Shown: one piece after another, positions 1 to 64,000 of the stretch
How the letters are laid out: the number at the start of each line of letters is the position of its first letter
How positions within the stretch are numbered: position 1 is the stretch's first letter
Source of the DNA: Escherichia coli
GTDB taxonomy: Bacteria > Pseudomonadota > Gammaproteobacteria > Enterobacterales > Enterobacteriaceae
Length of the DNA: 64,000 nucleotides
Assembly (NCBI RefSeq): GCF_050920415.1
Contig: NZ_CP169309.1
Strand: one strand, 5' to 3'
Notes under the pieces: generated by a model
What the model was told of the DNA's origin: nothing
The model's database searches: none
The model's input: only the letters and a program-made list of their open reading frames with translations
Program-made: the position numbers and the translations under genes

Positions 1-45
1 AGCCTGGTGCATGAGCCGGGGAGCGCAAGGCAGACAATTCTGTAA

Positions 46-691
<646 letters not shown>

Positions 692-763
692 TTATTCCCA
701 AGAATTGATAGTGAGTGTAATATTCACGCGCTCAATTATCATAACTAATTCCTGGGGAATGCT

Positions 764-1804
764 ATGACTGGTCAGTCTTCATCTCAGGCGGCAACGCCCA
801 TTCAGTGGTGGAAACCCGCGCTTTTCTTTCTCGTTGTCATTGCTGGTCTCTGGTATGTGAAATGGCAACCTTACTACGGCAAAGCGTTTACCGCCGCCGA
901 AACTCACAACATCGGTAAATCAATACTCTCACAGGCGGATGCTAATCCGTGGCAGGCGGCGTTGGATTACGCGATGATCTATTTCCTCGCGGTATGGAAA
1001 GCGGCGGTGCTGGGAGTGATCCTCGGGTCGTTGATTCAGGTGCTGATCCCTCGTGACTGGCTGCTGCGTACGCTTGGGCAATCGCGCTTTCGCGGCACGC
1101 TGCTGGGAACGCTGTTTTCGCTGCCGGGCATGATGTGTACTTGCTGTGCGGCACCGGTCGCGGCGGGGATGCGTCGCCAACAGGTGTCGATGGGCGGGGC
1201 GCTGGCATTCTGGATGGGCAATCCGTTGTTAAATCCGGCGACGCTGGTGTTTATGGGTTTTGTCCTCGGCTGGGGCTTTGCGGCGATTCGTCTGGTGGCG
1301 GGACTGGTGATGGTGTTGCTGATTGCGACCCTGGTGCAAAAATGGGTGCGTGAAACACCGCAAACACAGGCACCGGTCGAAATTGATATGCCGGAAGTGC
1401 AGGGCGGATTCTTTAGCCGCTGGGGTAGGGCGCTATGGACGCTTTTCTGGAGTACGATCCCGGTATATATCCTTGCCGTACTGGCGTTGGGTGCCGCTCG
1501 CGTCTGGTTATTCCCCCATGCCGATGGTGCTGTCGATAACAGCCTGATGTGGGTGATTGCGATGGCGGTAGCGGGATGCTTGTTTGTCATTCCCACGGCA
1601 GCAGAAATTCCGATTGTACAAACGATGATGCTGGCAGGTATGGGAACCGCTCCGGCGCTGGCATTGTTGATGACGCTTCCTGCTGTAAGTTTGCCGTCGC
1701 TGATAATGTTGCGTAAAGCGTTCCCGGCGAAAGCCTTATGGCTGACGGGTGCGATGGTGGCGGTGTCTGGTGTGATTGTCGGCGGGCTGGCGCTGTTGTT
1801 CTGA
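764..1804 (+). CDS. yraQ: Putative permease YraQ (multi-pass inner membrane protein)
   Basis: 346-aa hydrophobic ORF matching the ORF track; synteny. Confidence 0.85.
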   Translation: MTGQSSSQAATPIQWWKPALFFLVVIAGLWYVKWQPYYGKAFTAAETHNIGKSILSQADANPWQAALDYAMIYFLAVWKAAVLGVILGSLIQVLIPRDWLLRTLGQSRFRGTLLGTLFSLPGMMCTCCAAPVAAGMRRQQVSMGGALAFWMGNPLLNPATLVFMGFVLGWGFAAIRLVAGLVMVLLIATLVQKWVRETPQTQAPVEIDMPEVQGGFFSRWGRALWTLFWSTIPVYILAVLALGAARVWLFPHADGAVDNSLMWVIAMAVAGCLFVIPTAAEIPIVQTMMLAGMGTAPALALLMTLPAVSLPSLIMLRKAFPAKALWLTGAMVAVSGVIVGGLALLF

Positions 1805-1819
1805 TTTGAGGGAAAACAT

Positions 1820-1996
1820 GTCGGATGCGGCGTAAACGCCTTATCCGACCTACGGTTTGCATCGTTGCAGGCCTGATAAGACGCGGCAAGCGTCGCATCA
1901 GGCAACGGCAGTCGGATGCGGCGCAGGCGCCTTATCCGACCTACGGTTTGTGTCGTGTAGGCCTGATAAGACGCGGCAAGCGTCGCATCAGGCATT
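1820..1996. repeat. REP/BIME cluster (several palindromic REP units)
   Basis: Repeated GCCTGATAAGACGCGGCAAGCGTCGCATCAGGC and CGGATGCGGCGTAAACGCCTTATCCGACCTACGG type palindromes between convergent yraQ and dolP. Confidence 0.85.
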
Positions 1997-2007
1997 ACAA
2001 GGTGCTG

Positions 2008-2583
2008 CTATTTAATAAACGTAAACGCTGTGGTTACACGTTTTACGCCGCTCACCCGACTGGCAATATCTGCCGCCGCTTTCGCTTCACGTTCAGTCAC
2101 CAGCCCCATCAGGAACACTTCACCGTTTTCGGTGGTCACTTTCACGTTGGACGATTTCACCAGGTCGCTGGTTAAGAGCTGCGAACGCACTTTGGTGGTG
2201 ATCCACGTATCGTTAGACGCTTCGCCCAGACCAATCGGCTGGCCCTGACGAATCTCGTTATACACTTCGTTGGCACCGTCTACGCCCATAGCAATCTGTT
2301 TGGCGCGAGCCGAAAGTTCAGCGTTTGGTGACTGCCCAACCAGCAGCACTTTGCCCTGATAGGCCGTTACATTAATGCGTGCTTCTTTCTTGATTTGTTC
2401 GTCTTTCGACAATGCGCTGTTCACGCGCACTTCCAGGGTTCCATCATCCACCTGGGTGCCGACACTGCGTGGGTCAGTTGCGGCTTTTGTACCCACAGCC
2501 GCGGTGCCCACTACGGCGGCAGCAACGCAACCTTGCAACAGCAGTGCGGAAATAAGGACTGCGATTGGCGATAATGCCTTCAT
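2008..2583 (-). CDS. dolP: Outer-membrane lipoprotein DolP (YraP), dual BON domain
   Basis: 191-aa ORF with lipoprotein signal peptide (LLQGC); synteny diaA-dolP. Confidence 0.9.
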   Translation of the reverse strand: MKALSPIAVLISALLLQGCVAAAVVGTAAVGTKAATDPRSVGTQVDDGTLEVRVNSALSKDEQIKKEARINVTAYQGKVLLVGQSPNAELSARAKQIAMGVDGANEVYNEIRQGQPIGLGEASNDTWITTKVRSQLLTSDLVKSSNVKVTTENGEVFLMGLVTEREAKAAADIASRVSGVKRVTTAFTFIK

Positions 2584-2592
2584 GTATTCTCC

Positions 2593-3183
2593 TTAAACAT
2601 CCTGGTGAGGGAAAAGCGTGTTATCGATCAGATCGCACAAGCAATTTACCGTCAGCATATGCATTTCCTGAATGCGAGCACTACGATGCGAAGGAATGCG
2701 GATCTCCACATCCTGTGGCCCTAACAACCCTGCAAGTTCACCGCCGTCATAGCCAGTCAATGCCACAATGGTCATATCACGCGTAACAGCAGCTTCTACT
2801 GCTTTTACGATATCGCGGCTGTTGCCACGGGTGGAAATGGCTAACAACACATCTCCCGCATGCCCCAGCGCCCGCACTTGTTTTGCATACACTTCATCAT
2901 GTAAGCGATCGTTGGCAATCGCCGTTAAGACAACATTATCAGTATTTAGTGCAATGGCAGGTAAGCTGGGCCGCTCCGTTTCGAATCGGTTGATCATGCT
3001 GGCAGCAAAATGCTGTGCATTGGCAGCGGAAGTTCCATTACCACAACAGAGGATTTTGTTGCCATTGAGCAGAGACTGAACCAGCGTCATGGCTGCACGG
3101 GAGATGGCATCCGGAAGCGCCTCTGCTGCCGCAATTTGAGTTTGAATGCTTTCAGTGAAGCAAGCTTTAATTCGTTCTTGCAC
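2593..3183 (-). CDS. diaA: DnaA initiator-associating protein DiaA (SIS domain)
   Basis: 196-aa ORF, SIS-domain phosphoheptose-isomerase-like sequence; synteny. Confidence 0.9.
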
Positions 3184-3202
3184 GCTAATCCTTAAACCTT
3201 AA

Positions 3203-3598
3203 TTATGAGTGGTCATTAAAGGCATCCTTAATCCACTCAACTTCATTCCCGGTGAAGGCTACCACATCGAACCGGCAATCCACAGTATCAAAACTCCCAT
3301 TATGACGCGCGAGCCACAAGCGGGCAGTCTGTAATAATTTGTGTTGTTTGCTGCGGGTCACACTGGCTGCCGCACCACCGTAAAGGGCTGAGCGGCGGTA
3401 ACGCACCTCGACAAAAACGGTGGTCCTGCCTTCACGCATTATCAGATCGATCTCGCCGCCACGCTCGTTCACGTTAGCGGCGACAAACCGCAGTCCTTTG
3501 CTCTCCAGCCAGCGACGCGCTTGTGCCTCCCACGCATCGCCGGTCTGTTTAGTGGTTAACTGGCGGGGACTACCTGACCTTGTTGGTACTGTAGCCAT
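3203..3598 (-). CDS. yraN: UPF0102 family protein YraN
   Basis: 131-aa ORF; overlaps the lpoA 3' end by about 43 bp. Confidence 0.85.
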
Positions 3599-5592
3599 GA
3601 TAACTTCCTGTTAATTACGCAATCCGGGTTAGCCGTCAGACTTCCGGTATTACCGTTGATTTCGAAACCCTGAACCTGGCGCATCTGTGAGAAATGATTT
3701 GCCAACGACCAGGCATCAACGCCCATCGCATACATGCGAGCCAGCGAATAATCGTTATTCACCGCACTGAGCGCCTGCTGCATTAATGGCAGATTACCGC
3801 CCGCCAGCATCGGGATTTCGCTATATTGCAAACCTTCCATTTCCAGACGGAAATCCGGACCCGCGGTGCCTTGTGCGCTTCGGGAGCTTGCGTACAGCGT
3901 TGCACCGCTCTGGCTACCGTTACGCATGGCGATCATCGGTTTGATAAAAGCGATTTCACCCGGCGTTGCCACAATGTACACCGCATCGACACGACCGCCA
4001 TTATTGGTGAACTGGTCATCGGTTGGCGTGGTTTGCAGCGTTGGATTGTTGGTCGTCATGCCGGAGTCGGTTGTTTCTCTGGGAGTAATCGGGCTACCGG
4101 TTAAAGCGATACCAGAACCACCGTTAACTCCCGCGCGTAATTCGCTGGTGGAACCAAATTTTTGTTGCAGAACGGTGCCGCCGCCCAGCTTCTGCCACTC
4201 TTGCGCAAACGCATTGGCTACGCGATCGCCCAGCGAACTGCGAGGGATCAGCACCAGTGGCGCTTGTTTACCCTGGTCACGAATATGACGCGCTGCATCG
4301 CGCGCTTCGTCTTCCGGTGAAAGCGCGAAGTAACAAATATTGACGCGGTTTTCGATATTTTCTGGCTGGTTCAGTGCCAGCACGTTCAGCGGGGTGTTGC
4401 TTTTCAGTAACTCTTCAACGTTATTTTTCAGCAACGGACCGACCACAATACTCGCGCCATCCTGCTGAACCTGGTTGAGGATCTGGCTAAGCGGTTGTGA
4501 TGAGGTATCATAAATTTTCAGCTCTGCGGATGGATTCGCGGGGGCGCTTACCGCCGCAGTGTTTGCCGCCGGGGCGCTTACAGGCACTGGTTGAGCCGCG
4601 GTTTCTTCGCCTGTCAGATCGCTAACCGAGGCTTGTGCCGGGCTGGCAACGCCGTCAACAGTTTGCTGCTGGGGTTGTTCTGCAACGTCTGCGATTGGTG
4701 CGGCAGTTGCCTGTGCCGCCACTGGCTGAGTGCCGATATTTTTCGCCGCTTCAAAGCCTTGCTGAATAGTGCGGCCAAATACCGCTGCCTGGCCATTCAG
4801 TGGCAACAGCAGGGCTATTTTGTTGGTTGACGCTGGTTTAAATGCTTTTACGTTTACCAACTGCGTAGGCAGCATTTTCGCGCCCGGGTTGTTCGGATAA
4901 CGTTTCTGCCAGTCGGCGATCCCAGCTTTCATCATGTCGGGATCGTTACGGTTATCAAACCAGACGCGCTGCAGATCAAGCCAGCCTTGCAGAATATTTT
5001 CGTCGGCGTTGATCACCAGCGTATTCGCCTGGTCCTGAGTCATGGAGGAGAGTGCCTGCCATGTAGCATCAATATTCTGTTGCTTTTCTTTCGCGCCGAG
5101 CAGGGGTTCCTGAGCAATTAAGGCGCGCAGTAAATCAATGGAAGGACGCCCCTGACTGGCATCGATTTTTGCCTGCCAGTAACGCGCCTGCTGGTTTTGA
5201 TCTAAATCGGCAGGTGTGATTTTCGCCAGCAGGGTTTGTGCGCCAGCAAAATCTTTCTGCGCCAGCTTAATTTCTACTGCCAGAAGAGTTTTCTCGCGAC
5301 GCTGGTAATCGTTCAGTTCCTGCGGCAGCTGGTTAAACAGCTCCACCGCCTGCCCGGTTTTACCTTCTTTCACCAGTGCACGAATGGCGAGTAATTGCCA
5401 GTTGATCCTGGTATCATCAGCGCTTTGCTGCATCTGCTGAAGATAAAAGGCAGAATCAGCCTGCGCCGTGCCCTGCATATAGGCAGTGGACTGATCGGGA
5501 GTATGGGTGCCACAACCGGCGAAAATCAGGGCTGCCAGAACAACAGGCAGACAACGCGCGGCTTTCAAACGAGAAAATGTTGAGGGTACCAT
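3556..5592 (-). CDS. lpoA: Penicillin-binding protein activator LpoA (outer-membrane lipoprotein)
   Basis: ORF 3556..5622 trimmed to the ATG at 5592 (MVPSTFSRL...); lipobox AGCG; TPR-like N-terminal region and periplasmic-binding-fold C-terminal region. Confidence 0.88.
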
Positions 5593-5656
5593 AATGTATC
5601 CAGTGATATTTTTTTTACGCAATGCTCAATATTAAATCGGCAATACGGACGACACA

Positions 5657-6520
5657 ATGAAACAACACCAATCGGCGGATAATTCTCAGGGCCAGCTTTA
5701 CATTGTACCGACGCCAATCGGCAATCTGGCAGATATCACCCAGCGTGCGTTGGAGGTTTTACAGGCCGTTGATCTGATTGCCGCCGAGGATACGCGTCAT
5801 ACCGGTTTACTGCTGCAACATTTTGGAATTAACGCCAGGTTGTTCGCCTTGCACGACCATAACGAACAACAGAAAGCCGAAACGTTACTGGCGAAGCTGC
5901 AGGAAGGGCAAAACATTGCGCTGGTGTCCGATGCCGGAACGCCACTGATTAACGATCCCGGCTATCATCTGGTGCGTACCTGCCGAGAAGCGGGGATTCG
6001 CGTGGTGCCACTACCGGGGCCGTGTGCTGCTATCACTGCATTAAGTGCTGCGGGTTTACCATCCGATCGTTTTTGTTATGAAGGCTTTTTACCTGCCAAA
6101 TCAAAAGGCCGCCGTGATGCGCTAAAAGCCATTGAAGCGGAGCCGCGCACGCTGATTTTTTATGAATCCACCCACCGTCTGTTAGATAGCCTGGAAGATA
6201 TCGTTGCTGTGCTGGGTGAGTCCCGTTACGTGGTGCTGGCGCGTGAGCTCACCAAAACCTGGGAAACCATTCACGGCGCGCCCGTTGGCGAGCTGCTGGC
6301 GTGGGTAAAAGAAGATGAAAACCGTCGCAAAGGCGAAATGGTGCTGATTGTTGAAGGCCATAAAGCGCAGGAAGAAGACTTACCCGCCGATGCCCTGCGC
6401 ACGCTGGCGCTGTTGCAGGCAGAACTGCCGCTGAAAAAAGCGGCGGCGCTGGCAGCAGAAATTCACGGCGTGAAGAAAAATGCGCTGTATAAGTATGCGC
6501 TGGAACAGCAGGGGGAGTGA
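5657..6520 (+). CDS. rsmI: 16S rRNA 2'-O-ribose C1402 methyltransferase RsmI
   Basis: 287-aa ORF divergent from lpoA; tetrapyrrole-methylase-like fold sequence. Confidence 0.9.
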
Positions 6521-6569
6521 TTACAGGCGTCGCAGCAAGAATAGAGCTGCAACGCCTACACCGGGCGAT

Positions 6570-7337
6570 TTAACGACGACACATCTCATCAATCATGCAT
6601 GTGAAATAGTTATGCAGCCATAAAAACGAAGCCGGGATAGCGGTAGAGACTTTAGCCGTGAGAAAACGTTCTGTCGCATCCTGCTTTCCTTCGCCAGTTA
6701 TCAGTAACAAAACTTCGCGGGCATTGAGAATATCCTTCAGGCCTAAAGTGATCCCACGAGTCACGGGACGGCCCGCGGTTTTTAACATCTCATGTTGTTG
6801 CGTTCTGGTATCAAGCTGGCTGATATGGCTTGCTGGTTGCAGACTTTCTCCCGGTTCGTTCAGCCCAAGATGGCCGTTTTTTCCCAATCCGAGAACGCAT
6901 AAATCCAGACCGCCTTTGCGCGCAATCAGGTTCGTTACCCGTTCGCACTCTGTCTCATTTATCTCTTCAGAGCGAAAGCTGATGAGCTGGTCTTCACGTA
7001 GCCCCAGCGGCTGCACGATATGCTGTTGAAGGAAAGTTTCGCAGGTGCCAGGCATTGTTAATGGCAGATCCACCCATTCGTCGAGCTTCACGAAGGTTAG
7101 TTGGCTGACATCAACCTGCTGCTGGTGGATTTTTTCTACCAGATAATGATACGTCAGTAATGGTGTGGCTCCGGTCGCCAGGCAAATCACGGCATCCGGT
7201 TTGCTACGGATCACGGCCAATAAATATTCGCTGGCACGTTCACTTAACGCCGTATAGTTTTCAACTTGTTGAAGGGTTTGCACAGGATGAAATTCCTTTA
7301 GTAAAGAGGCACCACCAGACGCAGTGCCTCGTTCCAT
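6570..7337 (-). CDS. agaI: Galactosamine-6-phosphate deaminase/isomerase AgaI (NagB family)
   Basis: 255-aa ORF with NagB/glucosamine-6-P deaminase-like sequence; last gene of the aga cluster; exact start not verified. Confidence 0.85.
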   Translation of the reverse strand: MERGTASGGASLLKEFHPVQTLQQVENYTALSERASEYLLAVIRSKPDAVICLATGATPLLTYHYLVEKIHQQQVDVSQLTFVKLDEWVDLPLTMPGTCETFLQQHIVQPLGLREDQLISFRSEEINETECERVTNLIARKGGLDLCVLGLGKNGHLGLNEPGESLQPASHISQLDTRTQQHEMLKTAGRPVTRGITLGLKDILNAREVLLLITGEGKQDATERFLTAKVSTAIPASFLWLHNYFTCMIDEMCRR

Positions 7338-8129
7338 TTACAAAATGCCGAATGCGGAACAAACAATAGAGAGCACAAAAGTCACGCCGATTAACAGCAC
7401 CGGATGCGCTTTTTTCACCCGCAGGAAGTAATACATCAACAGGGTGTAGGCCATCGGTAAAATGTTCGGGAAGACTTTATCGAAGAAATCCTGCTGCAGC
7501 GCGACGCTGTGGGTACTGTCGATGGCAAACGATGTCACCACGTTAATATGCACATACGAAGCGATCAGCCCGCCGATTACCGTGATCCCGAGGATGGTTG
7601 CCGAACGAGCAATCATCTGCGAGTTCTCTCGCACTTTATCGATCGCCTTCACGCCGACTGAATAACCGACGTGGGTCCAGCCGACGCGCAGGAAGAAGAT
7701 AAGCAGGTAAACGGCGAAAAATAGAATCGGCCCCAGCAGGTTTCCCTGACTGGCAAACGATGAGCAAATCCCCGCCATAATCGGCAACAAAGTAAACCAG
7801 AAAATCGCATCACCAATCCCGGCGATTGGGCCAAACAGCGCCACTTTGAGGCCTTTAATGGTGTCGCGGTTTTCTCCTTTTTCTTCCATCGAAATTAATA
7901 ACCCCATCAGGAATCCGACCAGATTCGGGTGAGTATTAATAAATTCGAGGTTATCTTTCATCGCCGCGCTTAGGCCCGGTTTGTCGTCCTTATAAATCTT
8001 TTTCAGGAGCGGCAACATCGCCCAGGTAAAACCGCCCGCCTGCATCCTTTCGTAGTTAAAGCTCGCTTGCAGGAGTGACGAACGAAAGCCCAGACGGGTG
8101 ATATCTTTTTTACTGATTTCAGATCCCAT
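7338..8129 (-). CDS. agaD: PTS galactosamine-specific EIID component
   Basis: ORF 7338..8276 trimmed to MGSEISKKD... start at 8129; mannose-family IID; start overlaps the agaC stop. Confidence 0.85.
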   Translation of the reverse strand: MGSEISKKDITRLGFRSSLLQASFNYERMQAGGFTWAMLPLLKKIYKDDKPGLSAAMKDNLEFINTHPNLVGFLMGLLISMEEKGENRDTIKGLKVALFGPIAGIGDAIFWFTLLPIMAGICSSFASQGNLLGPILFFAVYLLIFFLRVGWTHVGYSVGVKAIDKVRENSQMIARSATILGITVIGGLIASYVHINVVTSFAIDSTHSVALQQDFFDKVFPNILPMAYTLLMYYFLRVKKAHPVLLIGVTFVLSIVCSAFGIL

Positions 8130-8922
8130 TGCTGTAGTCCTCTTCTTCATTTTTACTGGCAACGGGCTGCGGTTGCGCTTGCTGCCGGGATTTCGCATTG
8201 AAAAACTCATACACCGCAAAGCCTGCGCCCAGTACGGCAACCGGCAACAGGTTGCTGACCTGGATGTAGCAAACAAACAGGAAACCGGCGATCAGGTAAG
8301 GGATATATTGCGCTTTGAACATTACGCGCAGCAGCAAGCCAAAACCAACGGCAGGCAGAATGCCGCCAGCCACTTCAAAGCCGTGGGTCAGCCAGGCGGG
8401 CATCGCTTTCACCAGCGCCTGCATCGCCCCTTGCGCCAGGTAAGTACAGAGGAAAGCAATCACCGCATACGCTGAAGCGACGATGAGCATCGTTGTCCAG
8501 TTAAGTCGGGAAAACGCTGCTGTATCCGCCTCTTTCGCACAATTATCAGCTTTGGTCATAAATAATGAGAATGCCGAATAGAAGAACAGAATGACGTACT
8601 GCATTAACAAACTAAACGGCAGACCAAGGCCAATTGCCGTTTTGGCATCGACGCCCGTAGACCATGCAATGACGGTAGTCATCAGACCCGCCATAATTGG
8701 GTTGGGCGGCTGTACACCACCTGCGGGGGTTAATCCGGCGAAAGCCAGTTCTGTTAGGCCACCGGTAATTAAGCCAGTCTGAATATCACCGAGAATAGCA
8801 CCTGTAAGGGTACAAACGATTATCGGGCGGAATAAAAATAAGGCTTCCAGCCAAAAATCAATCCCCAGAACGAAAACTAACGCCGCCAGGGATAATCCCT
8901 GAATTAGGGTTATTTCATGCAT
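8119..8922 (-). CDS. agaC: PTS galactosamine-specific EIIC component
   Basis: 267-aa hydrophobic mannose-family IIC ORF. Confidence 0.88.
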   Translation of the reverse strand: MHEITLIQGLSLAALVFVLGIDFWLEALFLFRPIIVCTLTGAILGDIQTGLITGGLTELAFAGLTPAGGVQPPNPIMAGLMTTVIAWSTGVDAKTAIGLGLPFSLLMQYVILFFYSAFSLFMTKADNCAKEADTAAFSRLNWTTMLIVASAYAVIAFLCTYLAQGAMQALVKAMPAWLTHGFEVAGGILPAVGFGLLLRVMFKAQYIPYLIAGFLFVCYIQVSNLLPVAVLGAGFAVYEFFNAKSRQQAQPQPVASKNEEEDYSNGI

Positions 8923-8960
8923 TTTTATTACCTCAAACCAGTATTAAGGCGATTTTAAAT

Positions 8961-9437
8961 TTAGTCAGGGATTTGTTCTTTTTGATCGCCGGGGACGTCC
9001 TGAATAAAAATATTCACACCGCGTTGTTTAATAAAGCGTAAGTCCGTGAGATCCTGGTCATCGACATAAACTTTACTGCTGATTTGCTTTTTACCTTCCG
9101 AGAAATGCATATTGCCGACGTTGACATCTTTCAGGTCAATGCCACCTTCTATCAATTTACGTACCGTTTGTGGCGTACGGCAAATCAGGAAGATCTTCTG
9201 ATGCGGTGCAGCTTTGCCGATGACGTTAATGGTTTTTTCGATAGTAAAGAAACGAATGCCAAAGCCGTAGGTTTCCGCGGTAATACCCATTAATTTCTGT
9301 TGAATATCATCGTTAGCGACAACATCATCCACGACCACCAGCAGATTTGCACCGATGGTAGATGTCCAGGTCACACCAACCTGACCGTGAACCAGACGGT
9401 TATCAATACGGGTTAAGAGAATATTTGGACTGCTCAT
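8961..9437 (-). CDS. agaB: PTS galactosamine-specific EIIB component
   Basis: 158-aa ORF, mannose-family IIB (RIDNRLVHGQV motif). Confidence 0.88.
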   Translation of the reverse strand: MSSPNILLTRIDNRLVHGQVGVTWTSTIGANLLVVVDDVVANDDIQQKLMGITAETYGFGIRFFTIEKTINVIGKAAPHQKIFLICRTPQTVRKLIEGGIDLKDVNVGNMHFSEGKKQISSKVYVDDQDLTDLRFIKQRGVNIFIQDVPGDQKEQIPD

Positions 9438-9603
9438 TGTGTAATCCTCACCATAAAGTTGAATAATATAATTTTTTTAAATATATTATTGTTGCGATAT
9501 TTTACTGATGTATTTATTAAGGTTTAGTTATCTCCTTTACCATTAAGGCACTCCCCGATATTAATCGGGAAGTACATTGGGATAAATCATAAAAAACTAA
9601 TGA

Positions 9604-10476
<873 letters not shown>

Positions 10477-11631
10477 TTATGCCTGCCACGGATGAATGAT
10501 TACGCCTTGCACCACGCGGTTAACGGTGCCGCTGGCTGATGGGGTATCCGGCGTATTGCCCATGTGCAGCGATTGCATCAGTGCAAATGTCTGGGCGTAC
10601 ATCAGGAAGCAAAATGCCTGCTCAACGTCGATAAAGTGACGGGACGGCGGCAGGATGATATGTGGACCGGCGGTAATAACGTCGTTGCTTTCCGCGGCGA
10701 TAGCGATTACGCGCATTGCCTGGTTGTCACGGCGGAGTTCTGCCAGCAGATCAAGATCATACTGACGCGTATAGGGGTGGCTGGAGACAAACACCACCAC
10801 CAGCGTTTCGTCATCGACCAGTGATTTAGGCCCATGACGGAATCCGGTCGGGGAATCATAAAAGGCCGCCAGTTTACCCGCCGTTAGTTCAAGCACTTTC
10901 AGCGCCGACTCGCGTGCTGCACCCTGTAATCCACCACTGCCGAGATAAACGATCCGTTTCCACGGTGCGTAACCAAACACACCTTCGCTGAAATCGCCCA
11001 GTGAGGTCAGGATCGCCTGGCAACGATCCGCTACGTCGCGGAAGGTCTGGCTATTGATTGTCTCAGGTGCGAAAACCGCGAGGCAGCTGGCCATCATAGT
11101 GGTAATGCTGCTTGTCATCGCAAAGCCGCGATCGTGCGTTTCTGCGGGCATCAGCAGGGCAAACGCGTTGTCGCTGTTGATCGCGTTTTGGTAAAGAGCG
11201 CCCGCTTCGTTGCAGGTGATCGGCAGGTGATAGCATTCCGGTACAAACTGATTCGCCAGTTCCACGGCGGCGACGCTTTCCGGGCTGTTGCCGGATCGAC
11301 CGAAGGAGATCATCAGCAGCGGATGAGCTGGATTCAGGTAGTCCATCGGATTGGTGACCAGATCGGTGGTTGGTACGGCGCTGAAGTTTTTACCGGTATG
11401 GCTGGCGAGCCACGGCGCGATGATGTCACCGATAAATGCCGAGGTTCCGGCTCCGGTCAGGATGATCCGCAGATTCTCTTTGCGCAGTAACGGTTCAAGG
11501 AAGTTATTGAGCGCGGAACGTAGCGCGTCGATGTTGGTGAGTGAACGGATCCATGCGCGAGGCTGATGGCGGATCTCTTCTTCAGTCCATGTGCCGGTGG
11601 TGGCGGCCGCTGGGGTGTAATTTTCTGGCAT
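10477..11631 (-). CDS. agaS: Putative galactosamine-6-phosphate deaminase/isomerase AgaS (tandem SIS domains)
   Basis: 384-aa ORF; synteny. Confidence 0.88.
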   Translation of the reverse strand: MPENYTPAAATTGTWTEEEIRHQPRAWIRSLTNIDALRSALNNFLEPLLRKENLRIILTGAGTSAFIGDIIAPWLASHTGKNFSAVPTTDLVTNPMDYLNPAHPLLMISFGRSGNSPESVAAVELANQFVPECYHLPITCNEAGALYQNAINSDNAFALLMPAETHDRGFAMTSSITTMMASCLAVFAPETINSQTFRDVADRCQAILTSLGDFSEGVFGYAPWKRIVYLGSGGLQGAARESALKVLELTAGKLAAFYDSPTGFRHGPKSLVDDETLVVVFVSSHPYTRQYDLDLLAELRRDNQAMRVIAIAAESNDVITAGPHIILPPSRHFIDVEQAFCFLMYAQTFALMQSLHMGNTPDTPSASGTVNRVVQGVIIHPWQA

Positions 11632-11679
11632 AACTCAATCCTTAGTCTGATGAACTTGACTTCCGGCATTGCAGGTTTC

Positions 11680-11790
11680 GCTTGCCTTTCGTTTCATTTC
11701 ACTTGGTGATTCGTTTCGTTGATTAAAATCTATAGAAAAGAAATCGAAAGTTCAATGGAGAAAAAAGAAATAAAACGAAATTTGTGATCG
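11680..11790. promoter_or_regulatory. agaS promoter region with repeated AgaR-type operator motifs
   Basis: Repeated CTTTCGTTTCATTTC, TTCGTTTCGTT, AAATCGAAAG and AAAACGAAAT motifs upstream of agaS. Confidence 0.6.
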
Positions 11791-11982
11791 TTGAAAGAAA
11801 AGACAAGGGAAGATTAAAGGATTGCGTGATGACGTCGCTATGTGTACCGATTGCTGGAAGCGGCGTACCGTTAGAGCGGATAAGACGCGCCAGCGTCGCA
11901 TTCGACACCACTGCACAGATTAAAACGAAAGAAAAAGAAAGGCCTTACGGGGGAAGTGAAGGCCCAATAAAGGAGCAAATCA

Positions 11983-13116
11983 TCAAAACGAAGCTAATTG
12001 ACCCTGAATCCAGATTTGTTGCACATGCAGTCCGCTATCCAGCGCAACGACGCTGGCGCGTTTGCCCGGTTTAAGTGATCCCAAAACACCATCAACACCC
12101 AGCATTCGCGCCGGATGCAGCGACGCCATATGGATGGCTTCCGCTGGCGTTACGCCCGTCAGCTCGACCATATTGCGAACAGCCGCATCAACAGACAGCG
12201 TACTGCCCGCCAGTCCACCGGACGCGGTACGGACAACGCCGTCGTGCATCTGCACCTCTTCACCACATAACGTATAGCGACCATCCGGCATCCCGGCTGC
12301 CTGCATCGCGTCGGTGATGAGCACGATTCTCTCTTTCGCACAGCAACAACACAGCGACATCGCCGCCGGATGTACATGATGACCATCGGCTATCAGTTCC
12401 AGCCAGGCGCGCTTGTCCGTTAATCCTGCGCCAACCATTCCCGGTTCGCGGTGATGTAAACCTGTCATCCCGTTATAGCAATGCACCAGGCCGTCGGCAC
12501 CAGCGTCAAACGCGGCGCGGGTTTGTTGCCAGGTTGCTGCGCTATGTCCCAGCATTACCCGCACGTTCTGCTGTTTAAGATGACGAATGGCTTGTAACGC
12601 GCCCGTTTTTTCCGGTGCCAGCGCCACCACGCGCAAGGTATGCCGTGAAACAGCAATCAATTGATCCAGCTCGGCAATTTCCAGCTCGCGAAACAGCTCC
12701 GGCGGATGTGCGCCTTTATTCTGCGGCGTGAAGTACGGTCCTTCGAGATAACTCCCCAGCACTTGCGCACCAGGTCCACCGCGCTGGCAGCGTAGAGCAA
12801 TACGTTCCAGCGCCGCATGAATGGTATTAAGCGGCGCGGTTACGGTAGTCGGCAACCAACTGCCGACACCTTCCCGTGCCTTGTGCATTGCCAGCTTGTC
12901 GAGCACATCCGGCGCGTCATCCATAACATCAACGCCCGCACCACCGTGTACATGGGTATCGATATAAGCGGGGCAGAGCAGTTCCGCATCGCGTTCAGCC
13001 ACGCCCACTGGAATCGGTTCGATTGCTGCAATTACACCGTCAGCAATATGCAACTGATGATCATCAAGCCAGCCCTCCTCAGTCAGCAGCCTTCTGGCGC
13101 GCAGAACGTGTGTCAT
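11983..13116 (-). CDS. agaA: N-acetylgalactosamine-6-phosphate deacetylase AgaA (NagA family), full length
   Basis: ORF 11983..13137 trimmed to the ATG at 13116, which forms an ATGA overlap with the agaF stop; amidohydrolase metal-binding motifs; intact, unlike the truncated K-12 allele. Confidence 0.85.
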   Translation of the reverse strand: MTHVLRARRLLTEEGWLDDHQLHIADGVIAAIEPIPVGVAERDAELLCPAYIDTHVHGGAGVDVMDDAPDVLDKLAMHKAREGVGSWLPTTVTAPLNTIHAALERIALRCQRGGPGAQVLGSYLEGPYFTPQNKGAHPPELFRELEIAELDQLIAVSRHTLRVVALAPEKTGALQAIRHLKQQNVRVMLGHSAATWQQTRAAFDAGADGLVHCYNGMTGLHHREPGMVGAGLTDKRAWLELIADGHHVHPAAMSLCCCCAKERIVLITDAMQAAGMPDGRYTLCGEEVQMHDGVVRTASGGLAGSTLSVDAAVRNMVELTGVTPAEAIHMASLHPARMLGVDGVLGSLKPGKRASVVALDSGLHVQQIWIQGQLASF

Positions 13117-13547
13117 ATTCCTTCCTCGACCGGACATTCTTCATGGCAGCGGCCTAACTCGTCCACCAGACTGGTCAGCCCACGGTGTCCACTCTCCAGC
13201 GCCTGTACACGGAATTCTTCACCGCTTAACCCTTCGCGCTCCAGCACCATTTCCAGTAACAGTTGCAAATTGGTGCCGGTGATCACTTCATAGCCCGGTT
13301 TTTGCATCGCCAGCGTTGAAGCCACGCGAAACGGTGTGCCGCCCAGCAAATCTGTCAGAAAAACAATGCCGTCTTCACAATCCAGTTTGGCAATGGCTTC
13401 TTCAAGCTGCGATGTAAGCAGCGCAGTGCTTGAGGTTTCCGGAAAATCAATGGCGATAAACTGCGACTGCTCGCCGAGGATTTGCTTCATTGCTTTTTCC
13501 ATGCCGCTGGCAAATCCGCCATGCCCTGTCAAAATAATACTTAACAT
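13113..13547 (-). CDS. agaF: PTS N-acetylgalactosamine EIIA component
   Basis: 144-aa ORF, mannose-family IIA. Confidence 0.85.
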   Translation of the reverse strand: MLSIILTGHGGFASGMEKAMKQILGEQSQFIAIDFPETSSTALLTSQLEEAIAKLDCEDGIVFLTDLLGGTPFRVASTLAMQKPGYEVITGTNLQLLLEMVLEREGLSGEEFRVQALESGHRGLTSLVDELGRCHEECPVEEGI

Positions 13548-13564
13548 CTAATACCTCATTGTAT

Positions 13565-14449
13565 TTAAAGGAAATGACAGAATTTACCGACGATGCCAAG
13601 AACCACGGTAACCGCAATCAGGCGCAGCGGACTCCAGCCGCGGCGTACCAGCCAGAACATGGTCAGGGTGTAGACCAGCGGTAAGAAGGCAGGCATCAGT
13701 TTGTCGATAACGTCAGCCTGCAGCTTAACCACTGCGTCGCCCGCCGTGATTTCCAGCGTGGTGCTTAAACGAACATAGGTTGCCACCAGCGCGCCGATCA
13801 CCGTCATCCCAACGATAGACGCTGCATGGCCGACTTTTTTGGTATTCGCTTTAATGAGTGGGATCGCCGCCACGCCCATGCGGTAAGCATAATGCGCCAG
13901 ACCAAAACGCAGCCCCAGGTGTACCACGTTGAACAGCACAATAAAGACGACTGCGCCAAGAATAGAGCCTTGCAATGCCAGACTGGCACCAATCCCGCCA
14001 CAAATCGGCAGTAACGTTAGCCAGAACATGGCATCGCCAATCCCGCCGAGCGGCGCACCGACGGCAATTTTGGTGCTCTGAATACTGTTAACGTCCTGCT
14101 TAGAACGCTCCATCGCGAGGATAATGCCAATAACAAACGTCACCAGAAATGGATGGGTATTGAAGAAACCCATATGTCCCTTCATGGCGCGCGCCAGGTC
14201 GCGTTTATTAGTGTGGATCTTTTTCAGAGCAGGCAGCAGACCGTACAACCAGCCGGAAGCCTGCATACGCTCGTAGTTAAAAGACGCTTGTAACAGCATG
14301 GAACGCCAGGCGACGCGGTTGATATCTTTTTTTGTTAGCTCCGCGCCAATGCTCTGATCTTCGTATACGTTTTCATTGACGCCTGTCAGTAGTGTCTCTT
14401 CATTTTCGCTGACGTTCGGCAGGGTGGTTTGATTAGATGCCATCTTCAA
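13565..14449 (-). CDS. agaE: PTS N-acetylgalactosamine EIID component
   Basis: 294-aa ORF, paralogous to agaD; exact start uncertain. Confidence 0.82.
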   Translation of the reverse strand: MKMASNQTTLPNVSENEETLLTGVNENVYEDQSIGAELTKKDINRVAWRSMLLQASFNYERMQASGWLYGLLPALKKIHTNKRDLARAMKGHMGFFNTHPFLVTFVIGIILAMERSKQDVNSIQSTKIAVGAPLGGIGDAMFWLTLLPICGGIGASLALQGSILGAVVFIVLFNVVHLGLRFGLAHYAYRMGVAAIPLIKANTKKVGHAASIVGMTVIGALVATYVRLSTTLEITAGDAVVKLQADVIDKLMPAFLPLVYTLTMFWLVRRGWSPLRLIAVTVVLGIVGKFCHFL

Positions 14450-15212
14450 ATTCCTCTTTCTGTGCCGCAGGTTGAGTCGGTTCAGGAGATTTACGCAGCA
14501 GGTCGATCAGCGCCATCGCCAGCGCGGCGGCAGCAATAGCCAGCACCGGTAACTTGAGCCAGGCGGCGGCAACGAAGCCCAGGATGAAGTAGGGGATATA
14601 GACGTTTTTCATCATGATTTTCAGCAGCACGGCAAAACCGATTGCTGGCATGATGCCGCCCGCGACGCCAAGGCCGTCGATTAACCGTTGCGGCAGGACA
14701 TCAATGATGGTTTTTGCATGCTCCGCGCCGAAGTAGATAGGCAGGAAAGCGCAGAGAAAATAGAACGTGCCGAGTGCCAGCAATGCCAGATAGTTCACGC
14801 GTTCAATGCCGCGAGTATCGGCGTTCTCCGCCATCCGGTCGCAGCGGGACATCACGCCAGACATCACCGAGAACAGGAAGGTAATCCCCATCTGTACTGC
14901 GACAGCGAAAGGTACGGCGACACCGACCGCGACATCCGGTTTCACACCAGTAGTAATGGCAAATGCCGTGCCGACGATAGTTCCGATAATCACGTTAGGC
15001 GGCTGTGCGCCCGCCAGTGGTGCCAGCCCCATCCACACCAGTTCCAGCGTACCGCCGGTTAAAATACCGGTATGCAGATCGCCAAGCACCAACCCAACTA
15101 ACGGGCCGAGGACCACCGGGCGGTGCATATGGGTCAAGCCGTTAAACATATCCAGGCCAGCGATAAAGGCGATAATGCCCAACGCAAATGCCTGCAACAG
15201 ACTGATTTCCAT
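14433..15212 (-). CDS. agaW: PTS N-acetylgalactosamine EIIC component
   Basis: 259-aa hydrophobic ORF paralogous to agaC; full length. Confidence 0.85.
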   Translation of the reverse strand: MEISLLQAFALGIIAFIAGLDMFNGLTHMHRPVVLGPLVGLVLGDLHTGILTGGTLELVWMGLAPLAGAQPPNVIIGTIVGTAFAITTGVKPDVAVGVAVPFAVAVQMGITFLFSVMSGVMSRCDRMAENADTRGIERVNYLALLALGTFYFLCAFLPIYFGAEHAKTIIDVLPQRLIDGLGVAGGIMPAIGFAVLLKIMMKNVYIPYFILGFVAAAWLKLPVLAIAAAALAMALIDLLRKSPEPTQPAAQKEEFEDGI

Positions 15213-15222
15213 AATGAATCCC

Positions 15223-15696
15223 TCAAAGTAATTTAAAGAGGTCCACAGCAGGTTCTGTCGGAACGCCCTGAACGAAGCATTCCACCCCAGCGGCTTTCAG
15301 GCCGTTAAATGCCGCGATATCGCTCGCATCCACAGAAACCGTTTTGGCAATTTGCTGCTTGCCATTGGCATAGTGCATGTTGCCAACGTTAATGCGACTC
15401 ACCGGGACCCCACCTTTAACCAGCGTCAGGAAATCGGCAGGTGTTTTACAAACCAGCAGAATTTTCTGCCGATCGGCGGCGCGGTGGATGTTGTCGATCA
15501 CTTTTTGCAGCGTCCAGAAACGTACGGCGATCCCTTCTGCCAGTACCATTTCCATCAGGTTTTGTTGTACCGGATCTTCGGCAACCTCGTCATTGGCTAC
15601 CAGCACCAGATTTGCCCCCGCGAATCCGACCCACTGAACGCCGACCTGACCGTGAATCAAGCGTTCATCAATCCGGCTTAAAACAATATTTGGCAT
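15223..15696 (-). CDS. agaV: PTS N-acetylgalactosamine EIIB component
   Basis: ORF 15223..15732 trimmed to MPNIVLSRID... ATG at 15696; paralogous to agaB. Confidence 0.85.
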   Translation of the reverse strand: MPNIVLSRIDERLIHGQVGVQWVGFAGANLVLVANDEVAEDPVQQNLMEMVLAEGIAVRFWTLQKVIDNIHRAADRQKILLVCKTPADFLTLVKGGVPVSRINVGNMHYANGKQQIAKTVSVDASDIAAFNGLKAAGVECFVQGVPTEPAVDLFKLL

Positions 15697-15718
15697 AGCG
15701 TGTTCCTCTTTGTTTTGC

Positions 15719-16999
15719 TTATTGGCCTTCACAGGCTGTGTGGTACTGCGCCAGGATGTCCTGAATATGGTTGATAATGAGTTCCCGTGGCGTTGGCTGC
15801 AGCTCGCCGGAGCGAACTTTCACGTATTGCAGCGGCAGGTACTGACTGATGAGCGGCAGCGGAATCGGTGAATCCGCCAGATTACGAACCAGATGAGCGA
15901 AAGCGTCATCAATCTGGCTGTCCGGCCAGTAATAGCGCACGCGATCCGAGTAGCTATAACCACGCGCCAGGCGACGTGCGTTGCCGTCACCGTGGTAGTG
16001 GCTTTGCCAGTATTCCGGGCGGTCGAGCATCACGTTTTCCAGTACCTGACGCAGACCGGAACAGGCTTTCGCTGGCACCAGTTCTTCTTCAATCGCTGCC
16101 AGTGAAAACAGTGCTTCACGCAGGGCGAAGGTCAGCGCTGGGCCAACTTTCAGAATGGAAAAGTGGTCAATCACCAGCTGGCGCAGCGATTGCGGCGTTT
16201 GATAATCGGTAGAGTGCGCTTCGAAAATCAGCGTTTCGTAGTTTTCGACCATCTGGCTTAAGGCGGTCGCTTTAGCTGGCTGATAATCAATAACGTTGGT
16301 GTGATCGAATTCGACGCCGGGTTGTACCACCAGAGCAATGATGCGTGGCCAGATGGCATTCAGACCTTGCTTTTCAAAGGCGTGACGATGGGCTTCCAGC
16401 GTGGCGCGGGCGGCATCCGGCGTGGTGACCGCCAGCTCGCTTAAGGTTTCATGCGCGCCGCCAGGTACCGGCACTTCGGTACCAATGACATAGACCAGAT
16501 CGGCTTCGCCAAAGTGTTCACGGCAGGTTTCTTCCGCGACTTTAGCCAGTCGGGCGGCGCGTTCAGCCACGATGTCATCGGTTAAGGGAACCGGATCGTC
16601 CTGACAGGACATGCTGCAATCAAGGTGAATTTTTTTGAATCCTGCCGCCACGTAGCTTTTAATCAAATCATCGGCATTGGCCATCGCCTGAGCTGCAGGC
16701 AGGTTTTGCCAGCGGTTTGGCCCCAGATGATCACCACCCAGAATCAACGCGTCTTGTGGGAAATTCAATGAGTCGGCGAGCTGACAAACAAAGCCGCGAA
16801 AATCGGCGGGTGTCATTCCGGTATAACCGCCGAACTGGTCCACCTGATTGGATGTCGCTTCAATCAGTAACGGTGTTTGGTTTGCACTGGCGTAGCGGAT
16901 TGCAGCTTCCAGCACCAGCGGGTGTGCGGAACAAACGGCATAAATCCCATTTGTTTTGCCCTCTTTGTGCTGCCTCACCATTTCTGTCAGATGTTTCAC
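15719..16999 (-). CDS. kbaZ: Tagatose-bisphosphate aldolase non-catalytic subunit KbaZ
   Basis: ORF 15719..17065; start placed at in-frame GTG 16997-16999 giving (M)KHLTEMVRQ...; an alternative ATG lies 7 codons downstream. Confidence 0.8.
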
Positions 17000-17065
17000 T
17001 TTCCTCTCCAGTTCAGATTGCTGCGATATTAATCTTTCGTTTTGTTTCAGTTGATACTGCGTCAT

Positions 17066-17247
17066 GGTGAGATAAAAATAAAACGAAAGATAATAGTTTT
17101 CTGATCTGATTCACAAAAGAAACATAATGAAAGTCACTGAAACGAGAGTAGCTTGCGTCAATGGGCAAGGTGGGCTTGCATTTGCTCAATAGAAAGGCGT
17201 TAATAGACAAAACGAAATGAAACGAAAGTTTTACGAAAGGACTTACT
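17066..17247. promoter_or_regulatory. Divergent kbaZ / agaR promoter region with AgaR-type operator repeats
   Basis: Motifs AAAACGAAAGA, GAAACGAGAG, AAAACGAAATGAAACGAAAGTTTTACGAAAGG. Confidence 0.6.
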
Positions 17248-18057
17248 ATGAGTAATACCGACGCTTCAGGCGAGAAGCGAGTGACAGGCACCAGCGAGCG
17301 ACGAGAACAAATCATTCAGCGCCTGCGACAGCAAGGGAGTGTGCAGGTTAACGATCTGTCGGCATTGTATGGCGTATCTACTGTGACGATCCGCAACGAT
17401 CTGGCGTTTCTGGAAAAGCAGGGGATCGCTGTGCGGGCCTATGGCGGCGCGTTGATCTGCGATAGCACGACGCCGTCAGTCGAGCCATCAGTGGAAGATA
17501 AAAGCGCGCTGAACACTGCGATGAAACGCAGCGTTGCGAAAGCTGCCGTTGAGTTGATTCAGCCAGGTCATCGGGTGATCCTCGATTCCGGGACCACCAC
17601 TTTTGAGATTGCTCGTCTGATGCGCAAGCACACTGACGTAATTGCGATGACCAATGGTATGAACGTAGCCAATGCACTGCTGGAAGCAGAAGGCGTTGAA
17701 CTTCTTATGACCGGCGGGCATCTGCGGCGTCAGTCGCAATCTTTTTACGGCGATCAGGCTGAACAATCGCTACAAAATTACCACTTTGATATGCTTTTTC
17801 TCGGCGTAGATGCGATCGATCTGGAGCGCGGCGTCAGCACGCATAATGAAGATGAAGCCCGTTTAAACCGTCGGATGTGCGAAGTTGCGGAACGGATCAT
17901 TGTGGTCACCGATTCCAGTAAGTTCAACCGTTCCAGTTTACATAAGATCATTGATACTCAACGTATCGACATGATCATTGTTGATGAAGGCATTCCTGCG
18001 GATAGTCTGGAAGGACTGCGAAAGGCTGGGGTTGAAGTGATTCTGGTCGGGGAGTGA
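17248..18057 (+). CDS. agaR: DeoR-family transcriptional repressor AgaR
   Basis: 269-aa ORF with N-terminal HTH and DeoR C-terminal sugar-phosphate-binding domain. Confidence 0.9.
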
Positions 18058-18111
18058 GAAAGGGGGCCCGCTGGTCAACACCAATGTGTTCGGCGGGCAT
18101 TGTGAACACCA

Positions 18112-18576
18112 TCAATGGTTTTCTTCTGTCTCTTGGGTGAGGCTTTCCCAGCCGGCAGGAGGATGTCCTCTTTTTAACATTTTACTGAATACGGTATAGG
18201 CATCTGTTTTTTTACCGTAGGTGCGCAGCGTGTTTTCATCGTTCATCCATCCCAGAATGATGACTTTCTCTTTTTCACTGTAACGAAAGAAGAGACGATA
18301 GCGACCAGCACCAAATTTTACCCGTGACCAGTCTTTATTTTTCCCAGAGCCTAACGACTTGCCATGACGGAATGCCGGTGATGATGGATTGACCGTGATA
18401 TGCTCCTCAATCACTTTATGGACCACCGCCAATAACTTTGTGGCAGCTTTTCTCTGATAATTTTCAGGATCTTTTCCCTTTAATGCCTCGACTTCGGCAA
18501 CTAAAGCATCGTAGGTTTCCTGAAAACAGGGATGAGCATATAGCGCCCAACCATTAACCCTTTGTGGAAAATCCAT
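18112..18576 (-). CDS. yhaV: Toxin YhaV (ribosome-dependent mRNA interferase)
   Basis: 154-aa ORF immediately downstream of and 1-bp-overlapping prlF; sequence recognised as YhaV. Confidence 0.88.
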   Translation of the reverse strand: MDFPQRVNGWALYAHPCFQETYDALVAEVEALKGKDPENYQRKAATKLLAVVHKVIEEHITVNPSSPAFRHGKSLGSGKNKDWSRVKFGAGRYRLFFRYSEKEKVIILGWMNDENTLRTYGKKTDAYTVFSKMLKRGHPPAGWESLTQETEENH

Positions 18577-18911
18577 TATTCGTCGTCGCCAATCTCATCG
18601 TCAATGTTGACGTCCATGCCAGCGACAAGTTTCTTTCCTTGTTGAATGTCGAATGGACGAGTTTTTTGCGGGTTATTCTGGATATCTGCATCCAGAAAAC
18701 GCAAAAATGCATTCATAGTATGATCCTCCTGTTCATCTCCCAGTCGGCACATAAATACTTGCCCACCAGGCAGAATTTCGTAATGAATGCTGTCCAGGCC
18801 TGGCTTCAGTTTTAAGGCCTCACGCACTGGCGCGGGGATAGTTGTTTGTCCGCGTATCGTGACCTTTGATTCAGTGGTCAGTACAGCGTTAGAGCGAGCA
18901 TTAGCGGGCAT
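18576..18911 (-). CDS. prlF: Antitoxin PrlF (SohA), AbrB/SpoVT-like fold
   Basis: 111-aa ORF with acidic C-terminal tail (DDEIGDDE), upstream of yhaV. Confidence 0.88.
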   Translation of the reverse strand: MPANARSNAVLTTESKVTIRGQTTIPAPVREALKLKPGLDSIHYEILPGGQVFMCRLGDEQEDHTMNAFLRFLDADIQNNPQKTRPFDIQQGKKLVAGMDVNIDDEIGDDE

Positions 18912-18967
18912 TATTTACTGTCCTTTTACAGCCTGTTTTCTGCTCAAATTATAAGCTTGAACTAAGG

Positions 18968-18983
18968 TAATGCAAATGCATTA
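18968..18983. promoter_or_regulatory. Near-perfect inverted repeat TAATGCAAATGCATTA in the prlF promoter (candidate PrlF-YhaV operator)
   Basis: 16-nt palindrome (2 central mismatches) 57 bp upstream of the prlF start. Confidence 0.5.
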
Positions 18984-19007
18984 TTAATGGATGTGTGGAC
19001 TTTAAAC

Positions 19008-19037
19008 AATAAAAACATGGCACTAAGGCCATGTTTT
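19008..19037 (-). terminator. Rho-independent terminator downstream of garD
   Basis: Hairpin CATGGC-N6-GCCATG followed by a T-tract on the minus strand. Confidence 0.6.
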
Positions 19038-19059
19038 GCGAGGGACGTTCCAAAAGAAA

Positions 19060-20631
19060 TCAAGTCACCGGTGCCGGGTTAAACACCGCCAGCTGGTTAT
19101 GCAGTCCCCATTGATCTGAGAAGGTTTTCTTCTTCCCGCTGGCGACGTCGAGAATAAAATGGAACAATTTCCAGCCCACCTCTTCAATAGTTTCTTCGCC
19201 GGTAGCGATGGTGCCCGCATTAATATCCATTAAATCAAACCAGCGGTTCGCCAGCTCGGTGCGGGTCGCCATTTTAATGACGGGTACCGCCATCAGGCCG
19301 TACGGCGTACCACGGCCGGTCGTAAACACTTGCACGGTAATCCCCGAAGCCACCTGTTGCGTGCCACAGACAAAATCGCTGGCTGGCGTCGCAGCGTAAA
19401 TTAATCCGCGTTTAGTCGGGCGTTGACCGGGCGACAGCACTTCAACAATTGCACTTTTACCCGATTTAGCAATGGAGCCGAGCGCTTTCTCCACCACATT
19501 TGCCAGACCGCCTTTCTTGTTGCCCGGCGAAGGGTTGGCGCTGCGGTCGGTTTTTCCCATATTGAGATAGTTATCGTACCACTCCATCTCCTCCAGCAGC
19601 CGTTTGCCGACCTCTTCGTTCACTGCGCGCGGCGTCAGCAGATGGATCGCGTCACGCACTTCTGTGACTTCCGAGAACATCACCGTTGCACCGCAGCGCA
19701 CCAGTAGATCAGATGCATAACCCACGGCTGGATTTGCCGTTACGCCAGAAAACGCATCGCTGCCACCGCACTGCATGCCGACAACCAGTTCTGAAGCCGG
19801 ACAGGTTTCTCGCTGACGTTGATTCAGTTTTTGTAGATGGCGTTCGGCGACCTGCAAAATATCCTCGACCATGGACTGAAAACCGACATGCTTTTCATCC
19901 TGCAAACTGACAATGCTGGCGCTTTCTACTGGAATAGCTTGCACATCATCCGTTCCAGTCAGCAGGCGTTCAGGCTGCAACTTTTCACAACCCAGACCAA
20001 TCACCATTACTTCGCCGCCAAAGTTAGGGTTCAGCGAAATATTGTGAATGGTACGAATAGGCACAACTGCCGCCGGTGCGTTAATCGCCACGCCACAACC
20101 GTACAAATGATTCAGCCCCACCACGCCATCGACGTTCGGGTATTTCGGTAGCAGATCGCGTTCAATGATTTTTACTACATAGTCCACCACGCCTGCCACA
20201 CAGTGGACGCTGGTGGTGATGCCGAGCAGGTTTTTGGTGCCCACGCTGCCATCGGCATTGCGATAGCCCTCAAAGGTGTATCCTTCCAGTGGCGGTAAGG
20301 GGGCCGGGACTTTAGTTGCCAGTGGCAGCGTGTGTAACGGTGGCGCTTCCGGTAGTACAACCATTGATTCGTCGATCCAGCTTCCGCGTGGGATTGCGCG
20401 CACGGCGTAACCAATCACTTCACCATAACGAATAATTTCACCATTAGCCGGAATGTCCAGCAATGCGACTTTATGCCCCTGGGGAATATGTTCAATTAAT
20501 TCCAGCCCATCCGGAAAACGCGTTCCTGCTTTCAGGCCATTATCATTAACAATAATTGCCACATTATCTGTGTCGTGAACTTTTATATAAAACGCAGTTG
20601 GCGTTTCTTGTCTGATTTCGATGTTGGCCAT
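19060..20631 (-). CDS. garD: Galactarate dehydratase GarD
   Basis: 523-aa ORF, SAF-domain plus altronate-dehydratase-like sequence; divergent from garP. Confidence 0.9.
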
Positions 20632-21005
20632 TGTGCAATATTCTCCAGCCAGGGGTTATTAAAATGAGGACCTGGTCTCATTTAAAAATAAATGACTTCA
20701 TTGGGTGAAATAAGAATGTCAGGAGTTTAAACGCAGAAATGTGATCAATGTCAATCATTTCAGGGATTGCAGTGCCGCCCGGCAGGGTAAAGAGCAAATC
20801 TGTGCTTTAGCGCGCAACCTTATGTGCATATGCTCAAAATAATATTTAAATAGTAATAATTAAATTAGCATTTGCACAATGATTATTATTCTCTCGCTGC
20901 TTATACTAATTCCTGAGTTCATTGTCGTAACGGCATAAATAAAACTCATAAATAACACCTTCCCCATAATAATAAAAATCAGCATAAGTACCCGAGGTAA
21001 ATAAA
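20632..21005. promoter_or_regulatory. AT-rich divergent garD / garPLRK promoter region
   Basis: 374-bp AT-rich intergenic region between divergent operons. Confidence 0.5.
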
Positions 21006-22340
21006 ATGATTCTGGACACCGTTGACGTAAAAAAGAAAGGCGTGCATACCCGCTATTTAATATTACTGATTATTTTTATTGTTACCGCCGTTAACTACGC
21101 CGATCGTGCAACGCTGTCTATTGCTGGTACCGAAGTGGCAAAAGAGTTGCAGTTAAGTGCGGTTTCGATGGGTTACATCTTTTCTGCTTTTGGCTGGGCC
21201 TACTTGCTGATGCAAATCCCCGGCGGCTGGCTGCTTGATAAGTTTGGCTCGAAAAAAGTTTACACCTACAGCCTCTTTTTCTGGTCGCTATTCACCTTCC
21301 TGCAAGGCTTTGTTGATATGTTCCCGCTGGCCTGGGCAGGGATCTCCATGTTCTTTATGCGCTTTATGCTCGGCTTCTCGGAAGCGCCATCATTCCCGGC
21401 GAACGCCCGTATTGTCGCCGCCTGGTTCCCGACGAAAGAACGTGGTACTGCCTCCGCCATCTTTAACTCGGCGCAATATTTCTCGCTGGCGCTCTTTTCG
21501 CCTCTGCTTGGCTGGCTGACTTTCGCCTGGGGATGGGAGCACGTCTTTACCGTTATGGGGGTGATTGGTTTTGTGCTGACGGCGCTGTGGATCAAGTTGA
21601 TTCATAACCCGACAGATCACCCACGTATGTCTGCGGAAGAGCTGAAGTTTATATCTGAAAATGGCGCGGTGGTCGATATGGACCACAAAAAGCCGGGCAG
21701 CGCGGCAGCAAGCGGTCCCAAACTGCATTACATCAAGCAATTGCTCTCTAACCGCATGATGTTGGGCGTATTTTTCGGACAATATTTTATCAACACCATC
21801 ACCTGGTTCTTCCTCACCTGGTTCCCGATTTATCTGGTGCAGGAAAAAGGCATGTCGATTCTGAAAGTGGGTCTGGTCGCCTCGATTCCGGCACTGTGTG
21901 GTTTTGCGGGCGGCGTGCTGGGAGGTATCTTCTCGGATTATCTGATCAAACGCGGTTTGTCCCTGACCCTGGCACGTAAGCTACCGATTGTGCTGGGAAT
22001 GTTGCTGGCTTCCACCATCATCTTATGTAACTACACCAATAACACCACGCTGGTGGTCATGCTGATGGCGCTGGCCTTCTTTGGCAAAGGATTTGGCGCG
22101 CTGGGCTGGCCGGTGATTTCTGACACCGCGCCGAAAGAGATAGTTGGCCTCTGCGGCGGCGTCTTTAACGTCTTTGGAAATGTTGCCTCCATTGTCACTC
22201 CACTGGTGATTGGCTACCTGGTAAGTGAACTGAACTCCTTCAATGCAGCACTGGTTTTCGTGGGATGTTCAGCGCTGATGGCGATGGTCTGCTACCTCTT
22301 CGTAGTTGGCGACATTAAACGTATGGAATTGCAGAAATAA
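21006..22340 (+). CDS. garP: Galactarate/glucarate/glycerate MFS transporter GarP
   Basis: 444-aa multi-pass MFS ORF. Confidence 0.9.
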   Translation: MILDTVDVKKKGVHTRYLILLIIFIVTAVNYADRATLSIAGTEVAKELQLSAVSMGYIFSAFGWAYLLMQIPGGWLLDKFGSKKVYTYSLFFWSLFTFLQGFVDMFPLAWAGISMFFMRFMLGFSEAPSFPANARIVAAWFPTKERGTASAIFNSAQYFSLALFSPLLGWLTFAWGWEHVFTVMGVIGFVLTALWIKLIHNPTDHPRMSAEELKFISENGAVVDMDHKKPGSAAASGPKLHYIKQLLSNRMMLGVFFGQYFINTITWFFLTWFPIYLVQEKGMSILKVGLVASIPALCGFAGGVLGGIFSDYLIKRGLSLTLARKLPIVLGMLLASTIILCNYTNNTTLVVMLMALAFFGKGFGALGWPVISDTAPKEIVGLCGGVFNVFGNVASIVTPLVIGYLVSELNSFNAALVFVGCSALMAMVCYLFVVGDIKRMELQK

Positions 22341-22355
22341 GCAAAGGTATAAGCG

Positions 22356-23126
22356 ATGAATAACGATGTTTTCCCGAATAAATTCAAAGCCGCACTGGCT
22401 GCGAAACAGGTACAAATTGGTTGCTGGTCAGCACTCTCTAACCCGATTAGCACTGAAGTTCTTGGTTTGGCTGGGTTTGACTGGCTGGTGCTGGATGGCG
22501 AACATGCGCCAAACGATATCTCCACGTTTATTCCGCAGTTAATGGCCCTGAAAGGCAGCGCCAGCGCGCCAGTAGTGCGAGTGCCGACCAACGAGCCGGT
22601 AATTATAAAGCGTCTTCTGGATATCGGTTTCTATAACTTCCTGATTCCTTTTGTAGAAACAAAAGAGGAAGCAGAGCAGGCGGTGGCATCAACCCGTTAT
22701 CCACCGGAAGGCATTCGCGGCGTCTCCGTTTCTCACCGCGCCAATATGTTTGGCACCGTGGCGGATTATTTCGCTCAGTCGAACAAGAACATCACCATTC
22801 TGGTCCAGATAGAAAGTCAGCAGGGCGTAGATAACGTCGATGCCATTGCCGCTACCGAAGGTGTAGACGGTATCTTCGTCGGCCCCAGCGATCTGGCTGC
22901 GGCATTAGGCCATCTCGGCAATGCCTCGCACCCGGATGTACAAAAAGCAATCCAGCATATTTTTAACCGTGCCAGTGCGCACGGCAAACCCAGCGGTATC
23001 CTCGCGCCGGTCGAAGCCGATGCGCGTCGTTATCTGGAATGGGGCGCGACGTTTGTGGCTGTCGGCAGCGATCTCGGCGTCTTCCGCTCTGCCACTCAGA
23101 AACTGGCTGATACCTTTAAAAAATAA
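22356..23126 (+). CDS. garL: 5-keto-4-deoxy-D-glucarate (2-dehydro-3-deoxyglucarate) aldolase GarL
   Basis: 256-aa ORF, HpcH/HpaI aldolase family. Confidence 0.9.
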
Positions 23127-23161
23127 CCACCACCGCAACAAGAGAGATGATTGATATGACT

Positions 23162-24046
23162 ATGAAAGTTGGTTTTATTGGCCTGGGGATTATGGGTAAA
23201 CCAATGAGTAAAAACCTTCTGAAAGCAGGTTACTCGCTGGTGGTTGCTGACCGTAACCCAGAAGCTATTGCTGACGTGATTGCAGCAGGTGCAGAAACAG
23301 CTTCTACGGCTAAAGCGATCGCTGAACAGTGCGACGTCATCATAACCATGCTGCCAAACTCCCCTCATGTGAAAGAGGTGGCGCTGGGTGAGAATGGCAT
23401 TATTGAAGGCGCGAAGCCAGGTACGGTATTGATCGATATGAGTTCTATTGCACCGCTGGCAAGCCGTGAAATAAGCGAAGCGCTGAAAGCGAAAGGCATT
23501 GATATGCTGGACGCCCCGGTGAGCGGCGGTGAACCGAAAGCCATCGACGGTACGCTGTCAGTGATGGTGGGCGGCGACAAGGCTATTTTCGACAAATACT
23601 ATGATTTGATGAAAGCGATGGCGGGTTCCGTGGTGCATACCGGGGAAATCGGTGCAGGTAACGTCACCAAACTGGCAAATCAGGTCATTGTGGCGCTGAA
23701 TATTGCCGCGATGTCAGAAGCGTTAACGCTGGCAACCAAAGCGGGCGTTAACCCGGATCTGGTGTATCAGGCAATTCGCGGTGGACTGGCGGGCAGTACC
23801 GTGCTGGATGCCAAAGCGCCGATGGTGATGGACCGCAACTTCAAGCCGGGCTTCCGTATTGATCTGCATATTAAGGATCTGGCAAATGCGCTGGATACTT
23901 CCCACGGCGTCGGCGCGCAACTGCCGCTCACAGCTGCGGTTATGGAGATGATGCAGGCACTGCGTGCCGATGGTTTAGGAACGGCGGATCATAGCGCCCT
24001 GGCGTGCTACTACGAAAAACTGGCGAAAGTCGAAGTTACTCGCTAA
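23162..24046 (+). CDS. garR: Tartronate semialdehyde (2-hydroxy-3-oxopropionate) reductase GarR
   Basis: ORF 23147..24046; start placed at MKVGFIGLGIMG (Rossmann GxGxxG); alternative upstream ATGs at 23147 and 23156. Confidence 0.85.
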   Translation: MKVGFIGLGIMGKPMSKNLLKAGYSLVVADRNPEAIADVIAAGAETASTAKAIAEQCDVIITMLPNSPHVKEVALGENGIIEGAKPGTVLIDMSSIAPLASREISEALKAKGIDMLDAPVSGGEPKAIDGTLSVMVGGDKAIFDKYYDLMKAMAGSVVHTGEIGAGNVTKLANQVIVALNIAAMSEALTLATKAGVNPDLVYQAIRGGLAGSTVLDAKAPMVMDRNFKPGFRIDLHIKDLANALDTSHGVGAQLPLTAAVMEMMQALRADGLGTADHSALACYYEKLAKVEVTR

Positions 24047-24142
24047 TGACGTCGTGCCCGGATGGCGTATTGCAATCCGGGCCTGGAATCCAGGCCGAAT
24101 AAGAGAAACGCCCTCCGGCGTCATGTGGTAACAGGCATAGGT

Positions 24143-25288
24143 ATGAAAATCGTAATCGCCCCAGACTCTTATAAAGAAAGTTTATCTGCCAGCGAGGTTG
24201 CGCAGGCCATAGAAAAAGGATTTCGGGAAATTTTTCCTGATGCACAGTATGTTTCCGTTCCGGTTGCCGACGGTGGTGAAGGAACGGTGGAAGCCATGAT
24301 TGCAGCCACCCAGGGGGCTGAACGTCACGCCTGGGTTACAGGGCCGCTGGGCGAGAAAGTGAATGCCAGTTGGGGGATCTCCGGCGATGGCAAAACCGCG
24401 TTTATCGAAATGGCGGCGGCCAGTGGGCTGGAACTGGTACCTGCGGAAAAACGCGATCCACTTGTGACCACTTCACGCGGTACTGGCGAGTTAATCCTGC
24501 AGGCGCTGGAGAGCGGCGCGACAAACATTATTATCGGCATTGGCGGCAGCGCCACCAACGACGGCGGCGCAGGCATGGTGCAGGCGCTGGGGGCGAAATT
24601 ATGCGATGCCAACGGCAATGAAATTGGTTTTGGCGGCGGTAGCCTTAATACTCTGAATGATATTGATATTTCCGGCCTCGATCCGCGCTTAAAAGATTGT
24701 GCTATTCGCGTCGCTTGTGATGTCACCAATCCGCTGGTGGGCGATAACGGCGCATCGCACATCTTTGGCCCACAAAAGGGAGCCAGTGAAGCGATGATTG
24801 TCGAGCTGGACAATAACCTCTCTCACTATGCCGATGTCATTAAAAAAGCGCTGCATGTTGATGTGAAAGATGTCCCCGGCGCAGGAGCTGCGGGCGGTAT
24901 GGGCGCGGCGCTGATGGCGTTTCTTGGTGCGGAACTGAAAAGTGGTATTGAAATCGTCACGACGGCGCTGAATCTGGAGGAACATATTCACGATTGTACG
25001 CTGGTGATCACCGGTGAAGGGCGTATTGACAGCCAGAGTATACACGGCAAGGTTCCGATTGGCGTCGCAAACGTGGCGAAAAAGTACCATAAACCGGTGA
25101 TTGGCATTGCGGGTAGCCTGACCAATGATGTTGGCGTTGTACATCAGCATGGCATTGATGCGGTCTTCAGCGTATTGACCAGTATTGGTACGTTGGACGA
25201 AGCATTCCGCGGGGCTTATGACAATATTTACCGTGCTTCACGTAATATCGCCGCGACACTGGCGATTGGAATGCGCAACGCGGGGTGA
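24143..25288 (+). CDS. garK: Glycerate 2-kinase GarK
   Basis: ORF 24062..25288 trimmed to MKIVIAPDSYKESL... ATG at 24143. Confidence 0.88.
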   Translation: MKIVIAPDSYKESLSASEVAQAIEKGFREIFPDAQYVSVPVADGGEGTVEAMIAATQGAERHAWVTGPLGEKVNASWGISGDGKTAFIEMAAASGLELVPAEKRDPLVTTSRGTGELILQALESGATNIIIGIGGSATNDGGAGMVQALGAKLCDANGNEIGFGGGSLNTLNDIDISGLDPRLKDCAIRVACDVTNPLVGDNGASHIFGPQKGASEAMIVELDNNLSHYADVIKKALHVDVKDVPGAGAAGGMGAALMAFLGAELKSGIEIVTTALNLEEHIHDCTLVITGEGRIDSQSIHGKVPIGVANVAKKYHKPVIGIAGSLTNDVGVVHQHGIDAVFSVLTSIGTLDEAFRGAYDNIYRASRNIAATLAIGMRNAG

Positions 25289-25306
25289 CAAGGGCGCGCA
25301 AACCCT

Positions 25307-25312
25307 CTATAC
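25307..25312 (+). promoter_or_regulatory. rnpB -10 element (TATACT)
   Basis: TATACT hexamer 8 bp upstream of the GAAGCTGACC M1 RNA 5' end. Confidence 0.6.
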
Positions 25313-25320
25313 TGCGCGCC

Positions 25321-25697
<377 letters not shown>

Positions 25698-25709
25698 CTT
25701 CAACGAAAA

Positions 25710-25736
25710 CCCGCCAGTGCAAACTGGCGGGTTTTT
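25710..25736 (+). terminator. Rho-independent terminator downstream of rnpB
   Basis: Hairpin CCCGCCAGT-N6-ACTGGCGGG followed by TTTTT. Confidence 0.85.
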
Positions 25737-25820
25737 GCTTTTGAGGAGGGTGGTCGGAAAGATGAACGTCTTATCTGGCCTACAAAACAACGAAAATTTA
25801 ATATATTGCACAGAGGAAAT

Positions 25821-25849
25821 GTAGGCCTGATAAGCGTAGCGCCTCAGGC
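25821..25849. repeat. REP-like palindromic unit
   Basis: GTAGGCCTGATAAGCGTAGCGCCTCAGGC, REP-type sequence. Confidence 0.6.
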
Positions 25850-25968
25850 AATTTTGTGTTTATCATCAGTCTCGAACCTGCTTCGGCAAGCTTTTACTTT
25901 TGGTGCAGACGGAAAGATGAACGAGTATCTAAGCTATTAATAATAGACTTTGCAAGAAATCATTACAT

Positions 25969-27138
25969 TTATATTTCATTTAAAAGATCGTAATCATACG
26001 TATATTCTTTGCTAATAAAACGACACTCGTTGAAGCTAAATTCATCGTCTGAAAAGGAATTGTCAACAGAATCTCTCTCTTCCTCCAGGCTATTATCTGA
26101 AAGCAAGTCGTTTGAGTTAGTGTAATCTAGGTTGTAATCGACAGTATAATTAATTTCTGGATCGGTTTGGTAATCATTTTTTTTGACGCAATCATATTCT
26201 TCAATAATTTTGTCGATATAATCATATGCTTTTTCTAATGAGAAGTTTTTCATCTCTGGTAATTTAACTTTGCTCAAATAATTATTAATTTTTGAGGAAT
26301 TTTTATATATGCTTTTTGTTAATTCTTTTTCTAATTTGTCTGTTATATTTGCTGTTGGTATGGATTTTATAATCGCATATCTCATGATTTTTAATTGATC
26401 TTCGGTTAAATCTCCAAGCTCATTTAAACAACTTTCGACAAAGTTGATTTTTTCTCTGGAATAATCATCGCTGATACTTGTTAACGCTGGGGTGATTTTT
26501 AATAAAGAATTCCATGAGATAGTACCATTGTGTGTCGAACGCATAAAATTTATATTGTACATATTGGTTTTAGTAAACTTTGTTGCAAACAATGTAAAGG
26601 GATCTAAAGTCGCGTAAGCCATATGTTTATTTGAAAAATCATAACCAGTTAAATCGACGTTATGCAAGTCCAGATAGGATAAATCTATTACGTCGCCTGC
26701 TCCAGAGCTAAAGATTACATTTAGTCTTCTGATTTCATTATAAATTTCCTTTAATGAACAATTTATGTTCATGATGTCTGTTGAAATTTTTTTGTTATTT
26801 AACGGTTCACAAATTATAAGTTCGCAAGTATTGTCTGATCGTTGCGTTATTTGGGCATTATAACCTAAAAAGTCTATGCGAAGAGACGAGTTATTATAAA
26901 GTATTACATTTTTTAAGTATGCTAATTCTTGTTGAAAATCACCATCGATAATACATGTTCCACCTGGTTGCAACGCGCAGATTAACGTGAGCATTTGATT
27001 AGAAGTCTGTTTTAGTTTTACTACACCTGGTGCTAGTGCTTTGAGGTCATTTATTATGGGGGTTTCAGGAATGTCATTCATTTTTATACGTACTAAATCA
27101 TTACCTAAGTCATTACCTATTGATGAAACCGGGAACAT
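25969..27138 (-). CDS. yhaC: Uncharacterized protein YhaC (pentapeptide-repeat-like central region, acidic D/Y/E-rich C-terminus)
   Basis: 389-aa ORF in a strongly AT-rich segment; synteny between rnpB and tdcR. Confidence 0.75.
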   Translation of the reverse strand: MFPVSSIGNDLGNDLVRIKMNDIPETPIINDLKALAPGVVKLKQTSNQMLTLICALQPGGTCIIDGDFQQELAYLKNVILYNNSSLRIDFLGYNAQITQRSDNTCELIICEPLNNKKISTDIMNINCSLKEIYNEIRRLNVIFSSGAGDVIDLSYLDLHNVDLTGYDFSNKHMAYATLDPFTLFATKFTKTNMYNINFMRSTHNGTISWNSLLKITPALTSISDDYSREKINFVESCLNELGDLTEDQLKIMRYAIIKSIPTANITDKLEKELTKSIYKNSSKINNYLSKVKLPEMKNFSLEKAYDYIDKIIEEYDCVKKNDYQTDPEINYTVDYNLDYTNSNDLLSDNSLEEERDSVDNSFSDDEFSFNECRFISKEYTYDYDLLNEI

Positions 27139-27159
27139 TATTTTATCCTTTTTAAATAA

Positions 27160-27729
27160 TCAATGAGAATCATGATTAAAATGATCTGGTGAAAAAAAGA
27201 GAATTTGCCAACAATCTGAAACATTGTCAGTTTTATTAAAATGATTAAATTCCGTTAAGATAACTTCTTTTTGCGTGAACTTTGCGCAAAACTTAAAAAT
27301 TGTCTCCTTGATACACTCCAGATCTTTTCTATTGATGGCTGAACAAGTACATTTTTCGCCAAAAGGTGAAAATGTGCCTACATCTAAAGTTTGTATTATA
27401 TAATCATCATTTACTCCTGTAGAAATATCTATGATGAATGGACTTCTATTTTCCGGTTGGATTCGGATCATTACAGAAGAAACATCACCTTTATAGACAT
27501 TCAATGCAGTAATCGCAGATAATATTCTCCGCAATTCATTGCTTATGCTGTAAATTTCATTAACGTCATTTGTCGATATAATCTCGGCAAATTTTATTTT
27601 TACCTTCCAATAATCAATGTTTCTATTATAAGTGTTAACAGTTTCGTACATTGGTGGTATCGAAGGGGGTAAAAAATGTGAAACCGAATAACCTTTCATT
27701 GATGCCTGCCTTGTCTTCATGACAAACAA
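27160..27729 (-). CDS. yhaB: Uncharacterized protein YhaB
   Basis: 189-aa ORF 21 bp downstream of yhaC, AT-rich; synteny. Confidence 0.7.
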   Translation of the reverse strand: MFVMKTRQASMKGYSVSHFLPPSIPPMYETVNTYNRNIDYWKVKIKFAEIISTNDVNEIYSISNELRRILSAITALNVYKGDVSSVMIRIQPENRSPFIIDISTGVNDDYIIQTLDVGTFSPFGEKCTCSAINRKDLECIKETIFKFCAKFTQKEVILTEFNHFNKTDNVSDCWQILFFSPDHFNHDSH

Positions 27730-27937
27730 TAATCAATGCTTATTTTCCTTGCACGGTTCGCTCACAACTATCAAAAAACGCTCAATTACCCGGCATTACA
27801 GTCAACGAAGCAAAATTCTGTGGTCTACAACGATGTAAAGCACAACGAAAATCCTCCTTGTTCTCTTATTCTGATCGTATAGCGATGAACATCAATTATT
27901 CGTTTTGTGATCCTCAACACAAAATGCTATTTAGTAA

Positions 27938-28312
27938 CTATGGTGACAGTAGAAACGAGGGGAAACGATTGCATTCACAAAATGACGTCCTGTAAGAAGG
28001 GTGAAAGTTGATGTTAATCAATTGTTCGAGATGATCAATATCTGTATTCGAAATTTTAAAACATTGATAAAATAAATGTTTGCCCTCCAACAAATAGCGA
28101 GAAAAAATGTGACGTGCCGCATTATTTATCGCTGAAAATGATTTATTTATAATAAAATTTGATAACTTGCTCATAAAATTTAACTCAAAATTTGCCTGGT
28201 AATTATCCGCTAATTGCTTGAAATATGGTCGCGGCTGCTTTTTTTTATTAACCACATAACGAATGATGTTATCGCCATAAAATATGGTTATCCCTGTCAT
28301 TTTTTTTGACAA
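27938..28312 (-). CDS. tdcR: Putative small regulator TdcR (start uncertain, true product may be shorter)
   Basis: AT-rich ORF divergent from tdcA; position matches tdcR. Confidence 0.5.
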   Translation of the reverse strand: MSKKMTGITIFYGDNIIRYVVNKKKQPRPYFKQLADNYQANFELNFMSKLSNFIINKSFSAINNAARHIFSRYLLEGKHLFYQCFKISNTDIDHLEQLININFHPSYRTSFCECNRFPSFLLSP

Positions 28313-28488
28313 AAATCAGGGTTTATGCTGATTTATATACTTTAACTTATTGATATATAAAAGAATTTAATTGATACAGTGATATCCAGAAAAGTATTGA
28401 AAGTTAATTTGTGAGTGGTCGCACATATCCTGTTCATTTCATTTTGATACACTTCATGCCGTCAATGAGGTTATTAACGTAGGTAGTT
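28313..28488. promoter_or_regulatory. tdc operon promoter region (tdcR-tdcA divergent intergenic)
   Basis: AT-rich 176-bp region immediately upstream of tdcA. Confidence 0.5.
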
Positions 28489-29427
28489 ATGAGCACTATT
28501 CTTCTTCCGAAAACGCAGCATCTGGTAGTCTTTCAGGAAGTCATTAGAAGTGGCTCTATCGGCTCGGCTGCAAAAGAATTAGGGTTAACTCAACCCGCCG
28601 TCAGTAAAATCATTAACGATATTGAAGACTATTTTGGTGTGGAATTAGTGGTGCGGAAAAATACCGGTGTAACATTAACACCTGCCGGTCAATTGTTACT
28701 CTCCCGTTCCGAATCCATTACCCGTGAAATGAAAAATATGGTTAATGAGATAAGCGGTATGTCTTCTGAGGCGGTGGTGGAAGTCTCATTCGGTTTTCCT
28801 TCATTGATTGGTTTTACTTTTATGTCCGGGATGATCAACAAGTTCAAAGAGGTGTTTCCGAAAGCGCAGGTTTCTATGTATGAAGCGCAACTGTCTTCGT
28901 TCTTACCGGCAATCCGCGACGGTCGACTGGATTTTGCGATTGGTACGTTAAGCGCAGAAATGAAGCTTCAGGATTTACATGTTGAGCCGCTGTTCGAGTC
29001 CGAGTTTGTGTTGGTAGCCAGTAAGTCCCGAACATGCACCGGCACCACCACGCTGGAGTCGTTGAAGAACGAACAGTGGGTGTTGCCACAAACCAATATG
29101 GGGTACTACAGCGAGCTGCTCACCACGTTACAAAGAAATGGCATCAGTATTGAAAACATCGTTAAAACCGACTCAGTTGTGACAATTTATAATCTTGTTC
29201 TCAATGCTGATTTCTTAACTGTAATTCCTTGTGATATGACATCACCTTTTGGTTCAAATCAATTTATTACTATTCCGGTTGAAGAAACATTACCTGTGGC
29301 ACAATATGCCGCGGTATGGTCGAAAAATTATCGTATTAAAAAAGCAGCATCGGTTTTGGTGGAATTAGCCAAAGAGTATTCATCTTATAATGGGTGTAGA
29401 CGAAGGCAATTAATTGAAGTTGGTTAG
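28489..29427 (+). CDS. tdcA: LysR-family transcriptional activator TdcA
   Basis: 312-aa ORF, N-terminal HTH (LysR type). Confidence 0.9.
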   Translation: MSTILLPKTQHLVVFQEVIRSGSIGSAAKELGLTQPAVSKIINDIEDYFGVELVVRKNTGVTLTPAGQLLLSRSESITREMKNMVNEISGMSSEAVVEVSFGFPSLIGFTFMSGMINKFKEVFPKAQVSMYEAQLSSFLPAIRDGRLDFAIGTLSAEMKLQDLHVEPLFESEFVLVASKSRTCTGTTTLESLKNEQWVLPQTNMGYYSELLTTLQRNGISIENIVKTDSVVTIYNLVLNADFLTVIPCDMTSPFGSNQFITIPVEETLPVAQYAAVWSKNYRIKKAASVLVELAKEYSSYNGCRRRQLIEVG

Positions 29428-29525
29428 TTATTTGTTTTTATTTAAACATAAATAATCCACCTGTCTGTTTTGCAGGTGTCGGTTACGGTTACCTACATAT
29501 TTAATTCAGGCTAAGAGGTTTTATA

Positions 29526-30515
29526 ATGCATATTACATACGATCTCCCGGTTGCTATTGATGACATCATTGAAGCAAAACAACGACTGGCTGGGCGAATT
29601 TATAAAACAGGCATGCCTCGCTCCAACTATTTTAGTGAACGTTGCAAAGGTGAAATATTCCTCAAATTCGAAAACATGCAGCGTACCGGTTCATTTAAAA
29701 TTCGTGGCGCATTTAATAAATTAAGTTCACTGACCGATGCGGAAAAACGTAAAGGTGTAGTGGCCTGCTCTGCGGGCAACCATGCGCAAGGGGTCTCGCT
29801 CTCCTGCGCGATGCTGGGTATCGACGGTAAAGTGGTGATGCCAAAAGGCGCGCCGAAATCCAAAGTAGCGGCAACGTGCGACTACTCCGCTGAAGTTGTT
29901 CTGCACGGCGACAACTTTAACGACACTATCGCTAAAGTGAGCGAAATTGTCGAAACGGAAGGCCGTATTTTTATCCCACCTTATGATGATCCGAAAGTGA
30001 TTGCCGGTCAGGGAACGATTGGCCTGGAAATTATGGAAGATCTCTATGATGTCGATAATGTGATTGTGCCAATTGGCGGTGGCGGTTTAATTGCTGGTAT
30101 TGCGGTAGCGATTAAATCAATTAACCCGACTATTCGTGTTATTGGCGTACAGTCAGAAAACGTTCACGGCATGGCGGCTTCTTTCCACTCCGGAGAAATA
30201 ACCACGCACCGAACTACCGGCACCCTGGCGGATGGTTGTGATGTCGCCCGCCCGGGTAATTTAACTTACGAAATCGTTCGTGAATTAGTCGATGACATCG
30301 TGCTGGTCAGCGAAGACGAAATCAGAAACAGTATGATTGCCTTAATTCAGCGCAATAAAGTCGTCACCGAAGGCGCAGGCGCTCTGGCATGTGCTGCATT
30401 ATTAAGCGGTAAATTAGACCAATATATTCAAAACAGAAAAACCGTCAGTATTATTTCCGGCGGCAATATCGATCTTTCTCGCGTCTCTCAAATCACCGGT
30501 TTCGTTGACGCTTAA
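29526..30515 (+). CDS. tdcB: Catabolic L-threonine/L-serine dehydratase TdcB (PLP-dependent)
   Basis: 329-aa ORF with PLP lysine motif SFKIRGA. Confidence 0.92.
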
Positions 30516-30533
30516 TTAATTCGTTGAGGATAG

Positions 30534-31868
<1,335 letters not shown>

Positions 31869-31893
31869 TCCGTAACTCAGGATGAGAAAAGAG

Positions 31894-33102
31894 ATGAATG
31901 AATTTCCGGTTGTTTTGGTTATTAACTGTGGTTCGTCTTCGATTAAGTTTTCCGTGCTCGATGCCAGCGACTGTGAAGTATTAATGTCAGGTATTGCCGA
32001 CGGTATTAACTCGGAAAATGCATTCTTATCCGTAAATGGGGGAGAGCCAGCACCGCTGGCTCACCACAGCTACGAAGGTGCATTGAAGGCAATTGCATTT
32101 GAACTGGAAAAACGGAATTTAAATGACAGTGTGGCCTTAATCGGCCACCGTATCGCCCACGGCGGCAGTATTTTTACCGAGTCTGCCATTATCACCGATG
32201 AAGTCATTAATAATATCCGTCGCGTTTCTCCACTGGCACCCCTGCATAATTACGCCAATTTAAGTGGTATTGAATCGGCGCAGCAATTATTCCCGGGCGT
32301 AACTCAGGTGGCGGTATTTGATACCAGTTTCCACCAGACGATGGCGCCGGAAGCTTATTTATACGGCCTGCCGTGGAAATATTATGAAGAGTTAGGTGTA
32401 CGCCGTTATGGTTTCCACGGCACGTCGCACCGCTACGTTTCCCAGCGCGCGCATTCTTTGCTGAATCTGGCGGAAGATGACTCCGGCCTGGTCGTGGCGC
32501 ATCTTGGCAATGGCGCGTCAATCTGCGCAGTTCGCAACGGTCAGAGTGTTGACACTTCAATGGGAATGACGCCGCTGGAAGGCTTGATGATGGGTACCCG
32601 CAGTGGTGATGTCGACTTCGGGGCGATGTCCTGGGTCGCCAGCCAAACCAACCAGAGCCTGGGTGACCTGGAACGCGTAGTGAATAAAGAGTCGGGATTA
32701 TTAGGTATTTCCGGTCTTTCTTCGGATTTACGTGTTCTGGAAAAAGCCTGGCATGAAGGTCACGAACGCGCGCAACTGGCAATTAAAACCTTTGTTCACC
32801 GAATTGCCCGTCATATTGCCGGACACGCAGCCTCATTACGTCGCCTGGATGGAATTATATTCACCGGCGGAATAGGAGAAAATTCAAGTTTAATTCGTCG
32901 TTTGGTCATGGAGCATTTGGCTGTATTAGGCGTAGAGATTGATACAGAAATGAATAACCGCTCTAACTCCTTTGGTGAGCGAATTGTTTCTAGTGAAAAT
33001 GCGCGTGTCATTTGCGCCGTTATTCCGACTAACGAAGAAAAAATGATTGCTTTGGATGCCATTCATTTAGGCAAAGTTAACGCGCCCGCAGAATTTGCAT
33101 AA
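31894..33102 (+). CDS. tdcD: Propionate kinase TdcD (acetate/propionate kinase family)
   Basis: ORF 31882..33102 trimmed to [16 protein letters not shown]... Confidence 0.9.
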
Positions 33103-33135
33103 TTTAGTTGAAGTATTGTAGAGAGATTATTTTTC

Positions 33136-35430
33136 ATGAAGGTAGATATTGATACCAGCGATAAGCTGTACGCCGACGCATGGCTTGGCTTTAAAGGTAC
33201 GGACTGGAAAAACGAAATTAATGTCCGCGATTTTATTCAACATAACTATACACCGTATGAAGGCGATGAATCTTTTCTCGCCGAAGCGACGCCAGCCACC
33301 ACGGAATTGTGGGAAAAAGTAATGGAAGGCATCCGTATCGAAAACGCGACTCACGCGCCGGTTGATTTCGATACTAATATTGCCACCACCATTACCGCTC
33401 ATGATGCGGGATATATTAACCAGCCGCTGGAAAAAATTGTTGGCCTGCAAACAGATGCACCATTAAAGCGCGCGCTGCATCCGTTCGGCGGTATTAATAT
33501 GATTAAAAGCTCATTCCACGCATATGGCCGTGAAATGGACAGTGAATTTGAGTACATCTTTACCGATCTGCGTAAAACCCATAATCAGGGCGTATTTGAT
33601 GCGTACTCACCGGATATGCTGCGCTGCCGTAAATCGGGTGTACTGACTGGTTTGCCAGACGGTTATGGTCGTGGGCGTATTATCGGTGACTACCGCCGCG
33701 TAGCGCTTTACGGCATCAGTTATCTGGTACGTGAACGCGAACTGCAATTTGCCGATCTCCAGTCTCGCCTGGAGAAAGGCGAAGATCTCGAAGCCACTAT
33801 CCGTCTGCGTGAGGAGCTGGCGGAACATCGTCGTGCGCTGTTGCAGATTCAGGAAATGGCGGTGAAATACGGTTTTGATATCTCCCGTCCGGCGCAGAAT
33901 GCGCAGGAAGCGGTGCAGTGGCTCTACTTCGCTTACCTGGCGGCAGTGAAATCACAGAACGGCGGCGCAATGTCTCTTGGCCGTACGGCATCGTTCCTCG
34001 ATATCTACATTGAGCGCGACTTTAAAGCTGGCGTGCTCAATGAGCAGCAGGCACAAGAACTGATCGACCACTTCATTATGAAGATCCGTATGGTGCGCTT
34101 CCTGCGTACGCCGGAATTTGATTCGCTGTTCTCTGGCGACCCGATCTGGGCGACGGAAGTGATCGGTGGGATGGGGCTGGACGGTCGTACGCTGGTGACC
34201 AAAAACTCTTTCCGTTATCTGCACACCCTGCACACTATGGGGCCAGCACCGGAACCAAACCTGACCATTCTGTGGTCGGAAGAATTACCGATCGCCTTCA
34301 AAAAATATGCCGCACAGGTGTCTATCGTCACCTCTTCCTTGCAGTATGAAAACGACGATCTGATGCGTACTGACTTCAACAGCGACGATTACGCGATTGC
34401 CTGCTGCGTTAGCCCGATGGTGATTGGTAAGCAAATGCAGTTCTTTGGTGCACGCGCTAACCTGGCGAAAACGCTGCTCTACGCAATTAACGGCGGGGTG
34501 GACGAGAAGCTGAAGATTCAGGTCGGCCCAAAAACAGCACCGCTGATGGACGACGTGTTGGACTACGACAAAGTGATGGACAGCCTCGACCACTTTATGG
34601 ACTGGCTGGCGGTGCAGTACATCAGCGCGCTGAACATCATCCACTACATGCACGACAAGTACAGCTACGAAGCCTCGCTGATGGCGCTGCATGATCGTGA
34701 TGTCTATCGCACTATGGCGTGTGGCATCGCGGGCCTGTCAGTGGCGACGGACTCCCTGTCTGCCATCAAATATGCCAGCGTGAAACCAATCCGTGACGAA
34801 AACGGCCTGGCGGTGGATTTCGAAATCGACGGTGAATATCCGCAGTACGGCAACAACGACGAGCGCGTAGACAGTATTGCCTGCGACCTGGTTGAACGCT
34901 TTATGAAGAAAATTAAAGCGCTGCCAACCTATCGCAACGCCGTCCCTACCCAGTCGATTCTGACTATCACTTCTAACGTGGTGTACGGGCAGAAAACCGG
35001 TAACACGCCGGACGGTCGTCGCGCCGGAACACCGTTCGCACCGGGCGCTAACCCGATGCACGGTCGTGACCGTAAAGGTGCCGTGGCCTCGCTGACGTCG
35101 GTGGCGAAACTGCCGTTCACTTACGCCAAAGACGGTATCTCGTACACCTTCTCAATTGTCCCGGCGGCGTTGGGCAAAGAAGATCCAGTACGTAAAACCA
35201 ACCTTGTCGGCCTGCTGGATGGGTATTTCCACCACGAAGCGGATGTCGAAGGCGGTCAACACCTCAACGTCAACGTAATGAATCGGGAAATGCTGCTGGA
35301 TGCCATCGAGCACCCGGAAAAATATCCTAACCTGACAATCCGTGTCTCTGGCTACGCCGTGCGCTTCAACGCACTGACCCGTGAACAGCAACAAGATGTT
35401 ATTTCACGTACTTTTACCCAGGCGCTCTGA
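33136..35430 (+). CDS. tdcE: 2-ketobutyrate formate-lyase / pyruvate formate-lyase TdcE (glycyl radical enzyme)
   Basis: 764-aa ORF with C-terminal glycyl-radical motif (RVSGYAV). Confidence 0.92.
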
Positions 35431-35443
35431 CGCCGGAGGATGT

Positions 35444-35833
35444 ATGAAAAAGATTATCGAAACGCAACGTGCCCCAGGCGCAATCGGCCCTTATGTTCAG
35501 GGTGTTGATTTAGGCAGCATGGTCTTCACCTCCGGGCAAATTCCGGTGTGCCCGCAGACAGGTGAGATCCCGGCTGATGTGCAAGATCAGGCGCGTTTAA
35601 GCCTCGAAAACGTCAAAGCGATCGTGGTTGCTGCCGGGCTGAGCGTGGGTGATATCATCAAGATGACCGTGTTCATCACCGATCTGAATGATTTTGCCAC
35701 CATCAATGAAGTCTATAAGCAGTTCTTCGATGAGCATCAGGCGACCTACCCGACCCGGAGCTGTGTGCAGGTCGCGCGTTTGCCGAAAGATGTGAAGCTG
35801 GAAATTGAAGCCATCGCAGTACGTAGTGCGTAA
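35444..35833 (+). CDS. tdcF: Enamine/imine deaminase TdcF (RidA/YjgF family)
   Basis: ORF 35381..35833 trimmed to MKKIIETQRAPGAIGPY with GGAGGA RBS. Confidence 0.9.
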   Translation: MKKIIETQRAPGAIGPYVQGVDLGSMVFTSGQIPVCPQTGEIPADVQDQARLSLENVKAIVVAAGLSVGDIIKMTVFITDLNDFATINEVYKQFFDEHQATYPTRSCVQVARLPKDVKLEIEAIAVRSA

Positions 35834-35904
35834 AGCCTCGTGAGCGGGACGGTCGCAAGGTCGTTCCGCTCCACTTCACTGAACGGCAATCCGAGGGTGT
35901 GGAT

Positions 35905-37269
35905 ATGATTAGTGCATTCGATATTTTCAAAATTGGGATTGGACCCTCCAGTTCGCATACCGTGGGGCCGATGAATGCCGGAAAAAGTTTTATTGATCGG
36001 CTGGAAAATAGCGGCTTATTAACCGCGACGAGCCATATTATGGTCGATCTGTACGGGTCGTTGTCACTGACGGGCAAAGGCCATGCCACGGATGTCGCCA
36101 TCATCATGGGACTAGCAGGAAACAGTCCGCAGGATGTTGTTATTGATGAGATCCCTGCATTTATTGAGTTAGTGACGCGCAGCGGGCGGTTGCCGGTGGC
36201 TTCTGGGGCGCATGTTGTTGATTTTCCTGTAGCAAAGAACATTGTTTTCCATCCTGAAATGTTGCCTCGTCATGAGAACGGGATGCGGATTACTGCCTGG
36301 AATGGGCCGAAAGAGCTATTAAGCAAAACTTACTACTCAGTCGGTGGCGGATTTATCGTTGAAGAAGAACACTTCGGTCTGTCGCACGCTGTCGAAACCC
36401 TCGTACCTTACGATTTTCACTCAGCAGGTGAACTGCTGAAAATGTGTGATTACAACGGCCTGTCTATTTCTGGCCTAATGATGCACAACGAGCTGGCGCT
36501 GCGCAGCAAAGCGGAAATTGATGCCGGGTTTGCCCGTATCTGGCAAGTGATGCACGACGGCATTGAACGCGGGATGAATACCGAAGGCGTGCTGCCAGGA
36601 CCGCTTAATGTGCCTCGTCGTGCCGTTGCGTTGCGTCGCCAGCTGGTTTCCAGCGATAACATCTCTAACGATCCGATGAACGTCATCGACTGGATCAACA
36701 TGTACGCGCTGGCAGTGAGTGAAGAAAACGCAGCCGGTGGGCGCGTAGTAACAGCGCCGACCAATGGGGCGTGCGGCATTATTCCGGCTGTGCTGGCTTA
36801 TTATGATAAGTTCCGTCGCCCAGTAAATGAGCGGTCGATTGCCCGCTATCTACTGGCAGCGGGGGCTATTGGCGCGCTGTATAAAATGAACGCTTCCATC
36901 TCTGGCGCGGAAGTCGGCTGTCAGGGGGAAATTGGCGTGGCCTGTTCAATGGCGGCGGCAGGGTTAACTGAACTACTGGGCGGCAGTCCGGCGCAGGTAT
37001 GCAATGCGGCGGAAATTGCGATGGAGCATAACCTTGGGCTGACCTGCGATCCGGTTGCCGGACAGGTACAAATCCCGTGCATTGAACGTAATGCCATTAA
37101 TGCCGTGAAAGCAGTAAACGCTGCGCGGATGGCGATGCGCCGCACCTCGGCACCGCGTGTTTCACTCGATAAAGTGATCGAGACGATGTATGAAACCGGC
37201 AAAGATATGAACGATAAATACCGCGAAACATCACGCGGAGGACTGGCCATTAAAGTGGTCTGCGGTTGA
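35905..37269 (+). CDS. tdcG: L-serine dehydratase TdcG (Fe-S type)
   Basis: ORF 35899..37269 trimmed to MISAFDIFKIGIGPSSSHT. Confidence 0.9.
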   Translation: MISAFDIFKIGIGPSSSHTVGPMNAGKSFIDRLENSGLLTATSHIMVDLYGSLSLTGKGHATDVAIIMGLAGNSPQDVVIDEIPAFIELVTRSGRLPVASGAHVVDFPVAKNIVFHPEMLPRHENGMRITAWNGPKELLSKTYYSVGGGFIVEEEHFGLSHAVETLVPYDFHSAGELLKMCDYNGLSISGLMMHNELALRSKAEIDAGFARIWQVMHDGIERGMNTEGVLPGPLNVPRRAVALRRQLVSSDNISNDPMNVIDWINMYALAVSEENAAGGRVVTAPTNGACGIIPAVLAYYDKFRRPVNERSIARYLLAAGAIGALYKMNASISGAEVGCQGEIGVACSMAAAGLTELLGGSPAQVCNAAEIAMEHNLGLTCDPVAGQVQIPCIERNAINAVKAVNAARMAMRRTSAPRVSLDKVIETMYETGKDMNDKYRETSRGGLAIKVVCG

Positions 37270-37293
37270 CATTGCTGTCAGCTTTCATCCTTG

Positions 37294-37319
37294 GGTGCAC
37301 AAATGTGCACCTTTTTTTT
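37294..37319 (+). terminator. Rho-independent terminator after tdcG
   Basis: GGTGCACAAATGTGCACC hairpin followed by T8. Confidence 0.85.
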
Positions 37320-37543
37320 GTGATCTGCCGCAAATAGAGAATGAATATTCTCTTGCGGTTAATTTAGTAGAAAATTCTTATCCATCTCCGTTATTTCAAA
37401 GTCTTGATTGTGAAGATTTTCTCTGACCTCGCGCGTATCATTTCCTTATTCTAATAACTCGCCTGCAAAAATGTAGACCGCATATCGCCTTGATGCGGCT
37501 CGGAAAAAAATAATAAGCCCTACAAAATATTGAGCGAGAAATT

Positions 37544-38875
37544 ATGGAAATTGCATCGAATAAAGGCGTCATTGCAGACGCTTCGACCCCGGCAGGTCGT
37601 GCTGGAATGAGTGAGAGCGAGTGGCGAGAAGCGATCAAATTCGACAGTACTGACACCGGCTGGGTGATTATGAGTATCGGGATGGCGATTGGCGCAGGGA
37701 TTGTTTTTCTCCCGGTGCAGGTCGGTTTGATGGGATTGTGGGTATTTTTGCTCTCATCGGTGATTGGTTACCCAGCAATGTATCTGTTTCAGCGGTTGTT
37801 TATTAATACGCTGGCAGAATCACCAGAGTGTAAAGATTACCCCAGCGTCATCAGCGGTTATTTAGGTAAAAACTGGGGCATCCTGTTAGGTGCGCTCTAT
37901 TTCGTGATGCTGGTGATCTGGATGTTCGTCTATTCCACTGCCATCACCAACGATAGTGCTTCCTACCTGCATACCTTCGGCGTGACGGAAGGGTTGCTGT
38001 CAGACAGTCCCTTTTATGGTCTGGTACTGATTTGCATTCTGGTGGCGATCTCCTCACGCGGCGAGAAATTGTTATTCAAAATTTCGACGGGGATGGTGCT
38101 GACCAAGCTGCTGGTGGTTGCGGCGCTGGGCGTGTCGATGGTCGGAATGTGGCATCTGTACAACGTCGGTTCGCTGCCGCCGCTGGGGCTGCTGGTGAAA
38201 AACGCCATTATTACGCTGCCGTTTACCCTGACGTCGATTCTGTTTATCCAGACGTTAAGCCCGATGGTGATCTCTTATCGCTCACGGGAAAAATCCATTG
38301 AAGTGGCGCGGCATAAAGCATTGCGGGCAATGAATATCGCGTTTGGCATTTTGTTTGTCACCGTCTTTTTCTACGCCGTGTCGTTCACGCTGGCGATGGG
38401 ACATGACGAAGCGGTAAAAGCCTACGAGCAGAATATTTCCGCGCTGGCAATTGCCGCACAGTTTATTAGCGGTGACGGCGCAGCGTGGGTGAAAGTGGTC
38501 AGCGTCATTCTTAATATTTTTGCCGTAATGACTGCATTCTTTGGTGTCTATTTAGGTTTTCGCGAAGCAACGCAAGGGATCGTAATGAACATCCTGCGTC
38601 GTAAGATGCCCGCCGAGAAGATTAACGAAAATCTCGTTCAGCGCGGCATCATGATTTTCGCCATTTTGCTGGCCTGGAGCGCCATCGTACTGAACGCACC
38701 GGTGTTGAGCTTCACCTCTATCTGTAGCCCGATTTTCGGCATGGTAGGGTGCCTGATCCCGGCGTGGCTGGTTTACAAAGTACCGGCATTGCACAAATAC
38801 AAAGGGATGTCTCTGTACCTGATTATCGTCACTGGTTTGTTGCTTTGTGTATCTCCGTTCCTGGCATTTTCTTGA
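37544..38875 (+). CDS. cyuP: Putative cysteine/serine transporter CyuP (YhaO)
   Basis: 443-aa multi-pass ORF paralogous to TdcC; synteny with cyuA. Confidence 0.88.
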   Translation: MEIASNKGVIADASTPAGRAGMSESEWREAIKFDSTDTGWVIMSIGMAIGAGIVFLPVQVGLMGLWVFLLSSVIGYPAMYLFQRLFINTLAESPECKDYPSVISGYLGKNWGILLGALYFVMLVIWMFVYSTAITNDSASYLHTFGVTEGLLSDSPFYGLVLICILVAISSRGEKLLFKISTGMVLTKLLVVAALGVSMVGMWHLYNVGSLPPLGLLVKNAIITLPFTLTSILFIQTLSPMVISYRSREKSIEVARHKALRAMNIAFGILFVTVFFYAVSFTLAMGHDEAVKAYEQNISALAIAAQFISGDGAAWVKVVSVILNIFAVMTAFFGVYLGFREATQGIVMNILRRKMPAEKINENLVQRGIMIFAILLAWSAIVLNAPVLSFTSICSPIFGMVGCLIPAWLVYKVPALHKYKGMSLYLIIVTGLLLCVSPFLAFS

Positions 38876-38902
38876 TTTACCTGAAATTTTAAGGTTTTTA
38901 TT

Positions 38903-40213
38903 ATGTTTGATTCGACTTTAAATCCGTTATGGCAGCGTTACATCCTCGCCGTTCAGGAGGAAGTAAAACCGGCGCTGGGATGTACTGAACCGATTTCACT
39001 GGCGCTGGCGGCGGCGGTTGCTGCGGCAAAACTGGAAGGTCCGGTTGAACGTGTAGAAGCCTGGGTTTCGCCAAATCTGATGAAGAACGGTCTGGGCGTC
39101 ACCGTTCCTGGCACGGGAATGGTGGGACTGCCGATTGCGGCGGCGCTGGGCGCGTTAGGTGGGAATGCCAATGCCGGGCTGGAAGTGCTGAAAGACGCAA
39201 CTGCGCAGGCAATTGCCGATGCCAAAGCACTGCTGGCGGCGGGGAAAGTCTCAGTTAAGATCCAGGAACCTTGCGATGAAATCCTCTTCTCACGCGCCAA
39301 AGTCTGGAACGGTGAGAAGTGGGCGTGTGTCACCATCGTCGGTGGGCATACCAACATTGTGCATATTGAGACGCACAATGGCGTGGTGTTTACCCAGCAG
39401 GCCAGTGTAGCAGAGGGCGAGCAAGAGTCGCCACTGACGGTGCTCTCCAGAACGACGCTGGCTGAGATCCTGAAGTTCGTCAATGAAGTGCCGTTTGCGG
39501 CGATCCGCTTTATTCTCGATTCTGCGAAGTTAAATTGTGCGTTATCGCAGGAAGGCTTGAGCGGTAACTGGGGGCTGCATATTGGCGCGACGCTGGAGAA
39601 ACAGTGTGCACGCGGTTTGCTGGCGAAAGATCTCTCTTCATCCATTGTGATTCGTACCAGCGCGGCATCCGATGCGCGTATGGGCGGCGCTACGCTTCCG
39701 GCAATGAGTAACTCCGGCTCGGGTAACCAGGGGATCACTGCAACAATGCCTGTGGTGGTGGTAGCAGAACACTTCGGGGCCGATGATGAACGGCTGGCGC
39801 GTGCGCTGATGCTTTCGCATTTGAGCGCGATTTACATCCATAACCAGTTACCGCGTTTGTCTGCGCTTTGTGCCGCAACGACCGCAGCAATGGGGGCCGC
39901 CGCCGGGATGGCATGGCTGGTGGATGGGCGTTATGAAACCATCTCGATGGCGATCAGCAGTATGATCGGCGATGTCAGCGGCATGATTTGCGATGGTGCG
40001 TCCAACAGCTGCGCGATGAAGGTTTCGACCAGTGCTTCGGCTGCGTGGAAAGCAGTGTTAATGGCGCTGGATGATACCGCTGTGACCGGTAATGAAGGTA
40101 TTGTGGCGCATGATGTTGAGCAGTCGATTGCCAACCTGTGTGCGCTGGCAAGCCATTCGATGCAGCAAACGGATCGGCAGATTATCGAGATTATAGCGAG
40201 CAAGGCCAGATAA
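38903..40213 (+). CDS. cyuA: L-cysteine desulfidase CyuA (YhaM)
   Basis: 436-aa ORF, UPF0597/serine-dehydratase-like family. Confidence 0.88.
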
Positions 40214-40232
40214 ACACCTGGTTTTGGGTATC

Positions 40233-40337
<105 letters not shown>

Positions 40338-40345
40338 ACCTGTCT

Positions 40346-40510
40346 TTACGCGGTAGCTTCATCCTCGGCTAAACGCGTTTCAGCATCCGCGACAATGGCT
40401 TCCAGTTCGCTCAACATCTCTTCATAGCCAAAATTATTGGCGGTGCGAGCCGGTTCCTTCGCCACCACGGGCTTCACCGGCTGACGCTTTTTGGCCGATT
40501 TTTTACTCAT
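40346..40510 (-). CDS. yhaL: Small protein YhaL (54 aa)
   Basis: Manually translated minus-strand ORF MSKKSAKKRQPVKPVVAKEPARTANNFGYEEMLSELEAIVADAETRLAEDEATA (below the ORF-track length cutoff); GGAG RBS. Confidence 0.7.
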   Translation of the reverse strand: MSKKSAKKRQPVKPVVAKEPARTANNFGYEEMLSELEAIVADAETRLAEDEATA

Positions 40511-40532
40511 CTTCATCTCCCTGTAAAAACAA

Positions 40533-41234
40533 CTAGACAGGCAAATCTATCAGCAAAGCGCGCAGTGGGGAATCGGCAACCAGCGTAATGTTAGCCTCGT
40601 CACGAATAAACGCCCCATCACCGCAGGTCAGCACCGCTTTCTCTTCATGATGCGTAAGCGCATGAAATTGCCCGTGAATCGATTGCAAATACGCGCGTGG
40701 CCCATGCAACTGGAAATTCGCACTTTCGCCTTTGTCTAGCACGATATGATGCAGCCACACTTGCTGGCGCAACTGCAGGCTTCCCATCGCCCCCTCTGGC
40801 GAGGCGATTAATTGCTGCTTGCCCATATCAAGCGCCAGTTTTTGAATCAGCGGATTCTCTCGCTGCGGGCAGGCATCCAGCCAAAGCTGCATCCGTGTTA
40901 ACGGTTTGTCTTTGCTGAGATTGTGTTCGCTATAGCTGATACCCGGCTGGGTAGAGAGCAGCAACGCTTCACCTGCGTAGGCCTGAATATGATTGCCTTC
41001 GCTGTCGCGATACTCAGCTTCTCCATCCAGAATCACATTTAAAATATCGACTTTGGGATAGGTTCGTGGCTGAAAGGCGGCACCTGGGGCCAGAACTTCC
41101 TGGTTAAGCACACGCAGGGAGGCATAACCTAACAATTTCGGGTCGAAGTAGTGTCCAAAGGAAAAAGTATACCGGGCCTGCAACCATCCGTAGTCTGCTT
41201 GTCCACACTGCCTGGCAGTTCGGGTAGTAATCAT
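40533..41234 (-). CDS. yhaK: Pirin-like bicupin protein YhaK
   Basis: 233-aa ORF divergent from yhaJ. Confidence 0.88.
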   Translation of the reverse strand: MITTRTARQCGQADYGWLQARYTFSFGHYFDPKLLGYASLRVLNQEVLAPGAAFQPRTYPKVDILNVILDGEAEYRDSEGNHIQAYAGEALLLSTQPGISYSEHNLSKDKPLTRMQLWLDACPQRENPLIQKLALDMGKQQLIASPEGAMGSLQLRQQVWLHHIVLDKGESANFQLHGPRAYLQSIHGQFHALTHHEEKAVLTCGDGAFIRDEANITLVADSPLRALLIDLPV

Positions 41235-41338
41235 AATTCTTGACCTCTCTTTACTTCCTTTTATGGTAAGGGGCTGGACGCTACATTGTTAGCCAGATAT
41301 TCTGCCCGGTATGTTCAAATTTCCTGAATGAGAACGAA

Positions 41339-42235
41339 ATGGCCAAAGAAAGGGCATTAACGCTGGAAGCACTACGGGTTATGGATGCGATCGATCGCCG
41401 GGGCAGTTTTGCGGCGGCGGCGGATGAGCTGGGACGCGTGCCTTCCGCACTTAGCTACACCATGCAAAAACTGGAAGAAGAGCTGGATGTGGTGTTGTTT
41501 GACCGCTCGGGCCATCGCACCAAATTCACCAATGTCGGGCGAATGTTGCTGGAGCGAGGGCGCGTTTTGCTGGAAGCCGCAGATAAACTGACTACCGATG
41601 CGGAAGCCCTCGCGCGCGGTTGGGAAACGCATCTCACCATTGTGACTGAGGCGCTGGTACCGACACCCGCCTTTTTCCCGTTAATCGACAAATTGGCGGC
41701 AAAAGCCAATACCCAACTGGCAATCATCACTGAAGTGCTGGCAGGGGCGTGGGAACGGCTGGAGCAGGGGCGGGCGGATATTGTTATCGCGCCGGATATG
41801 CATTTTCGCTCCTCGTCGGAGATCAACTCGCGCAAACTCTATACCTTAATGAACGTCTATGTTGCCGCGCCAGATCACCCGATTCATCAAGAGCCAGAAC
41901 CGCTCTCTGAAGTGACGCGTGTGAAATATCGTGGTATTGCGGTGGCGGATACCGCTCGTGAGCGCCCGGTATTGACCGTACAGCTGCTGGACAAACAGCC
42001 GCGCTTAACGGTGAGTACAATTGAAGATAAACGTCAGGCGTTACTGGCGGGGCTTGGCGTGGCGACGATGCCGTATCCGATGGTTGAAAAAGATATTGCG
42101 GAAGGACGGTTGCGTGTCGTCAGCCCGGAATCGACCAGCGAGATCGATATTATTATGGCCTGGCGTCGTGACAGTATGGGGGAAGCGAAATCCTGGTGTC
42201 TGCGGGAAATACCCAAACTTTTTAGCGGAAAATAA
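41339..42235 (+). CDS. yhaJ: LysR-family transcriptional regulator YhaJ
   Basis: 298-aa ORF with N-terminal LysR HTH. Confidence 0.88.
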   Translation: MAKERALTLEALRVMDAIDRRGSFAAAADELGRVPSALSYTMQKLEEELDVVLFDRSGHRTKFTNVGRMLLERGRVLLEAADKLTTDAEALARGWETHLTIVTEALVPTPAFFPLIDKLAAKANTQLAIITEVLAGAWERLEQGRADIVIAPDMHFRSSSEINSRKLYTLMNVYVAAPDHPIHQEPEPLSEVTRVKYRGIAVADTARERPVLTVQLLDKQPRLTVSTIEDKRQALLAGLGVATMPYPMVEKDIAEGRLRVVSPESTSEIDIIMAWRRDSMGEAKSWCLREIPKLFSGK

Positions 42236-42285
42236 TATTTGTTATTTTTAATAAAAAGGGGCGAAATATCGCCCCAATTCTAAGA

Positions 42286-42642
42286 TTAATTTGAACCAAA
42301 CTTCGGATCGTTTCCGTAACGATTGCTGCCAGAATTGCCTTCTAAACAGGCAAATACAAACAGAACTAACCAGCCAATGACCGGTACCAGATAGAGAAGC
42401 GCCCACGCACCTGAACGGTCAGTATCGTGCAGACGACGAACGCACAGAGCAATGACCGGAATGATTGTTGCTGCCAGGTAAATGAGAGAAAGGAATGGAA
42501 ACTCTAAACCTAAAATCAATTGAATGACATTGATAATAGCGCCGACGATGGCGTTAATCAGAGTAAACATCCAGTACTCTTTACGACGTGCACGACCAGA
42601 GAAACCAACATAATTTTTTAATACGGCTAAATACCACTGCAT
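42286..42642 (-). CDS. yhaI: Inner membrane protein YhaI (DUF805)
   Basis: 118-aa ORF; paralogous to yhaH (shared YLKVLKNYVGF..GRARRKEYWMF motif). Confidence 0.85.
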   Translation of the reverse strand: MQWYLAVLKNYVGFSGRARRKEYWMFTLINAIVGAIINVIQLILGLEFPFLSLIYLAATIIPVIALCVRRLHDTDRSGAWALLYLVPVIGWLVLFVFACLEGNSGSNRYGNDPKFGSN

Positions 42643-42883
42643 AAAAACATCCCTTTAATTAAAAGTTGCGAAAGTCTATTCCGGGGATGGAGTAAATGCT
42701 ATTCGTATCTTTCTTTTTCGGATGTTATAAAGGTTTTGATATTTAAGATAAATACATGGCCGTTTTTTATATGTAATTTATATAACGACATTGAAATAAT
42801 TTAAATAAACATTAGTAGATTATTTATTCATCAACATGATGATAAAAGCCGGATGAGTCAGACATCCGGCGAGGAGATTTGTT

Positions 42884-43249
42884 TTAAGGTTCCAGTTTTG
42901 GATCTGGTCCAAAGCGGTTTTCGCCTGGCGTACCCGCCTGACAGTTAAAGACGATGATAATAAGCCAGCCGATAAACGGGATTAAGAACAACAGTGCCCA
43001 CCATGCCGAGCGGTCGGTGTCGTGCAGGCGGCGGAACTGAACTGCCCACCATGGTAAAAACACCAGAATACCGTAGATTGTCGTCAGGATGCCTTCGCCA
43101 CCGGCACGTTGCCAGCCTAACATTTTATCCAGTAGCCCCAGCACGAACGTAAAGATGATGTTGACCAGAATAAACATCCAGTACTCTTTGCGCCGCGCAC
43201 GACCCCGGAAACCGACATAATTTTTTAGTACTTTCAGATACCAGTCCAT
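42884..43249 (-). CDS. yhaH: Inner membrane protein YhaH (DUF805)
   Basis: ORF 42884..43270 trimmed to MDWYLKVLKNY... Confidence 0.85.
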   Translation of the reverse strand: MDWYLKVLKNYVGFRGRARRKEYWMFILVNIIFTFVLGLLDKMLGWQRAGGEGILTTIYGILVFLPWWAVQFRRLHDTDRSAWWALLFLIPFIGWLIIIVFNCQAGTPGENRFGPDPKLEP

Positions 43250-43380
43250 TTTTGCCTCAATTTTGCTCAATCACTTGTTTTTAAAGCAGCAAATTAAGAA
43301 TAGACGTGAATGAAATGGCAGTAAATATTATCTCGATGAATTAATAAGGCGCTGTGAAGGATAAGGGCAAGCGCAAAATT

Positions 43381-43490
43381 GCCAGATGCGCTACGCTTAT
43401 CTGGCCTGCGCGGTCATTGCAATATATTGAATATACAATGTTTTGTAGATCAGATAAGGCGTTCACGCCGCATCCGACATGAACAACACG
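43381..43490. repeat. REP/BIME element
   Basis: GCCAGATGCGCTACGCTTATCTGGCCTGCG and GATAAGGCGTTCACGCCGCATCCGACA REP units. Confidence 0.85.
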
Positions 43491-43532
43491 CACTTAGCTA
43501 ATTATCAGAGGCACCTCGTAAGGTGCTTTTTT

Positions 43533-44519
43533 TTAACCGAAGCGAACATCTCGTCCGTGCGGTTCATCGAGATCCTGCCACGGACCAATTGAAATAATCC
43601 CCGTAGGGTTGATGGTCTTATGGCTGCGGAAGTAGTGATTACGGATGTGAGCGAAATTGACGGTTTCGGCAATCCCTGGCATCTGGTAGATATCGCGCAG
43701 GAAGCCGTACAAGTTAAGGTAATCGCTGATACGGTGCTTATCGCACTTGAAGTGGGTGACATACACCGGATCAAAACGCACCAGTGTGGTCCACAGGCGA
43801 ATATCGGCTTCGGTTAGCTGGTTGCCGGTCAGGTAACGATGCTGACCTAAAATCTGTTCCAGCCGCGCCAGCGATTCAAACACTTTCACCACTGCCTCGT
43901 CGTAGGCTTGCTGGCTGGTGGCAAAACCGGCTTTATACACGCCATTGTTAACGGTGTCGTAAATCCAGCCGTTAAGTTCGTCAATTTTCGGTTGCAGGGC
44001 TGGTGGGTAGTAATCTCCAGCTTTCGCACCCAGCGCATCAAACGCGGTATTGAACATGCGTATGATTTCTGCTGATTCGTTGCTGACGATGGTGTGGTTC
44101 TTTTTGTCCCACAGTACGGGAACAGTAACTCGTCCGCTGTAGTGTGGATCGGCGTGGAGATAAAGCTGATACAGAAATTCATGTTGATAGAGCGTGTCGC
44201 CGGTTGCTCCCGGAAAACTGTCATCAAAGGTCCAGCCGTTTTCCAGCATCAGCGGGTTCACTACGGAAACGGAAATAAACGGTTCCAGTCCTTTGAGCTT
44301 ACGCATGATCAGTGTGCGGTGCGCCCACGGGCAGGCGAGTGAAACATAGAGATGATAACGATCTTTCTCTGCGGCAAAACCGCCTTTGCCAGTGGGGCCT
44401 GGCGCGCCATCGGCAGTGAGCCAGTTACGAAATGCGGAAGCTGAACGTTGAAATTTACCGCCGGTGGATTTGGTATCGTACCAGGTGTCATGCCAGACGC
44501 CGTCAATCAGTTGACCCAT
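43533..44519 (-). CDS. yqjG: Glutathionyl-hydroquinone reductase YqjG (Xi-class GST)
   Basis: ORF 43533..44702 trimmed to MGQLIDGVWHDTWYD with GGAGG RBS; the upstream in-frame extension runs through REP sequence. Confidence 0.9.
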   Translation of the reverse strand: MGQLIDGVWHDTWYDTKSTGGKFQRSASAFRNWLTADGAPGPTGKGGFAAEKDRYHLYVSLACPWAHRTLIMRKLKGLEPFISVSVVNPLMLENGWTFDDSFPGATGDTLYQHEFLYQLYLHADPHYSGRVTVPVLWDKKNHTIVSNESAEIIRMFNTAFDALGAKAGDYYPPALQPKIDELNGWIYDTVNNGVYKAGFATSQQAYDEAVVKVFESLARLEQILGQHRYLTGNQLTEADIRLWTTLVRFDPVYVTHFKCDKHRISDYLNLYGFLRDIYQMPGIAETVNFAHIRNHYFRSHKTINPTGIISIGPWQDLDEPHGRDVRFG

Positions 44520-44540
44520 TTTTCTCTCCTCCAATAGCAA

Positions 44541-44565
44541 AAACGAGGAGCGTTTCTCCTCGTTT
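44541..44565 (-). terminator. Hairpin with T-tract (minus strand) between the REP cluster and the yqjG RBS
   Basis: AAACGAGGAG-N5-CTCCTCGTTT stem-loop. Confidence 0.5.
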
Positions 44566-44587
44566 GAGACTGATGGCAAACGCAAAA

Positions 44588-44690
44588 CTGCCTGATGCGC
44601 TATGCTTATCAGGCCTACGAGGTTTCTGCAATGTATTGAATTTGCATGTTTTTGTAGGCCGGATAAGGCGTTCACGCCGCATCCGGCATG
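44588..44690. repeat. REP/BIME element
   Basis: CTGATGCGCTATGCTTATCAGGCCTAC and GTAGGCCGGATAAGGCGTTCACGCCGCATCCGGCA. Confidence 0.85.
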
Positions 44691-44716
44691 AACAACGCGC
44701 ACTTTGTCAACAATCT

Positions 44717-44746
44717 GAAACGAGGAGTGTTCCCCCTCGTTTTTTA
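44717..44746. terminator. Hairpin with flanking A- and T-tracts downstream of yqjF (possibly bidirectional)
   Basis: GAAACGAGGAGTGTTCCCCCTCGTTTTTT. Confidence 0.5.
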
Positions 44747-44766
44747 TCGTTAAGTATAGCGCGTAC

Positions 44767-45159
44767 TTACCACTTTTTATTCAACAGACGGTCGATGCTA
44801 TACGCGCCCGGACCGGTAATCGCCAGCAGCAGGAATCCGCCAGAAATAGTCAGGTTTTTCATAAACATCAGCGAGTTCATGCCTTCTGCAAAATTGCTGT
44901 GAAATAAAAATGCCGTCAGCAGCGTAAAGCCCGCAGTAAACAGGGCAGTGGTACGTGTCAGGAAACCGAACAGGATTGCCAGACCACCACCAAACTCAAG
45001 CAGAATCACCAGTGGCAACATAAAGCCAGGGACACCCATCGCTTCCATATATTGTTGCGTACCCGCGTAGCCAGTAATTTTTCCCCAACCTGCCGTAATA
45101 AACAGAATCGGCATTAAAATGCGTGCGACCAGTACCCCAACATCTTCTAATTTTTTCAT
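44767..45159 (-). CDS. yqjF: DoxX-family inner membrane protein YqjF
   Basis: ORF 44767..45249 trimmed to MKKLEDVGVLVARILMP... Confidence 0.85.
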   Translation of the reverse strand: MKKLEDVGVLVARILMPILFITAGWGKITGYAGTQQYMEAMGVPGFMLPLVILLEFGGGLAILFGFLTRTTALFTAGFTLLTAFLFHSNFAEGMNSLMFMKNLTISGGFLLLAITGPGAYSIDRLLNKKW

Positions 45160-45316
45160 CTTACTCTCCACTGCGCCGCTCAGGCTGCTGATTGTTTTTT
45201 TGTGCAAGGGCGCGGTATTAGCGTCGTTGCTTTCGATGGAGAGAATCATAAACGTGGCGAAGCGTGATTGTTAGCAAGGAAAACTGTCAAATATTTTCAA
45301 AAAATTTGAGGAATAA

Positions 45317-45335
45317 GGCCGGAATGTCTCCGGCC
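45317..45335 (-). terminator. Stem-loop downstream of yqjK
   Basis: GGCCGGA-ATGTC-TCCGGCC hairpin followed by a T-rich tract on the minus strand. Confidence 0.5.
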
Positions 45336-45345
45336 AGAGAGGAAG

Positions 45346-45645
45346 TTAACCGCGAAGCTGTTGTTGCTTGAGGGTTGTTTTCACCAGACGCCAGGCGCTC
45401 CATACACCAAAACCGCGTCTGGCCCAGCGGACCAGCATATTGGGATGACGAATCGTCCAGATAGCCATCACACTACTGCCAACCAGCGCCCAGGAGCGCA
45501 GACTCAGCAGCATATTCCAGCGACGATCATAAGCGCCTGTCGCCTCCAGCCATTCACGACGACTGGCGGAAAGATCCAGCCGTTGTTGCTGGATCTGGCT
45601 AAGCAGTTGCGCCTTACGTCGTTCACGTTCGACTTTACTGCTCAC
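45346..45645 (-). CDS. yqjK: Uncharacterized protein YqjK
   Basis: ORF 45346..45783 trimmed to GTG start at 45643-45645 (VSSKVERERRKAQ...) with GGAGG RBS; overlaps the yqjE stop. Confidence 0.75.
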   Translation of the reverse strand: MSSKVERERRKAQLLSQIQQQRLDLSASRREWLEATGAYDRRWNMLLSLRSWALVGSSVMAIWTIRHPNMLVRWARRGFGVWSAWRLVKTTLKQQQLRG

Positions 45646-46039
45646 GGGACTCCTCCTCGAGCAGTTGCCGATCGTTTGCCAGCTCATGGCGCGTATGGCG
45701 CAGTAAGGTGGATTTACGCGATTTACGTAACGTCCAGATACCGCCAATGAGTGCCAGTAGCAGCAACACCACGGTGGTGGCAATCATCGCATTCAGGCGA
45801 TATTGCGGATCAACCGCCCAGATAATCAGCACCATCAGGCTCATAAGACCAAATGCAGCGAAAAGCATCGTCAGGCCCAGCATCAGTAAAAGCTGAAAGA
45901 GATTGGCTTTTTCCTCTTCCAGCTCCACCACCGCCAGCCGCAGACGTGTCTCCACCATTTCAACCATGATGGAAACAATTCGCTGCCCGATGCCCAGAAC
46001 GCTTTTACCGGGCCCTTGCGCGTGATGAGTGTCCGCCAT
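45635..46039 (-). CDS. yqjE: Inner membrane protein YqjE (DUF1469)
   Basis: ORF 45635..46108 trimmed to MADTHHAQGPGKSVLG... Confidence 0.85.
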   Translation of the reverse strand: MADTHHAQGPGKSVLGIGQRIVSIMVEMVETRLRLAVVELEEEKANLFQLLLMLGLTMLFAAFGLMSLMVLIIWAVDPQYRLNAMIATTVVLLLLALIGGIWTLRKSRKSTLLRHTRHELANDRQLLEEESREQ

Positions 46040-46041
46040 AA

Positions 46042-46347
46042 TTAACGACGCGACAGCAGAACGCCGAGCACTACACCGATTGCAGCGCCAATGCCCACGC
46101 CCGTCCATGGATTTTCACGCACATACTCATCGGCACGCGCCGCCGCGACACGGGTTTGTTTGGCAATGGCATCACCGGTTTCACCCAGGCGATAACGGCT
46201 CTGTTTCAGTGCCTGCTCCGCTTTGCTACGAATCTTACTCAACTCTTCTTTCGACTTCTCGCCAGATGAGCTAAGCACCTCTTCCAGCGTATCGGAAAGG
46301 GATTTCAACTCAGCACGCAGATGTTCCGTAGTGTGTTCTTTCGACAT
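46042..46347 (-). CDS. yqjD: Ribosome-associated membrane-anchored protein YqjD (DUF883, ElaB family)
   Basis: 101-aa ORF with C-terminal transmembrane segment. Confidence 0.88.
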   Translation of the reverse strand: MSKEHTTEHLRAELKSLSDTLEEVLSSSGEKSKEELSKIRSKAEQALKQSRYRLGETGDAIAKQTRVAAARADEYVRENPWTGVGIGAAIGVVLGVLLSRR

Positions 46348-46384
46348 AGTTTTCTCCAGGTGAGTAAGTAGTGACTATTGTGAG

Positions 46385-46753
46385 TTAGTAGTCGCGCGCT
46401 TCCAGCTTTTTCAGCTCTTCCTGCGCTTCTGCCAGTTTCCGTTCGCGTTTGGCAATCTTATCGGCATCGCCTTTTTGCTTCGCCTCGGCTAAATCTTGCT
46501 GGCGTTCCGCCACCTCATCTTTCTGCTTTGCGATTTTCTTCTGATGATCGGCACGCAGCTGGCTATCTGAACAGTTGGCCCGGACTTCACTCAGGGCTTT
46601 ATTCAGACCGTCAATACGATTCTGGTTTTGGTGTTTTTCGGCATAGCTGATCTCCTTAAGGATATTTTGCTCCTTTTCCTGACACAGGGTAGTGGCATAA
46701 CTACCGGTACTAAGAGCAAAAAGAGAAACAGCTAAAGCGATGCGGTATTTCAT
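46385..46753 (-). CDS. yqjC: Periplasmic protein YqjC (DUF1090)
   Basis: ORF 46385..46768 trimmed to MKYRIALAVSLFALSTGSYA signal peptide. Confidence 0.85.
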   Translation of the reverse strand: MKYRIALAVSLFALSTGSYATTLCQEKEQNILKEISYAEKHQNQNRIDGLNKALSEVRANCSDSQLRADHQKKIAKQKDEVAERQQDLAEAKQKGDADKIAKRERKLAEAQEELKKLEARDY

Positions 46754-46899
46754 TCTTGAACCTTCCATTGTGATTCGGACCTATTACAAAGGAACGATTG
46801 TCCAGACAACGAAGCGGTAGTGTTAACCACCGCCTCATTAATCATAGACAGTTACGGTGAAATCACCAAAGTGAGTGATCTGTTTCGGATAACAGGAAG

Positions 46900-47283
46900 T
46901 TATCCGAAGCGATGAGAGTTATCCCGCAATCGGGTTAGCCATTGCATAGCCTGACTATTATTGTCCTGCTGCGCAATGATGTAGCCATGGGGCAATGTTC
47001 TGTCGAGAACCGCTTTTGCTGCGGCACTCTGGTCGCTGGAGTCAAACGTAATTAACAGAGTGTCGTTTTTAGGGGTGATGCTTTTGAAGGGGATGCCGTG
47101 AGCGTCAAGGTGATGCCAGATTGAAAAACCGTCTGGCATCGTTGTGCCTTGATGAACGGCACGAATCGCCAGCGTAGACTCTTGCTGGCGAACCGCGGAC
47201 CAGGCCAGCAACAGCGTGCCGACCAGAAGTAAAACAGCGCCGGACCAGGTTAGCTGGCGAAGCGACATGCGAGGTATTTGCAT
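46900..47283 (-). CDS. mzrA: Modulator of EnvZ/OmpR regulon MzrA (YqjB)
   Basis: 127-aa ORF with N-terminal transmembrane anchor. Confidence 0.85.
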   Translation of the reverse strand: MQIPRMSLRQLTWSGAVLLLVGTLLLAWSAVRQQESTLAIRAVHQGTTMPDGFSIWHHLDAHGIPFKSITPKNDTLLITFDSSDQSAAAKAVLDRTLPHGYIIAQQDNNSQAMQWLTRLRDNSHRFG

Positions 47284-47286
47284 CCC

Positions 47287-47949
47287 TTACCCCCGATTTC
47301 CATATTTCTTTTTCCATAACACGACCAGAGAACCTGCCAGGCCAAACACCAGCAGCACCACCGGGAGCAGCATCAGGCATGACATCAGCTGGTCCTCGTA
47401 CTTTAAAAATACCGGCGTTTTGCCGAGCATGTAACCCAGAGTTGTCAGGATTAATACCCACAGCAGACCGCTCATCCAGTTGAAGAACTGAAAGCGCGCG
47501 TTATTCAGCCCTGATAACCCGGCAATCGTCGGCAGCAGTGTTCTGACAAACGCAATAAAGCGACCAATTAACAGCGCCGATAAACCGTGTTTATGAAAAA
47601 GATGGTGTGCGCGTTGATGATAATGCGCGGGTAAATGAGATAGCCAGTTTTGTACGGTGCGGGTATTGCCCAGCCATCGCCCCTGAATATAGCTGACCCA
47701 GCAGCCGAGGCTGGCGGCAACGGTCAGTAGCAGAATCGTTTGCGGATAGCCCATCGCGCCTTTCGCAATCAATACGCCGACCAACACCAGTAAACTGTCG
47801 CCCGGTAAAAAGGCCGCCGGAAGCAAGCCGTTTTCAAGGAACAAAATTACAAATAAAACAAAATAGAGCATGCCAATCATCGACGGATTGGCCAGGGTTT
47901 CAAAATCCTGCGCCCACAGGGCTTGCAGCAATTGGGTCAAAAGTTCCAT
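47287..47949 (-). CDS. yqjA: DedA-family inner membrane protein YqjA
   Basis: 220-aa multi-pass ORF. Confidence 0.9.
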
Positions 47950-48293
47950 TCATTATTCCTGGTGAATCGGTTAACGCCACGCTGGTTTTAAAAGATGCAC
48001 TACCGCAATGTTATTGCTGTTTTGGTATGTTCTGCGGGTTTGATACATCAACACAGCCTGAACTATTCCCTGTTAAATCGTGAGATAAGAAAGCATTCAA
48101 AAGCATAAATTCAAATTGAATCTAATTGTAACAAAGGTCAACGTTGTTCGTTATCAAAATTACATGTCCGTGGAGTCTGATTTTGCTGAATGCAGGGGAG
48201 GGTGGCGAGAGGATTTACACAGGCTGACACTTTATACTTTTCGCTTACCGACGAGGCAAACAGGCGCGTCGTTGCGCCTGCCGAATGGGGATT

Positions 48294-49070
48294 TCATTTG
48301 CTGCCGCTGGTGGCCGTATCAAGATGCACAACGGGATTTTCGGCGAACAGATAGCGGTCGGCATTGAACTCGAAATCGTCGCTGGTTTCGTTAAATAACA
48401 TGATCTTGGTGTTTTCCAGATGCTGCCACATTGCCAGCTTCGCGGCATGGGGATCTTTACGAATTAACGCTTTGAGGATCTGATCGTGGTCATCGCACCA
48501 GTTATCGACAGTACGGGCATCAATATGCTCGTGCAGTTTTTTCCAGTATGGGTTATGGCTACGTTGGGTCCACATTTTTTCAACGATGGCTGCCAGGGCG
48601 GAGTTCTGCGTCGCCAGGGCAACCTGAATATGGAACTGCAAATCCCACTCGGAATCACGGAAGCATTGTTCGCCGCGCGCCTGCTCCTGGATGGCCATCA
48701 GTTTCATGATGTCCTGTTTGGTTACCTGGGTCGCTGCGAACTCGGCAATATTACTTTCGATGAGCTGACGTGCCTGAAGCAGCTCAAACGGACCGTAATT
48801 GGCGAATTCCATATTAGTGTCAGCTGATTGCTGATGGCGCGGCTGGTTGGAAACCACATGAATACCCGAGCCTTTACGCACCTCCACATAGCCTTCAACT
48901 TCAAGCATGATGATGGCTTCACGAACCACGGTGCGACTGACGTTCTTTTCATCGGCAATAAAGCGTTCAGCAGGCAGTTTATCACCCACCAGATAGACGC
49001 CCTGTTCGATGCGCTCTTTCAGATCAGCGGCAAGTTGTTGATACAAACGGCGTGGTTCAGTGATTTCCAT
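48294..49070 (-). CDS. exuR: GntR-family hexuronate regulon repressor ExuR
   Basis: ORF 48294..49085 trimmed to [13 protein letters not shown]...; GntR HTH plus FCD domain. Confidence 0.9.
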
Positions 49071-49199
49071 ATGCGCTCCAGGCATGATACGGCAGACTAT
49101 ATTTGTTATACCACTTTTGCGAGTTTAGCTCTACTCGCAGTGATGAAAAAGCCGCCTGAGAAGGCGGCTTTGAAGGGAAACTAAAACTTACACGAAGCC
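49071..49199 (-). promoter_or_regulatory. exuT-exuR intergenic region (exuR promoter, exuT terminator), copy A
   Basis: 129-bp intergenic region directly upstream of the intact exuR. Confidence 0.6.
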
Positions 49200-49405
49200 T
49201 TAATGTTGCGGTGCGGGATCGTTATGTGATTCCTGCGCCACCTCAATCGCCGGTTTGTGCAACACAGTCCAGATACCAGCGCACCCAGCAGGTCGAATAC
49301 TGCCAGAACTGCGAACAGCGGGCTGAAGCCGATGGTGTTGCACCGACTACCAGTGCAAACAGCGTACTTGCCAGCCATGCGGACATCCCGGTGAAATCGT
49401 TATCT
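49200..49405 (-). pseudogene. Degraded duplicate of the exuT 3' end (frameshifted fragment)
   Basis: Encodes ...TIGFSPLFAVLAVFDLLGAL matching the ExuT C-terminus, then frameshifted; no start codon or upstream part of the gene. Confidence 0.8.
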
Positions 49406-49465
49406 GCGCTCTTTCAGATCAGCGGCAAGTTGTTGATACAAACGGCGTGGTTCAGTGATTTCCAT
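49400..49465 (-). other. Truncated duplicate of the exuR 5' end: 21-codon [24 protein letters not shown] ending at a TAA created at the duplication junction
   Basis: Identical to exuR codons 1-20, then AGA TAA across the junction at 49405/49406. Confidence 0.75.
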
Positions 49466-49594
49466 ATGCGCTCCAGGCATGATACGGCAGACTATATTTG
49501 TTATACCACTTTTGCGAGTTTAGCTCTACTCGCAGTGATGAAAAAGCCGCCTGAGAAGGCGGCTTTGAAGGGAAACTAAAACTTACACGAAGCC
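49466..49594 (-). promoter_or_regulatory. exuT-exuR intergenic region, copy B (second copy of the exuR promoter; functional exuT terminator)
   Basis: Identical to 49071..49199. Confidence 0.6.
49541..49563 (-). terminator. Rho-independent terminator of exuT (identical copy at 49146..49168)
   Basis: GCCGCC-TGAGAA-GGCGGC hairpin followed by T5 on the minus strand. Confidence 0.8.
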
Positions 49595-50893
49595 TTAATG
49601 TTGCGGTGCGGGATCGTTATGTGATTCCTGCGCCACCTCAATCGCCGGTTTGTTCTGCAACACAGTCCAGATAACCAGCGCACCCAGCAGGTCGAATACT
49701 GCCAGAACTGCGAACAGCGGGCTGAAGCCGATGGTGTCAGCCAGTGCACCGACTACCAGTGCAAACAGCGTACTTGCCAGCCATGCGGACATCCCGGTTA
49801 AACCGTTCGCCGTCGCCACTTCGTTACGACCGAACACGTCAGAAGAGAGCGTAATCAGTGCGCCAGACAGGGCCTGGTGAGCAAAACCACCGATACACAG
49901 CAGCATAATCGCGACATACGGGTTAGTGAACAGACCGATCATCCCTGGGCCAATCATCAGCACCGCACCCAGCGTTACTACCATCTTACGGGAAACGATC
50001 AGGTTCACGCCAAACCAACGCTGGAACAGCGGCGGCAGGTAACCACCGAGGATACAACCAAGGTCAGCAAACAGCATCGGCATCCAGGCGAACATCGCGA
50101 TCTCTTTCAGGTTAAAGCCGTAAACTTTAAACATGAACAGCGGGATCCACGCGTTAAAAGTACCCCAGGCAGGTTCAGCCAGGAAACGCGGTAGCGCGAT
50201 ACCCCAGAACTGACGGTTACGCAGGATCTGACCAACGGACATTTTCTTCGCTGTGTCAACCTGGTGCTGGGCTTCCTGACCATTAATAATGTAGTCACGT
50301 TCTTCATCGGTCAGATGTTTCTGGTCGCGCGGATGCTTGTAGAAAATCAGCCATGCCATCGCCCAGATAAAGCTCAGCGCACCGGAGATGATAAATGCCA
50401 TCTGCCAGCTGTGCATCACGATTGCCCATACCACCAGCGGCGGCGCAATCATCGCACCAATCGAAGAACCTACGTTAAAGTAGCCGACCGCGATGGAACG
50501 CTCTTTTGCCGGGAACCATTCGGAACTGGCTTTCAGACCCGCCGGGATCATCGCCGCCTCTGCAGCACCTACCGCACCACGAGCAACCGCCAGGCCACCC
50601 CAGCTACCTGCCAGCGCGGTTGCGCCACAGAACACAGCCCACAGTACAGCAAACATTGCGTAACCGATTTTCGTACCCAGCACATCCAGTACATAACCTG
50701 CTACCGGTTGCATGACCGTATAAGCAGCAGAATAGGCTGCGATGATATAGGAATACTGTTGGGTGGAGATGTTTAACTCTTCCATCAGAGTTGGCGCAGC
50801 TGCCGCCACAGTGTTACGCGTCAGGTAACCAAGCACGGTGCCGAGCGTCACCAGTGCGATCATATACCAACGTAACCCTTTAATTTTACGCAT
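49595..50893 (-). CDS. exuT: Hexuronate (glucuronate/galacturonate) MFS transporter ExuT
   Basis: ORF 49595..51013 trimmed to MRKIKGLRWYMIALV... ATG at 50893. Confidence 0.9.
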   Translation of the reverse strand: MRKIKGLRWYMIALVTLGTVLGYLTRNTVAAAAPTLMEELNISTQQYSYIIAAYSAAYTVMQPVAGYVLDVLGTKIGYAMFAVLWAVFCGATALAGSWGGLAVARGAVGAAEAAMIPAGLKASSEWFPAKERSIAVGYFNVGSSIGAMIAPPLVVWAIVMHSWQMAFIISGALSFIWAMAWLIFYKHPRDQKHLTDEERDYIINGQEAQHQVDTAKKMSVGQILRNRQFWGIALPRFLAEPAWGTFNAWIPLFMFKVYGFNLKEIAMFAWMPMLFADLGCILGGYLPPLFQRWFGVNLIVSRKMVVTLGAVLMIGPGMIGLFTNPYVAIMLLCIGGFAHQALSGALITLSSDVFGRNEVATANGLTGMSAWLASTLFALVVGALADTIGFSPLFAVLAVFDLLGALVIWTVLQNKPAIEVAQESHNDPAPQH

Positions 50894-52788
<1,895 letters not shown>

Positions 52789-52802
52789 GGTCTGGGGTTG
52801 AT

Positions 52803-54290
52803 ATGCAATACATCAAGATCCATGCGCTGGATAACGTCGCGGTTGCTTTAGCAGATTTGGCGGAAGGCACAGAAGTCAGTGTCGATAACCAAACTGTCAC
52901 GCTGCGCCAGGATGTTGCTCGTGGACATAAATTTGCGTTAACGGATATCGCAAAAGGGGCCAACGTCATTAAATATGGCCTGCCGATTGGTTATGCATTG
53001 GCGGATATTGCGGCGGGGGAACACGTTCACGCCCACAATACGCGCACGAATCTCAGCGATCTGGATCAGTATCGCTATCAACCTGATTTTCAGGATCTGC
53101 CTGCGCAAGCGGCAGATCGTGAAGTGCAGATCTATCGTCGCGCTAACGGCGATGTCGGGGTGCGTAATGAGCTGTGGATCCTGCCAACCGTGGGTTGTGT
53201 TAACGGCATCGCGCGGCAGATCCAGAACCGTTTCCTGAAAGAGACCAACAACGCCGAAGGTACTGACGGCGTGTTCCTCTTCAGCCACACCTACGGCTGC
53301 TCGCAGCTGGGCGACGATCACATCAATACCCGCACCATGCTGCAAAATATGGTGCGCCACCCGAACGCGGGCGCAGTGCTGGTGATTGGCCTGGGTTGTG
53401 AAAACAACCAGGTTGCCGCATTCCGTGAAACGCTGGGCGATATCGATCCTGAACGCGTTCATTTCATGATCTGCCAACAGCAGGATGATGAGATCGAAGC
53501 CGGGATCGCGCATTTGCATCAGTTGTATAACGTAATGCGCAACGACAAACGTGAGCCGGGCAAACTCAGCGAACTGAAGTTTGGTCTGGAATGCGGTGGT
53601 TCTGACGGTCTTTCTGGTATTACTGCTAACCCAATGCTGGGGCGTTTCTCTGATTACGTCATTGCTAACGGCGGCACTACCGTACTGACCGAAGTGCCGG
53701 AGATGTTCGGCGCAGAGCAGTTGCTGATGGACCATTGTCGTGACGAAGCAACGTTTGAAAAACTGGTCACTATGGTCAACGACTTCAAGCAGTACTTTAT
53801 TGCCCATGACCAGCCTATCTACGAAAACCCATCGCCGGGGAACAAAGCGGGCGGTATCACCACGCTGGAAGACAAATCACTTGGCTGTACCCAGAAAGCG
53901 GGTTCCAGCGTCGTGGTTGACGTGCTGCGTTACGGCGAGCGTCTGAAAACGCCGGGGCTGAACTTGTTAAGTGCGCCGGGTAACGATGCCGTAGCGACCA
54001 GCGCCCTGGCGGGTGCGGGCTGCCATATGGTGCTGTTCAGTACTGGTCGTGGCACGCCGTATGGTGGATTTGTGCCGACGGTGAAAATCGCCACCAACAG
54101 TGAACTGGCGGCGAAGAAAAAACACTGGATCGACTTTGACGCGGGTCAGCTGATCCACGGTAAAGCGATGCCGCAGTTGCTGGAAGAATTTATCGACACC
54201 ATCGTTGAGTTTGCCAACGGTAAGCAAACCTGCAACGAGCGTAACGACTTCCGCGAACTGGCGATCTTTAAAAGCGGCGTAACGCTATAA
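52803..54290 (+). CDS. uxaA: Altronate dehydratase UxaA
   Basis: 495-aa ORF, SAF plus dehydratase domains, paralogous to GarD. Confidence 0.92.
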   Translation: MQYIKIHALDNVAVALADLAEGTEVSVDNQTVTLRQDVARGHKFALTDIAKGANVIKYGLPIGYALADIAAGEHVHAHNTRTNLSDLDQYRYQPDFQDLPAQAADREVQIYRRANGDVGVRNELWILPTVGCVNGIARQIQNRFLKETNNAEGTDGVFLFSHTYGCSQLGDDHINTRTMLQNMVRHPNAGAVLVIGLGCENNQVAAFRETLGDIDPERVHFMICQQQDDEIEAGIAHLHQLYNVMRNDKREPGKLSELKFGLECGGSDGLSGITANPMLGRFSDYVIANGGTTVLTEVPEMFGAEQLLMDHCRDEATFEKLVTMVNDFKQYFIAHDQPIYENPSPGNKAGGITTLEDKSLGCTQKAGSSVVVDVLRYGERLKTPGLNLLSAPGNDAVATSALAGAGCHMVLFSTGRGTPYGGFVPTVKIATNSELAAKKKHWIDFDAGQLIHGKAMPQLLEEFIDTIVEFANGKQTCNERNDFRELAIFKSGVTL

Positions 54291-54314
54291 AGTCGAAATG
54301 AGTTGTTAATAAAA

Positions 54315-54347
54315 AACGGCGTTTCATAATGTGAAGCGCCGTTTGCT
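54315..54347 (+). terminator. Putative terminator after uxaA
   Basis: Imperfect hairpin AACGGCGTTTC...GAAGCGCCGTT followed by TGCTTTT. Confidence 0.5.
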
Positions 54348-54372
54348 TTTCCATACCTGCTAAGGATTTATC

Positions 54373-54924
54373 ATGACCGCGTATTGGCTGGCCCAGGGCG
54401 TGGGTGTCATCGCCTTTCTGATTGGTATCACAACATTTTTCAATCGTGACGAACGTCGCTTCAAAAAGCAGCTTTCGGTCTATAGCGCCGTTATTGGCGT
54501 GCATTTTTTTCTTATGGGCACCTATCCCGCTGGTGCCAGTGCCATTCTTAATGCCATTCGTACGCTGATTACCTTACGCACGCGCAGCTTATGGATAATG
54601 GCGATCTTCATCGTGCTGACGGGAGGAGTTGGCCTGGCGAAGTTCCATCATCCCATGGAGCTGCTGCCGGTTATCGGCACGATTGTCAGTACCTGGGCGC
54701 TGTTCCGTTGTAAAGGGCTGACCATGCGCTGCGTGATGTGGTTTTCTACTTGTTGCTGGTTAACTCACAACATTTGGGCCGGGTCGATTGGTGGCACAAT
54801 GATTGAAGGCAGTTTTCTGCTGATGAATGGCCTGAATATCATTCGTTTTTGGCGTATGCAGAGAAGGGGAATTGATCCGTTTAAAGTGGAGAAAACCCCT
54901 TCCGCCGTAGACGAAAGGGGCTAA
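54373..54924 (+). CDS. ygjV: Inner membrane protein YgjV
   Basis: 183-aa hydrophobic ORF; stop lies 3 bp from the convergent sstT stop. Confidence 0.85.
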   Translation: MTAYWLAQGVGVIAFLIGITTFFNRDERRFKKQLSVYSAVIGVHFFLMGTYPAGASAILNAIRTLITLRTRSLWIMAIFIVLTGGVGLAKFHHPMELLPVIGTIVSTWALFRCKGLTMRCVMWFSTCCWLTHNIWAGSIGGTMIEGSFLLMNGLNIIRFWRMQRRGIDPFKVEKTPSAVDERG

Positions 54925-54927
54925 GTA

Positions 54928-56172
54928 TTAGTTACGCAGGGCGCTATTTGCCAGACGATCGTCTTCCGCCTGGCAAGCTGCTGCAGTGAACAGCACGTCA
55001 GTTGAAGAGTTCAGCGCGGTTTCGCAAGAGTCCTGCAATACGCCGATGATAAAGCCGACGGCAACCACCTGCATGGCGATATCGTTCGAAATACCGAACA
55101 TATTACAGGCCAGCGGGATCAGCAGCAGAGAACCACCTGCCACGCCGGACGCACCACAGGCGCACAGAGAAGCCACTACGCTCAACAGCAGCGCCGTTGG
55201 TAGATCCACCGGAATACCCAGCGTATTAACCGCAGCCAGCGTCAACACGGTAATGGTGATTGCTGCGCCCGCCATATTGATCGTTGCACCTAGCGGAATA
55301 GAAACGGAATAGGTATCACGATCCAGATTCAGCTTTTCACACAGCGCCATATTCACCGGAATGTTCGCCGCAGAGCTGCGGGTGAAGAAGGCGTACACGC
55401 CGCTTTCGCGCAGGCACAGCAGCACCAGCGGGAACGGGTTACGACGAATTTTCCACCACACCAGCAATGGGTTAACCACCAGCGCCACCAGTAACATACA
55501 GCCAACCAGCACCACCAGCAGTTGCGCGTAGCCCCACAGTGTGGAGAAACCGGTGGTAGCCAGGGTAGAAGAAACCAACCCAAAAATACCGATCGGTGCG
55601 AAGCGAATGACCAGTTTCACCATAAAGGTGACGGCATTCGACATATCGTTGACCAGGTTTTTGGTGGTCTCGTTACCGTGACGCAGTGCGAAACCGAGGC
55701 CAATTGCCCACACCAGAATCCCGATGTAGTTACCTTTCAGCAGCGCGTCGATGGGGTTGGAAACCATGCTCATTACCAGCCCGCGCATCACTTCGACAAT
55801 GCCTGACGGCGGCGAAATATCACCCGCGCTACTGGACAAGTGCAGGGTAGAAGGGAAGGCAAAGCTGAAGACTACTGCGGCCAGAGCAGCAGAGAAGGTG
55901 CCCAGTAGATAGAGGAACAAAATAGGACGGATATTGGTTTTCTGCCCGTGCTGGTGGTTAGCAATAGACGCCATTACCAGCATCAACACCAGGATGGGGG
56001 CAACGGCTTTCAGTGCGCCGACGAACAAAGTACCTAACAGACCAACAGCTTCCGCCGCGGGTTTTGAGATCCATGCCAGAAGAATCCCCAGAACAAGGCC
56101 GACCAGGATTTGTTTTACCAGGCTGCCATGAGCCAGACGCCGGAATAGCCCCGGTGAACGTTGCGTAGTCAT
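54928..56172 (-). CDS. sstT: Na+-coupled serine/threonine transporter SstT
   Basis: 414-aa multi-pass ORF, DAACS family. Confidence 0.9.
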
Positions 56173-56641
56173 TTTTCGATCCTTTCATTGTGTTGTCGCA
56201 CATCCCTGGTGCGTTCTGTCGACGCATCTTTCAGGATGTAACAAAGTGTTTGCAAGGTCGAGTATAAGGAAAGTTACAGCTTCGGGAAGCGAAAAATGCT
56301 GGATTTTAAAGAGAGGTCATATTTTGCAACTTAATGGTTACATTTATTTGACATAAACAGAGGGAAGGACTGGCTGCTGAGACTGATTAGATAACATATA
56401 GGCAAAACTATTTGGCATATGAGAACTGTTGCGCTCCTGTGATGTACGATGCCACATAAAGTCACTGGCGCAGGGAGCGGCCAATCGCCGCTGCCCCGGC
56501 CTGCAGGGAACGCTTCGGTGATTTTGACGCCACTAACACCCAAGCGATCTTTTTGTAAAGAGCTATAAGTCGGTTACATACTTAATCGCTCATCTTTGTC
56601 TGGAAGGAGTTATCACCCGTAGTGGCTTAATATACAGCGAA

Positions 56642-57607
56642 TTATCCCACCCGCTGCTTATCATGCCGATAATTCACCCAGGCGTTGATAATAAACGTCA
56701 TCACCAGAATACCAAACACCACGCCCAGCGAAACGGCGATCGGAATATGGTAGAAATCGACAATCAGCATCTTGATACCGATAAACACCAGAATTACCGC
56801 CAGACCATATTTGAGCATCGAGAAACGTTCTGCTACGCCCGCCAACAGGAAATACATCGCACGCAGGCCGAGGATCGCAAACAGGTTTGAGGTCAGCACA
56901 ATAAACGGATCGGTGGTCACGGCGAAGATAGCCGGAATGCTATCCACGGCGAAAATCACGTCGCTCAACTCCACCAGAATCAGTACCAGCATCAGCGGCG
57001 TGGCATACAACAAACCATTCTTACGCACAAAGAAATGCTCGTTGTCGATGGTGTCGGTCATGCGCAAATGACCGCGCAGCCAGCGCACCAGCGGCTTGTC
57101 ACCAATACCTGATTCATCTTCATGAGCCAGCGCCATCTTCACGCCAGTAAACAGCAGGAAGGCACCGAAGATATACAGGATCCAGTCGAACTGCGAAATC
57201 AGCCAGCTGCCAGTGAAGATCATGATGGTACGCAGAACAATCGCCCCGAGTACGCCATACACGAGCACGCGGCGTTGTAATGCCGCCGGAACAGAGAAAT
57301 AGCTGAACAACATCAGCCAGACGAAGACGTTATCGACCGCCAGTGATTTCTCAATCAGATAACCGGTGAGAAACGCCAGTGCCTGCGGGTCCGCGACTTC
57401 GCGCCCCTGCGTCTGGACTAAATACCACCAGAAAGCGGCGTTAAACAGTAACGATAGCGTCACCCAGACCAGCGACCAGGCTGCAGCCTGTTTCATGGTC
57501 ATGGCATGCGCGCCACGACGCCCCTGCAACAACAGGTCGATAGCCAGCATAATGGCGACAACGACAGCGAATCCGCCCCATAGCAACGGCGTGCCGACAG
57601 TATTCAT
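56642..57607 (-). CDS. alx: TerC-family inner membrane protein Alx (YgjT)
   Basis: 321-aa multi-pass ORF. Confidence 0.9.
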
Positions 57608-57800
57608 AGAAGTTCCTTACACATAAAAAAACGGCCAACGTCGGAAGACGTCAGCCGCTGCTTTTTATGCATAGACCTCGCCTTCCGGCAAGGTCTCACT
57701 TACAACAAAAAAGGAATACGTCTGCGTATTCCTTTCGGGTTGCCCGGTGACCGGATGTGGTTTTTCACACATCGTAATGACGATCGACCGGCAATGAAGT
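57608..57800 (-). promoter_or_regulatory. alx 5' leader (pH-responsive riboregulatory element region)
   Basis: Long structured leader with a stem-loop plus T7 immediately before the alx RBS and a second stem-loop GGAATACG-TCTG-CGTATTCC upstream; boundaries approximate. Confidence 0.5.
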
Positions 57801-57889
57801 TACTCCCCTTTGCAGGTAACAAAGTATGACAGACCATTCGGTCAGTCAATGGTCTGTTACATCCCTTTTACACTGTTTTACTTTGGCTA

Positions 57890-58876
57890 TTATAGTTTTA
57901 CGCTATCTGCCGGAAAAATCACCCCGGTCTGGCGGCGGATCTCGGTCAGCAGCCTGGCGGTGATACGACTGACCGCCAGCCCTGGATGATCTACCAGATG
58001 TTCATCCACCAGGGTAGCGAACAGCTCTGCTTCGTACAGCATGGTATTAATATGCTGCGGTTGGGTAAGATCCTGCATCTGGCTGCCGCGCGGCACAAAG
58101 CAAACTTTCTGGCATTCAGACAGTTTTTCAATCACCAGCGATCCCGCTTCGCCCTGAATCTCACTTGCCAGCACAGAATCACTGACCTTTGAGTGCTGCA
58201 AGGTAACGCTGAAATCACCGTAATCCATCACCACCACGCCGTGGGCATCCACACCACTTGCCAGCAAACTGGCGGTTGCCTGCACGCTTTTCGGTTCACC
58301 AAATAACGCCACCGCCGACGCCAGACAGTAAAAGCCGATATCCATAATTGAACCGTTGGAGAATGCCGGATTGAAGGTGTTGGGATTCTCGCCGTCCAGA
58401 TAACGTTGATATCGCGAGGAATATTGGCAATAGTTGAAAAAGACTTTACGCAATTTGCCAACTTTCGGCAGTACCTGGCGTAACAAATGGAAATTCGGCA
58501 GGCTGGCGGTTTTAAATGCCTCAAACAGCACCACCTGATTTTCCCGCGCACAGGCAATGGCGGCATCCACTTCCGCCAGATTCGACGCCAGCGGTTTCTC
58601 GCAAATCACATGAATTTTATGGCTAAGGAAAAGTTGTGTCTGGGAAAAATGCAGGGCATTCGGGCTGGCAATATACACCGCGTCAATGGCATCGCTTTCT
58701 GCCATCGCTTCCAGCGATGTAAACAGATGCTCGACAGAAAAATCATTGGCGAAGTGCTGGGCCTGTTCAAGGCTGCGGGAATAGACAGCGGTTAACTTGT
58801 ATTTACCGCTCTCATGGGCGGCCTCGACGAACTGGCGGGTGATCCAGTTCGTGCCAATCACAGCGAAACGTATCAT
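57890..58876 (-). CDS. ygjR: Gfo/Idh/MocA-family NAD(P)-dependent oxidoreductase YgjR
   Basis: ORF 57890..58894 trimmed to MIRFAVIGTNWITRQF (Rossmann motif). Confidence 0.85.
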   Translation of the reverse strand: MIRFAVIGTNWITRQFVEAAHESGKYKLTAVYSRSLEQAQHFANDFSVEHLFTSLEAMAESDAIDAVYIASPNALHFSQTQLFLSHKIHVICEKPLASNLAEVDAAIACARENQVVLFEAFKTASLPNFHLLRQVLPKVGKLRKVFFNYCQYSSRYQRYLDGENPNTFNPAFSNGSIMDIGFYCLASAVALFGEPKSVQATASLLASGVDAHGVVVMDYGDFSVTLQHSKVSDSVLASEIQGEAGSLVIEKLSECQKVCFVPRGSQMQDLTQPQHINTMLYEAELFATLVDEHLVDHPGLAVSRITARLLTEIRRQTGVIFPADSVKL

Positions 58877-58954
58877 AACGCGTGGATACTCCATAAAGGG
58901 ATTCTGCCGTCAATGTAGCACGCCTTTTTCATCTTCGACGTGCGCAGATACGCA

Positions 58955-59647
58955 TTATTCTTTCGCCGGACAGCCATGCTCGCTAAACGGCCCAATCATG
59001 ACCGACGGCCCGAGATATTTCGGCTGTCGATGGAGGATTTTCGCGTCAATCACTGCGCTGACGCGAGCGAGTTTCTCCCGCAGCTGAGTATAAAAACCAT
59101 GTTTCATATTCAGGTCTGGTGCGTTAAACCCGATGGCATCGATGCCGTACTGTTTTGCCAGCCAGATGGCGCGTTGGTTATGAAATTCTTGCGAAATAAT
59201 AGTGATATGGCTTTCACCAAACACCTTTTTGGCACGCACCACCGAATCAAGCGTTGAGAATCCGGCGTAGTCGCAGAAGATGACTTTTGCGGGTACGCCT
59301 TTAGCGATCAAAGCCTGCTGCATGCCTGAGGCTTCATCGTAATTTTTACGTCCGTTATCGCCGCTCACTAGTAGCCATTTCACTTTTCCGGCGTGGTACA
59401 ACTCTGCTGCGGTATCAATACGTCGGGTAAAGTAGCGATTACCCGGCCTCGCCCCCAGCAATAAACCCACGTTACGCGCCGGAACGGCGTTGACATCGCT
59501 CCAGGTCAGCTGCTTGCTGGCGTTGACCATAACGCGATCGGCAATAAAAATGGTCGCTCCTGCTATAAGCAACAATAAACAGCCAAGCTTTAGAGTCCGG
59601 CGAGAAAAACAAATACGGAGAAGAAGGCGGGCAAAGGCGCGCAGCAT
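58955..59647 (-). CDS. ygjQ: DUF218 (YdcF-like) domain protein YgjQ
   Basis: 230-aa ORF with N-terminal transmembrane anchor. Confidence 0.85.
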
Positions 59648-59723
59648 GGTCGTTATCCTTAACGAAAGGGGGGAGGTCGATTTTAGGCGCTAAAGGAAGA
59701 AAAGATAACGCCTGATATCATTT

Positions 59724-60227
59724 TCAGATTTTGTCCTGCCCAAGCGACAACTGCGTTAGCCACAGACGAGTGTCGAATTCAAGCTGGTGGTACTGCGGCT
59801 CCATATGACAGCACAATTGATAGAATGCTTTGTTGTGCTCTTTCTCCTTCAGGTGCGCCAACTCGTGCACCACGATCATGCGCAAAAACGGTTCCGGCGC
59901 GTTGCGAAACACGGTAGCGACGCGGATCTCTGCTTTTGCTTTCAGCTTGCCGCCCTGCACACGCGAAACAGCGGTATGTAACCCGAGCGCGTTTTTCAGC
60001 ACATGGATCTTGTTGTCATACATCACTTTATTGATCGGCGGGGCATTGCGCAGAAACTGATTCTTCAGATCCTGAGTATATTGCCAGAGGGCTTTATCGG
60101 TGGCGTAGTCGTGCGTTCCTGGATAGCGTTTTGCCAGCACATCGCCCAGACGCTGTTCATTAATCAGCGTGCGCACCTGGGAAAGCAACTGTTCGGGATA
60201 ACCCTGAAGATAAGTAAGATTGCTCAT
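59724..60227 (-). CDS. ygjP: Putative zinc metallohydrolase YgjP (WLM/DUF45 family, HExxH)
   Basis: ORF 59724..60263 trimmed to [15 protein letters not shown]; HELAH motif. Confidence 0.85.
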
Positions 60228-60311
60228 AACCGCCCACGAAAAAGAGAAAAAGGGTATACTCACGCACCCTTTTCAGGGGCAACGTCGAAATTTTATCATT
60301 CAGGAGGGCCG

Positions 60312-61448
60312 ATGAGCCACTTAGACAACGGTTTCCGTTCACTGACACTACAACGTTTTCCGGCGACGGATGACGTTAACCCGCTACAGGCGTGGGAAGC
60401 GGCAGATGAATATTTGCTGCAACAGTTGGACGACACAGAAATCCGCGGCCCGGTGTTAATCCTGAATGATGCCTTTGGTGCGTTAAGTTGTGCGCTGGCG
60501 GAACATAAGCCGTACAGCATTGGCGACTCATACATCAGCGAACTGGCGACGCGCGAGAATTTACGCCTCAACGGGATTGATGAATCGAGCGTGAAGTTTC
60601 TCGACAGCACCGCTGACTACCCGCAACAGCCGGGCGTGGTGCTGATCAAAGTGCCGAAAACACTGGCATTGCTGGAACAGCAACTGCGCGCATTGCGCAA
60701 AGTAGTCACGCCGGATACACGTATTATTGCCGGTGCTAAAGCCCGTGACATTCACACCTCCACGCTGGAACTGTTCGAAAAAGTGCTCGGCCCGACCACC
60801 ACCACGCTGGCATGGAAGAAAGCGCGCCTGATTAACTGCACTTTCAACGAGCCGCCGCTGGTTGATGCACCGCAGACCGTTAGCTGGAAGCTGGAGGGTA
60901 CTGACTGGACTATCCACAACCATGCGAATGTCTTCTCACGCACCGGGCTTGATATTGGCGCGCGCTTCTTTATGCAGCATCTGCCAGAGAATCTCGAGGG
61001 TGAGGTTGTCGATCTCGGTTGTGGTAACGGCGTTATTGGCCTGACGCTGCTTGATAAAAACCCGCAGGCGAAAGTGGTGTTTGTCGATGAATCACCGATG
61101 GCGGTTGCTTCCAGCCATTTGAATGTTGAAACCAACATGCCAGAGGCGTTGGATCGCTGCGAGTTTATGATCAACAACGCGCTCTCCGGCGTGGAGCCGT
61201 TCCGCTTTAATGCTGTGCTCTGCAACCCGCCGTTTCACCAGCAACATGCACTGACCGATAACGTTGCCTGGGAAATGTTCCACCACGCGCGCCGCTGCCT
61301 GAAAATCAACGGCGAGCTGTATATCGTTGCCAACCGTCACCTGGATTACTTCCATAAACTGAAGAAAATTTTTGGCAACTGCACCACCATTGCCACCAAT
61401 AATAAATTTGTGGTGCTGAAAGCGGTGAAGCTGGGGCGTCGTCGGTAA
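60312..61448 (+). CDS. rlmG: 23S rRNA m2G1835 methyltransferase RlmG
   Basis: ORF 60003..61448 trimmed to [16 protein letters not shown]; the upstream in-frame extension is antisense to ygjP. Confidence 0.9.
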
Positions 61449-61463
61449 GATTGACAGCTACCT

Positions 61464-61495
61464 GCCGGATGCGGCGTAAACGCCTTATCCGGCAA
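61464..61495. repeat. REP element
   Basis: TGCCGGATGCGGCGTAAACGCCTTATCCGGCA. Confidence 0.85.
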
Positions 61496-61613
61496 TGTCT
61501 GCCCAGTTCTGGAATCGCGCTTCCATAAAACAAAAAATCCCTGTCACCATCCTCTACATTCTCTTGTTTAGCGTTTTTCTACGTTTATTCTTCCGTCACA
61601 CAGATAAATTCAT

Positions 61614-61663
61614 CCGTTGCCAATCTGTCAACGGATGTTATCATGTTGCCAATTTGTCAACGG
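61614..61663. promoter_or_regulatory. higBA promoter with two tandem imperfect palindromes (candidate HigA operators)
   Basis: CCGTTGCCAATCTGTCAACGG (61614..61634) and GTTGCCAATTTGTCAACGG (61645..61663) directly upstream of higB. Confidence 0.6.
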
Positions 61664-61675
61664 ACGTGATGAAGA

Positions 61676-61990
61676 ATGCACCTGATAACTCAAAAAGCAT
61701 TGAAAGATGCTGCGGAAAAATACCCGCAACATAAAACGGAGTTGGTGGCTCTGGGGAACACGATTGCTAAGGGATATTTCAAAAAACCTGAGTCATTAAA
61801 AGCAGTATTCCCTTCTCTGGATAACTTCAAATATCTGGATAAGCATTATGTTTTCAATGTCGGGGGCAATGAATTACGTGTTGTAGCAATGGTCTTTTTT
61901 GAATCGCAAAAGTGCTACATACGTGAAGTTATGACGCATAAAGAATACGATTTCTTTACCGCCGTTCATCGTACTAAGGGGAAAAAATGA
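61676..61990 (+). CDS. higB: mRNA interferase toxin HigB (RelE/ParE superfamily)
   Basis: 104-aa ORF; 4-bp ATGA overlap with higA. Confidence 0.88.
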   Translation: MHLITQKALKDAAEKYPQHKTELVALGNTIAKGYFKKPESLKAVFPSLDNFKYLDKHYVFNVGGNELRVVAMVFFESQKCYIREVMTHKEYDFFTAVHRTKGKK

Positions 61991-62403
61991 TTGCGATTGC
62001 CGACATCTTGCAAGCAGGAGAAAAGCTAACTGCTGTGGCACCTTTTTTGGCGGGTATTCAGAACGAGGAACAATACACCCAGGCGCTGGAACTGGTAGAT
62101 CATCTGCTGCTCAACGATCCTGAAAACCCCTTGCTGGATCTGGTGTGTGCCAAAATAACCGCGTGGGAAGAATCAGCGCCCGAATTTGCTGAATTTAATG
62201 CCATGGCTCAAGACATGCCTGGCGGTATAGCTGTGATTCGTACCCTTATGGATCAATATGGTTTAACCCTTTCCGATCTGCCGGAAATTGGCAGTAAATC
62301 GATGGTGTCACGCGTTTTGAGCGGGAAGAGGAAATTAACGCTGGAACACGCTAAAAAACTGGCAACGCGATTCGGCATTTCTCCCGCCTTGTTTATTGAT
62401 TAA
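61987..62403 (+). CDS. higA: Antitoxin HigA (Xre-type HTH)
   Basis: 138-aa ORF immediately downstream of higB. Confidence 0.88.
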   Translation: MIAIADILQAGEKLTAVAPFLAGIQNEEQYTQALELVDHLLLNDPENPLLDLVCAKITAWEESAPEFAEFNAMAQDMPGGIAVIRTLMDQYGLTLSDLPEIGSKSMVSRVLSGKRKLTLEHAKKLATRFGISPALFID

Positions 62404-62410
62404 CGCGACG

Positions 62411-62433
62411 TGCCGGATGCGTCACATCCGGCA
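62411..62433. terminator. Stem-loop between convergent higA and fadH
   Basis: GCCGGATG-CGTCA-CATCCGGC hairpin; no clear U-tract. Confidence 0.4.
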
Positions 62434-62447
62434 CTTCAAATAACGAT

Positions 62448-64000
62448 TTAAATCTCCAGCGCCAACCGTGTTCCCTGGGCAATTGCCCGTCGTGCGTCCA
62501 GCTCCATAGCCACATCGCAGCCGCCAATTAAATGCACGGTTTTCCCGCTATCAATGAGCGGTTGTGCCAGCGTGCGGTTTGGCTCCTGCCCCGCGCAGAT
62601 CACCACATGATCTACCGCCAAAATTTGCGGTTCGCCGTTGATCACCACATGCAGCCCTTCATCGTCGATCTTCTGGTAACTTACGCCTGGGATCATTTTC
62701 ACGCCGCGCGCGAGCAGGGTGGTGCGATGGATCCAGCCGGTGGTTTTGCCTAACCCTTGTCCTGGTTTGCTGGCTTTGCGTTGAAGCATCACAATCTGTC
62801 GCGGGCTACGGGGGATCTGCATTCCCTGCGGGCTTAACCCACCACCCTGTTGCAGGCTACTGTCGATTCCCCACTCATTACAAAACTCGGTGATATTCTG
62901 GCTGGTGGACTCCCCTGGCTGACTCAAATACATCGCTGTATCAAAGCCAATCCCACCACAACCAATGATGGCGACGTTGTTGCCCACCGGCGCTTTGTCG
63001 CGCAGTACGTCGAGATAACTCAACACCTTCGGATGATCGATCCCGTCGATGGGCGGAATGCGCGGTACGATCCCACTGGCGAGGATCGTTTCATCGAACG
63101 CCTTTAACTGATCTGCGGTCACGGTGTGATTAAGTTTCAGTGTCACGCCAGTCACTTCGATCATCCGGCGGTAGTAGCGCAATGTTTCGTAAAATTCCTC
63201 TTTGCCGGGGATCTGTTTGGCGATATTAAACTGCCCGCCGATCTCGCTATGTGCATCAAACAACGTTACCTGATGACCACGCGCCGCCGCATTGATGGCA
63301 AACGCCAGCCCCGCCGGACCTGCGCCGACCACCGCCAGATTTTTTTTCTGCACGGCGGGAAGGATCGGCATTTTGGTTTCGTGGCAGGCGCGAGGATTCA
63401 CCAGACACGAGGTGACCTTGCCGACAAAGATCTGATCGAGACAGGCCTGATTGCAGCCAATGCAGGTGTTGATCTCATCGGCTCGCCCCGATTGCGCTTT
63501 TGACAGCAGCTCCGCATCAGCAAGAAACGGTCGCGCCATCGATACCATATCGGCATCACCGCGCGAGAGAATATCGTCGGCAACCTGCGGATCGTTAATC
63601 CGGTTGGTGGTCACCAGCGGCAATGAGACGTGACCTTTCAGTTTGCGTGTGACCCAGCTAAATGCGCCGCGCGGCACTGGCGTGGCGATGGTCGGAATCC
63701 GCGCTTCATGCCAGCCTATTCCAGTGTTGATAATGGTTGCGCCCGCCGCTTCAATGGCCTGCGCCAGTTCTACCGTTTCGGTAAAAGTCCCGCCGCCTTC
63801 TACCAGGTCGAGCATCGACAGCCGATAGATAATAATGAAGTCGTTACCGACGCGCTCGCGCACCGCACGTACCACTTCAATAGCAAACCGCATCCGGTTG
63901 CGGTAATCGCCGCCCCACTGGTCGCTACGCTGGTTGGTGCGCAGAGTCAGAAATTCGTTGATCAAATACCCTTCAGAGCCCATCACTTCGACGCCATCGT
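62448..64000 (-). CDS. fadH: 2,4-dienoyl-CoA reductase FadH (C-terminal portion; N-terminus lies beyond the window)
   Basis: Reading frame open to the window edge; FAD/NAD(P)-binding GxGxxG motifs (VGAGPAGL, IIGCGGIGFD); stop at 62448. Confidence 0.88.
   Translation of the reverse strand, partial: DGVEVMGSEGYLINEFLTLRTNQRSDQWGGDYRNRMRFAIEVVRAVRERVGNDFIIIYRLSMLDLVEGGGTFTETVELAQAIEAAGATIINTGIGWHEARIPTIATPVPRGAFSWVTRKLKGHVSLPLVTTNRINDPQVADDILSRGDADMVSMARPFLADAELLSKAQSGRADEINTCIGCNQACLDQIFVGKVTSCLVNPRACHETKMPILPAVQKKNLAVVGAGPAGLAFAINAAARGHQVTLFDAHSEIGGQFNIAKQIPGKEEFYETLRYYRRMIEVTGVTLKLNHTVTADQLKAFDETILASGIVPRIPPIDGIDHPKVLSYLDVLRDKAPVGNNVAIIGCGGIGFDTAMYLSQPGESTSQNITEFCNEWGIDSSLQQGGGLSPQGMQIPRSPRQIVMLQRKASKPGQGLGKTTGWIHRTTLLARGVKMIPGVSYQKIDDEGLHVVINGEPQILAVDHVVICAGQEPNRTLAQPLIDSGKTVHLIGGCDVAMELDARRAIAQGTRLALEI

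Follow-up and report, generated by a model that had tools for sequence, protein, structure and literature searches.

Identification of the leader upstream of alx in an Escherichia coli genome as the alx-type, three-way-junction yybP-ykoY manganese riboswitch

The stretch of Escherichia coli DNA analyzed here (64,000 nucleotides, hereafter the window) carries between ygjR and alx a promoter and a 207-nt cis-acting alx leader, which we assign with a probability of about 95% to the yybP-ykoY class of Mn2+ riboswitches as a representative of the alx type, with a three-way-junction aptamer and an ON/OFF expression platform. The element is already known and has been thoroughly characterized, with a crystal structure and cotranscriptional probing data. 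The leader has reportedly been described as SraF from 2001, as the pH-responsive element (PRE) from 2009 and as a Mn2+ riboswitch from 2015.

The gap between the two genes measures exactly 282 bp (57608..57889), as the preliminary description of this DNA had given it, by both the list of open reading frames and RefSeq; the ygjR reading frame ends at 57890 (-), and RefSeq lists the same genes for a genome of E. coli identical to this one. The alx product matches the Pfam TerC family at 181.8 bits and is named "TerC family membrane protein Alx" or "Mn(2+) exporter Alx" in RefSeq. A 701-bp query covering the ygjR-alx locus is present in 5419 of 5426 complete E. coli genomes. The features that define the transcription unit are as follows:

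56642..57607 (-): alx coding sequence, 321 aa, a TerC-family membrane protein; the regulated gene
57605..57618 (-): Shine-Dalgarno sequence AAGGAA (nt 197-202; 57618..57613), spacer ACUUCU and alx ATG (57607..57605), from the sequence and the list of open reading frames
57608..57814 (-): alx 5' leader (PRE / SraF), RNA nt 1-207, with +1 at 57814, from the K-12 match and published landmarks
57821..57826 (-): putative alx promoter -10 hexamer TACTTT, 7 nt upstream of +1, read from the sequence
57844..57849 (-): putative alx promoter -35 hexamer TTGACT, read from the sequence and fitting the published +1

With +1 placed at 57814 (U in ccUGCAAAGGGG), the leader is 207 nt long, and numbering from this base fits all published landmarks that we checked, namely the extent of nt 1-207, termination at ~108/110 and ~190 nt, the residues A11, A37 and A137, and the pause sites C36, C58 and C73/A74 (PMC9472077, PMC12153347). 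Of the three residues, A11 lies in L1, A37 in L3, and A137 is paired in the inactive form of the leader (PMC9472077, PMC12153347). From +1 to the ATG, 206 of 207 positions are identical to K-12 MG1655, and the leader is therefore the published element, which was first detected as the small RNA SraF upstream of alx and was characterized in K-12 as the PRE (PMC9472077); the earlier identification of the region as the pH-responsive leader of alx is thus borne out. The two leaders share locus, promoter, terminators at ~108 and ~190 nt, A11, A37, A137, the L3 sequence UCAUUAC and a three-way junction whose capping loop stands in for P2. The sole difference within the leader lies in the apical loop of P3.2, where the window has C55 and K-12 has A55, and four more differences all fall upstream of +1. 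Most E. coli genomes carry C55 (over nt 25-84, 3607 of 5419 are identical to the window), and it also occurs in E. albertii, another Escherichia species and Citrobacter. We infer that the C55 allele of the window behaves like the K-12 leader.

The promoter assignment is consistent with comparison among genera: TTGAC with a 17-nt spacer, the spacing also present in the window, is kept in Siccibacter, Phytobacter, Atlantibacter and E. albertii, and the -10 form TA(C/T)TTT is kept in other genera. A simple promoter scan did not flag the alx -10 hexamer because only three of its six positions match the consensus. Just past the ygjR stop, a perfect 10-bp inverted repeat (57829-57838 / 57848-57857) lies within a larger hairpin (57813..57875 (-); RNA fold -22.9 kcal/mol, z -3.6) and overlaps the -35 hexamer and spacer of the alx promoter. 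K-12 has the same arms but 2 different bases in the loop; the repeat could serve as a 3' hairpin for the ygjR transcript or be bound by a protein at the alx promoter. On the opposite strand, 57867..57896 (+) matches the sigma-70 consensus at 10 of 12 positions (TTTACA, 18 nt, TATAGT), a consensus match that would read antisense into the 3' end of ygjR.

The first 129 nt of the leader, folded alone, form a three-way junction (z -3.9) with the following parts:

57686..57814 (-): Mn2+ aptamer with the alx-type three-way-junction yybP-ykoY fold, nt 1-129, from a custom covariance model (R1)
57801..57813 (-): 5' strand of P1.1 (nt 2-8) and L1 GGGGAGUA (nt 7-14; L1 57808..57801; A11 = 57804), from conservation
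57792..57800 (-): 5' strand of P1.2 (nt 15-18) and L2 capping loop (nt 19-23), from conservation of A15-U18 and the crystal structure
57744..57791 (-): P3 arm with P3.1 (nt 24-34 with 62-71) and P3.2 (nt 42-47 with 56-61), from covariation
57780..57774 (-): L3 UCAUUAC, nt 35-41, with the Mn-contacting A37 at 57778, from conservation and the published consensus
57702..57743 (-): P4 arm, whose upper part (57736..57709) and U6 (57712..57707) make up intrinsic terminator B, from a consensus scan
57688..57701 (-): 3' strands of P1.2 (nt 114-117), L1 (118-121) and the switch helix P1.1 (122-127), AAGUGAGACCUUGC, from conservation and folds

L1 is the hallmark motif of the yybP-ykoY class, is identical in the mntP leader and contains the cross-helix adenosine, and the sequence CGUCAUUACG at 57782..57773 carries L3 and places the Mn-coordinating adenosine between P3.1 and P3.2. 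The published consensus for alx-like L3 is likewise UCAUUAC (PMC12153347). Neither folding nor comparison with mntP yielded a P2 hairpin in the alx aptamer, or with it a four-way junction; the link between P1.2 and P3 is five nt long (57796..57792) where P2 would stand, and the crystal structure PDB 9JGM contains the pairs U18-A114 and C19-G23 (PMC12934788). The literature describes the alx aptamer as a three-way junction with a capping loop for P2, an L3 of UCAUUAC and a terminator inside P4 (PMC12153347; 9JGM in PMC12934788), and all of these unusual features are readable in the window sequence.

Several features bear on class membership. The gene downstream belongs to one of the metal transporter families found behind such aptamers (TerC, MntP and P-type ATPase families), Alx being a TerC protein. 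The match to model R1, the UCAUUAC form of L3 and the capping loop in place of P2 mark the alx-type subgroup, and the alx-type platform is recognizable by P5, by P6 with its U-tract beside the ribosome-binding site (RBS) and by the alternative helix 128-136:165-173. With the canonical four-way-junction members (RF00080; E. coli mntP, L. lactis yoaB, X. oryzae) the alx leader has in common L1 GGGGAGUA, an L3 of the form GUCA..UAC, the GAGACC 3' strand, the P1.1 switch helix and the site upstream of a Mn2+ exporter gene; the K-12 mntP leader, for example, also has these L1, L3 and GAGACC motifs, in a fold with P2 as a further hairpin. In contrast to these, the alx aptamer is three-way and without P2, has UCAUUAC rather than ACAUACU in L3, holds a terminator within P4 and is strongly pH-dependent.

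The preliminary description had proposed a covariance-model search and had named the lack of a match as grounds for abandoning the assignment. With Rfam 15 at the gathering threshold, RF00080 did not match in 55000..60000, nor did it at E<=10 on 57400..58100 or on the 141-nt slice 57690..57830, where only chance matches to terminator-like small RNAs appeared; at E<=0.1 it did not match in the alx loci of 17 other genera either. RF00080 does recognize the aptamer of E. coli mntP, used as a control, though at 41.6 bits, short of the 45-bit gathering threshold that the alx leader does not reach either. A custom model, R1, built from 62 distinct non-Escherichia aptamers aligned with the three-way-junction structure supplied, returned 113.3 bits (E=1.2e-33) at 57686..57814 (-) as the only significant match in the 64-kb window (next-best site, E = 2), but does not detect mntP. 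The two E. coli Mn riboswitches, alx and mntP, are mutually invisible to covariance models. We read the RF00080 miss as a systematic false negative for the alx type, explained by the absent P2 helix; the lack of an Rfam match, though formally the outcome named as grounds for abandonment, is judged accordingly, and the custom model gives the positive result. RefSeq/PGAP, which depends on RF00080 here, likewise leaves the alx riboswitch of E. coli genomes unmarked, K-12 included, and automated scans will go on listing it as a structured leader without annotation; alx-type seeds in Rfam, or a subfamily, would close this annotation gap.

Downstream of the aptamer lies the expression platform, the elements of which belong to two alternative conformers:

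57673..57696 (-): P5 hairpin, OFF conformer, nt 119-142, from an inverted repeat and the minimum-energy fold
57679..57687 (-): 5' strand of the ON-state helix ("C/D", nt 128-136), from an inverted repeat, pairing with 57650..57642
57642..57650 (-): 3' strand of the ON-state helix (nt 165-173), overlapping the top and loop of P6
57625..57658 (-): P6 hairpin (nt 157-184) and U7 (nt 184-190), together intrinsic terminator D, OFF conformer, from a consensus scan

Two stem-loops had previously been noted on the minus strand, one of them with a T7 tract immediately ahead of the alx RBS, and both are recovered by the terminator consensus scan. The terminator D hairpin (57659..57630; 13 pairs, loop of 4) leads into U7 (57631..57625), which is followed by six bases (AUGUGU) and then by the Shine-Dalgarno AAGGAA, and the terminator B hairpin (57736..57709; 12 pairs, loop of 4) leads into U6. 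These two stem-loops are real, but their number was an undercount, as the transcript contains at least four hairpins (P3, 57791..57744; P4, 57743..57702; P5, 57696..57673; P6, 57658..57631) in addition to the inverted repeat upstream of +1. The scan returned three terminator-like sites in 57400..58100 versus 0.7 in shuffles, and B and D each combine a G+C-rich hairpin with a U-run. Published termination in vitro is ~43-46% at site B and ~10-13% at site D (~190 nt) at both pH values (PMC9472077).

The leader (231 nt) folds at -96.3 kcal/mol, compared to -63.3 +/- 4.6 kcal/mol for dinucleotide shuffles (z = -7.2; 0 of 200 as good), and folding without constraints gives the published OFF conformer as the minimum-energy structure. 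In this fold P5 sequesters the 3' strand of P1.1, P6 is formed, the A-rich linker is paired to the U-tract, and the Shine-Dalgarno region is enclosed by pairing of A197-G199 with C16-U18 and of A202-C206 with G9-U13; the L1-strand/RBS duplex in the window reaches -10.7 kcal/mol (z -2.8 versus shuffles). Forcing P1 and the 128-136:165-173 helix instead yields the published ON conformer with A137 bulged. Nt 122-127 thus pair either with nt 2-8 (ON) or inside P5 (OFF), as a switch helix does, and the 9-bp ON-state helix and P6 are topologically incompatible. Alternative folding as the means of control, suggested beforehand, is the published mechanism, and both of its conformers are reproduced from the window sequence. 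The ON fold is ~20 kcal/mol less stable than the OFF fold in the window and ~24 kcal/mol less stable on average across species. With only P1 forced, P6 still formed and RBS accessibility rose from 0.46 to 0.52; with P1 and the ON helix both forced, it rose from 0.46 to 0.51 across species (p = 0.036), each by equilibrium folding. The switch is thus not reproduced by nearest-neighbor equilibrium folding, which would fit kinetic cotranscriptional control and the need reported for metal-stabilized tertiary contacts.

Two further pairings in the platform were considered and set aside. An extension of the ON helix past A137 (G138-C141 with G159-U162) is predicted for E. coli, but in the alignment, judged by eye, nt 139-141 vary opposite invariant partners. 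A hairpin in the linker between P5 and P6 (UGC-N7-GCA, 57659..57671 (-), nt 144-156) is energetically marginal (mean z -0.55) and is not claimed here. The arms of this linker hairpin change together in some genera (UUGC/GCAA, CUUA/UAAG, GGG/CCC), and its bases pair with the U-tract in the OFF fold.

We fetched 80 Alx loci from across Enterobacterales, of which 78 have the aptamer motifs directly upstream of alx, the exceptions being an Atlantibacter locus with a deletion and a Rouxiella locus, and aligned 73 leaders for conservation and covariation. Invariant in all 73 are G2, C3 and A5-U18 (A4 is conserved in >90%), the L3 core C33-A37 and A40-G42, and G112-G129, which comprise the 3' strands of P1.2, L1 and P1.1; the alignment of 73 yields no covariation evidence for P1 itself because both of its strands are invariant. 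The arms of the aptamer do covary, with P3.1 98.6% paired and double changes at 6 of 10 pairs, P3.2 92% paired with double changes at 5 of 6, and the P4 base helix 99% paired with double changes at 3 of 4 (73 leaders each), while upper P4 differs by lineage. Taken as a whole, the ON structure (P1.1, P1.2, P3, P4 base and the 9-bp helix) is 98.2% paired in the 73 leaders with double changes at 17 pairs, a result that 0 of 500 shuffles equaled and that compares to 29-44% pairing in slid controls. The ON-state helix alone reaches 99.4% pairing across 73 sequences, and three of its pairs show compensatory changes: G130-C171 is replaced by A-U in 11 sequences, A132-U169 by U-A in 2 and G136-C165 by A-U in 1. 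Most of its residues are P5 and P6 hairpin loops in the OFF fold and yet covary, and selection on the alternative helix predicts just such changes. On the OFF side, the P6 core reaches 99.8% pairing, each of the 73 leaders has it together with a U-tract, and the upper 6 pairs of P5 are kept as an RNAalifold consensus, the lower stem being poorly conserved. The two folds, which have the strand GAGACCUUGCC in common and exclude each other, are therefore both under selection, and the alignment provides independent covariation support for an ON-state helix so far backed mainly by probing of E. coli RNA.

The physiology of the K-12 leader has been established in earlier work. Translation of alx rises ~21-fold with Mn2+ and ~68-fold at alkaline pH, transcription rises ~5-fold at alkaline pH, deletion of the leader abolishes regulation, and the leader also controls transcription via two intrinsic terminators (PMC10197570). 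Mn2+ docks two legs of the aptamer via L1 and L3, according to the literature; A37U, a change in the Mn-coordinating base, abolishes the pH response, which needs Mn2+ binding, and alkaline pH sensitizes Mn2+ binding through tuning by the L2 capping loop and L3 (PMC12153347, PMC12934788). Selective Mn2+ binding that changes expression is thus published for a leader one loop base away from that of the window (PMC10197570, PMC12153347, PMC12934788). The earlier label of a pH riboregulator holds with regard to the pH response and the leader responsible, but is dated in that the element is now understood as a Mn2+ riboswitch with pH-tuned Mn2+ sensitivity, acting on termination as well as translation.

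Drawing on this work and on the folds described above, the best-supported account is that nt 1-129 can fold cotranscriptionally into two legs, P1.1/L1/P1.2 on the one side and P3/L3 with P4 on the other, which dock around Mg2+ and Mn2+ through the invariant L1 GGGGAGUA and L3 (UCAUUAC, A37). Without Mn2+, the P1 switch helix would open, its 3' strand GAGACCUUGCC would enter P5, P6 with U7 would form, and the freed L1/P1.2 5' strand would pair with the Shine-Dalgarno region, with some termination at ~nt 190 and little translation as the outcome. With Mn2+ bound, more readily so at alkaline cytoplasmic pH, P1 would stay closed and P5 would be blocked, and nt 128-136 would then pair with 165-173, breaking the terminator and freeing the RBS such that the Mn2+ exporter Alx is made.

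The original model for the PRE, to which the earlier label of a pH riboregulator essentially corresponds, dispensed with metal sensing and held that alkaline pH prolongs RNA-polymerase pausing at two sites, giving the active fold time to form. Published pause and terminator landmarks do lie in the leader (PMC9472077), the thermodynamically disfavored ON fold calls for kinetic control, and regulation in vivo reportedly depends on the native polymerase (PMC12153347). Pause dwell times, however, are shorter or unchanged at alkaline pH, and the prolonged-pausing model was not upheld (PMC9472077); a shift to alkaline pH is not by itself enough for the leader to refold, and the A37U mutant loses its pH response (PMC12153347, PMC12934788). 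Furthermore, the metal-binding core of L1 and L3 is invariant in 73 leaders, which pure pausing would not require. A ligand-free pH device has thus already been largely refuted, and we consider it very improbable for the leader in the window.

Still less credible is a pair of unregulated intrinsic terminators in tandem that stop ygjR transcription or shield alx from read-through and do not switch, as might be thought from two hairpin and U-tract sites that terminate ~45% (B) and ~10% (D) of transcripts in vitro at both pH values (PMC9472077), and from Rouxiella, which keeps only a P6-like hairpin after the upstream gene. Such terminators would have to account for hairpins that lie downstream of a conserved promoter and a mapped +1 (PMC9472077), for the invariance of parts outside either terminator (L1, L3 and the P1 3' strand), for covariation in the helix that competes with P6, for the many genera without terminator B that still keep the aptamer, and for the loss of regulation upon leader deletion (PMC10197570). 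A role for SraF in trans, as a ~190-nt transcript ending at terminator D that regulates other mRNAs, is comparably remote, even if the element originally came to light as a separate small RNA encoded upstream of alx (PMC9472077). An RNA of ~190 nt would indeed be released at terminator D, but the aptamer motifs stay directly upstream of alx in 78 of 80 Alx loci and the conserved alternative pairings are all internal. No target is known for such a trans-acting RNA, and at most a side role of the terminated fragment is conceivable, though nothing speaks for it. Regulation in cis, by contrast, has been demonstrated (PMC10197570). Attenuation by a leader peptide was rejected, as the short minus-strand reading frames at 57665..57772 and 57604..57699 have no Shine-Dalgarno sequence and are not conserved, the ATG of the former falling in P3.2 at positions that vary between genera.

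Given an alx-type Mn2+ riboswitch, its outputs may not be equally widespread. Like the terminator/antiterminator platforms of transcriptional riboswitches, the alx leader sets a hairpin with U7 (P6) against an upstream helix according to the state of P1. It differs from them in its larger effect on translation than on transcription, 68-fold versus 5-fold (PMC10197570), in a terminator D that stops ~10-13% of polymerases in vitro (PMC9472077), and in a refolding that also frees the RBS. Across genera, complementarity between L1 and the RBS is heterogeneous (mean z -1.1), with z < -2 in only 20 of 73 species. Because P6 and its competing helix are universal and covary, whereas L1/RBS complementarity is clear in 20 of 73 only, one could suppose that the conserved output of the alx type is the choice between terminator and antiterminator (P6 versus 128-136:165-173), and that sequestration of the RBS by the L1 strand is lineage-specific, clear in Escherichia, Pantoea, Yersinia and few others; we put this forward tentatively, as a reading that we consider doubtful.

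Variation among lineages also extends to the P4 arm. Terminator B (57709..57736) occurs in Escherichia, Citrobacter, Kluyvera and some Enterobacter, while Kosakonia, Cedecea and others have in its place a short hairpin that lacks a U-tract; since terminator B is limited to some genera, the first of the two stem-loops noted at the outset is lineage-specific. One E. albertii locus (L005, 1190..1400) bears a ~190-bp insertion in the P4 arm, flanked by a duplicated P4 hairpin, with the riboswitch otherwise intact; the insertion contains REP-like palindromes. Insertions of ~120 bp were found in the P4 arm of two loci (L014, L038), in the P6 region of another (L041) and in the gap between terminator and RBS in a Phytobacter locus (L029), and resemble the enterobacterial ERIC/IRU repeat, whose core reads ...AAGTGACTGGGGTGA.... 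The Phytobacter insertion parts the terminator from the RBS and should uncouple the RBS from the L1 strand.

The aptamer has been lost naturally in the two exceptional loci. In Atlantibacter sp. RC6 (L030, 1391..1503), a deletion that apparently runs between two CCTTGCCG direct repeats has removed nt ~20-125, such that L1 is fused to P5. In Rouxiella aceris (L077, 1440..1503), the P6-like terminator hairpin is all that is left, standing directly after the upstream gene.

Follow-up and report, generated by a model that had tools for sequence, protein, structure and literature searches.

A chromosomal higBA toxin–antitoxin operon of Escherichia coli with a pair of palindromes on its promoter

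The window analyzed in this study is a 64,000-nucleotide stretch of E. coli DNA that contains a toxin–antitoxin (TA) operon on the + strand, between a methyltransferase gene and a convergent enzyme gene. The methyltransferase gene, rlmG, ends with a stop codon at 61448 and was identified from the ORF list, Pfam, NCBIfam, and RefSeq; Pfam detected an MTS methyltransferase domain in its product, and NCBIfam named the product RlmG. A spacer of 227 nt separates this stop codon from higB (ygjN; 61676–61990, + strand), a 104-codon ORF that is the first gene of the operon. It is followed by higA (ygjM; 61987–62403, + strand), a 138-codon ORF that overlaps higB by 4 nt in the sequence ATGA (61987–61990). 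Downstream of higA, a spacer of 44 nt leads to the stop codon (62448) of a long convergent ORF, fadH, whose product is an Oxidored_FMN / Pyr_redox_2 enzyme according to Pfam. A sequence-only reading of this DNA had placed the toxin gene before the antitoxin gene with an ATGA overlap and had named the pair higBA. The former is borne out by the ORF coordinates, and the latter by the RefSeq annotation, Pfam, and matches to PDB 5IFG.

A 1021-bp stretch of the region was 100% identical to one complete chromosome, that of E. coli strain MFDS1022581, and approximately 98% identical to the corresponding region of thousands of E. coli chromosomes that RefSeq annotates with rlmG, higB, higA, and fadH. 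Of the 5426 complete E. coli genomes, 4767 contain at least some part of this stretch. The region is the chromosomal higBA (ygjNM) locus of E. coli between rlmG and fadH.

HigB matched the Pfam family HigB_toxin (PF09907) with an E value of 3.6e-22 and a score of 78.9 bits against a cutoff of 27, and it is identical at 104 of 104 residues to chain A of PDB 5IFG, the crystallized K-12 protein designated “mRNA interferase HigB”. HigA is identical at 137 of 138 residues to chain B of the same entry, the crystallized K-12 “Antitoxin HigA”. The sole difference is D76 (codon 62212–62214) in place of A76, and this residue precedes the HTH_3 domain (PF01381) that Pfam assigned to residues 84–135 of 138, at the C-terminus of the protein. 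No NCBIfam model matched HigB or HigA; therefore, the identification of the two proteins rests on Pfam, PDB, and the RefSeq annotation. HigB is a 104-residue ribosome-dependent mRNA interferase toxin of the RelE superfamily, and work on the identical K-12 protein has shown that it inhibits growth through translation-dependent mRNA cleavage (PMC2814082). HigA is a 138-residue antitoxin and repressor with a C-terminal XRE-type helix-turn-helix (HTH), and its repression has been shown for the K-12 operator allele. With its toxin-first operon, HigB family toxin, and antitoxin carrying a C-terminal XRE-type HTH, the module falls within the HigBA type II TA systems (K-12 YgjN/YgjM subfamily). Our analysis found nothing against the higBA identification.

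The higBA operon of K-12 has been characterized by Christensen-Dalsgaard, Jorgensen, and Gerdes, who reported that YgjN/HigB is a translation-dependent mRNA interferase neutralized by YgjM/HigA (PMC2814082). Primer extension located a single higBA promoter upstream of higB, and Fig. 1B of that paper, according to its legend, marks the −35, the −10, and inverted repeats taken as putative sites of protein binding. In the same study, a PhigBA-lacZ fusion was active only in a strain lacking higBA and was shut off by HigA provided in trans, and the induction of higBA required Lon. As summarized in PMC8138530 and PMC11869752, Jadhav et al. (2020) found similar nanomolar affinities of HigA and HigBA for the operator, which means that HigB does not act as a co-repressor. 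One review describes E. coli higBA as a “single operator” system (PMC10135005), and a 2025 paper refers to the “O1-O2 sites” of E. coli (PMC12266136). HigA binding and start-site mapping, the two experiments proposed in the sequence-only reading, have already been performed by others for the K-12 allele.

Both of the palindromes that had been quoted from the letters of the DNA are present exactly as given, upstream of higB. Palindrome 1, CCGTTGCCAATCTGTCAACGG, lies at 61614–61634 with 8 of 10 symmetric pairs, and palindrome 2, GTTGCCAATTTGTCAACGG, lies at 61645–61663 with a 17-bp core at 61645–61661 in which 7 of 8 pairs are symmetric; neither is assigned to a strand. In its extended form, CATCCGTTGCCA-ATC-TGTCAACGGATG (61611–61637), palindrome 1 has 11 of 13 symmetric pairs. 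Its own 17-bp core, GTTGCCAATCTGTCAAC (61616–61632), contains the −35 hexamer of the predicted promoter and carries one mismatch to the consensus GTTGCCA-N3-TGGCAAC obtained across genera. A gap of 10 bp lies between the two palindromes, and the two sites share 88% identity over 26 nt at a spacing of 29 bp. The separation of 31 bp stated earlier is correct as the start-to-start distance of the quoted strings, but these strings are 2 nt out of register, and the in-register distance is 29 bp. Within each site, the half-sites TTGCCA and TGGCAA have 3 nt between them. The centers of the half-sites are approximately one helical turn apart, as expected of a dimeric HTH protein.

A lone imperfect palindrome is not rare, since the window contains 36 21-mers with 8 of 10 symmetric pairs. 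The 19-mer shared by the two sites, GTTGCCAATYTGTCAACGG, occurs exactly twice in the 64 kb at up to 3 mismatches (0.04 expected), and no other pair of 19-mers in the window was identical at 18 or more of 19 positions at a distance of 19–40 bp. The non-random part is the duplicated and positioned pair, not the single palindrome. A full-text literature search, which covers text without figures, matched no paper to the operator sequences in either orientation.

A consensus scan returned one good sigma-70 promoter on the + strand, predicted at 61617–61644 with 10 of 12 matches and an extended −10. It consists of a −35 hexamer TTGCCA (61617–61622), a spacer of 16 nt, a TG dinucleotide (61636–61637), and a −10 hexamer TATCAT (61639–61644). 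The −35 hexamer coincides with the left half-site of palindrome 1, the extended −10 is placed between the two palindromes, and palindrome 2 starts at the base right after the −10. This spacing would put the transcription start near 61651, and palindrome 2, because it begins directly after the −10, would cover that start. As predicted here, the layout is the usual one for an autorepressed promoter.

To compare the locus across genera, HigA homologues were searched for, and the sequences surrounding eight of these genes were retrieved through look-ups of the exact protein, which covered six other enterobacterial genera. Ten loci were then scanned for GTTGCCA-N3-TGGCAAC with up to 3 mismatches over 1.5 kb on each side of higB. 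The rlmG-higB-higA-fadH neighborhood is kept in Escherichia albertii, Citrobacter, a metagenomic relative with 83% identity, and Scandinavium. In Buttiauxella and Cedecea the module follows a P-type ATPase gene, and in Enterobacter it lies beside the ilvB leader. The toxin-first order is also found in the orthologous loci, and the 4-nt overlap is kept in six of seven of them. Exactly two matches to the motif were found in each of nine loci, namely the window, two further E. coli strains, E. albertii, Citrobacter, the 83% relative, Buttiauxella, Enterobacter, and Cedecea. The matches in these nine loci lie at −59 to −64 and −28 to −37 from the higB ATG, and no further match was found within 1.5 kb on either side. 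Scandinavium has the first site alone, at −61, and its second site has degenerated to more than 3 mismatches. A copy of the motif is thus present approximately 60 bp before higB in 10 of 10 loci and a copy approximately 30 bp before higB in 9 of 10.

Between genera, the upstream DNA could be aligned only at the two sites, at the intervening −10-like hexamer, and in the ribosome-binding region. The half-sites are held, while the 3-nt centers vary freely (ATC, TTA, AAA, AGT, GAT, and ATT). The pattern in these alignments is a phylogenetic footprint, left by two protein-binding sites that travel together with the module, and it speaks against both a hairpin function and a host regulator. A 79-codon ATG ORF (61495–61734) crosses the spacer, both operators, and the higB start in another frame; it is most likely spurious, since the DNA beneath most of it is unconserved between genera.

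Two of the compared loci showed further peculiarities. In the Scandinavium locus (1187–1456), higB was called as an 89-residue protein that ends 45 nt before higA, without the ATGA overlap; together with the degenerate second operator, this module may be decaying. A HigA homologue with 61% identity (locus 720–1917) has no HigB gene upstream and is instead preceded by a 244-residue protein without a Pfam match, in a neighborhood that contains an MT-A70 methyltransferase and an Xre_MbcA_ParS_C antitoxin-like gene. This homologue may belong to a mobile element in which the antitoxin is paired with another partner.

These comparisons bear on the nature of the sites. It is conceivable that the palindromes act not as protein-binding sites but as nucleic-acid hairpins, in RNA, as a cruciform, or as REP-like DNA, and a 66-nt stretch indeed folds at −19.4 kcal/mol with a z-score of −2.57. 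However, this z-score is unremarkable, since 3 of 200 shuffled sequences fold as well, and a transcript from the higBA promoter would not include site 1, which precedes the predicted start. Moreover, the conservation of TTGCCA and TGGCAA around a free 3-nt center, with no co-variation of pairs, is the signature of protein recognition. We consider a hairpin function extremely improbable, and an RNA-hairpin or attenuator role of the palindromes was rejected on the basis of their position and conservation pattern.

Protein-binding sites could also serve a regulator other than HigA, given that the binding of HigA to the allele of the window is a prediction. However, the motif travels with higBA into unrelated neighborhoods, those of the P-type ATPase gene and the ilvB leader, and this fits a cis site recognized by the HTH protein of the module itself. 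In a K-12 strain without higBA, HigA supplied ectopically is sufficient to shut off PhigBA-lacZ (PMC2814082). We therefore give the participation of another regulator in place of HigA hardly any credence and regard HigA as the protein that would bind the sites.

The comparison also addresses whether both sites are used. In a rival reading, which agrees with the “single operator” description of the review cited above (PMC10135005), one palindrome alone, site 1 over the −35, would be the working operator, and the other would be a decaying duplicate without a regulatory role. In most loci site 2 is less symmetric than site 1 and carries 2–3 mismatches to the consensus, and in Scandinavium it is degenerate. 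Nevertheless, site 2 is kept at the same distance from higB in nine of ten loci, where the neighboring non-coding DNA is scrambled. In Enterobacter, the promoter-proximal site is a perfect palindrome and the distal site is the weaker one, suggesting that neither site is dispensable across the family. A single working operator is, in our judgment, unlikely. The assignment of both palindromes as operators, as made in the sequence-only reading, is supported by the position of the promoter, the conservation across genera, and the published K-12 experiments.

The operator region varies within E. coli. It is present in 2847 complete genomes, of which 1505 carry exactly the K-12 allele of the 90-bp region and 474 exactly the O157:H7-type allele (61628 T, 61645 A). 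The exact allele of the window (61628 T, 61645 G; 90 bp, 61596–61685) is rare, being found in 5 of the 2847. At 61628 the window has T versus G in K-12; the G gives a perfect 9+9 palindrome at site 1, and site 1 of the window has lost one symmetric pair relative to K-12. At 61645 the window has G, whereas K-12 and the rest of the examined Escherichia loci have A; site 2 of the window has thereby gained a symmetric pair and a consensus base. Residue D76 of HigA is unlinked to the operator allele, since one of the five strains with the allele of the window has the K-12 HigA.

These alleles raise the further idea that the two sites are functionally distinct and cooperate, with their relative strengths setting the level of repression and natural alleles tuning that level. 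We regard this proposal as doubtful. If it were true, two-site occupancy with allele-dependent set-points would be a modest addition, given the single-operator view of one review.

In approximately 1900 further complete genomes, the locus is matched but the operator region is missing; this number is the difference between the 4767 genomes with the locus and the 2847 with the operator region, complemented by sampled rows. The four operator-less rows that were sampled have the same break, which was examined in detail in two strains and recognized in the other two by coverage and the pattern of the pseudogene. The break is a 325-bp deletion equivalent to 61589–61913 of the window, with 1 nt of microhomology at its junction. 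Lost with it are the promoter, both operators, and higB codons 1–79, and what remains is a 78-nt higB remnant and an intact higA. As the deletion takes both the promoter and these codons, higA in such strains is an orphan antitoxin gene without a promoter of its own.

Hairpins flank the module on both sides. Upstream, as had been noticed from the sequence, there is a REP element, TGCCGGATGCGGCGT aa ACGCCTTATCCGGCA, which forms a single imperfect hairpin at 61463–61494 (+ strand), 15 nt after the rlmG stop, with a folding energy of −23.1 kcal/mol and a z-score of −4.45. It is a GC-rich imperfect palindrome, extragenic and multicopy: its 30-nt core occurs 4 times in the window versus 0 expected, and the REP part of the region has an extra exact match elsewhere in an E. 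coli chromosome. The window has this single REP versus two inverted REPs (a BIME-like pair) in K-12-like, O157-like, and E. albertii genomes, and the difference corresponds to 56 bp missing from the window between two ATCCGGC direct repeats. The element is flanking filler outside the TA module.

Downstream, between the convergent higA and fadH stops, a GC-rich hairpin, GTGCCGGATG-cgtca-CATCCGGCAC, occupies 62407–62437 (assigned to neither strand), with a perfect 10-bp stem spanning 62410–62434. Its folding energy is −20.4 kcal/mol on the + strand and −21.7 kcal/mol on the − strand, with z-scores of approximately −4.2. The sequence after the hairpin reads TTCAAATAACG on the + strand and GTCGCGTTAATC on the − strand, with a T-run in neither direction, and a terminator scan called no intrinsic terminator here. 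A Rho-independent terminator was therefore rejected in favor of a REP-derived hairpin. The 17-nt left side of the structure is 88% identical to the upstream REP, and from this resemblance the hairpin is probably a reduced REP or a REP remnant. The stem-loop that had been described as closing the gene pair against fadH is accordingly present as a strong hairpin, just beyond the end of the segment first described (62403), but its reading as a terminator is softened. This position is occupied by a complete REP in E. albertii and by a different hairpin in Citrobacter; in the 83% relative, higA and fadH are only 12 nt apart, and the Scandinavium locus lacks a hairpin of this kind. Since it differs or is absent across relatives, the structure appears to be lineage-specific REP-derived filler and not a component of the TA system. 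It may block 3′ exonucleases and protect 3′ ends, or weakly terminate transcription by impeding read-through in both directions.

Elsewhere in the window, matches above the Rfam gathering score were found for RNase P RNA (rnpB; 25321–25697, + strand), naRNA4/CssrE (1870–1941, − strand), and ES036/CssrF (44611–44651, − strand). The latter two adjoin REP copies at 1820–1849 and 44658–44687, respectively. No tRNA genes were found in the window.

Among known systems, E. coli K-12 HigBA (YgjN/YgjM; PDB 5IFG, 6KML, 6KMQ, 6IRP, and 6JQ4) has the same locus, gene order, ATGA overlap, and two-palindrome promoter as the window. HigB is identical, HigA differs by A76D, and the operators differ by two substitutions (61628 G->T and 61645 A->G). 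K-12 has two inverted upstream REPs, in contrast to the one found here, and three positions of the downstream hairpin differ, of which two belong to the loop and one to the stem base.

HigBA of Proteus vulgaris Rts1 is likewise toxin-first, with a folded HTH repressor HigA, and the Rts1 hig promoter has two operators, O1 and O2, each bound independently by HigB-HigA (PMC12266136). In contrast to the C-terminal HTH of K-12-type HigA, that of Rts1 HigA is N-terminal (PMC6987408). The Rts1 operator sequences are unrelated to those described here, and the Rts1 complex did not bind E. coli-derived control DNA (PMC12266136).

The HigBA system of Pseudomonas aeruginosa and GraTA of P. putida are also toxin-first, and their promoters contain repeated palindromic elements bound by two antitoxin dimers (PMC6987408). 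Those palindromes (TTAAC GTTAA) adjoin one another within 28 bp, and two cooperative dimers encircle them (PMC6987408), whereas the window has two separate 17-bp sites, 29 bp apart, that bracket the −10. The HTH of the P. aeruginosa and GraTA antitoxins is N-terminal, again in contrast to the window. The operator of E. coli MqsRA (YgiUT) differs in sequence from that of higBA. MqsRA, which was characterized in the same study as K-12 higBA, is a toxin-first type II system autorepressed by an HTH antitoxin; however, its antitoxin has an unrelated fold (zinc-binding MqsA), and its toxin cleaves mRNA independently of translation (PMC2814082).

Taken together, it is nearly certain that the window carries the chromosomal type II higBA operon of E. 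coli, autorepressed by HigA at two palindromes on its promoter. In the proposed mechanism, one sigma-70 promoter would give rise to a bicistronic mRNA from which HigB and then HigA are translated, and the ATGA overlap of the higB stop and the higA start suggests that the translation of the two is coupled. HigB, a RelE-like toxin, would cleave mRNA on the ribosome. HigA dimers would bind the two 17-bp GTTGCCA-N3-TGGCAAC palindromes through their C-terminal HTH domains, site 1 containing the −35 and site 2, right after the −10, covering the start. Occupied sites would exclude RNA polymerase, so that the operon represses itself, and under stress the degradation of HigA by Lon would derepress the promoter. 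For the window, the occupancy of each site of its particular allele, the exact +1, and the translational coupling are what this model predicts.

Our analysis established the gene identities, the pair of motifs on the promoter, and their conservation across genera. The higBA operon and its operator pair are a well-studied textbook system that was already known, and its correct re-identification here matters little in itself. The study also provides two by-products. The first is a clean cross-genus consensus for the operator of K-12-type HigA, GTTGCCA-N3-TGGCAAC, present twice and bracketing the −10. The second is the natural variation at the locus, comprising operator alleles, REP copy number, and a common deletion of the promoter plus higB. 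The consensus and this variation could guide work on how both sites share repression and on whether operator alleles shift its set-point.
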